A stretch of 64,000 bases of DNA from Chrysomallon squamiferum (lineage: Eukaryota > Animalia > Mollusca): contig CM022672.1 of assembly GCA_012295275.1 (NCBI GenBank), forward strand, positions 8,308,001 to 8,372,000, read 5' to 3'. Position 1 is the first letter of the stretch; each line of letters starts with the position of its first letter. The position numbers and the translations under genes are program-made. The notes beneath the pieces were generated by a model, which saw only the letters and a program-made list of their open reading frames with translations, was not told the origin of the DNA and did no database searches. Shown here piece by piece: positions 1 to 64,000 of the stretch.

Positions 1-1209
1 TTATTTTTGTCATGAGAGAATACATGATAAAAATTAGTAATCTGAACTTCAGTCACTAAAGGAAACAATTACCGATATAAATTTCAGTCATTAGAAATAT
101 GGTGTAGATTAGTCATCTAGATTTAAATTACTAGACAGATACACATAGTATAAACTAGTATTCTAATCTTAAGTCAATAAATATATGGAGAGTATGAAAA
201 TTTAAGTAAATATATTTCAGTTATTTTCAATTACAGACAAGAGATTAATATATGTGCTACAAGGCATTGTTATGTTTTTAGTTTTTTCCACTAATACTAG
301 AACAGTGGGTAATACTTTAATTATTTTCTAACACTGCCATCACCATAAAATGTTCTCAACATAAAACAAAGAAGAGAAGAGATATACATGTACAGCAAAG
401 CAAAGTAACAGAAGTTCCATACTGCAATACAAAACAGATAATGCAATACATGTTAGGTATGTGTTTGTTCAAATATAGATGGATGTGTGTGCATGAATGC
501 ACATGTGTGTATGTGTAAAAGCCAATTAAATATATGTTATTGTTTTTCTGTAGAAACATATGTAAAGAGAAATATTATATAATTATGAATGTCACAGTTT
601 TCAATGAAAAAATACAGCTGATGAAAATTTTCTACAGTGAATTTCAATTGGAAGAATTGATGTTTTATCACAGACTCTATACAGAAAATTTATTAATGAA
701 TTTTTCACATTACACAGCCACACCATCTGTATCAACTAACAATGATGTAATTGGAATTTTGTTTACTGGTTGTAGGATTTAGTCTCACTACAAAAGTCTC
801 ACTTAGCAAGTAAATGATGCTAAGTAAATAGTAGTAATAATAATAATAATAATAATAAATAATAATAATAATAATAATAATAATAGGAGGAAGAGGAGTA
901 GTGGTAATTGCAGTGGTAGCAGCAGCAGTGGTAATTCTAGTTTTAGCAGGGTGGTTCTACCAGTAATAGTATTGTGTGGTATCAATGTGTTTTACCAAAC
1001 TATTTGGGCTAACTTCGCATTAGGGCTGGATCACATATTAATTGCTGCTGCATTAATATTAATGATTAATTTCATGTTTCAGTTACTGCTACTAAAATGG
1101 TGTATCAAAAATTAAGGTTTATATTTCTAGTCCATGGGAAGATATATTAAAGAATTGCTTACTGTTATATTATAAAAGTAGAACATAATTATTAATTAAT
1201 TTTAGATTT

Positions 1210-1255
<46 letters not shown>

Positions 1256-2363
1256 CTTATTAAAGAGCTTGATTTGCTCAAACAATATTTATTATCACGA
1301 GATTATGTAAAATTAATTTTATTGCAAGTTTAAAGAATACAAAACATTTATTAATAGGTTTTGTATTTGATATGTATGTCATACTACACATAATATTTAT
1401 TTCTCATTTGCCCTATCTAAAGAATACAAATCCAGTAGATGCAAGTTTCAAACATTAGTGACATGATCATCTATATCTGTAATACACACTTATATACTTT
1501 CTGAATAAAAATATTTAATAACAATTGATTAAGAATTATAACTTAATAATGCTATTATTTTGAACTTCAAAAACAAATTTTCAAGGAGGCTTACTCTGTT
1601 AAAATTTTATACAAATGTATCAAGTAATTTGGCTGATGTGAAAAAATAATAACAACAAAATAAATTAAAAACTAAATTAATGAATAATAATAATTTAATT
1701 AATTATTAAAAATAAACTGAGGTATTATATTAATTTATACAGATGAGCCAACAAAATTATATACATGTAATTGAGCAATGTGGATTTCACAAGTAACACA
1801 CTGAAACATTTATTTGTAACACAATATCTTTGAACAGATCAATATACTCAGAAAAAACAACCAAAAAAAACCAAAAACAAATAATTTTTAATTTTTAGAA
1901 AATAAATGTGGTAATTGTTTTTTTACTCAGTTAATAAAAAGTTTTATTATTTGAACATATTTGTTTTCCCAAATGTTCACTAAATACATTTTATTCTAAT
2001 TAAAATTCTTTTCAGCTTTTTGCTAAAAAAACCAAAAACAAACAAATAATAATATAAATAAACTAATAATGTATATAAATTCAAAAATGAAAAAAAAAAA
2101 AAAAAATAAATAAAATAATATATGTAATAAAATAACAATAACAACAAGAAAAACAAGAAGGAAAAAAATATACCAAAGCAAAACCAATATACATGTATTT
2201 CTCATATGTGTATTACAACCTGTGGTGAAGTAAACTTTTTCTAAGAAGGACACCCATCCACTAAAGTTTCATCCATCAAACTAAAGATGAAAAGTGATTT
2301 GTTCTTATTACTATATATATTAATATGCACTGTTGTTAACACTTACAAATTCAGTATTTAAAT

Positions 2364-2691
2364 CTGGTGTGGGCAACCTTTTTGGAGAAGTGGGCCACAT
2401 AAGACATGGCTATATGTGAAGGAGGTAACTGTATCAACAATTAGCTATTCCTGCTGCAGAGGCCCATATGTGTCAAGATAAATTTGTGTTTTTACGTAGA
2501 GTTTATTTTAAGAAATTTTTCATTTTCATTTACTGTTATAATAAAAATAATTACATATGTTTTAATATATTAGTAGATACAAACTCATTTTATGAAAAAA
2601 AAATAAAATAAATAAATTATAAATATGAATTGAGGATGAAATGAGACAAACAAAATTTTAATTAATGTTGGCAGCAGTTTGCCCATGACTG
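2364..2691. mobile_element. hAT-type non-autonomous element (MITE) downstream of the EDEM3 stop
   Basis: Imperfect TIRs CTGGTGTGGGCAACC ... GTTTGCCCATGACTG flanked by an identical 8-bp duplication ATTTAAAT (2356-2363 and 2692-2699). 8-bp TSDs are typical of hAT elements. Confidence 0.75.
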
Positions 2692-2998
2692 ATTTAAATA
2701 TATATTTTTTTTAAATATTCCGCATAAATTTATGATAAAAATAATGTACCATAAACCGTAGTTTGTTAAATGTTTATGAATTTATAATAATTTACAGTAA
2801 TTGCATTTTCATTATTAATAATTATTATTGGCAGAGTTAAGAAATTCCATAGATACTCTCATTTGAAAACAGGGCATGTTGTAAAAGTGTGATGGACTAT
2901 TTCATTAGTGGTTGGTGTCTCATTCAGAACAAGGCTCCTTCAGCTTTCAGGTTAATGCACAGACACACTCACATAATGATGAAACAGTATTAACATTT

Positions 2999-5900
2999 CT
3001 ATAACTCATCTCTCGAACTGTGCTCAGATTTATCACTAGTCCTATCCATGTCTTCCTCTTCACCTGTCCTTGATTTATAATGATCACCTATCCTCATATT
3101 ATCATCACCTGTTTTTAAATTATAATCATCACCTGTCCTCAAGTTATCATCACCTCTCCTCATTTTGTAATCATCACCTGTCCTTAATTTATCATTTCCT
3201 GTCCTCAATTCATCATTATCTGTTTTCAATTGATCATTATTATTATAATCACTATCTGTCCTGATTTTGCCACTCTCTGTGTCAGATGTTTGGCTAAACT
3301 TTGTGTTTTCTAAAGAAATGGTGTCATGGTTTTGTTCTGATTCATCAACGATTCATTTCTCTGACAACATGATCACCATGATGCAGTGATTCTCCTTTGT
3401 TAAAAGTTGATTCTTCTCCACTTTCACTTTTTTCTCGTCTACTTACCGATTCCTCGTCATGTTTGTTTTCTTTGTCAATAACTAGATTTAAAATCCCATG
3501 ATCATCAATGGTTGCTCCATACGGGTTTTCCGAGTCATGATCAGGTGTTGTGTAGACCAAGTAACCACTGAATCTGACGAACCTTCAACCTTTGACTCTG
3601 TCTGTGCCGATTCGGCAACATCTGAACTGCTTCTACTTTGTTGTTCATCTGTAAACTCGGATTTTTGATGGTCGTTCACACTGCTGTCTTGTTGAATGTG
3701 ACCTTTAAAATATTCAGACTGTTTGACATCTGTGTTCAGTTTAGAAAAATGACTTCCAGATTCAGCAAAGTCCTCCTGTGATGCGTAATGTCTTCCGTCT
3801 TCCACTCTCTGAGTCTGTTTCGAGGGCTGTCTCTCCTTCATCAGTTCTGAGGCAAGTTTTTCTATCAACTCTCGCAGTGTGCTGTCCACCATTCCAATTC
3901 CAACGTGTGATGACTCGAGAAAACGAGCAATAACATTCAAGTACTCACTTCTGTCAGTCAGAGTGTCAAAATTGGTCTTCTCTCTCAAAGTTTTCAAGAT
4001 TCTGGAATAAATATCATTGAACTTAACATCTTTCTTAACCTTATCATCTTCCTCATCGTCGTCATCCACACTGAAACCAACATGTATCGATCCATCTGGT
4101 CTTTCAACAACTTTGAGAATTCTGTCATCATTATCTGTATCAACTGAACTAAACACTTCATTTTTTCCACTCCCCTCTGAGACCTTCACCTTCATGTGTA
4201 CTCGCCGAGATTCAACTTGGAAGGAGACTGGGAGCTCCTGGTCACCTCCTCTCATAGGAGCATTGTGATATGGAGGAGTTTGATCTGGTATGTAAGGACT
4301 ACCTCCAGATTCCTCTGGTTGTGAGCCATCTGGTGGTAAGGGTTGTAGTATTTCTGAGGAATAAATAAAAAAATAAACAAATAAAGAGAGAAAGAAAGAA
4401 AGAAAGAAATGTTTTACCCTGAGGTTTGTTATTTTTATTATTATTTTTAAATTTATGTCAGTTTTTTATAAATACAAAATATTTTAAATTTTTAATTTTT
4501 ATATATCACTAGTATCAGTCAGTCTTCTTATAAATGTAAACTGTTGTATACATTTTGTTTTGTGCAAGTATCCATACCTACTTGTAATCCTTGCAGATAT
4601 TCTTTCTGTTCCTATTACAACAATAATGAATTATAAATTACAGATTCTGTTACTCAAGTTAATTTAAAAAGTTAGGTGTAATAATGACCTCTGTCATGTT
4701 ACCATATTTTTATTTACACATGACAAGTTCTAATAACTGTTGATCTTGAACAACTGTAAGATGACTGATATTACAAGTGGTGGGTTTGTCACTGTTGATC
4801 ACAACTTACTTTCAGCATTCGAATCCTGCAAAGACACTTGCACCACACCCATGTCCTGTACAGCACTGATCAACTGAGAGCCTTCCTTTTCGAAGAGAAA
4901 CACCATGGGAATTGTTATGTCATTTTTCCCGTCCCCTGACATCGCAAACAAGGCCTGGCTCTCCACCGAGCTCCCTTCATTGTGATCTACAGCGAGACAT
5001 TGTTAACAAATCATAATCAGAACTGTCATGATCAGAGAACCATTTCACAAAATTACCTGAAATCAGTTTCCACACAAAGCATGAGCTTTGTCAGAAAAAA
5101 AACAACATGTTGATGGTAAAAAAAAAAAAAAAAAAAAAATTTGTTTTTATTTTGTTTTGTTTTGTTTTTATTCTTTCTTTCTTTTTATCATTTTCTAGAA
5201 ACACATTAGGTCTATCAAATATTGTTCATTAAAGCCAGAGATGTGTACACTTTTAATATGGATTAAAAAATAATAATAATAAAAAAAATGAAACCTGAAG
5301 GAAAATTATTCTTTGTGAAAGAGAATATTACTATGTTTACTACTGTTGTATGAACAACATAAATTAGAAACAATACATATTTGCATAATAAAACAATAAT
5401 AAATAAATAAATAAATAAATAAATAAATTAAATCAAAGAAAAAAGAAGAAACAGGTTTAATCTTACCAACAACAATACCACCCACAGCTCCAGCTTTCTC
5501 TAGATTTCTTGCCTGCAACAAGTTTAAAAAAAAAAAAAAATCATTAGCTCTATTAATTAAACTGTTTACATGGTAAAACATAATTACATATTTCCAAGTG
5601 AAAAATTATTTCAGTCTTTGCTGCTATTTTTTAAATAAAGCATAATAATAATATAGCAAATTATTAGATAATGCTGGGGTTTGTTTTGTTTGTTTCTGAA
5701 GATCAGTTTTTGTTGTTATTTTTAATAATAACAGATCTTTTGAGACTGACTGAGGCTATTTTTATTATTATTATTAGTAGTAGCATTTTTTTTTTTAAAT
5801 TCAAATTATAACAAATTCCAAATTATTGATATTATAATATTTTAAAAATTTAATTTTTTAGTCAGATGTTAAATCATGTAATTTTGTAATGACAGTTTGA

Positions 5901-6305
5901 GAAGAAACACACAATTACTACAGTTCAGACTATCATAAAAGCTGCTAGTGATATTAACATTTTCTCACACAAACAGAAGCACAGCAGCTGTGGCACACTG
6001 GCTGAGATTGGAGTGTAGTGAATATGGGATATTCACAGCTGATTATACTGATAAAATATATTTTTTTTAAAATGAGGATTATTTCTCACCTTGTCAACAA
6101 ACATGCATTCACCTCGTTCTAACAGGACTATTTTACCAAACACTTCATTTGGGTTCATCAGAGTGGTACATGCTTTGAAAGGACTGGCAACAGCTAACTG
6201 TCCATCAACCTAGGGTAAAAAATAAACAGATGTCAACATAGTGAATAAACAAAATGCATTTTAGTTAGTAAAGCAATTACTGTCATATATCAAACTGCTA
6301 TAAGC

Positions 6306-6390
<85 letters not shown>

Positions 6391-9300
6391 TTAGACAAAT
6401 TAATTAATTTAAAAAAGTTAATGAAATAATTTATGAATAACAGTAAATAAAAAATAAGAATGTAAATAGAAGATATTCATATGTTAGCAAGTAAAAAAGT
6501 TAATATGAAAATTTAAGTATATAAATAAATATGTAAGAAAGTAAATAAGAAAGTGTATAAGTATGAAAATAAGTAAGTAAACAAGTATGTAAACAAGTAA
6601 ATAATTAGTTACTGGTGGAGACTCTTTGAGGTTGTATCCAAACTGAGCAGGTCCTGCTTTAAACAGAGAGGGACCAGAGAAGTTTGGTGACAACACTTTG
6701 ACAAACATTGGATCATGTTGTGCTGAAACAAAATTTAAATAATTTTACTCATATTGATGTGTGGGGTATGTACAGTTGGCAATAGTTTTATAGTATTGTA
6801 TTGTATTTTTCTTGTGATTTTGCTTAACAGAAATCAGACAAAATTGAAAAATATGGAAATCTAAATAAATACACAAGGCCATGTGGTCAAATGCAGAGAC
6901 ATACACACACACATTTCTTCACAGAACTAAAAAATTATTCAAAGAAGGAAACTTCTCCGAATTATTATTTGTAAACAATTTTATTATTTGCTTAAGATAA
7001 TTATTGATTTTACTTTTATATTTAATATGTATTTTACTTCTTTATTACTGATTTTCTGTTCCATTCTTTTTTTCTTTACTCGTTCATTTTTGGTTGTTGG
7101 AGGTTTGGATGCTGTTATTTATTTATTTTTAACCACATATTCAGCACAGTTAATTAACCATACCTGAAGTCTCTAATTTCTTACAACAAACAGAAAATAA
7201 TAATTTTAAGTATATCTAACTCTCCTAACCATCTGATTTATATTTATAAATTTTGTTATTAGCTATGATAATGTATGACATTCAAAACTGGAATCAATGA
7301 AGTTCAAGCCAGTAATTGTGGTTATTTTTGTATCATATGTTTTTTTATGAAAAATCATTACTGTGTCATGACACAGTTAATCTTTATTTTATTTCTTTAT
7401 TTTGAATCATTTCATTGTTTATAGTTTGTATTCTCTAAATACTGATATCTTAAACCATCAACAAATGTTTCTGAGGTGTGTCAGATATATGCAAAAGGAT
7501 ATTTGTAATCTGTTAAAACTGTAAACAGCAACTGGTGGGTAATCAATATTTGTGATACATGACTCAAGCATGTTACAATATCAATATTAATTGTCTTCAG
7601 CTGTTACCAAACTGCGTGTTTGCTGAAGATTCTGTGAACAAATGATGCAGAGGTATTGATATATTGTGAACTAAAACAAGCTAGTTTAAATACAACTATC
7701 TCTGATGTTAGGATTAGACGTTTTTATTGTTTATTTGGTTTTTTTCTTTGTGATGCTGGCAGTTAACAGCTGTTAAACTGGTGATTTTAGTTTTCTAATT
7801 TGTGTTTATAATTGTTTATACCAAACCAAATACATACTGTCAACGTGTCACTGACTTTCTAATCTTTTAAAGTGCGTACTTGTGGCAACTAACAAACAAA
7901 CTTCTAAGTTATTATTTTATTGTTCAGTTCAAAACCGAGAATCGCAATTAATAAAATACTCTTACAGAACAGTCAAACACCACCATCCTTCCTCTTCACA
8001 ACTGAAATCATGACATCATCCTTAAATACCAGACTTACAGCTGTGTTTTTTACAGATATCAGATAAAACTTTATACCAAACTAGACTATCCTTATGTGAC
8101 TACAGAAAAACTGCAGCAGCCAAGCTCTCTATATATTATTTTGTTCTTAAACATCATTTTTAATAAAGTCTGGATTTCAAAAAAACAAATAATACCTGAC
8201 TTGAAAATATTTACATTGTTTGTTTGCTTCACCGAAAGTGTATTTAAAATTTTCTGAAATTATTTAATTTGCAGTGCTAATAGTAAGAGTAACAGTGACA
8301 GATACCTGAGCCTTCCTGTGTTTGTGTTTTTGACAACTCTATCATCTCCTGCATAAACCTCATCCCATCCTCGGCATCAGCAGGACTGGCAGCCTGAACA
8401 GAGAACAGGATTTTTAATAATATGTGTGATAGAGAAAGAATGAAATGTGTGTGAGAGAAGAAGAACGAACCTAATAGAGCCAGAAAAACACAGACAAAAT
8501 AAACTGAGAAAGGAAACTGATCTAGTTAAAAACTGAAGAGATTAATAATTTCTGACCTCAGATGCTGTGTGCAGTAACTGGACTCTTCCATCTGTCATTG
8601 TCTGAATTCGGATTCCCATCCTGTGTAGAATGTCCAGTTGTTCCTTGTTTCCTGCAATGAAGTCTCCAGCCTTCAGTCTTTCTCTTTCCCTGAAATCACA
8701 CACAGGTGTCACTTCTAAATCTCTTGTAACATTATGTACAACATTGTTAACAATTACAGAATCCCAGTCCAATATCATTTCAGGCTAATATAAATAATTA
8801 GGGGATTTTTTAACAATGACAGGAAAGCACATTCCTTGACCTTTGACATCTAGATCATAAGTCACCAGTTGGACTGAGGAAAATAATCATGCCTTCCAAT
8901 GCTGAAATGAATGCACTGGACCATAAAAAAAAAAAAAAAAAAAAATGTAACAATTTAAAAATAAACAAAAAATTCTACCAAAAATAAAAATTACAATTCT
9001 TAAAATAAATATAACTATTAGCTTGATTTATTAGTTTTCAATTATTTACATACTATTTACTAAAAACTGTAAATATAAATTTCAATAATTAAAATTTTAA
9101 CATACCTGTGAGGAGGTGGGCTCACTTTGTTAACGAGATTCTTCATCTGATGACGAAGTCCATACGCATAATTCTGTCCTCCAGGTAGCATTACCTGTAG
9201 GTTTGGACAGGTGTTGTGATTAGCATCCATTTCTAGACCACCTCTCCGACATTCGGAATTTGACACCTCTCTTTCCGATATGCCCTCCGTGTCGTAGTTT

Positions 9301-12300
9301 CTGTCTAAATTCCTGTAACTTTCTGGCTCAATCTGTAACAGTGTTTACAGTATTTTTAGATTCACTGTCAACATTTAAATTATTTCTACATTAGACTGTC
9401 AACATCTAAATTATTGCCATATAACACTGTCAATATTTAAATTATTTCTACATTACACTGTCGACATTTAAATAATTTCTACATTACGCTGTCAAATTTA
9501 AATAATTTCTACATTACACTGTCAAATTTAAATAATTTCTAGATTAGTCAACATTTAAAATATTTCTACATTTTCAACATTTAAATTATTTCTGTATAAT
9601 GCTGACAAATTTATATAATTTCTACATTAAACATTACACTGTCAACATTTAAATAATTTCTAGATTTCAGTCAACATTCAAGTAATTTCTACATTACACA
9701 TTATACAGTCAACATTTAAACAGTATCTACATTAGAAAGTCAGATTTAAATTATGTCTACATTACTGCTGTATGGCATCAGCTAGATTTCAATGTAATCT
9801 GACAACATCTTGAAGAGAATGGATCTTGAAAACTATCAAACGTGTTTAATACATCAACACCAAGCTACAATCCATTTGCAGACTCTTACCTTTGCTGATG
9901 ATTTAGATTTGTTGGTTAAAGACAGAGACAGGGGCAGGAGGTGAGCCTCTGTGGTGAATATGTAATCATCTATTGGTAACACGTGATCCTCAGGCTCGGA
10001 AAACAGCAGGTACAGATATTTAAATGTCTCTGCCAGCATGTACGAATCCATCCTGTATGAAATAGCATCTTTATTATTATTATTATTATTATTATTATCA
10101 TCATTATCATTATCATGATTATTGTTGTTGTTATTGTTGTTGTTGTTGTTATTTGATTATTATGATTATTATTATTAACATTGTCATTTCATTATCATGA
10201 TTATTAATATTATATTATTACCCAAGAACTTTTATTCTGTATAACTTGTTATAAAGTGTATGAACATTATTAATTATGACTTCTATAAAAACAGTATCAT
10301 ACTGGTCTTCATGTGTTCCCTTCGTTAAATCTTTAATTGCAGCATATCCACATGGAACTCGGGCATGTTTCTCTAAGTTGTCTATTATCAGTTTACCTAC
10401 ATCCAGGTAGTGTGCATCACCTGTAGCCTGAAATAATTAGCTTTAATTAATACAGGTGTGGCAACAAATTAAAAAAAAATCAAAATAAATTATAAAAAAT
10501 ATCTCAACAATAGAAATGTATGTATTTATTTGCAAAGATCATTGATAATGTGCAGTGTATTAAAATTTATAATAATTGTAATACATACGAATGTATAAAC
10601 ATAAAGACTTAACAATACAACTATATACATTTATACAGTGTCACATGCAGTTTTTGGTGCTCTGAATGCTAAATATAATTTATACACGCACACAAATACA
10701 ATCTATGAACAAAATACACATACATGAATTTTATTACAGGCAATAAATTATTATTCAAATAATCAATATCACACTTTCATCAAGACATTGTAATAAAACT
10801 GTCAAACTAAAGTAGACAAGTGTGACAATTTATTCAAATTTGTATAACTGAAACTACATCAAAGCTTCATCATTCAAACAAAATAAATCACTTTCAATTT
10901 AATCGTAAATTTGTATATTTATTAACATTTATTGTACATTTACATGAATGTAAAAATAAGTGAATTTTTTATTAATTATAAATTTGCATTCATGCAGTTA
11001 AAACTGATCAAAGATTTTTTTCAAATAATTCAATCACACAATTAAACATGCTCCAGTTTTTTTTAGGGAGAGGGGTTAGAGAATACAGGTTTGTGTGTGT
11101 GTGCTCATATGTATATTTGATACTATAAAATACAAAGCAGATAAATAATAAATTTACTTTTTTATATAACAAACAAGCTGACATTTCTGTGGGTCAATAT
11201 TGATGATATGTGGATATAACATTTGAGATGTACTAAAAATTGTTAAAATATTAAATATTAAGAGCTATTAGTGTTGGTTACCTTGTATAAGAAATAGGTG
11301 GACTCAACAAACTCTGGTCGCAGAGGGTGATGTCCCCAGTGAATTCGGAAATCTGTTGTAAAGGCCTGAATCAGAAAACTGGACATTTTAGAACTGGTGA
11401 AGTTTAAACAAACACAAATGTACAGACACACATATACATGCATCACCATTGCATACACATGGATAAACACACTATTACATAGACAAACACAGACAGGGAA
11501 ACACACACTCATAAACAAACACACACACAGATTCACAAACACAGAAACACACGTAAATAAGTATACACACACACACATATACAAACACATTATTTCATAT
11601 TATCTCACTTCAGGTAAGAAGTTGTGTCTCTGCATGACTTGGTACAACATTTCATGTGTTTCTACTGCTGGTCCAATGTCACCTTTTAACACCTGCAAGT
11701 ACATAGATTATATTTCTTATCATAATACCTCTTTGTCTATTACATAAAAGAACCATATATTTAAATTCTAGAAAAAACATAAAGAATGACAGATGAAAAA
11801 CAAATGAATATTTATATTTGACTAAACAGGTATCAGTAATTAGGAGATTGTGAACATCCGGATGACAACTAGGTCTGCCACTCTGTGAGTTAATCACTTA
11901 CAAACACAAGATGTTTTATATTCGTCTTCAACTAATACAAATTAGAATATCACAGTTGTTGTGAGTAACAAACAAATACAATTTATGTACGAACAGTGAG
12001 TAACAGTCTGCACTGGGAAATGACTTGATGAGTACAAAAGCTGAACTAATCATACAACCTGTCATTCCTTGTGTAAACAGACACTCTGTCAGTAAACCAT
12101 AGCACATTCCTAACTGTGGAGGAATTCATGTAAATTACCTGCAGACCTGGCCAGAAAGCCAGGAGTGAGTCCATGAAGTTACGAGAGACTGCCTCGGGTT
12201 TGTGCATGTGTACGTCAACAAGCAGCGGCCCCTGACTGACGTACCTCATCACCGCATCGTAGTGCTGAAAAATATTAACATCAACAAATAAATAATTATC

Positions 12301-15300
12301 TGCTGTTGAGGTCAAAAACTGACATGAATAAAACATTGTTTAAATAAACAAGCATACATACTTTTTACTTTTTAAAGCAACTCTGATATATGATATTAAA
12401 AGAGTAACAAATAACAAAAGTCTAATTAAACATGACTACTTATATCAAATTAATTTATTAAACCAAAGAATTACTGTGCAGTAAGACTGGTTTAAAAGAA
12501 ATAAATCAAAACAATTGATGTTACCTTATTAAATCTGTCCAAGTAGGTCTCATCTCCTAGAAGAATGTACGCTTTGAGTACGTACTCGTAGTATGAGTCA
12601 ATCCCTGCACCAACCCCACTCTCTGAAACAGAATAGACAACTCACCAAATAAGATACTTCCTCATTTAATTATTCATTTTGTTTACAGGAACATTAAAGC
12701 TGTTCAGTATTTGTGATTAAAGTCACAGAAAAAGACAAAAATCATCTACATTCTCAGAACCAAATCATGTTTAGTTGTCAAATACTTCTATTAGTGGGGA
12801 TAAATATCATGATTTAGCTCAGATAATAAACATATTATCCTCTTTGTTTAAACTAAAAAGAGTGCAGTGTTTAAATAAGAATAGCTATAAATACCTCTAC
12901 GTATCCAGTCACCGTTGTGGATGTTGATGACCATGCCCATGAGGTCACTTGTGTGATGTCGCTGATTCCATAAGAAGTCCATAGCTTTCTGAGCCTTCAT
13001 CTACACATAATAATTACTACAAATTAAAAACTTTTATTATGTCTTCAATTATTCTTTTAATGAAACTCAAAAATGAAATATTTTAATGATAATTTCAATA
13101 TGTATAAAGAAATGAAAACAACATTTTTTAAAAACTAAAATATGCATATCACATTACAATAATAAGTAAATTTATCAGTAACAAATATTGTACTCAGAGT
13201 ATTTCATAACTCTGAAATGTTGCAAAGACTTGTTTTATAAAGAAGAGAAAGATGAAGCAGTGTCTACCTCGTATCTGGGGTCACCACTCAGTCGACTGAG
13301 AGCAGCAAACTCAAGAATCATTGTCCCTGCACACGCAGTACATGTGTCCTTGTTCTGTGTACTGATTGCATCATTTATGCCACTCCGCAAGTTTATCTGC
13401 AACATGCAATCAATAAACACTCAGTACATTTTAATGTTAATGTTATCACGTGTTGAAATCTATTTGGAAATTATTTTATTTTAATATAATGAAAAACCCC
13501 TGACCCACCCACTGCAGACAGCACTCTATTCTTACCAACACTTTGATTTGATATTTTAAAATATATATTCTGACATAAAGAAGACACTGGTGAGAATGTT
13601 AACAACATCTACCCTGGGATAAGGAATTCCTGTGGTGGTGTTGAAGGCTGGCATCAGTCGGTCTCCAACCTCTTTTGCCATGTCAAGCAGCTCCTGGTTA
13701 TACCACATCATTCCTTTCTTCTTCTTCTTAAGATAACTTGCAACCACATGTCCTCCCAGAAGACCTCTGAAAAAAACAATAATAATAATAATAATAAATT
13801 AAAAATATAAATTTGGTAAATTACTACTGACTGAAACTAACTGTCATACTAACAGACTGATTTTGTCTACCTTCTGTTTTTTCCTTTCTCTCATCTCTCC
13901 CTCTCTTCTTGCTTTCCCAAGCTTTCTCATCTCTCTCAATAATACAGCTAATCATTATTATTACTCAGCCAATAACATATTTCACTATTAAGTAATTTAA
14001 TTAAAAAATCCAATTTATAAATCTTACCCTAAAATTCTGATGTTTGTTTCAAACACAGACACAATAATGTCAGCATCATACTTGGCATCTCTGATGACAT
14101 TCTGCACCGCAGTCTCAAACTCAACCAGTTTCCCAAGAACCTGGAAACATTCAAATACATCCTGAGTAACAAAGTGTCAATATACAATATACACAGAATA
14201 TGTTGTATAAATTCATTTTTATCGAAAATAAAAAAAATAAAAATACCAACAAGAATAAACAACTAATTTATCATGAAAAAACATTAAATAAGACAATAAT
14301 TCAAATAGTTATTACAATAATATGAATAAGCATTTTTTTTTTGGACACCAGTTAACAATTGCATAATGAATTCAGAAAGGTATGCACCTCCATCACAACG
14401 AGATGAGAAAACAATGTATGCTTGTTATACTTACTGCCAAACTATCCAGGGAATCGATGAGTGTGAGAGTAAAACTGAAATACACAGAGAAAAATAAATA
14501 ACCAAAGAGAGAATTTTGATTTGTTAAATATTAACAGTTGCTGATATTACATGTAACACCAATGTTGTCAAACATATTTAAAAGAGCATTATAGAAAATT
14601 TTACTTTTTATTTTTTAATTCTTCATCTGTGTTAAAATACCATATTGGACATCATACTGGTCATATTTTTAATCTACACAGGTTTTCAGCATAATGGACT
14701 CACAGACAGAAATATATGTCTTAATGTGAGTATTATAAACTAGTGTGTTGAATTTAATAAATTTTTGTTATAAATACTTGTAACCATTACTACAAATAAA
14801 TAAATAAATTAATTAATTAATTAACACATGAACTTACTTTCCTAGTGTGTCGTCAACATCTCCTCGACTGGGTTTGGTTCCTCTGTATCTTCCTTTACAA
14901 CTCAGTGGCATCAACTCATCTGCCGGGTATGCATGTTTCTGAAATATAAATAATGATAATAACAACAACATGAAATAATAATGATAATAATGATAATAAT
15001 GATGATCATATATCATAATGATAAAAATAGTAACAGTGATAATAAATAATAATAGGAAGTGATAATAAAATAATAGTAGCACTACTACTACTATTGCTAA
15101 TGTTAACAACAACAACAATAGTAACAACAGTAACAATGATCATATGTGCTTTTGCACTGTTTCTAAACTGACTGATCTTTACAAACCGAAATAGGTTACT
15201 CACCATATAAGATCCATAAGCGTGGTCAAACATTTGAAGAACTTGTTCCCTGCAATAGCCAGAAATATCTCAAATCTACTTCCTTTTCAGTTAATTCATT

Positions 15301-16311
15301 ATTGAGTTTAGTGTAAGTAGAGCAAATATATTTACAATGTATGTTATTATTATTTAAAAAAAAAAAAAAAAAATTTAAAATTAAAATGTCATATTGTCAT
15401 TAAAGAAAGAAAGCACAAAAAAAAAAAAAAAAAAAAAAAATAATAATAATAATAATAATCTAAAAAACAAGGAAAATATACACATGACTGACATATATGA
15501 CCATTAACATTAAAATATTTCAGGTAACATAATGAATAATTTTTAAACAATACATTTTTTTAAATATTCCTTACATTTTCTCAGTAAACAAAAATAACTT
15601 GCTATGGTAATAATCTCATAGATTTCTAACAGTTTTCTAGATTAAACCTTTTAAATGATTTTTATCTGTTTCTTTTAGTTCTCATCACTGTTATTTTCTT
15701 ATGAATAATAATGCAATATTTGTCAGCATTATTTTTTAGTAATTATTTTTCTTCTTAATCTTATTTGTCATTTCTGAGTTTATTATTATTATTATTATTA
15801 TTTAAATTATTATTTAAAGATGACATTAATAATCAGATCTTATAAATATAATTGAATTAATGTTTGAGATTATTAATTTATGGTCATGTTCCTGAGTTTA
15901 ATAATATTATATTTACAGATTTATAAAATAAAAATTAAACGTTCTGTGTATTATTGTTTTAGCGTCATTTATTATTAATTTATATAAAATTATCACTCTA
16001 AGTCTAACATTACTGTCATTATCATTATTATGATTAAAATATCTGAATACAATTTATTAACTCTAGGACTTGAAAGACAAATGGTTAAATGTTGCAAGTA
16101 ATAATACTTAAGAGTATAATAGTGTACTATCTTACTTTTTTATTTTTAGTACTGTACCTAAGTAACCTATTAATAAAATTGCTAAGTATTACTATTACTA
16201 TTAGTTTTCATGTATGATAATAATTATAAACTCCACGTTACAAGTATGTCAAAAGTAACGTTTAATTTATTCATTAAAGTACTTAATATTTTGTCAATAA
16301 AAATCCTTCTA

Positions 16312-16353
<42 letters not shown>

Positions 16354-16469
16354 TCTTACTTTATTTTCTTCTTTTGAGATGGGGACATAGCACTTGTTGT
16401 TATAATAGTTGACAAATATATAATCACGAGAATAAACAGAACAACATCTGGGATTTTTTTTGACTCCAT
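2999..16469 (-). CDS. EDEM3: ER degradation-enhancing alpha-mannosidase-like protein 3 (GH47 domain + PA domain + long acidic tail, C-terminal RDEL)
   Basis: About 22-23 GT-AG exons: 16360-16469 ([29 protein letters not shown], signal peptide), 15204-15249 ([15 protein letters not shown]), ~14838-14938 ([16 protein letters not shown]), ~14435-14474, ~14028-14140 (FETNIRILG), ~13613-13766, ~13268-13397, ~12895-12980, ~12526-12622 (GIDSYYEY), ~12139-12264, ~11613-11692, ~11282-11365 ([10 protein letters not shown]), ~10303-10427, ~9890-10032 ([14 protein letters not shown]...FTTEAH), ~9107-9332, ~8557-8690, ~8307-8393, ~6613-6722 (GPAQFG), ~6090-6209 ([11 protein letters not shown]), ~5467-5512, ~4810-4986, then a terminal region 2999-4353 ending SSRDEL*. 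The frame is interrupted around 3310-3582. Confidence 0.95.
3050..3265 (-). repeat. Coding tandem repeat (21/24-nt units) encoding (L/M)RTGDD(Y)N-like peptides in the EDEM3 tail
   Basis: Translation [58 protein letters not shown]; repeated atcatcacctgt on the + strand. Confidence 0.85.
6308..6386. repeat. (CT)n microsatellite
   Basis: Pure dinucleotide run in an EDEM3 intron. Confidence 0.95.
9350..9765. repeat. Degenerate minisatellite, unit ~30-31 bp (ACATTACACTGTCAACATTTAAATAATTTCT), about a dozen copies
   Basis: Repeated ctgtcaacatttaaat(a/t)atttctacatta units inside an EDEM3 intron. Confidence 0.85.
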
Positions 16470-16591
16470 GGTACCGAACGGTACAAATTAAACCAAATAT
16501 TTAAACATGTAAACTGCATCGAAGACGTGGTGATGTTAATGAGCCAAAACTATAAACATCAAACTTTATTACTCTTCCATGTTGTTAAATT

Positions 16592-16614
16592 ATCTCGCGA
16601 GATGTGACGTGTCA
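16592..16614. promoter_or_regulatory. EDEM3 proximal promoter: palindrome ATCTCGCGAGAT next to a bZIP site TGACGTGTCA (UPRE/XBP1/CREB3-like)
   Basis: The motifs are directly visible about 125-145 bp upstream of the EDEM3 ATG, in a local CpG-rich patch. The factor assignments are inferred from known consensus sequences. Confidence 0.6.
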
Positions 16615-16685
16615 AACGAGAAATTAGATCTAAAATCCCTAGTCCCTATAATCTTTATTTTTTTTATGATTTATTATTGTTTGTA

Positions 16686-17215
16686 CAGTGGTACCTCGAC
16701 TTACCATGGATCATAAGAAAGTGAGTGCAAAGGACAGTGCTGAGAAGAAGAAGCGAATGATGTCCATTGAATTAAAGCTTGAATTCATAGAAAAACATGA
16801 GTGATGTGCGTATGTAGTCGACTTGGCTAGGCAGTACGAGTGTATTACTTCTACGATATGTACTATACTGAAGATCAAGGCTGTAACTCCAGCCAAAGGC
16901 AGTAAAACAATTTGTCTTATCTCCAAAATAAATATGCTTTACAAAACCAATTTATTTCTTTACATTATTTTTTATTTTGTTTTTTCACACAATATTTGTC
17001 ATTTATAAATACATTTTTTTTTTTAATTTAAAAACACGTGACAAATAATAATAATAATAATAACAAAAAAAAAAAAATAATGGGGTGGTTTTTGGCTGGA
17101 ACGGATTAATGGTATTTCAATTAATTTCAGGTGGGAAAATTGATTTGATATTCGAGAAAATTGAGATACGAGCTCGTCACGACATGAATTAAACACGTAA
17201 GTCAAAGTACCACTG
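16686..17215 (+). mobile_element. Internally deleted Tigger/pogo-family DNA transposon
   Basis: TIRs CAGTGGTACCTCGACTTAC / GTAAGTCAAAGTACCACTG with TA on both sides. A transposase N-terminal remnant starts at 16706 (MDHKKVSAKDSAEKKKRMMSIELKLEFIEKHE*CAYVVDLARQYECITSTICTILK), is CENP-B/psq-type HTH-like and carries an in-frame stop. Confidence 0.9.
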
Positions 17216-17535
17216 TATTATGAATTACACACAGACACCAACATATTTTATTTTATTTTATGTTTTATTATTTTTTATATTATGAATTACAGACAGACAC
17301 CAAAACATTTTAAATGCTTAGGTCCTGTTAACTTCTAAATCAATCTCTGATATTAAATAAAATAATGCTTATTTAATTTGATATATTTAGTAGGTTTTTT
17401 TTTTGTGAGGGTCTGTACATTGGAGATTCGCGTGTTTTGTTTTAACTGGTTTATGTGTAATTAAATTATTATGTTTTTGATTTTAAAAAATGTGTATATT
17501 TGGGTTGGTATTTTAGATCAAGACAGTCTGTTGTT

Positions 17536-17543
17536 ACTTCCGG
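17536..17543. promoter_or_regulatory. ETS-type site ACTTCCGG in the C6orf136 promoter
   Basis: Exact core motif about 80 bp upstream of the ATG at 17619, in a GC-richer patch. Confidence 0.45.
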
Positions 17544-17618
17544 GTTTTAACGTGGGGGGATAACGGGGGGCTTAAATCCGCTGTCATTTTGTGGGATAAC
17601 TCTGTTGAAAACCAAATA

Positions 17619-20600
17619 ATGGCATTTCACGTTCGCATTTCGAATAACAATTTGCTGAAATTATTAAAACTCAGACTTAAGCCATATGCAGCACAAGTTC
17701 ACGGTGAACACAGCCTGGATAAAACATGCCAGCGACTGCCAGGCGAAGAACTGACCGAGGTATGTTAATGACATCTAAAGGCCATTTACATAATTTTATT
17801 TTCAAAAACGTTCATCTTAAAGATCACGGTGTTACTATAAATATTTATTCTGAGATCGATATTTTATTATAAACAGTACACACCTTGTTGTAAATAAGTG
17901 AGCAATGTTGCATAAAGATAATTAAATGTCAAAAGAAAAAGTTGGAAAAATTACTTCATTTGCTAAAGTCCTTGTGAGGTGCACCTAAATGACATCTCGT
18001 TTTAAGAGTGTTGTAACTTAGTAAGAGACATCTGATTGTTTACACACCTGTATGTTAAACACACACTGACATTGTTACAATTTATTCACAATATTTTCCA
18101 CATGAGAAGCAGCAAATAAAGGGATTTTGTTTCTGAGCAACACTTTTGTCAAATTAGCGTATTCAGTAAGTAATGTGTAGCTGCAGTTTAGCACTGTAAG
18201 CATTAATTTATGTGTTGTGATTGGTTAGAGAAATATGCCAAACACTTGAGTCAGTTAATAATTAAAAAGGTAACTATTACAGATACAGTGATTCATGGCG
18301 TACCTTTTATTTCATGTGGCTAGCAAACAGTAAAATCAGTTAATTAATATTTTACCTGCACAAAAGCAAAATTTAGTTGCAGTAATTATGATGATGTTCA
18401 AGTTGGTAGTGAAAAAACACAAACAGTCATAAATTATCACCTACAGATGCTCTTCAAGGATTTTTCAAGATTACTAATATTCAACTATAACATTAACAAT
18501 GTAATTGTATGTTGTGATAAAACAAACCATAGTGTGGTATCAGACAACAAGCAACCACTTCTACCAGTATGAAATACCATAGCAACCACTTCTACAGTGC
18601 TAACTCTATCTTTCTTTTATGACATTTTATGAAGTTCTGCCACTTCAAAGATACTTTATATTAGTTAACAAGTAATCTTTATAAAATTATGTCCACTTTA
18701 CTACAAATAAACAGTTTTTGATAAAGATGTGTTTGTTACTGGCTGAAACTGAAAATAGACAGGCACTTTGTGAAAGAACAAAGTTTAAATAAAAGTAATA
18801 TCTGATGACCACAGTATTTTAGAAATATTTATTATTTATAAATTAATTTGTTTGTGTTTTTATAATAAAATTTGATGTTTGAAATGTTTTGAAAATTTTA
18901 TGTTTCGCTCTTTGTTTTATTTATTTATTTATTTAATTCTTTATATATATATATAATTATTTTTTTACTTACTTACCTAGGTATTTATTTGCTTAATTAC
19001 TTCCTTACTGATTTAGTTCTTTACTTACCTACTTATTTATTTATTTATTCATTTCAGACTGATATATGTCTGGGTGACACACAGAATGTTTATAAAGATG
19101 TACACCTGTACATGAAGAGTACACCAGGTTTGTCACTTCTGACAAATGATATACGTATCAGTGATGATCAAAAAACTTCCACCCACAGATGCTTTAGACA
19201 CTGTAGTCATACCAGTGGTGGTCACTACCCTCGACTATCTAGTAACTGTGATATCCGCCCCCAGTCGGCACTCATGCCAATGTCTCTGCTTGACGTTCAG
19301 AAAATCCTCTTCTCAGCAGACGTGCTAACACATCAAAGGATGACTAAAGGCTCTGACACACTAAATGACATTTTTAAACCCATCACCCACACAGGTGATG
19401 ATATATTCTTTGATGAAATCATTCCACGTCAGTCGAAATGCAGTCTGACACTGAAACAGGAGACACACATGACGGGTTTGGCAGATGCTTTATTAGAAAC
19501 AGAAAGTAAACAGATTACCTCCCCTGTCTCCTGGCAGGACGGTCTAGTCTTCTGTGAAGGGAGTCAGAGCAGAACTGAATCGGGTAAACAAAAGAAAAAA
19601 GAAAAAAGTCCTCTACCCACTGAAGAACAGCTAAGACTGGTTCATGAATATTTTGTCAACTATGTAAGTTTTATTAACTTCTTTTTTTTGTCTTTTTAAG
19701 TTTTTTTCTTAATTAAATATTATAATCCAATTAGACTGTCTATAGGGAAAACATTAAGAAACTATTAATAATTAGAAATTCATTATACTAGTTTAAAAAT
19801 ACATCTTTAACTACATTAAATTACCTTTGTTATAACTCATTATATCACTTTGAATCATTCAACTAACACCATACTGAAGTGCTTCGTCACACTACAAGCC
19901 CAATGTGTATCAAAATATATCTTTAGTTTAAAAACACATTCAGTTTAAGTGCAGCTTACATTATTATATAATATATTTATTTCTGTGTTGCTGTTTCTTA
20001 TAGTTACCACAGTTTTTTCGAGTAAAGCTGGACTTTCAGTGCTGCCACAATGACATCATATTTGAGAATAATTACTGGGGGAAAAACAAAGTTATTTGGT
20101 AAATTCATCTCATTCTTTTCAATATTTTTCAGGTCTAAAAGTGCTTTATGGAGTAATTAATAATAGTTTAACAAAGTTTAAAATGAAAAAAAAAATGAGA
20201 CTGATGTCTCAGCACATTTTACACTTATATTTTTTGCTGTAGTTTAAATGTAAAGGTTTAATGATGTTGGATTAACATTATATAAATAATAATCATCGTG
20301 CTCAACTCTTAACAAATTTTTCATGTAAATATTTAATTTTTATTTTGTTTCATTTATGCTTTTCATTGGGTAAATTTTTAATTTTTATTTTGTTTTGATT
20401 TTAGTTTTGAGTTTAGTTTAGTTTAGTTTAGTTTAGTTTAGTTTAGTTTAGTTTAGTTTAGTTTAGTTTAGTTTTAGTTATTTATTTATTTTGTTTTATT
20501 TTTATTTTTTTCAGTGGTATTACAGCATATGCTTATGAACTGAACAAGATCCGTTTTCTTGCTCTGTTGAAGTACACACGGGTTCACATGCACATTTTGA

Positions 20601-20816
20601 AAATAACAATCCACACAGAGGATGGAACAGTTCGAGTGCGCTGGAGAATCAGTGGTGTGCCACAGTTCCGCAGTCTGTTCATCTGGAAAAATCTCTTTTC
20701 AAAGGGCAAAGAGATCGAAGATGTGTGAGTAAATTATTACTTACATACTTTTTTGTCAGTAAATATGTTTTATATCTTGTGATAAATCTAAAAGTATTTT
20801 ATATAGTTATGTTGTA

Positions 20817-20855
<39 letters not shown>

Positions 20856-22720
20856 GCCCAGTTTTGCTTCAGTTTTACTTTTTCTTTTTTTTCTTTTTTT
20901 GTTATTGCCTAAAGAAATAAATGACTAGAAAGACTGAGTAATTAATGCAAAGCTTCAAGATCTAATTAAAAAATGAAGATTAACTGTGCAGATCCAGAGT
21001 GCCTCCAGTAAAAACAGTACCTGTTTAACCAGTGCTTACTTCTAATACTATATATTTTGTCAAATGTATTTTAAGTCTGTTTGATGTAAACATAAAACAT
21101 TTTTAATTATTTTTTAGATGGCATGATGGATTCTCCATATTTTATGTTGGAAATGATGGTCTCATTCAAAAACACAAGGTCGATCGTGTAAGTTTTTTAT
21201 TCTTAACTTGTAAAATCACCTTGTTGTAAGGGTTTCCAATAACCTAGATTCAAATTAATTTTCACAGAATTATTGCTGCTACAGACTAAATCTGTTTGTA
21301 TTGCATGTTATTGTACACATTTTGGAAATTCATTAGTGTTTTCCAGGACCTTAAAAGTTTTGGAAAATCAGGTTTTGTTACCTTGGCTGTGGAAAAGTTA
21401 TGGAAAATTATGTCCTTGCCGGAAATAAAAATGTCTGAAAAACTGGTGTGTTTCACCAGTATTTAGCCCTGACCCAGTGTCCTCTTTTAGCCAATTTAAT
21501 GAGATGCCGTTACAGGCTAGCCAATGAAAATGGTTCTGTTTTAGCCTGATCAAAAAAAATTAACTGAGGCTATCTGTGCTTGCACTTGTGCAAATCATCA
21601 TGAATTTGCCACAAGTTTGATTTGAATCACCACTGTGGCTGTTGACTCCATTTAAAATGAGGTTAACAAAGGAACTGTGCAACAATTCGCTGGCAAAAGC
21701 AGGTGAAAATAGAGCAGATCCTGATTATCACAGAGCACGATGTATGTTGTGTTTAAAAACATTTGATATTGGAATTATGGATGGGCCACAGTAATCAGTC
21801 ACCTGAAACATTCACTTGTCACATGAAACATGAGGACTGTTCACTTCTTCAATCCTGAAACAGCCAAACCAGGCTCCAGCAAATCCAATGCCGAGAGCAT
21901 GTCCACTCCAGGAATAAAACTGTATTTTAAAATACCAAAGTAAATTATATTAATTTTTTTTATTACTAGTAATCCTACATGTTTACCATGCAGTGTAGTC
22001 AAGGCAAAAGTTTTAACTCTGACAAACATGTCTAAAAACTGCAAACAACACTTTGTTGTGAATTGAGTTTGTTTGGAAATGGATTTGGAAATTTGGATTT
22101 CTAATCTATGGAAAGATCTGGAAAAGTTATGGACATTTTGACAGCCCAAGGTGTATGAACCCTGGTATGTATTTCAAATCATGGCTGATATCTAACCCAG
22201 CTGAAAAATACATAGATTGAATAACCAACTGACTGGCAGAAACAAAAGATATATACTACCTATATATATTAACTTTTTTTTAATTTTGTTTTATTTTGGG
22301 AGCCAAATTTGTATTGGTATAATTTTATATTCTATTACTGTTGGTGTTTTAAAATTCAGATCTTATAATTGTTGAAAAGCATTGTTAGTTTTACACATAA
22401 TGGTTTTGTTGGTATTATAGTTAAGATATATATTGTACAATTTTTATGTTGTGTATAATTCCTTAGTTATGGTAGTAGACAGTACTGTTGTTATCATTAC
22501 ATGTTATGATGTCATTTTTTTATGTCAATTTATGTGATACCATTATAATTGTTACAAAATTCCTTTTTTTTTTTAGATAATGCCAGATGAGGATCCTCAG
22601 CTAAGAAAAGCAAACACAGTCGCTGCAAGACTGGCCATTCTTTTAGGGTTGACACCAAAACCAAGCCTCACAGATTTCTCTTCTCTCTTCATGAAGAAAT
22701 CAGCTTTTGCTGCAAAGTAG
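17619..22720 (+). CDS. C6orf136: C6orf136 homologue (DUF2358-related uncharacterised protein, probable mitochondrial presequence)
   Basis: Six exons: 17619-17759 (MAFHVRISNNNLLKLLKLRLKPY), ~19058-19662 (...PTEEQLRLVHEYFVNY), ~20004-20098 (LPQFFRVKLDF...DIIFENNYWG), ~20515-20724 (HILKITIHTEDGTVRVRWRISG), ~21118-21187 (WHDGFSIFYVGNDGLIQKHKVDR), 22577-22720 (IMPDED...AARLAILLGL...AAK*). The motifs match my recollection of the family. Confidence 0.85.
20411..20475. repeat. (GTTTA)n pentanucleotide microsatellite
   Basis: About 12 perfect copies upstream of C6orf136 exon 4. Confidence 0.9.
21310..22164 (+). mobile_element. Decayed DNA transposon (hAT-like) in C6orf136 intron 5
   Basis: Subterminal GGAAAAGTTATGGA repeats occur near both ends and the right end reads ...GTGTATGAACCCTG. 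An internal fragment RARCMLCLKTFDIGIM (~21730-21780) resembles a transposase zinc finger. The left end is not well defined. Confidence 0.55.
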
Positions 22721-24608
22721 TCTGACAGTTGTGTCTTTTACAACGTAGACTGTCAGTGGTGTGTTTTTTTAACATCTTCAGAGCTTACTAGACCTTTCAG
22801 TGCATATTTTAAAATCCGGTGTGTACCATTTTAACAACTTGAGAACTAAATAGATGTTTCAATAAATATGTCCTCTACGTTTTTCATTTTTATTTTATAT
22901 TATAATTTTATTTATTATTATTTTCATCATTTTTTTTTTTTTTTTTTTTACATATTAACACCTCTGCAGGCAAGTACCATAATTTCTTATCAATGTGTTG
23001 TTTATCAATGTGTACGTCCACTGATTACCAACAGTCCTTATTAACAACTTTCTCCCAAATGGTTTAACTTATTATGACATGTTTGCGAAAATGTAATATA
23101 TTAATACTTTTACAGCCAACCTTCTTTATTTATTGTCATATGTACAGTTTTTAGAACATTATTAACACTTTCACAGCTAGGTTATAAATACATGTCTGAT
23201 CTGGGTATTAGAAAAAGACTCATATGGAAATGAACTGCCTTCAGAATACGAAGTTAAACCCTCATTGAGCCAATACAAAGTTGCAGCATGACAGAAATGA
23301 CAACTTGATTGATTTCTCATAACAGTAATGCCATGGGTTTTTTCTCCTACTGTGTCACCCACTAACAGTGTTAACATTGCCATCCTCTTCAAAAATTTAA
23401 TCAGGTAATCAAGTTTTGTAACAAGAAGAAAAAAAAAATGGGCCATAATGCTTTAAATATTTTTAGTGCACTATCAGATTTCTGTAAACTATATACCGTG
23501 TTTGTCTCATTAGATTTAAGTGTTTTCTTAGCATGTGGAAAAGATGAAATTTAATCTCACATTAACATTTCCACAATTAAATGTTCTAGTTTAGCACTTT
23601 TTAAAACTGAGATTTGGTCAACTGCATCATAATCAAGAGAACCAGTAGCTCCTTGTGATTCGTGTTTGAATACAGAATAAATATCTTTGCTGAATCAGGA
23701 TACTTTGTGTTTTTGCACAGTCATACTCAGTAGAAATTACACATTGTGACAGCATCAAGTTGTTGATTTATATATGTATTTAAAGTTTTATATCAGTACT
23801 TGAGAATAAAATCAGAGTTGTGAGAAACTGCTTTTGTTTATTATTCAATCTGCTTTTTTTGTTTTAAACATAACTGAGTACATAATTAAGAAGTATGTAT
23901 TTTACAATTTATTATAGAAATAACTGCCTCTTTGAAATAAAAATAATCATTAGTTGTTACAAAATAACATCTAAGAAAATTTCCAGCCAGTAACCCATTC
24001 TGTTTTGTGAAATACCAGCCAGTTAATATATTAATGTGAAACTTGTATCCAAAAAAGTAAATTTTCATATCTCACCCAAGTTTAAAAAAAAAAAAAAAAA
24101 AAAAAAAAGGGGGAGAAAAGTGATTACAGAACTGACATTTTTATCAAATGTCACCTTGACTCTGTACTGGATAAATAACACAAAGGCTCAGCCAGTTACA
24201 TTTATTTAAATAGCCTGCAATTCAAACAACTTCACCAAACTTTGCTACTGTGTTACAGCTTACTGGGTTACAATGTCTGACAGCATTACTTAAAAATTAA
24301 AATAATGAAATTAATAAAACGTTAATAATTTTATTTATCAAACTGTTTTTACAAGCAGTTTTCAATTAGCTGATTCTTATGTATTTATTTATTATGTAGC
24401 TAACTTTAAAAAAATGTCCACCATTAAGTGAAAATAACACTTTAAACAGAACAAAATAAACTGTCAGTAAATTTTAATGCCAGTGTATGAAACAATTCAA
24501 GCACATCTTCTCTGGATATGAAGGTGACAACTAACTATAATGTCCATGATGTGAGGCTGTGTCAGAATGGTTACAGGAGAATAAACTGAAGTGAAATGAG
24601 TTGTTTAT

Positions 24609-28375
<3,767 letters not shown>

Positions 28376-28527
28376 ATTTATTATTTTATTCGAAAGTTTT
28401 ATTTAAGGATTAATAACACTCTGTGGTTAAGAATTTAACTACTGCAACTAGTAAAGCAGTTTATTTTGTCATGGGCGCAGACATATTGGAAACCTCAATT
28501 ATCAGAGAACATGTTAATATATATTTT

Positions 28528-28535
28528 TATCGATA
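28528..28535. promoter_or_regulatory. DRE-like palindrome TATCGATA upstream of DUSP12
   Basis: Exact DREF-type motif about 150 bp upstream of the DUSP12 start. Function is inferred only. Confidence 0.35.
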
Positions 28536-28847
28536 CTAAATTTATGGATTATTTTATGTTCTCATCAAAGGGCGAAAAAAAGCCCTACTTCTTCTTTTTT
28601 TTTTTTTTTTTTTTTTCAATATATTTTTCTCTTTATTACATGAACATTCTGAAAACTACTGTCATATCAGCTTTACCATCCTTCATTCTAATCTTTGCAT
28701 AATAAAGCCGATGTTATTATTTTTAAAATAGATGGGGAGGGGAAAGGAACATCATTTTCTACTTTATTACTATTATTTGTTGTTGTGTTGTTGTTGTTGT
28801 TGTTTTGGGTTTTTTTTTTTTCATTGTTGTTTTGTGTGTTTTTTAAA

Positions 28848-28889
<42 letters not shown>

Positions 28890-29000
28890 GCTTTACTGTT
28901 ATGTTTGTTTTTATTTATTCGAAAGACTGCAACTAATCACTTAACAAAGAAAAGATATTCTAAATTTTTTATATTTTTATATTTTTTATTTATTTTATTT

Positions 29001-29050
<50 letters not shown>

Positions 29051-30315
29051 TTTATTACAATAACAGATATTCATTATGTTTACCGATAATGGTGTACGAG
29101 TTATCAAATGACTTCAATGACTAATTTTCAACTTCATTACCGGGAAAATGTTAAGACACGTGTTGTTATTTTTTAACCATGTCACCGTGGCATGGTCTGT
29201 ATAACAAGTACTATCAAACGTAATGTCGTGTGCATGAATAAATGTGTATTTCTAACCTAAAATCTTAGCTCTTTCTCACACACACACAAAAAAAAAAAAA
29301 AAAAAGAAGAAGAAAAGAGCACAACAACATCCTTTAAAAAAAGGATAAGAAGGTGGAGTCTAACTATTATATAAATGAATTGACCTTGAGACGTAACACT
29401 AGTCAATGCAAACACGTTAAAAAAAAAAAAAAAAACCAGTGTCACTGGTTTATTGTTAATTCGACATCACTCCAGAGTTACCATGCAATCTCGCAGATTA
29501 ATCTTCCCTAATGTTCTAATTTTCCGTTCCAACCAGTTTACATGGTAACCTGTCAGGACGAAGAAGCACAATAAATGGATGAGAGTAAATTGTGGAGTAC
29601 TAAATATTAATATAATATCGAATACTGAAGTACGCACACTATAATGATATCCCTTTTTAAGAATAACAATTCAAAAAGAAAGAATGAAATAAATAACAAA
29701 AACAAGACACGTAATTCTGAATGTGTTAAATTTATTCGTAGATTTTGTTGACTCGTCACAGTAAGTTCATATAGGCCTTGGTTGTTTGTTTTTGAAACAA
29801 GTGAAAACAAATTCCTCGAATGTCTGTCTATTTGATAAAATTATAGGTCAGTTGACCCTAATATAGTCAGTGTTTTATTGATACTTTAAGCACACAGGCC
29901 AAAGTCCAAGTCACATACCAACTGTTATTTTCACAGAACTGGTCAAGCGGCATTCCGAAATAAAAATAAGGGGTACATATCAAGATTTAAATAGAGAAAA
30001 TGCTATGTAATACATATCAATCTTCTCTTATTTCATTCTCATTATACTGTCGCTTACATCTCTCTCTCTCTCTCAGTGTATATATTTCATTAAAATATCT
30101 TCTGCCCTAAAGTAAAGGAAGAAGGAAACAAAAACAAAAAAATAAATATTAAATTGTCATTAATTGTTCGTATTTTTAAATGTAATGTTTCCTGGTAATA
30201 TTCAGCAAATAATAACATATTCATCTTCTTTTTTTCTTTTTTTTTTCTATTTTCTTTTTTTCTGTCTGAAACAGCGATATATATATATATATAAAAACAA
30301 CAAAAAAACACAAGA

Positions 30316-30319
<4 letters not shown>

Positions 30320-30379
<60 letters not shown>
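30320..30379. repeat. (GA)n microsatellite
   Basis: Pure dinucleotide run. Confidence 0.95.
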
Positions 30380-30382
<3 letters not shown>

Positions 30383-30732
30383 CATGACGTATTTGAAATG
30401 AAACATAAATGGAGTATGTGAGCATTCTGGTATTTTAGAAAAAATGCGCTAACATAAAAATATCTCACACAGATTTATAATTATCTATTCACAAATTCAA
30501 TGAGGCAGATTTAGAATTTTGGAAAGGGTTATGAATTTCAAGACAGAATTTTGTATGATCTTCATTTTAAAGAACCAATATTTGACCAAAAATAGAAATT
30601 AAGACCAGGGTTAAAAATATCTGAAAGGAAATTCCATTTAATCCAGTTATTCAAATTATTTATTTAGTTAGTTAGTTAGTTATGTGAGGTTTTAATTATC
30701 AATTTGTTTGAACAATTTATTTATTTATCATA

Positions 30733-30958
30733 CAGGGTGGCCCCAAAAGTAGGTTTACAGTTATTAATCTATCGTTTATATGCTTGAAGTTACTTGCTAA
30801 GTACAATTAACATAAAATATTCCTCAGATCTAACTTGGATTTACACTTTTTCCTTGCTGCTTGTAATTTATTTCATTTCTGTTTAATGCTTGCAACATGC
30901 TTATATTTTAAAATAAATTGCCTATGTAATAATTGTAAACCTACTTTTGGGCCCCCTG
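30733..30958. mobile_element. Tc1/mariner-type MITE
   Basis: TIRs of about 30 bp (CAGGGTGGCCCCAAAAGTAGGTTTACAGTTATT / AATAATTGTAAACCTACTTTTGGGCCCCCTG) flanked by TA on both sides. Confidence 0.9.
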
Positions 30959-32030
30959 TATTTTGTTGTTGTTCTTTTTTGTTTGTTTTCTTTCTTTCAA
31001 TTCCTTTTTTTTATAATTTTTATTTTATTTTTTTGTTTTCTCACCTCATTTACCAGGAGCCAGCAGTCACTACAGAAATTAATATTCTTGTGAATTATAT
31101 TTGATAGAAATAGATATTTGAATAGCTGAAAGCAGGGTGTGGTTTTAATAAATGCAATTTATATTCATTTATGCAGACTGCTGTGTAATAGGTGTTAGAA
31201 ACGTCTGGTTACATCTGTGTGTCTTTTGTATAGAATATCTAAGTAGTTATTAAATACGGTTTGCGCAGAGTGTGTTTGACATGTCATGATTTTTATATAT
31301 ATATTAGAACTCAGACTACAATATGTATAATGACGAGAGGAAAAAATAACTAACTACAACACAATCAAAAAAACATCTTTAAACTGTCCCTTAGGCAGTA
31401 AACTATTTCCAGTGAAAATAGGGTATGAATATAAATCCTGTATAAACTATTTTACAGTATGTGCCTGTATAATTATCTACATGAGTGTATGTGTATATAC
31501 TTGAGGGTGAGTCTACGTGCGTGAAATTGTCATAATTCTAATGTGTGTATTAGGTTCTTTTCTTTTCATTAAAAATAATAATAAACAGTTCGGTGTTTGG
31601 TAGCTACTAAATTTGTTAATATTATATAAATATTATGACTGACTATTTAAGCTATGAAGTCAGTTGATTTATAAGAATAACATAGACTGTACTGTATTGT
31701 TATTTTATCACAGCAGCTATGTTAGCAATGTTTTGTTATTGTTATGTTTATGTTACGAATACACAGTGTGTAAATTTCACAATAGATGCGTTGGCTCGTA
31801 GAATCGATACTACTCAACGCACCCATTGCACTCTTTCCCGCACTACGACAACGTTTCAAAATCCCTGGTATGTTACAACAAACAAACTTATAAAATTGTT
31901 TTCCTGTTAATTAATCAAAACGAGTAAGTCTATGAATGGATTAAGTACAAACAAAATCAAAACCACTCGCACACACAATAAATAAATAAATAAATAAATA
32001 TTTAAAAATGTGTAAAAATAAATTAACTAA

Positions 32031-32070
<40 letters not shown>

Positions 32071-32557
32071 ATAATAATAATAATAATAACGATGATGATG
32101 ATGATGATGATGATAATCATCAATCAAATCCTCGCCAGTAAAATAAATTAAAACAAAAAAACCGTAGATTTGAACTGTTAATATTAAATAAAACGTGTTT
32201 TAAACATCGATTTATTCGCTCAGTATCAAAATAAACATCAAGGTTTCTAGAAAGTGTCTTATTTTACAAGAGGACGTCACGACATGTTGCCGTGTTAGCT
32301 TGTACCCATTGGCATTTCCTCCGATAGAAAACCGAAAAAAAAAAAAAAAAAAAAAAAAATCTGCATTCTCTCTTTCAATCCAGATATAATTATATCATTC
32401 AAAATAAACACACCCTAACCAAACATTGTGTATGAAGCTGACGTTAGATATCTTAGTACTGCAACATCGGGGATGACGCAGAGGTATATCAAAAGTAATC
32501 TGGTTCTGTTGTACTATTTACTAACAAAGGTACAAGTGAAACAGTGGAGATACGAAC

Positions 32558-32613
<56 letters not shown>

Positions 32614-32820
32614 AATAAATTAATAAAAGACAACACATCTTAATTTGAAATTTCTTTTCCTTTCTGTTATTAGGGAGTGGTTATATTATCCTGAAGTAAA
32701 AGACAAATATTTTGTAAATTTTGTTTCATTTGTTACCTAACTGCTTTCCAGAATCAAGTATTCAATGAAAACAATGTTCAGATGCTACCGTAATAAATAA
32801 GTAAATAAAAACTTATTAGT

Positions 32821-32937
<117 letters not shown>

Positions 32938-33130
32938 TAAATATTATAAGTAAGTATTATTGAAATATATATATAAGAAAATAGAAATAAGGAAAGAAAA
33001 AAGAAAGGTAAAGAAATGTAAACTAATTTAATAATAATAATAACAAATAAATATATAATAAAAAAAAAAATAATAAAAAAAAAAATATTCCTATATAAAA
33101 CAAACATTAATTCTACCGACTCAGGATGGA

Positions 33131-33510
33131 ATTGCATAAATTTGCGCATGCGCCAAGCAGTAAAGTATACCAATCGAAACAAAATGCCTTATCCTGCTTA
33201 CGGATTATCTAAACTTGTACAATTGAAAATATGCAAGTCATCGGGGGATTTTCCCTCATGTTTTTTACATGTGACCGAGTTTCGTGTGTTGGGAATTTTT
33301 CCCTTCTTACCGGTGTGATAGTGATACTGATAGGTGACTATAATCGTGATTTATTTGTGTCACACACTAACTAGGAGCTGCGACTGAACGCCATCTGTCT
33401 GTAACAGAATGTCAATATTTTTTCTCTGCGGGAAATAGGCTCTTCCAGCGAGTGACATAAATTGTTTCATTTTCTGTTTGAAATATATATATATATAAGA
33501 GTGATGCAAC
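33131..33510. promoter_or_regulatory. Motif cluster upstream of the Cys2/MetX gene: C/EBP-like ATTGCATAA, NRF1 GCGCATGCGC, two NF-kB-like sites, ATF4/AARE TGATGCAAC
   Basis: ATTGCATAA 33131-33139; GCGCATGCGC 33144-33153; GGGGATTTTCCC 33244-33255; GGGAATTTTTCCC 33291-33303; TGATGCAAC 33502-33510. All lie in a CpG-retaining region 180-560 bp before the ATG. Confidence 0.5.
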
Positions 33511-33690
33511 ATTTCGCTCTTCATGTGCAATTTCCATACATGTGAAAAAAAGAAGAAGAAAAACGTCAGAAAAGTAAACGAACCAACCAAAGTACATCCC
33601 CATAAAAATCTAATTTATTAAACATATGACACAACACAAATCAATGCAATACACTACCAGTTTCAGAAACACGTTTAATAATTCATCACC

Positions 33691-35680
33691 ATGTTATCGT
33701 TTATTAGAACAAGTGTTTTTGTAACGTCAAAACGCGTTTTACTTCAAGTCCAAGAGAGCGGCGAATTGGCCAAATGCATCGTCTGCAGACGACATATTGT
33801 GACAAGTTCTCCAGTTTTGCAGAAAGTCAAAGAGGTGGATAATGAAGTTTCATTGCCGCAGGTTGATGTACCTGATTACTTTGAGGTTTGTCCAGATGAA
33901 CCACAAGTTATGTTCCGTGGATTACAGTCTGATTTCCCATGTGTTTCCAGAAAGTAAGTACGTTTTTTAATTTTTATATATTATTATTATTATTTTTTTT
34001 TTCCGCTAATATATATATTATAAATAATATCAATTCATTGGTTTAATATGATGATGATGATGATGATGATGATGATAATAATATAAATGCCTACATTTGT
34101 TTTGGTTTTTTTCCTATTCCAACTGGTATTTCAGTTGGTTTATGAAAGGCCTATGTCAGCATTCCTGTCCACAGGAGTGTTCAGATAAACTTTCCTTAAC
34201 ATCTAATTGATAAGAGTATTGCAGAGTGTAACATCTCTGAATTTCTTATCTTACAACTACACAGACACCTGTTAGTCTTCTTCCAGACAGTATTATTGTA
34301 ATTATTGACTAATTATTAAACTGATTGGATTTTATTATAATTACATAAGAAATATAATACTTTTAAATAAACAAACATATGCACAGTATAATACTGACAT
34401 TAGGTCACTGTCATTTGATGTTTTCTTAACTCTAGTTGGAGACAAGCAAATGACCTTATCTGTTTATATATACTTGTCTAATAAATATCTTAATTAAATA
34501 AAACTTCAATTTTTTTTTTTTTTAATCATTCACATTGTTGTGTATTTTTAATTCTTGTTTTACTTGTGGAATAAAATGGTTTAATATTCACATTTTTGTT
34601 TAAAATGAATGCCAGAGTCAGTTTACGTTCAATTAAGTAGATTCAAATTATACATAGATGCACAGCTTAATTTGCAGTTTACTATTGATAGAGTGATTTC
34701 TTATCAGATAGTTATTTCAGATTAAATTCTCAATAATTAAATTTTTAAGTATAAATTTATCATTTTAAAAGTTTTATACTTTTTATATTTGAATTGAATG
34801 CACTCCCAAAAGGTAAATTATTGCAGAAGTCTTTGTAAACATACTTTTCTTTTTCTTTATTTCCTAAAAATATTATTAAGGTCTTGAAAACTGTATCATT
34901 AAAGAGAGTTAATTATTTTCAGAGTAGAAGAATAAGTTATTTTATTATTTGAAGCAATTGTCAAAAATTATGCAGATACTTGTAAATCAAATTAATACTG
35001 TATCAGAACTTTGGCTTATTAAATAATTAAAATAATAATAAAAATAACAACAACAATAACAAAATACAACCAGAAAAGAAAGAGTATATTTAATGTATTG
35101 TTTGGAAAAAATGCAAAGCAAAGAAGCAAAACAAAAAAGGAAACATCCCAGGCACCTACCCAAATCCTTCCACAAAATATTATTTCTAGAAAAACAGTAA
35201 CCAAAGAATGTGAAAAGATAGGCATTATATTGATTTTAATCAGTGTATAACTGATCTGTCAAACCAGTATTTGTCACAATTCTTTTATTTTATTTTCTGA
35301 ATACATTTGCATTTTTAATGAGAATAATTTATTAATGTCATACCATTTAAAAGCACAAGTTTTCAAATGTGATGTCAAGTACACACTGATAGATTCCTAC
35401 AAACACATGTAAACCACCTATAAGCACACATAACACATAAATGCACATATACCATTACATATTGTACAAGTACCAGACACGCACACAGAAATATACCCAC
35501 TCACACCCATGCATATATACACATTCAAACATACACATTCAAACATACATATATACACATACACATATTCACATGCATAAACATACACACACAGGTAGAT
35601 CCATCAAACTGCTCATGCACACACACACCCGTACATGCATATATGCAGTATTTAAAAAAAGACACACCCACACCCACACC

Positions 35681-35723
<43 letters not shown>

Positions 35724-35924
35724 ACACACACACAGGCAGACCTACCACAAATATATACACACATATACACACATATGTGCACAGGTCCATCTACATAGAT
35801 GCACACGTTTATGTGCACACACACACACACAGAGTTATCCACAAAAATATACACACATACACACATGTACTTGACCTACCCACATGCACATCATTGCATA
35901 CATACATACATACACATGCACACA

Positions 35925-35964
<40 letters not shown>

Positions 35965-38900
35965 CAAACACACACACCTTGAACTATACATGGAAGCAGG
36001 TGAAATAGCAGTTGGTTATTTCCACCAATCATAGGTAAAACAAAATAGTAGCTGACAAAGTTTGGATGAATTATTATCATTTAGTTAAATCATTTTAATG
36101 AAAGAATCATAAAATGTACTCATCTTAACTATTATAAATAACATATGCTAAAAAAAAATATATATAAATAAAAAGACAGAAAGACAAAACGGATAGAAAA
36201 AAATAAAAATAAATTAATAATAAAACAAATAGGTGAAAGCAAAGACATCTATATATTCTGCTGTACAATGTTTACTTATGAAAAATGATAATACACTGAA
36301 AAATGAAGATTTGATCAATATTGTTCTTTCTTTTACTGTTTTTTCCTTTAAAATATAAACTTAAACCTTTTTTCATTAATATTTTTATTAATTATTATTT
36401 TAATTATTATTAATTTTAAATTTATTTATTTTGTTCACAGTGAGATGGCAGGACCTGAACCCGAGTATTCCAATGTAACATCAGGATATAAACTGTTTGT
36501 CAGCAAATCTCCCTTCTCCCTTAAGTACAACAGTGGTGTCCTCCCTGAATTAAACATAGCCTATGAGTCGTGGGGAAAGTTGAATGAACAGCGAGATAAT
36601 GCAGTTATTATACATGCTGGATTGTCAGCCAGTTCACATGCCAAAAGTCACAGAGTATGTTTATTTTATACTATCTCATTTTTTATTTATTTTATCTTTT
36701 TTATCCTCTCGTTATTTCTTTAGAAATCCTTATTTTTTAAATTTCTTTTAACAACATATTCACCTACAAACCACATGCATAGCAAATAGGTAAATGTAAT
36801 ATGCATGGCAATAAAATGTTCTTCATGTTATTCAGTAAAATGAATATTTAATGATATTATGTCAACACAGTTTATATATTCATTGTTATTCATTAACCAT
36901 ACAGTTGGTTAGCTTGGGATTATTAAATGAACTCTTTCCCATAGGAAAACATTTACAACAGCCTTTGATACAGAACTATGCAGAACATAGTAATAATAAC
37001 TGATGATGATAGCAACAACAACAACAACTTAAGTATAAGAAAATAATATATTGTCTGATTTACATGAACACTACCGAATAGTTATTTATCACTTATATAA
37101 TAACTGATGATGTTATATCTTAAAAGTGATTTTGAAAAGTCTCAGTGTATTTATATAAAGGAACATCTAAAATCAAAATATATTTATCTAATAAAACATA
37201 AATAATTAAGATGAATATAAAGATGATTTTAGGAAAACCATGCTTCTTTTATATATATATATATATATATAAAAAAATAATAATAAAAAAGAGACAAAAA
37301 CAAATAAATATAATAATAAAATAAATAAATAATAATTAAATATAATAAATAAATAAAAAGTAAATAAAACTACAAATAAGATAATTAATTGGAATTACAC
37401 AAAATATATTCCTTCAAATGTGTGTGTTTAATAAGAAAAAGAAAAATTTGATTGTATCATGTAAATTATTATGTATCTCACAATATTTTTTTTATTTTTT
37501 TCATCTTCATCTCAGTTACAGTTTAATTGAGAAATTGAATATTTAATTCAGACAAAGTTAGTATTTATTTCCATTTTTTGTTTGTTGCAGAATAACCCAT
37601 CACCAGGTTGGTGGGAGAAGTTTGTTGGACCAGGGTGTGCAGTGGATACCAACAAATTTTATGTCATCTGCACTAATAACCTGGGTGGTTGCTATGGAAC
37701 TTCGTAAGTAGCTTTTATTTTCATTGATTTTTACATGAATTAATTACTTTATAAGTAGTTCTTTATTTTTTAAATTCAGATCTAAAAGACTGCTTTAATG
37801 TCCCCATATTAAATTAATAATAATAATAATAATAATAATATCATTATCATCATCATCATCATCATAATATTTTTTTTTTCTAAACTGTTAATAAAAAAAT
37901 AATTTTCAGAACAAAAATGTATATAATACTTTGGTTTAAATCAACCATATCGACCGTCATACATCATTGCACATCACATCTGTGACCAGTATATTTTTTT
38001 TCACTTTGTAATATTTATAAAACAATGAGAAATTTTGCTGTTTGCACATATCTTATCAACTATTGGCTTCCAGAAGGGTGGGGGAAATCAGTTTGTCTTT
38101 AGACATGGTTGTTTTGGAAATGCATCCTAACATTGGCTGCTAACACACTGACAATGACAAACTGACTGGAAATTTAAATCTGAGCTAAAGCCATTGATTA
38201 TTGTGTACCTGTTCTAACAGAATCCTAAATTTTGATACTAGATTATGTCTGTGTCAGCTATACATTAATTAATAGTTTTCTGAAAGGAACAGGGTTCTTT
38301 ATTTACATCAGATAATTTGAAATGCTGTCTGCGTCTGGTTCTTCAGTGTCTTCTTGTTTCAGTCTACTTTGTACTTACCTATCCATATGTAAATCATAAC
38401 CAGCAGCCTAAAATTATAAATATTTGTAATGGATTTTACACATCAAGTTTGTCATGTAATATGAAAACAGTTATCAGCTTTTTATTTCTCCTACAGACAT
38501 ACCACAGACACATGAAAAATATTAATTTCAGTGTAGCAAATGCTTGCATATTGTTTGTCCATTTTGTGTATCTCTTCTTTCTTTTTTTTATATATATATA
38601 TATAAAAATCTACATATGAAAATAAAGTAGTTCTCTAACCTGTTTTTGTTATTTTTTAAATAAATATTATCTTTTCTTTTTTTAAAATATTTTTGCATTC
38701 ATGTTGTACACAGAGTACAAACTAGTGCAAGTGGCACTTTAATTTGTTTATGCTAGTTTTTGTTTTCTATGGCAGGGGCCCATCGTCTGTGAACCCCCTC
38801 ACCAACCAGGTATGATGATTCAGACAAAACTACAAAATCTTTTTATCTCTTTTTTTTTTTTTCTTCACTAAACAAACAGACTCTGCCTACATATAAATTA

Positions 38901-40393
38901 TGTATCTCTAAAGAATTGTTCTCACTGTGTGATTTGTAGTAACAGTTTAGAATATATTTTTGTTATGTGAATATTTAAACTTTTATGGCAAACTCTTGAC
39001 CCTTGAGAAAAGTAAAATATTTTTAAAAAATCATGTGAATAAGAAATTGAATTACCTACTGTTGACAATGATAGAAAAAACTAAATTTAAAAAAATAAAA
39101 TAAAATAGAATAACCTTAATCAATAAAGGGATATAATTCTTTCTTTGTATTTTACATTAAACTGATTGCTAATATTAAACAAGCCATGTTGAAAAAACCT
39201 AGCACAGAATAAAACTAAACTCATTCTGATGTGTTCCTTTTCATAACACATTTTATTTGTCAGTACAAGTTGCATAGTGAGAACACTCCTTTATTATATA
39301 GCATTTTAAAAATATTTTGTTATTATGTGTAACTCAGTGTGTATTTCATTTTATTTTTATTTTTATTTATTTATTTATTTATTTATTTATTTTATTTTAT
39401 TTTATTTTATTTTATTTTATTTTTTGGTATCATTATTAGTAATATGTACTATACTTCTTTTTTCATTTTTCATTTTAATAAAATATTAAATTAAAAATAT
39501 TTGAAAATTGTACAACCCATTGTTCCATATAAATTTGATTTATTTATTATTTGTTTTAATTAATAAAAAAAAAGTATGGAGTGAATATAATTTAAGATTC
39601 TAACCATTTGTGTATATATATATATTTTCAGATCCTAACCATTTGTGTACACTATAATCTGTTTATCAAATATTCTTCGTTAAACTTGACACCTGTGTTA
39701 CATTCCCAGTTGTAAATTGATACATTTTTTAATGTCTGTTAGGTCATTTTGTAATATAAGTAAGAAAAATGGAACTTACTGCTGAATTAAAGACTACTCT
39801 TATAAACAGTGAGACATTTCATATAAGTTGTTTTTTGCAAAGATAAAAGTGTATACCACAGTTTTTGTTGTTTTTTCATATCAAATATGAGGTAGAGATT
39901 TGAGTGAGAACATTTTTTTTTTTTTTATGGAGGATTAATCCTATCACCCATCATTCCTGTAGCAAGTTGTCTAAAGTGAACTCAGAACTACTCCAAAAAG
40001 AAATATTTTAATATATTCCATAAAAAAATTTTGTCTCCATATTATGAGCATTAACATTAATTTACTTTTGCCATTATGATTTATATATATATATATATAG
40101 GAAAAAAGAAGTGATGATGAGAAATTTTTGAATTAGAAATTTTAGCAGTCATTTCAGCTTTATGCTTTGTTTGGAAATTTGGTGAATGGTTTAGTGTCTG
40201 TAACTAACTTTTTAACAAATTTAGCATTGGATTTTTTTTGTTCTTATAACTGCTTTTTTATTTATTCATTTATTTATGTTAAAACACTGCAAAAGTGAAA
40301 AATATAATTTAGAACTTGCTACTAAAGAATCAGTATGTGTCATTAAATATTATCTTTCTTTATTTTTTTGTTTCTTTCTTCTGTTTTTTATTT

Positions 40394-40428
<35 letters not shown>

Positions 40429-43400
40429 TTTTAATGAAGTTACTTAATTCTGATGCCCATATATATTTTACTGATTTAACATCAGTTTTTCAATCAGTAG
40501 ACTTTAATTATAAATATTCTATGGCTATTTCCAAGTGTTCTATTCACATCCTACAGTACATCTTAGACAACAGACTAGTATAATGCTAATTTAAGAATCT
40601 AGTATAATATTTCAGTATTGACTGTCAAGATTAGCTGACTTAAAATACAGCTAAAAAACCCCAACAATTAAATATAAAATATTGTTAAATTTAAACACAG
40701 AATTGTAATCAGTCTTACAATAGTAATGTAATCATATGATTAATTATATTATTTCTAAATACATTTATAATTATTCAGAAAGGTATTCCTAAAATTAGAA
40801 ATATGTTTTATAATCTAAAAGCATTACAAAGAAAAACAAGAAAGCATAATAAAAACTGTTTAAAGTTTATTTTAAATGTTTTTATTTTGTTTATATTTTT
40901 AGCCATATGGTACAAGTTTTCCAATTGTCAGTGTAGAGGATATGGTTAGAGCACAGTTTTTGCTTATGGATCACCTGGGAATTAAAAAGGTAAAAATGTC
41001 TGATACACCTTATTGGATATTGTTAATTTAAATCATTTGTAAACTGTGGTATCCTTGAACAAACCCCCCCCCCAAAAAAAAACAATAATATAGCAATAAT
41101 AAAAAATAAAAACTCAATCACAAGTGAACGAAAAAAGTGATCTTTAATCAGACAGTAGCTCTTAGAACCTTATTAAGTTATGCCTGAATAGCTTTAAATT
41201 TAAAGTAGTTTAAATGCCATATTATTATTCATGTTTATTTTTTGCTTCTTAGAATTGGTGAAAGGATTTATTTATTTGTTTACTTGCTTTTATATTTATT
41301 TCTGTGTTAATCTATTTATATTTATGTTTTAATCTGTTATTTAATTTTCCAAATATTGCCCAGAAAAGGTAGAGTTCCCTCTTTCTAACTTACTGATTGT
41401 ATTATAAATCTATTTTTCATCTTTGCATGGAACTTGTTTTATCAATAGGTGTGTCATTTTGACTGAATATATTTGTGTGTTATTTTCAGCTTCACGGGGC
41501 AGTTGGATCATCACTAGGTGGGATGTGCTCGTTGATGGCAACAATCTTGTTCCCAGAACGAGTTGGAAGGTGAGACATGATACTGTCAGAAAATAGTTTT
41601 GTTTAAAAAAGGTGGGTTGTTGTGTGACATCGTTGTTCTTCAGTTATCTGTAAATTTAGACATAATTAGAAATTTGTGTAGTATGACTGGCCTTAGTACA
41701 GGATTTCTCTTTTTCATTCTCAGTTTAATTTGATTCAAATGCTTACTATGCTTAGGTCATCATAAAAGAACAATTTACTTGTTAGTATAATCATTATAAT
41801 TTATTTTACTGTTTATTTTTCAGTGAGTGTGCTTACAAAAATTAATAAAAAGAAATTATATCTGTGTTGTCTCTGTACAGGCATCTCTGTCTCTTTTTCT
41901 CATCTCTCTCTCTCTCTTCAAACAAAACTATCTTTTCATTGATATTGTAAACTTAAATCATTCTAATTTTATTTTTTTAAAGTAAACAATACTTATTTTG
42001 ATAATGAATACTAAAATAAAGTTTTAAAACATCAGTTATAAATATTAGTTATTTATTTTTCAGATTTGTTTCAATATCTTCGTGTGCGCAGTCTCACCCA
42101 TCGTCCATTGCAATGCGGTACTTACAGAGGAAGTGCATAATGAGTGACCCTAACTGGGACAAGGGACATTACTACAATGGAAAGTTTCCCAAGATTGGAA
42201 TGAAGCTGGCAAGGTTCGTCTTTGTTAATGTAAATACAAAAACGAAAAAAAGGAAAATCTATTCCACCATATATCTAACATAATTGGTTCTCTGGGAAGT
42301 TTTGATCCCATGACCTCTGATCTCACAGCTTAGATATACTTACAGCTTGCTCATTTATAAAAATTATCAGAAGATAACCTAATTATAAAAGTTTTCTAAA
42401 CAAGATAAATTATAAATTATGAAAAGTTGCAAAATCGTTTATTTATAAATTGAACATTAAAAGAAATGATCATTGTAAAGATTTTATTCGTTTATTAATT
42501 TCTTTTTATTCTATTATATTCTATTGTTTTCTTAAAAAGTTAATTACAAATTTTAAAATACAACTCCATTACAAATGCATGATAACATTTGTTTTTATTA
42601 TTTTTATTCAATATTTCTAGAGAAATTGCGACACTTACCTATCGCAGCGGACCCGAGTGGGATGAGAGATTTGGTCGACTTAGAATCAACGACAATGATG
42701 CTCCTTCACTCTGCCCAACATTTAACATAGAAAGTTACCTGGAGTACCAGGGTGAAAACTTCAGCACTAAATTTGACCCCAACTCTCTCCTTTATATTTC
42801 TAAGGTATCCTTATTTTTATTTATTTATTTGTATGTATGGATTTATAATTCTTTCCATATATGTATATTTGTGTGTGTGTCTGTGTAATTTTTGTTTGGC
42901 AGGAGTTTAATTATATCATGAATATTCCAGTATGTGTAATTTTCATTTATAATTATCCTTTTCTTGTTTCTTGTAGGCCATGGACCTGTTTGATGCAGCT
43001 GAAGGATTTAACTCACTGGAGGAAGGATTAGCTAGGATCACTTGTCCTGCGATGGTCATTGGTGTCCAGACAGACATACTCTTTCCCATCTGGCAGCAGA
43101 GAGAGCTGGCCAGTGCCCTGCAGAGAGCAGGTTCAAATCTTATTAACATCTTTTATATATCTGTCTGTTCTAACAGTTATTTTTTGTGTTGAATTTAATT
43201 ATTATTAGTTTCACTGACATTAGCCATGGACTGTGTAGTTTGTCTTTTAAGGTTCTTATCTGAAATGATATATACTACATAATTAATTTTCACTTATTTC
43301 CCAATCCAGCCAGATGCCCAACAACTTGTTTATTAAAATCTGAATAGAAATCATGATTCACATCTCAACTCATCTGACATTTTTCAACACAGCAAAAAAA

Positions 43401-44036
43401 AAAAAGATTAGAGAACCAGGTATAAAAATGTTTTTTTTTTTAATCTTTGTTGTTAATAATTAACAATTACAGGATTTCTTGTAATTACTTATTAAAAGGC
43501 TTTGTATTTTGTCAAATTTGTAGGTAATGAAGCAGTGACATTTTATGAACTGAACTCTTTGTATGGTCATGATACATTTTTACTTGATCTTAATGGAGTG
43601 GGAGCTGCTGTCAAAGTTGGTTTGTTAAAATGTTTTTATAATTAACCAGATAATTTCAAAACAAAAAACATTATTAACTGCTATAAAGATTTGTTTGTTA
43701 AATTCAGACTGGATTCAATCTTCTTTTCTTTTTCTCATATTCAAAAATAAAAGGTATCTTCATACCATCATGCCATAATATTCCTCAAGATGTTTTTAGC
43801 AACAAGTAGAATAATTTTTGCAGAAATTGTTTTACATTTTTTTTTAAACTGTTGTTTTTATGATAGTACTAATTCATTTCAGTTTTCTTTTTTGATTTTT
43901 TAAAAATTTCTCCTACATTTTTACCTGTTTTATATTTCAGGGCTTTCTTGAGACAGACATGAAGGAATTTGGATGGCTCACAAAGGAAAGATTAAAGAAC
44001 ACAAATAAGAAAGACAAGGAGAGACTGTATTTCTAG
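33691..44036 (+). CDS. cys2: MetX-family alpha/beta hydrolase of the fungal Cys2 type (serine O-succinyl/acetyltransferase), with N-terminal mitochondrial-like presequence
   Basis: Eleven exons: 33691-33953 ([18 protein letters not shown]...DFPCVSR), 36441-36654 (AGPEPEY...IAYESWG...[10 protein letters not shown]), 37591-37703 ([10 protein letters not shown]...[19 protein letters not shown]), 38776-38809, ~40902-40989 ([13 protein letters not shown]), 41491-41569 (VGSSLGGM, nucleophile Ser), 42064-42213, 42621-42804 (TYRSGPEW...YLEYQG...[11 protein letters not shown]), 42977-43131 (GVQTDILFP, Asp), ~43524-43615 (YGHDTFLL, His), 43941-44036. Confidence 0.9.
35441..35980. repeat. Degenerate (CA/TA)n low-complexity tract
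   Basis: ACAC/ATAC-rich intronic sequence that produces spurious HT- and VC-rich ORFs. Confidence 0.85.
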
Positions 44037-46465
44037 AGTGATAGTTATCTGAGGACAGTTTAACTTCTTTTTTTCAAATGAAACATTCTGTATTTGAATT
44101 TATTTATCTACATGATTCTACTTTTGTTTCTCTCACTCTCATTATCTGTCTACTGGTTTTTTCTCTCAGTTTCCTTTTTTGTATCTGTCAGTTTATTTCA
44201 TTTTTCACAACTTCCTCTACATCGTTTATGCTTTTGCTATCATTGTGTATCTTCTCTTTGTTGCTGTTTTATATATGTTGATGCCTGGTATTAATTCATG
44301 TGGACAGGGAATATTTTTGTAGTGGAAAAGGTTGTTTTATTTTCTTATTGGCATTATTTGTTGATATTATATCATTTTTAGAATTCATGCTAAAACAGAA
44401 CAAAATACTGTTCTTTTAAAATGCCAGAAAATGATATTTTTCTTCTGCACAAATATTATCAGAGGTGCTAACAAAGTCTAAGCATCTTCCCTTTTTTTTC
44501 ATTGTTTGTACTGGCTGAATTCTTGTCTCAGTATGAGTACAAGACATTTGAATATACCTTAGAAATGAAAATGTTTACATGATAGTTGTCTTTTTTTCAA
44601 AACCTGTGATTTAACTTTAATTAAAATGTAACCTGACATGGTATACTGTTTGGTTTATTCTGACAGAGTTTGTGGTATCTGTTGTTTGAGTGGAAGATTA
44701 GGTCTGATTTTGACAGTCACTGTTGTGAAATATTACAACACAAGGGTATGACTTCCTAGTTAAAGGGATGAGTTTTTCACGTTTTGAAAGAGAACAGGAA
44801 GAGGGAGATTTCACTGACAGATATATATGTTAATGGTTTGTGCTGCTATGGTGTTTTAGAAATTTGTATACCAATGAGATGTATCATTTGTTTAAATAAT
44901 TTGTTTAAAAGATTTACATATCTATTGTTATTTGTTGAATGTATCATCAAACTGTTAATGGTAAAACTAATGCAGTTTTCTAATTTTATTCAGTATTTAA
45001 TATGATAAAGCAAAGGGGATTTGGTACATGGTTTTTTTTTTTTTTTTTGTATGTATATCTGTGAACTCCATACAGACTTACAGTTGTTTGAAGGTGCTAC
45101 TTATCACATTGTTTATATCATGTAACATACTTAAAATGTTTAATCTATGTTGTTGTTGTAACTTTAAAAATAGTTTTAAAAAACTCAAAATGTAAAAACA
45201 GGAAAAACAGAAAAAAAGAAGAAAAAAGTAATTATTTTGAAATGTTTGACAATTATGTTTATTTTACTTATTTTTTTAAATTTTAAAATTTTTTTTAATT
45301 TTTTTTTTTGTTATGATTAACGCCAAGTGCCACTTCCTGTCAGATGCACAAACAACTTTTTTCTTCTCTTTTTAACTGTTCAGTTATAATTATATTCTTA
45401 TATTTAATTTTATGCTTGAGAAATGTGTAGTGCTTATGGTTGTCTGGGATTTCTTTATATACATTTTTTTTTTGCTATCTACAAAAGCACTAAATTGTTA
45501 AGCATATACTTTGTGTTTTCATTTTTATGTTATCTCATATACTTGTATGAGCTTTTGTGTTTGTTTTATTTGGATTCAGAATTTTTCTAAAAGTATGGGA
45601 TTCCATAAAATCTATATGGAAAATAAAAACAATGTCTAAGATGGCTGATACATGGTCCCATAGACAGGTATGCTGTTGATTTAAAAGGTTAATGAAAAAG
45701 GTATTAGTTACCTAATAAATATTCAGATTAAAAAGTGAAACTATTGAGATGTGTCAGAAGTTTGTTACACAGAAGTGTTTTATCTTCAATACTGATTGTA
45801 TTTATATAAAAAAAATTAACCAGATTTGTTGAATTAGTGTTGATAAAATTTTAAATCACGATTAAACAAAAATGTGTTAAATCAATGAAAATTATTTATA
45901 TTTTTGCTACTAGTCTGCTTTGTAACTACACAAATTATTTTCAGATGATTGATATATGATTGCATTTATCATTGTTATGATGCCTTTTTCAAACGTTTTT
46001 GTAGTTGATGTTTAATCAGTGGCAATGAGTTCAGATTACTTCAGTAATTTATTGTATTTTTCATTTGATTAATGATACCAATAAAGAGTTCAGTCATAAA
46101 TAGTTTTTTGTTTTTCTTTTTTCTCTGTAGTAGTTATTATTTTGTTTTGTTTTTGTGGCAGTAAGAAGCTGTCCAGACATTTGATATTCAAATGGTTATT
46201 AAAAAAAAATGGAAAACAATTATTGTGATAAAAAAATCAATTTTTAAAATAATTTAAACTTTATTTGTCTATGCATTAAGGATTGAAATTCATTTTGAAA
46301 AACCTTAAAATAAATTTACCTTTGGAAATAAAAACATTTTTGTATCAGATTGTTTCAAGGAACTGGGTTAAAAATATTCATTTTAATATTTAAATATATT
46401 CATTAGGTCTCATTAATTTTTTTTTTTTTTTTTTTTTTTATCACATCAGAAACTAATTTGTGAAT

Positions 46466-46607
46466 TTATTCCTCCTGAACATGAAGAGAAGGATTTCCAA
46501 ATGTCAATAAAATACCATGATTTTCTAAATATTCACGTCTTGTCTGGAAAATAAAATTTTTAAAAATACCTATATATATATATAATTAAATTTAGATTTT
46601 AAAAAAA

Positions 46608-46639
<32 letters not shown>

Positions 46640-47132
46640 CTCACTACCAATAATCAGTACCAAATTTAAAAATTATTCATATCAGTAATTTGTGTAAAAA
46701 TTCATATTAAAAAATATATTTATTTCAATAACTTAATGTAATTATTTAAAAAAAATTAAACTTATTGCAGTCATATTCAAATATAAAGTTAAAAATATGC
46801 TTGTTTCGATAATTTGTGTAAATATAATACATATAAATATTTTAATACCTTTGATAAATTAACACAGTAAATTTACAAAAAAATATTACATTTTACTACA
46901 ATCATCATGAATAAAACTTAATTTTGCACAAAAGAAATGTAAAAACATTTGTGCTATATTCATTTATTTTTATTTTATTTATTTTTTTGAGTGTATCTTT
47001 TTACTAATTAATTTTTTCACCAGATTGCAATTTTAGATTTTAATAATAATCATAGTAATGCTTACACGATAAATTGCATCTTTTTTTGCCAATAATCTCC
47101 TCTTTTGTAGAGCCTTTTATAAAACAGGAGTC

Positions 47133-47191
<59 letters not shown>

Positions 47192-50100
47192 TACAAAATA
47201 ATGATAATAATAATATGTATTACAATAATAATTATGATAATAAAAATAATAATAGCAGTCATAATCTTGATAAACTTGAAGAAGAGGATTATTAAGAAAT
47301 CTTGTACCACTTCCATCTGAACTATCTCCATTACTTCTTGAACAAACACAATGGCATCTCCATTACTTCTTGAACAAACACAATGGTATGCATCTTTATT
47401 ATTACTTGTTTACTATACATTCAGCAGTGAAAGGTAATATGTTAGTGTTGGTTAAAATCTACTTTTTAAATTCTTTGACTTACCAATATTGTTAAAAAGG
47501 ATTACTTTGATATGTAGGTAATTCTAATACTGTTTTATATACTAAATAGGAAATATATGTGAAAACTTACTGTCTGGAAAATATAGTAACCGAGGATCAT
47601 GTGGAAAGCTATGAGAACTGCACACAAAGATGCGATTGTCCAGTTGTCCCAAAGAATGACCTCACTGAGTGGAAGCCATTTTGATAACCAACACATCACG
47701 GAACTCTCCGATGACAACATGGCCAGAAAGAACAATGTTCCAAATAAATATATGTCCTGAAACAGTAAGTAAATAAACAAGTAAATAAATAAATTAAATT
47801 AAGTAAGTGAAATTAAATAATTAATACATAAATAAGTAAATAAACAACAAACACATAAATATCTTTAATAAATATGAAAAGGTAAACAAACCAAAAACTA
47901 AAATCAATAAATATGTAATAAATAAATTTAATTGATTAATAAGTAAATAAATTTAATAAATAAAGGAAATAAAAGAAAACCAACAATTAAAAATAAGTAA
48001 ATAAGTAAATAAATAAATAAATAAACATACGAGGTAAGTAAGATAGGAAATTGTTGGTAGATGTGATTTGAGAACTAGCTTGAATGTCACTGTGGTCAAA
48101 AACAAAGTTATTGTCAGACCCATTCTGTCTGGATTATTTGCATCGATAGAAAAGCCACAAAAAGAAAGTGCTAAAATGAGACACTGAAAATTAAAATAAA
48201 AATAAAATAAAATTCCTAAGAACATTTATTTAAACAACTGTTAATTAATCAAACCTCGATCTCATTTATTTAGTTATTTTCACTTCTTTAACTTTTACTT
48301 ATTTCAATGCTAAACCAGTCTATTTCAAATTTACCACTCTCTTATTAAAATTATTTATGAAAAAGGAAAAGTATATATAAAATCCACTTTGCTTACTACA
48401 ACAATGACGACATTGTAGAAGAAGAAGCCAACCTTCCTCTTCACTTTAATAAGGACGTAGAGGACAGAGTGGACGCTGAAGCTTGCATACTCTCGCGTGG
48501 TCATGGTGCTGACAGAGTCAACATGCTGGTAGATTGACCATTCCTGGGAGTCAAGAAACATGTTGATGTTCACGTTACTCATTGCGTGTTTATCTTCCTT
48601 TATCTCAATCTCTTCTATAGTTTTCTCGCTGGATACCTGGATCCCCAACTCCTTAGTGAAAATTATAATAATAAAGAAATGAAGTAATTAAAATAATATT
48701 ATAGAATTAAAATGAAATGAAGTGCAATGAAATGAAGTGAAATAAAACGAAACAAAATAAAACCTAAAAACTAAAACAAATTAAATTAAATTAAAATAAA
48801 TTAATATTAAAATTAAAATAAAACTAAAATATCATAAATGGTAAAAATAATACTAAAATAAAAATTAAAAAATTATGGTTAGAAATAATTAAACAAAATG
48901 AAATACTAAAAGAAAATTAAATTAACATAAAATTACATAAATTGAAATTCTAAAATAATAATAAAATACAAACAAAAACAAGTAAAATAAACCAGAAAAA
49001 AGTAAAAAAAAAAAAAAAAAAAAAACAATTATGGCCAAAACCCTGACCATACCTTGAGGATAAAATAAGATTTTATACACAAGATTTATATAAAGGGTTT
49101 AAAGATGATCATGCATACAAAATACAGAACCACAACTAAGTCCTTTACATCAAGACTTGGTTTAAAGATCCATAAAGCTTTTACAATAACAATTACAAAC
49201 AATTACATCCCCACACACACACACACAAATACAGATACACTCAGGCACACACAGAGAAACAATTATAAACAAAAAATAAATTAAAAATGACAATAAATAA
49301 CTACAGTGACAGAAAACTAATGTTATTACTGTTTAGATATACAAAATGAAAAATAAGGAACTGACAACAACAAAAATAGTTTTTGATATTATGATGTAAC
49401 AAATACTACCTGGACATCAAAAGGAAAATGTTCTAGTTCCAAATGTTCTCGAAAATTTCCTTTGATCCTCCACAGGAGAACAACAACAGGGTTAACATAA
49501 CCCTCAGAATGAAATCTGATAGTGTAATTCTTCTCGTTAATGTGAAAATCTCCATTCAGGTTTAGAATCATTAACTTTGGTTCCCAGTATAGGTGTGGAT
49601 CAAAATTGGGTTTATCCTGTGAAAAAAGATTAAATAAATAAAATATGCAGTCTTTTTTACCATAGCTCTAAAGGTCTCATGCAAGCAGCTCTACAAGCAG
49701 CTCTGTTATTTGTCACAGTCATACCTTTTCTAAGCCACTGAAAAAAGGTTCCTCCCATTTAGCTTGTATAAGAACTTCAGCATCAAAGTTCTGCATCACA
49801 GTGTCAATGTCTCCAATCTTCAGAAATGTACATCTTATCTCCACAGTTATCTGTAAACAGATCAGTGATTAAAAACTCTACTGCAAAAGAAATGTCAACA
49901 ACAAAAAAAAATGATAATAATTTTGTTATGTATAGACTGTGAGACTGTTTATTTTTTTTAAACAAATCCAGAAAGTGTAATGCACTTGAAAAATGTAGTC
50001 ACTGATTGTTTTGTTTTGTTTTTAAATTTTGGTTGACGTACATTTTACTATTTTATTATACTGAAAATCATTTCATTTCATTAACTACCCTTTCCTGAAA

Positions 50101-50649
50101 CTATGGATTATTCCTTTTATATGTGGGTGTATGTGCGTGTGTGCGTGTATATACTAGTAACGGTAAACAAAACATTTTATTTATTATAATAAAGAAGGAA
50201 CAAATGAATAAATGAAGGTATAAAACGAAGGAATCAAGGATTTAAAAATAATAAAAATAAAATTGCAGTCCTAAACGTTTACATTATCAGTCAACATAAA
50301 CGTTCATTCGAATATAATTATTGATTTAAAGACCGGAACGTTAATCAGGCTAGTTATCTACCTATCAATAACAAGTTATTGTTGTTGTTGTTGTTATTAT
50401 TAAGCAACAAAACGATTGTTTTACCAAATGGTTTGCTCTGTGCGTGTTTCTCATGTTTTCTTTCCCGTTAACTTTTTGTAATATACGACTTGCCAGTTCA
50501 TGAATGGATGCTGTTGTTTTATTCATTTTAGTATTATTATCCTTCAGTACACTTCTCAGTCTTTCAGCTATCTGCTTCAACGTTTCGGGCTCTGTCGACT
50601 TCGTAATGGTCTTGGGGCACATTGTTGGTGACATCCGTTTTTCTGACAT
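46466..50649 (-). CDS. Cys-less (Pro-loop) pentameric ligand-gated ion channel subunit, paralogue A (~425 aa)
   Basis: Eight phase-0 exons: 50425-50649, 49725-49850 (ITVEIRCTFLKIGDIDTVMQNFDAEVLIQAKWEEP), 49410-49616 (YWEPKLMILN...GNFREHLELEHFPFDVQ), 48397-48651 (...DSQEW...KVKRKVGFFFYNVVIVV), 48031-48183 (M1 end, NPDRMGLTITLFLTTVTFK, LPTISYLTYL), 47571-47756 (M3, M4), 47066-47113 (ALQKRRLLAKKDAIYR), 46466-46543 (TRREYLENHGILLTFGNPSLHVQEE*). Confidence 0.9.
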
Positions 50650-51341
50650 CGTTTTACGGTCTTATTATTATTTTTATTTGTGTTGTTATTACGTGGGCTT
50701 TAACTAAAAAATTATTGATTATGCACACATCTATTGTAAAAACCTGCTTTCTTGAAATCGCTGTGTTGATGCAAACGTTATTTTAAATACAATAGACAAG
50801 GATTCGTTTACTAAAATTAACTTCAGCAAAAACGTCAGTTTCTTCCTCGTACAGGGGAAATAACTCGTTACATCGACGCTAAACTTGTATGTCCGGCACT
50901 AAGTTTATGAATTTATTCCAAAACTATCTTACGTCAAAACTGTTATTAAAGATGTCAAACTTTTTAATTCTTTAAGTATTTATTTATTCATACTGCTTCA
51001 CAATTAATCCACAGAAACATTATTATTATTATTTATCCATTTATTTATTTATTCATTTTTGAAATTTAGTTCTCAGATATAGTTAACATTTAATATAAAA
51101 AATGAATAATTATTATGAAAAATTTTTAATGGGTCTTTTCCCTTTATTTTTTGAAGTTTTAAATAATGAAATAAGCAACAACATCGTAATTTTAATAGTC
51201 AATATAATGTACAGTAAACATATCTTTACAGATTGAATTTAAGACAGATTTCAAAATAATATTATGTACTACTCTCTTTTCACTTTTTAAGACATGTTCA
51301 ATAATTGTAATGCAATAAATTTTAATAATAATATCTTCATT

Positions 51342-51751
51342 TTATTCATCATCAACTTTGAGAGATGAATATCCTGCTGACAAAAGTACTCCATGGTGAT
51401 CCAGGTAGTCACGTTTTTTCTGTAATAATAAAAATCAAAAATTAAAAATCATTCCTAAAAGTGTACTTCTGATGATATACAGTAATAATCTGAATATAGT
51501 CTGTATAAATACATTTATTTATTTTTTGCTGTCCACTCTTTCTTAAAAATAAAGTATAAAAACAAAACAAAAAAAAAAAACAGATAAAAAATATCTGGCA
51601 CTGTCTGCAAAGGAATTGGTTTAATGGGAAAAACAAAATATGCAAACATGTATATAAAAATAATCAAAGAAAATAAAAGAGAAGAGAAGAGAACAAAAAC
51701 GAAATAATAATAATTATCATTTTTTAAATATCTACTCTTATCTGAAATATG

Positions 51752-51809
<58 letters not shown>

Positions 51810-52313
51810 CGATAATAAATAATGACAAGTAAATAATGATCTTGTTATAATATTTTCATGTTTCATAAAAAAAAATGTATTTTAGAAAAATATAGATTGT
51901 AATTAAGCTATTGGATGAAATCAAATTTACAAATAAAAAAGGCGAATTTAAAATACATACTCCATATTCCTTGTCCTTCTGTTTCATCAGTCTTCTTCTC
52001 TGCATTGCCTTAATAATAAAAATAATAATAATAATTATTATTTTTATAATAATAAGTACAAGAAAAAGAACAAAACCAGTGATAAAAACCAAAATAACTA
52101 TAACAGTAACAAAAATAATTAATATAGCAGCAATAATATCAATACCCTCAAAATGTAAACTATAACAATAGTAATAACAAAAAAGCAACAACAATAGGAA
52201 TAACAATAATAGTAATACTACAACTAATACTATAAGTAGTATTAATAATAGTAATAACCATAATTTTACTAACAACAAAAACAAGATCAATAACAGCAAT
52301 AATAGCAATAATG

Positions 52314-52346
<33 letters not shown>

Positions 52347-54146
52347 TAAAGAAGAAGAAGAAGAAGAAGAAGAAGAAGAAGAAGAAAAAAAAGAAGAAGA
52401 GAAGAAGATAAATATAATAAAACTAAGGTAAACATTATCAGTGCACAAATGTATAGGTACCGTATTGTAAATATTAAAAGCAAAGATGAGGTGAAAAGCA
52501 ATCAGTATTACTCCAAATGAAGTGAGAGTCCATTCATCCCAGATGACAACGTCAGTGACATGTATCCATTTTGCAAGAGCACACATGATGGAGCTCTCAG
52601 CAGCCTGCATTGTCAGATACACCATTGTGGCTAGAATGTAGATGTCCTGAAATACAAAAAACAAACAAATAAATAAATTGTTGCTTACCTGTACAACGGT
52701 CAGTTGTATTATTAATTTGTTAACTGTAATAAGATATTTTAAATAATTATTTATATAATCATATTTATATATTTTCACTGTTAACTATAAAAACCTGTGG
52801 TATCTGCTTTACCTTCTGCAGGTAGGTGCACACAGAAGACAAATGAAAGAAATAATAACTATTTTACATAACAATCACACAATAGTTAATATTTCTTCAC
52901 TTGTCTGCTCTGTGCACCCACCTGCAGAAGGGAAAGCATATACCATAGTTTTTGATAATTAACAGTGAAAATATATAAATATAATTATATAAGTAATTAT
53001 TTAAAGTGATTAGCTAAAACAGAAATAACTACAGCTTGGTGTTCCAGTAAGCATTTATTATTTTTTTTTTTTTTTTTTTTTTAAATGACTTTCTACAGAG
53101 AAGGAAGATCAGAATTATACACATACCAGATAAGTAAGATAAGATATTGTTGGTAAAATTGTTTTCACAACCAGTTTGAAGAAAACTGCTGTGAGAAACA
53201 AGGTCACTGTACAGGCCATTCTATCAGGATTGTCAGCATCAATTGACAAAGTGGAAAATGCAAGTCCCAAAATCAGTAACTGAAACAAGATCATAATAAC
53301 AAGTTTTAAACTGTTATATTAATTACTGAATTATTTATTTAATAATGTTCCAGATGTGTGTCTGAAATTTAACAATTTCTTACCTTCCCATGGACAGGAA
53401 GAAAGAATTAATGGTTTTTGATAGCAACCATCAGTCATGGTAATGAGAAATAATCCAAGAGGCATTAATCCTAATGACCCTGTGTCATGATCTACATCTT
53501 TGTTACAGGACTGTTTCTGAAACATTTCTTAAGTCAGAATATGACATGATCGTGCAAATGGCTTCAGCCAATTTCGCCAATAACCAATTGCAACTATTAA
53601 GCTTGACAGGTGACACTGAAGAGTTTTGAAAAAAAAAGGACCATGGAGTACAAAAACTGATACTACTTGCAACTATGACAATAAAATTCCAGAGGAAGAA
53701 GCCAACTTTTCTCCTGACCCGACATTGTACGAACAGCAGTGGATGGACAGTGCAGCTGGCATGTTCCCGAGTGGTCAGTTTGTGAGTGCACTCAACATGT
53801 TGATAAACTGACCACTCCTGCGTGTCCTGAAACATATTGATGTTCACTGTACTCATAGAATGTTTGTCTTCTATTATGTCTATCTCGTCAATAGTTCGCT
53901 CACTTGATACCTGAATTGTCAAGTCCTGTTTAAAATAAAATAATTTAATTGTCATCAATTTATCTGTTGAGCTTTAAAAAAGTAAGGAAAATATATTATA
54001 TACAGTGATTATATACAGTATAAGTGAAATTTCCAAAATATAAGTCTTGATTAACAAAAGCATAGATCAGCAGATGTATTTCTTACACCGAAATAATTAA
54101 AGCAATCCTAACCTTTTCTAAGCAGCTACAAAGACAAAACAACAAC

Positions 54147-54179
<33 letters not shown>

Positions 54180-54705
54180 AAAGGCTGTGATATAACAGTG
54201 TAACAACCTGAACATCAAATGGGTAATGTTCAAGTTCCAGGTTTTCTCTGAACTTGCCACTGAATCTCCAGACCATCACAACAACAGTGTGGTCATATCC
54301 AGCCTCCTGAAACTTGACGTTGTATACTTTTGATTCCATGTTAAATGGACCCATAACATTAGTGATGATTAGCAGAGGATCCCAGTACCTCTTCTCATTA
54401 TATAGTCCTTTTATCTAAACACAAAATACTTATCAAACATTATCAAACATATCAAAATTAGTGTAGATTAAACTAAATTAAAAAAATAAATAAATTAAAA
54501 AAAGATATTACAAATATATTGACAAATCTAAGACTATTTTAAATTTCACAAATAGTCTCACACACACACACACGTACATACACACACATGGATACAGAGG
54601 CACACACCAACACACCCATGCATATACACATACATATATATAGATATATAAATACATACACATATTTATGCATACACACATACATACATACATACATATA
54701 TATAT

Positions 54706-54754
<49 letters not shown>

Positions 54755-56032
54755 AAAACTCACATGCAAACACATACACATGTACATATACAGACACAGA
54801 TATACACACATCAGATACATAGAAGGACGTATATACCATACACTTTAATGGTTTATTACATATTTAAATCTGTCTCTAAAATATTTAAACAAAATAAATA
54901 TATCATTTAATTCTTTTTTTCAAAATAAATAATAATAATAACAATAATAATCATAAAAATAGTAAACAAACACTAAAACAACTAAAACAAAATAAAAATA
55001 ACAATAAATTAACAAAAATAACAAAACAGAAAAAAATTCTCCGCAAATAAAACCTACATTAAAGCAAAAAGAAAAGAAAAGAACAGGAAAATTACCAATT
55101 TTTTTTAAATAGTTAAGTAAGCAAACCAAAATATTTTTAAAACTAGTAGTAAATTAAATATCAGACTAAGCTTTAATACTTACAGTTTGCTGCTTTGCTG
55201 CCTGCAGGAGAGTTATTAAAATTTTATATCTGTTTTTATAATTTATAATTTATTATATTTTTATTACTTTAATGTGTTAGAACTGATCTGCATACAGATT
55301 CAAGACAATTAGGCATATATAACCAATTGCATGCTACATATATTTTATTTTATTTTAACATGCTTATCAGAATAATGGTTTTTGAAACATCTCCATTTCT
55401 CAGTACTAGGCTTTATACTTGAGTCTTTGGGGCACACAATCAAGGAGTTGGCCCCAAGCATCACCAGACCTCTGCATCCCACTGTCCATTGTGGATACAA
55501 ATTCAATGATTAACAATTATTTGTCTAAGACAGGCAAGACACTGTTGTGTTTCTGAACCTACCAGAACATCTTTGGTTACAAATGGTCACACCAGTAACT
55601 TAATGTTGATGATTTAGATGCAGTCTCATTGACTTAGATTAATCTCTTAAATATTTAAACATTATATCACCTCAGTGAAATCCAAAATAGGTTCCTCCCA
55701 TTTTGCTTGTATAAGAATTTCTGCTTCAAAATCCTGACTGATTGTATTAATGTTTTCAATCTTCAAAAAAGAGCTTTTCACTTCAACAACTGTCTAAAAA
55801 CCCCAGAAATATACATAATTTTGATTATTTATTTATTTAATTTTAATTATCAAAAAATAACACCAACGTCTTTTTATATAGTAAAAATAAATAATGTAAA
55901 AATACTTTAAAAATAAATATTGTTATTGAAATTAAAATTTTAAAATTTGAGTCTATTAATTATTATTCTTATTCTTTTCATATTAAACAATTTATTAAAT
56001 AAGTAAATAAATTAAATAAATAACATGAATAA

Positions 56033-56083
<51 letters not shown>

Positions 56084-56337
56084 AACAGTAATAATAATAA
56101 ATTTAAAAAAAAAATGTTTAAAATATTTTGCTTGTATTTATAATTTACCAAATAGTTTCTCCTTCGTCGAATGTTTGGGTCATGTCCAAGATCTACATTA
56201 TCAGAATCTATTATATGCTTTGCCAGTTTGCGTATTGATGATATAGCGTGATTTTGGAGGAAGACATTATCTTCTATCTTTCGAATAAGAATCCCTGCCG
56301 TTTCCTTTAGCGTTTTGACAGAAATACTCGTATCCAT
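51342..56337 (-). CDS. Cys-less (Pro-loop) pentameric ligand-gated ion channel subunit, paralogue B (~412-418 aa)
   Basis: Same exon architecture as A: 56149-56337, 55671-55793 (FLKIENINTISQDFEAEILIQAKWEEP), optional 55184-55201, 54208-54414 (YWDPLLIITN...GKFRENLELEHYPFDVQ), 53671-53925 (...RVRRKVGFFLWNFIVIV), 53127-53279 (NPDRMACTVTLFLTAVFFK...LPTISYLTYL), 52461-52646, 51961-52008 (AMQRRRLMKQKDKEYG), 51342-51419 (KKRDYLDHHGVLLSAGYSSLKVDDE*). Confidence 0.9.
52738..53005. mobile_element. Foldback/palindromic MITE with ~125-bp inverted arms
   Basis: The left arm tttaaataattatttatataatcatatttatatattttcactgttaa...ccttctgcaggtaggtgcacacag mirrors the right arm ctgtgcacccacctgcagaagg...ttaacagtgaaaatatataaatataattatataagtaattatttaaa. 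TTTAAA occurs at both ends. Confidence 0.85.
54558..54815. repeat. Degenerate (CA/TA)n tract
   Basis: Intronic low-complexity sequence. Confidence 0.85.
55447..55484. mobile_element. Probable DNA transposon terminal fragment
   Basis: GC-rich ...GCATCACCAGACCTCTGCATCCCACTG resembles a CAGTGG-type terminal repeat. No partner end was found. Confidence 0.3.
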
Positions 56338-56998
56338 TCGAAACCAATTAATAGGGCTTCTAATAAAACAATGACAAAAAGTTTCAAAAGTATGACATTT
56401 TGGTAGATTTTTATATTTTTGCGCTATTCAGTAATTTGGACAAAAATTAGGAAGTTAGTATTACATAGCGTGTAACTCTGTAAGGGAGTTAATTTCTGCG
56501 TTATGAGAAGACGCTACTTTTCAAGTGATGCTTCTCAGTATTGAACCTAATATCGAAAGATTTTTCAGTAAAATAGCATACAAAATATCTGTAGAAATTT
56601 CATATAAAATATGTAAAAAATATGCTAATGCAAATAATAATATTATTGTTATATTTACAGTAGATACAAAACAAAGGACCATTTATAAAAATATTGCGGT
56701 TTGTCTCATAATGACGAATAATTTATTGAAACTTTTGCTAATAATAAAATCTGTTTTATATATTCTATTATTTTGTTTTTGTTGTTTTTTGTTGTTCTTG
56801 GTTTGTTATTTTTTGGGGACTATGATATAAGGAGCTAAATGTATAGTATGACAAATTAGGAAAATGTAAACAAAATTATATCAAATTTAAATTACATAAT
56901 TCTAAGTGAGAATGTATTCTTCGCTACATCATTTTTCGTATCTTACTAGGTGTGAAGGCATTAAATTTATGAATTGGGTTTGAATATATGTTTAATAC

Positions 56999-57099
<101 letters not shown>

Positions 57100-58442
57100 A
57101 ATATTAAGAAATATAAAGAAATATAAAGAAATGGTTAATAATTTATTTTAATACAAAATAAAATTCATGAAAAATAATTTTGGAGACCTAGTTCATAAAT
57201 CGAAAATACTCGAAAGTTTCCGAGATTATCTAACAAACGATATTAATAACAGGTCACAGGATTGGTTGCAGGGAAACAACGTTATCCAATGGAAAGACAG
57301 GTTTTAGTGTTAGCCTTTCAACATGCAAACATGGCTGACATCGTAAAATTGGAGCTTGGCTAGAAAAAAAATATTTTGACTGTTTAGAATTTATGAATTT
57401 TCTCTTGGATAAGAGTACTTCTTGGAGTAGTGTTTTTAAAATTATATTGGACAATGCTATTTTGGATACAGTGATTTTTGTTTTTCGGTAATTATTTAGT
57501 GTCTGTTAAATCATTTTCATTGTTCGAAAGAACGTTAATCATTTAATGTCACACATCTGAAAATGACAGTCACACTGTCCTTAATTCCAACTGATTGATA
57601 GTCAGAAATTATGGTGAAAACTTTCCGTTACATGTTTCATTGTTTGACAATGTTGTTTATGCAATGTATTCTTTAAATCTAGTCCACGATGTACAGGCTG
57701 TTTATTGTTACACACGTTACTCACCGTGATTACAATTTACATATACTAGATATAACTTGATATAAGTTATAACTTATAACATTTATAAGGTACATAGATA
57801 AGATATGTTTTCATAATCATGATTATATTATTTTATTTTTTTTTTTTTTTTACTGATATCGTTTTAAAAGTTTAGTCACAGTTCGGTGTTCAGTGGTAAG
57901 GGATTTACCTGCATAGTGAGAACCAAAAGTCTGAAAAGATCAATCCACTTTGATCAGTTCTAATAATTAATTTTAATAACACTAGATTGTTATATAATCA
58001 TTAATATAGATAGTATTAACTATACCATCGTTACAGTGTGGCGAAGAAATATTCAGTTTTGATTGTTACATTAGCAACCTGACTCATGAGATGGTTGATT
58101 TAAGCTGAAAGTGAACTGAATCAGTTCATTCAGATTTTTATTTAAAAAATGTATTCTATACAAAAATGTTAAAGTAACTAAAAAATGATAAATACATTAA
58201 AATACCAGTTTAATGCAACAAAGTATTTTGTATACTATGATAAAATACTTTTTATAAACTTTGTTTTATAATGTGATTTAGTTTAGTTGCAAAAATGTTA
58301 TTAAAATAGATGTCTGTTTTTCATTATTTAACAAACTTCTGTATTAGTTTTGACTAGAGATTATATTTGTACTATTAATTTTCTGAATGCAGTCATAAAT
58401 TACTAAAAAATTAAACATTTTAAATTACACAGTGTAGTCAAG

Positions 58443-61894
<3,452 letters not shown>

Positions 61895-64000
61895 CTATGT
61901 GATGAAGAAAGCAGGTTTCACATCTAGATCTGTGCAGACAGACTAAATACAGAAAAATCTGTCAGGACTGACCTTCAGGACTGTAATGATGATGTAATAA
62001 TATGATGAAGCAACAACTCAGAAGTGAAAAACACTTTATAAATACATTTACAAATTTTTATATTTATTAACCTATTGACTAGCACAAGTTTAACGATAAG
62101 GTATTGATTGGGATTTAATTTCTTTAATAACAAATGTAATCACTATTCTCACCCAAATGTATTAACAGGAAGAAAAACAAAATCAGAAAATAAATTGCGC
62201 TAAAGAGAAAAGTTCATAATGACAGAAATGATAACAAAACTGTTTTTAGAAACACAACGAAATAGCAAGCAAATGAATCAGCAAGTTAATACATTGACAG
62301 ATATTTGACAGATCAGCAACCAGTTAAGTTTGAAATTATGGTCACAGTGCTCTGTCTGTGAAATTTGTTGTTGACCACAAATGTGGTTGCTCCAGGTAGT
62401 CGAGGGTTTAATGTTGAGAATATAAAAATGTTTATAAGTAGAACATACAACTTGAGACAATCAGAAATAACTCATAGTCAGTTTCTACTAAATAATAACA
62501 AGTTTGAACAGCTTAGTAAATGGCTCATGAAAAGAAAAAGTTATTGCATTGGTCTGTTGATGGCACATTATTATAAAAGGTTTATTGCATAAGGCAGTTT
62601 ATAAATGGGTTTTAATACAGTTAAGGGCCATTGTTATCTACATGTCTCATTGTCTGCCAACTTATTGTTACTGATAACAGAATACAGTTTAGAGGGTTAG
62701 ATAAATTATGACTGATAACAACTAATACAGGTTTATATTATAGAATTAAAAAGGAAAACAAACCAGAAATTTATATTAATGCTATCATTAAAGATCCATA
62801 ATAAAATGTGATGTAAATGTTCACTTGAATGTCTGTAATAATAATAATAATAATTTAGCAGATTTGGTACATCATACTCCTTTACACTTCAGTATATTTG
62901 TTTTTAGTTCTTTAATACTTGTAATATAAATTGCTGTTGGAAAATGTTGAGTGTAATGTTTTTTACATTAATATTTTTGTACTGGGTTTGATTTTAATTA
63001 CATTTTATAAACTGTGCAAAAATCAAGGTTAGAAGTGAGCCTGTTTTGTTGTGACATGATATATTTAGAGTCATTTATCTTTGTCATTTTCATCTTAAAG
63101 AATTTGCTAAGAAAGCTGGAGTTTCTTTCTGATATGTAAGTTTTGTTTGAAAGACTCTGGTATTTAAATAATACATATGTTATGAATGAATATTTATTGT
63201 TGCTTTCATTAAAATGCTAAATATTTATCATAAATGTTTTTTACATTTCCACAGTAATAAACATTATTCTGAGAGCCCATTTTATAAAAGTAATAAACTA
63301 ACCAATCATAGATGGAAATAAATAAAATAAAAAAAGAGCGATGCCAAGAAAATGAATAAAATAATACCATTTTAAAAATATAATGAAAACTGTAATACCA
63401 TCCCCCTTGAATAATTAAAAAGTAATAAAAAAACAAACAAACAAACAAAAAAATTAAAATAATGAATAATCTAAATTGTTACTTATATTTTGAACAAGAT
63501 ATTGGTAAGTATGAACTTGGTAAAATAGAAAAATTGTTTTCTAATAGTTACTTAAGCAGACTTTTTGGATTTAATCATTTTGCCCTTTTGGTTGGTCTTG
63601 CAAATCAGTTTTCATCATCTATCATTCACTTTTCATTCACAAAACCCATACAAATGTATATATTTATATATAAAAGCATGTTTTTGTAAATTCTGTTTCT
63701 AAAATACAGTTTTATTATGTAATCAACAAGCATTGTAAATGTGTATTTATTTTAATCTTTGGTGCGCTTGAAAATTCTTTAGTATTATCTTGTTTTCTTG
63801 TTCTGTTAAAAAATAACTTTTAGTCTTGATGTTAATACTCTATAATCAATAGTGGCTGTGATACAGTTATTGCTTATAAATCTGTCTTCAGTGACAGACA
63901 TAATCCATGTCTAAACTACACTCTTACAAACATATATAACATGGTTGCTACCTTTCACTTTCTTCTGGTAATGTTTTAAAAATCCATTACTAAAATTCAT

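Follow-up and report, generated by a model that had tools for sequence, protein, structure and literature searches.

Tandem Cys-less pLGIC genes in Chrysomallon squamiferum encode candidate channels of inverted topology

The 64,000-nt stretch of the Chrysomallon squamiferum genome that we analyzed (GCA_012295275.1, contig CM022672.1, positions 8,308,001 to 8,372,000; the window) contains two intact tandem genes on the minus strand, each with eight predicted exons and each predicted to encode a Cys-less pLGIC subunit, and no third family member was found beyond these two within the 64 kb. Gene A (46466..50649, 425 aa) is 59% identical over 416 aa to the Gigantopelta protein P0191, and its coding exons lie at 50649-50425, 49850-49725, 49616-49410, 48651-48397, 48183-48031, 47756-47571, 47113-47066 and 46543-46466. 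Gene B (51342..56337, 412 aa), which is 56% identical to the same protein, has its coding exons at 56337-56149, 55793-55671, 54414-54208, 53925-53671, 53279-53127, 52646-52461, 52008-51961 and 51419-51342. The two products are 52% identical to each other, and exons 3-8 are of equal length in both genes (207, 255, 153, 186, 48 and 78 nt). All 14 introns have an AG acceptor and are in phase 0, with GT donors except for a single GC-AG intron that follows exon 4 of gene B, and the spliced frames contain zero internal stops. Single exons match the pLGIC Pfam domains PF02931 and PF02932, with one of these matches, A exon 5 to PF02932 (E 8e-7), exceeding the Pfam curated cut-off. In one RNA run, 0.33 of the words sampled from 47500-50800 (gene A) were present; two further runs, with shares of 0.15 and 0.00, gave no evidence.

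Examination of the individual exons, all on the minus strand, placed each element of the channel. The first modelled coding exon of each gene (A, 50425..50649; B, 56149..56337) encodes a hydrophilic N-terminus that lacks a signal core and includes a conserved amphipathic helix. Exon 3 of A (49410..49616; B, 54208-54414) carries WxP, the Cys-less Pro-loop and the conserved acidic residues E174 and E177, and exon 4 (48397..48651; B, 53671-53925) carries the loop B acid E195, D206/D220/E223/H229, a basic and acid-free pre-M1 segment and the start of a Pro-less M1. The end of M1, the M2 pore helix (D-1', R0', T6', L9') and the M2-M3 loop are encoded by exon 5 (48031..48183), and in the counterpart in B (53127-53279) pore position 13' is occupied by Phe in place of the Ala of most relatives. 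Exon 6 (47571..47756; B, 52461-52646) encodes M3, a short net-acidic M3-M4 linker and M4, and exon 7 (47066..47113) encodes a basic post-M4 helix with five K/R within 15 residues of M4, or six in B (51961-52008).

Both proteins have the hallmarks of the Pro-loop superfamily, i.e., F/Y-P-x-D, the beta9 Trp, the pre-M1 Arg and the M2-M3 Pro (Table 1, PMC4795631), which in A are F181/P182/D184, W224, R258 and P314, and which in B are the same except for Tyr at 181. The core motifs listed in the preliminary description of this locus (WxP, (F/Y)PFD, pre-M1 R, T6'/L9' and LPxxSY) are all present in both paralogues, and the absence of Cys-loop cysteines that it described is borne out in the spliced proteins, neither of which has the Cys-x13-Cys disulfide. 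The marks of the lgc-34 type (a shifted YPFE and a second loop C cysteine pair) are also absent, since A and B have (F/Y)PFD. There are no cysteine pairs in the domain of A, and the three domain cysteines of B do not form a conserved pair. Val replaces the M1 14' proline in both proteins, a residue that is 77% conserved in the pLGIC/Pro-loop superfamily and not absolute. Protein A has the NYT sequon noticed earlier, at A147, plus sequons at 38, 43 and 360, and B, in which NYT was said not to be kept, is free of sequons.

By sequence, A and B fall within the previously described clade of eukaryotic Cys-less ("Pro-loop") pLGICs. Exon 4 of A alone, used as a homology query, gave zero matches, and a two-exon profile of exon 4 from A and B succeeded, retrieving A0A5K4EMP5 (P0026), which has been named a Cys-less channel (PMC9874803). 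A Cys pair is present in 0 of 151 near-full-length homologues. In a quick tree of 80 of the 176 rows, with zero Cys-loop rows among them, A and B are placed within the mollusc members and away from bacteria, and Gigantopelta P0191 groups with them (SH-aLRT 99). The members that we found come from molluscs, annelids, rotifers, nemerteans, flatworms, acoels, hemichordates and amphioxus; the clade has been described in Lophotrochozoa and protists, and vertebrates are reported to lack it (Jaiteh et al. 2016, PMC4795631), and schistosome members are known (Johnson et al. 2023, PMC9874803). All clusters recovered by a feature search of the ESM Atlas were either pLGICs or unnamed eukaryotic ones. No cytosolic signalling Pfam family was fused to the relatives among 50 database homologues and 30 contig proteins, the EF-hand pattern occurred in 0 of 202 eukaryote-type sequences, and a search for longer fused forms gave one protein with zero extra domains, which is weak evidence.

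The coupling residues are conserved throughout the clade. The P and D of the Pro-loop, the pre-M1 R and the M2-M3 P are invariant (95/95 homologues), R0' is invariant in the clade and L9' is present in 91/95, and from these coupling residues and L9' we infer that the A and B proteins very likely still gate as a pentamer. The sensor domain contains clade-specific acids, with E174 and E177 each in 93/95 and D206 in 89/95. A beta-sandwich followed by four TM helices is found both from the exon-level Pfam domains and from the AlphaFold model of an orthologue 59% identical to A (pLDDT 87), which matches the GlyR and GABA-A structures, for example GlyR alpha1 6pls with a TM score of 0.63/0.75 and an E-value of 3e-20, and in which M4 runs on as one helix into the post-M4 segment. 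Position -1' of M2 is Asp in only 43/95 homologues and Asn in 35/95; the Asp that A and B have here, together with a sensor-domain net charge of -14, suggests a pore that is probably cation-selective. The molluscan "Cys-less" clade has been described as bearing anion-type motifs (PMC13174522), and selectivity is not predicted by motif outside the Cys-loop clade (PMC4795631).

The hydrophilic N-termini reported in the preliminary description held up: among 19-residue windows that begin within residues 1-60, the highest hydropathy is -0.14 in A and 0.47 in B. Our survey of the clade scored each protein by its most hydrophobic 10-residue window before strand beta1, a heuristic distinct from SignalP, and by this measure a window of at least 1.9 occurs in 6/88 database homologues and 3/30 eukaryote-type contig proteins versus 42/45 bacterial pLGICs, and a strong core of at least 2.4 in 0/88 and 0/30 versus 36/45. 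Among further isoforms and cluster members, 0/39 reach 1.9 within the first 45 residues. The best 16 metagenome contigs have uninterrupted ORFs with an in-frame stop upstream; in 14 of these 16 a Met precedes the matched region, and 13 of the 14 are below 1.9. The N-terminal extensions of relatives are up to 1076 aa long and contain much Ser and Pro and many charged residues. As judged from these sequences, the lack of a signal peptide is a property of the whole clade and not of A and B alone.

The flanks of the membrane helices also separate the clade from bacterial pLGICs, although the counts are not independent because the contrast is a single tree branch; we therefore make no use of Mann-Whitney p-values for these groups. 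A post-M4 tail of at least 15 aa is present in 93/95 homologues, in 35/35 sequences of a second set and in 0/46 bacteria, and this tail has at least three K/R in 88/95, 29/35 and 0/46, respectively. With M4 placed by an alignment anchor, a net-basic M3-M4 flank is seen in 15/95 homologues versus 42/46 bacteria. The pre-M1 segment is acid-free in 95/95 versus 11/46, and a mid-M1 proline is present in 3/95 versus 46/46. With the tail excluded, the net-charge bias is reversed in 95/95 homologues and 34/35 of the second set versus 8/46 bacteria, and the bias in K+R is negative in only 53/95, zero in 29 and positive in 13. Sequons in the beta-sandwich are depleted (41 observed versus 70.7 expected), with no site common to more than 3/95, and there is no conserved cysteine pair in this domain. 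Of the five charge arguments originally advanced for an inverted topology, all quote their segments correctly, and the acid-free pre-M1 and the flip at M4 hold clade-wide, but those from M1-M2 and M2-M3 are not diagnostic and we reject them as topology evidence: mean K+R in M1-M2 is 1.43 in the clade versus 0.72 in bacteria, and in M2-M3 0.92 versus 1.46, both contrary to inversion. For animals the comparison is with a small number of PDB alignments, in some of which the M3-M4 linker is engineered, and in these solved receptors basic residues occur just before M4, where A and B have none; GABA-A beta subunits are basic at pre-M1 and M2-M3 too, in line with the caveat already made that canonical subunits can be basic before M1.

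On this evidence the topology of A and B is likely inverted (N-in), with the beta-sandwich and both termini in the cytosol, so that the earlier proposal of a cytosol-facing beta-sandwich gains support at the level of the clade even as two of its charge arguments fail. Without a signal peptide, M1 would act as a type II signal-anchor, the basic, acid-free N-flank of M1 and the basic post-M4 helix would be kept in the cytosol, and M1-M2 and M3-M4 would then face the lumen or the outside. The mechanism as a whole, a cation channel that lies N-in and opens in response to a cytosolic signal, is one that we favor with some reserve. Its stimulus may be a cytosolic cation, perhaps Ca2+ ahead of H+, held by the acidic cluster that is specific to the clade and stands in place of the loop-B aromatic; this is a guess, and a doubtful one. 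We lean, a little more cautiously than for the mechanism in A and B, toward a view in which the eukaryotic Cys-less channels as a group, those of protists, molluscs, flatworms and amphioxus included, are inverted pentamers whose signal peptide was lost once, long ago, an event that would have flipped the channel and turned a neurotransmitter-receptor fold into a sensor of cytosolic second messengers or ions.

The lack of a signal peptide could be an annotation artefact if an unseen upstream exon supplied one, and in B such an exon is possible because a good splice acceptor (pyrimidine tract 0.75) precedes the ATG by 22 nt, inside an open stretch of 90 nt. We evaluated a hydrophobic, ATG-started candidate exon in the right phase at 56682-56582 and rejected it as intron-like: its GC content is 19%, its coding score (-0.35) falls below those of all 16 real exons (0.10-0.59) and is reached by 45% of stop-free intron windows, and an antisense control yields no fewer upstream-exon candidates (3 vs 2). 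In A, an in-frame stop lies 12 nt upstream of the ATG, AG occurs between the two only in an A-rich context, and there are zero candidate alternative first exons; the upstream DNA is CpG-rich (o/e 1.78 vs 0.38 for the whole window). Exon 1 of both genes aligns with the conserved N-terminal helix of orthologues, which spans residues 15-50 in the orthologue structure model, and the start of the Gigantopelta orthologue matches that of A and B, which, with the clade-wide lack of a signal, makes a hidden exon highly improbable. Canonical topology could also be reached without a cleavable signal, with M1 as a reverse signal-anchor that moves the N-terminal domain outward, so that A and B would be ordinary orphan receptors, as is suggested by the canonical fold, by the invariant R0', by the K+R counts of M1-M2 and M2-M3, which agree with canonical orientation, and by published work that takes the domain as extracellular (PMC9874803). 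We consider this distinctly unlikely, since it requires the export of a folded domain of 186 residues, plus up to about 1000 hydrophilic residues in relatives, against the basic, acid-free pre-M1 flank, and does not account for the basic tail after M4, for the disappearance of basic residues ahead of M4 or for the sequon depletion. Export of a long N-terminal domain against a basic flank is disfavoured.

An inverted protein need not have a diffusible cytosolic ligand, and A and B could instead be a mechanical or protein-tethered channel, a leak channel in an organelle, or a scaffold that does not conduct, with the N-terminal helix and the long disordered extensions serving as docking sites. 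The conservation of that amphipathic helix, the very long extensions of relatives and the Phe at 13' of B fit such a role, as does the report that planarian homologues are found in mechanosensory neurons and that their RNAi gives a seizure phenotype (Ross et al. 2018, cited in PMC9874803). The near-invariant sensor-domain acids and the invariant residues of the allosteric interface fit ligand-coupled gating instead, and we regard a channel or scaffold of this kind as unlikely.

To our knowledge, every characterised pLGIC senses its ligand outside the cell. If the inverted, cytosol-gated reading is true, a channel fold with several membrane spans can be turned over as a whole without losing its gating machinery, the orphan status of the clade is explained by ligand screens being applied from outside, and the missing disulfide is explained by the reducing cytosol. 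It would also redirect the de-orphanisation of this family in molluscs, annelids, flatworms and amphioxus.

Animal Cys-loop receptors such as GABA-A and the glycine receptor, which have a cleavable signal peptide, glycans and a large M3-M4 loop, are the best structural matches to the orthologue model and have T6' and L9' in common with A and B. Identity is 17-19%, and they have the disulfide, the M1 proline, the loop-B aromatic and the basic pre-M4 residues that A and B do not, and none of the best 60 PDB sequence matches listed is from the Cys-less clade. Bacterial pLGICs (GLIC is one; we compared ELIC and 46 uncharacterised homologues) also lack the Cys-loop disulfide, have the same core residues and have an M3-M4 linker as short as that of the clade, with a median of about 15 aa in each group, but they differ from A and B in the signal-type N-termini, M1 proline and basic M3-M4 flank counted above, and they end at M4. 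The closest relative, Gigantopelta P0191, has the same start, N-terminal helix and basic tail, and carries automatic annotation only. The analysis in PMC4795631 discarded the termini, and these are the regions in which the signal peptide is missing and the basic tail is located. Compared with the eukaryotic Cys-less clade, A and B show no sequence difference in kind, likewise lacking the Cys-loop cysteines and retaining F/YPxD. We found no proposal of an inverted topology for this clade in the literature searched, and our difference from published work, which assumes canonical topology and in which the beta-sandwich is read as extracellular (PMC9874803), is interpretive.

Two tandem genes lie on the minus strand, B at 56337-51342 (412 aa) and A at 50649-46466 (425 aa), each with eight coding exons, with introns in phase 0 throughout and with exons 3-8 of the same lengths in both. 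The two proteins are 52% identical (212/408 aligned residues) and free of internal stops, and every motif quoted for them in the preliminary description was found, as were the hydrophilic N-termini that it claimed (best 19-residue hydropathy window -0.14 in A and 0.47 in B). Four N-glycosylation sequons occur in A and none in B. One RNA run contained 0.33 of the words sampled from 47500-50800 (gene A), and since the predicted share is 0.30 from coding exons alone and 0.24 if exon 1 is omitted, this suggests that gene A may be transcribed with exon 1 included. The donor of intron 4 in gene B (53671-53666, minus strand) is of the GC-AG type; gene A has GT at the matching position. A PCGF-like (Polycomb-group RING finger) gene at 58443-60490 (plus strand), which we presume to be such from its N-terminal sequence and which gave a weak RAWUL match (E 0.018), starts near 58443, head-to-head with B, leaving approximately 2.1 kb upstream of B. 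A glycosyl hydrolase 47 gene (9857-15139, minus strand; PF01532, E 6e-15), which we take to be EDEM-like, and a dual-specificity phosphatase exon (28109-28402, minus strand; PF00782, E 4e-4) are unconnected to the channels, and exons at 36352-42888 (plus strand), which gave no Pfam match when scanned singly, resemble those of a homoserine/serine O-acetyltransferase-type enzyme.

Our exon 4 profile matched 264 proteins (E <= 0.001; 150 listed). Querying with a limpet homologue brought in further named relatives from molluscs, annelids, rotifers, nemerteans, acoels, hemichordates and amphioxus, and flatworms also contain named members. Among the 277 proteins collected, the closest is Gigantopelta XP_041370704.1 (59% identity to A, 56% to B), which points to a related gastropod as the likely source of the DNA. 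The Cys-loop pair was present in 0 of the 151 that cover the core. One of the homologues retrieved is A0A5K4EMP5, named a Cys-less channel in PMC9874803, which links our set to the Cys-less clade defined in PMC4795631. A and B are ordinary members of this known orphan clade, and the observation first made on them is real. The Lottia proteins P0173, P0174, P0176 and P0179, three of which have near-consecutive locus numbers, and the Gigantopelta proteins P0191, P0196 and P0006 are paralogues within the same subclade as A and B, and in each species their contigs have one common length, which suggests that tandem arrays recur in gastropods.

The accessible text of PMC4795631 calls the biology of the clade undocumented, predicts non-synaptic expression and discards the termini from its analysis, and we found nothing in it about signal peptides or an inverted orientation. 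The available portions of PMC9874803 assume an extracellular domain, argue for cation selectivity and cite planarian RNAi data; those of PMC13174522 report a signal-peptide prediction, which may bear on the novelty of an inverted reading, and those of bioRxiv 10.1101/2025.04.02.646353 a screen of 18 ligands against 41 octopus channels (PMC11085791 and PMC8634148 were consulted as well). A full-text literature search, with most subscription journals outside its coverage, found no proposal of inverted topology.

For the comparison with bacteria, we pooled 263 sequences: A and B, the 151 core-covering homologues, the products of 70 of 80 metagenome loci (10 were dropped because they were broken, contained introns or were duplicates) and those of bacterial loci (11 excluded as duplicate or truncated). 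Dereplication at 85% with a coverage filter left 195, and demanding a detectable M4 left 176, namely 95 database homologues (mainly named invertebrates, with a few lacking a name), 35 eukaryote-type proteins from contigs and 46 pLGICs from bacteria (38 from prokaryote genomes, 8 from metagenomes). A quick tree of 80 rows clustered A and B with Gigantopelta proteins and separated all 21 bacterial rows from the rest by a single branch (SH-aLRT 99), so that the eukaryote-bacteria comparison represents one evolutionary contrast.

Signal peptides were sought with a 10-residue hydropathy window in rows with at least 20 residues ahead of strand beta1, over the whole extension in eukaryotes and the last 70 residues in bacteria. 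Values of at least 1.9 occurred in 6/88 database homologues, 3/30 contig proteins and 42/45 bacterial pLGICs, and of at least 2.4 in 0/88, 0/30 and 36/45, the 8 bacterial metagenome rows being circular for this test because they were labelled partly by a signal-like N-terminus. Among 39 further isoforms and cluster members, none reached 1.9 in the first 45 residues. The best 16 metagenome contigs, which we infer to be transcripts, have uninterrupted ORFs with an in-frame stop upstream; 14 have a Met ahead of the match, and 13 of these fall below 1.9. One bacterial pLGIC (L126; hydropathy 0.65) has an N-terminus that is not signal-like, possibly an artefact of the start codon chosen or of a frameshift. 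Extensions in the clade reach 1076 residues; those of P0046, P0106 and P0026 (Aplysia, Biomphalaria and Schistosoma) are hydrophilic, 600-1000 residues long, and gave no Pfam domain. In gene A, an in-frame stop lies 12 nt before the ATG and the upstream DNA is CpG-rich. Gene B has a good splice acceptor 22 nt before its ATG, and possibly a non-coding or hydrophilic upstream exon; one hydrophobic candidate exon upstream scores as intron.

In signal-anchor topogenesis, a basic flank and a large upstream domain favour N-in insertion. Without a signal peptide, M1 would be the first hydrophobic segment, and its basic, acid-free flank and large folded upstream domain would favour such insertion; four helices later, the C-terminal helix, which is indeed basic, would also be cytosolic. 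The charge pattern proposed in the preliminary description held in part, with the M3-M4 flank, post-M4 tail and acid-free pre-M1 segment diagnostic, and M1-M2 and M2-M3 non-diagnostic or contrary. Mean K+R in the M3-M4 flank is 1.92 (database) and 1.51 (contig) versus 4.78 (bacterial), and this flank is net basic in 15/95 database homologues versus 42/46 bacterial pLGICs. At least three K/R follow M4 in 88/95, 29/35 and 0/46, and pre-M1 lacks acidic residues in 95/95, 28/35 and 11/46, respectively. Contrary to an inverted reading, mean K+R is 1.43 in the clade versus 0.72 in bacteria for M1-M2, and 0.92 versus 1.46 for M2-M3. The overall K+R bias is reversed in 94/95 database and 34/35 contig proteins (A, -8; B, -9) and canonical in 38/46 bacterial; with the tail excluded, it is reversed in only 53/95, but net charge is reversed in 95/95. 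Beta-sandwich sequons number 41 versus 70.7 expected, with no site in more than 3/95, and no conserved cysteine pair was found, both weakly consistent with a cytosolic domain. An inverted topology, with the sensor domain and both termini predicted in the cytosol, is well supported by sequence across the clade.

Gating is likely retained, since the coupling residues are invariant. The pore may be cation-selective, given Asp at M2 -1' in both A and B (though Asn in 35/95 relatives) and the net charge of -14 on the sensor domain. Gene B encodes Phe at M2 13' (53127-53279, minus strand), a position occupied by Ala in 71/95 relatives and Thr in A; this could constrict the pore or mean that B works only in heteromers. 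The loop-B position that is aromatic in solved receptors is Glu or Asp in 78/95, and E174, E177, D206, D220, E223 and H229 (protein A numbering) are conserved, from which we would guess, tentatively, at a cytosolic cation as stimulus, Ca2+ first. Pfam scans (50 + 30 proteins) gave no fused cytosolic domain that would back Ca2+, and an EF-hand pattern occurred in 0/202 eukaryote-type sequences.

The AlphaFold model of the Gigantopelta orthologue (pLDDT 87, pTM 0.76) has an N-terminal helix (15-50), a beta-sandwich and four TM helices, with M4 continuing unbroken as a single helix up to residue 400, and in the PDB it most resembles glycine and GABA-A receptors (17-19% identity). GABA-A beta subunits are basic in pre-M1 and M2-M3, as are A and B, so basic residues there are not diagnostic of topology. 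The basic residues that solved receptors carry immediately ahead of M4, a diagnostic segment, are missing from A and B.
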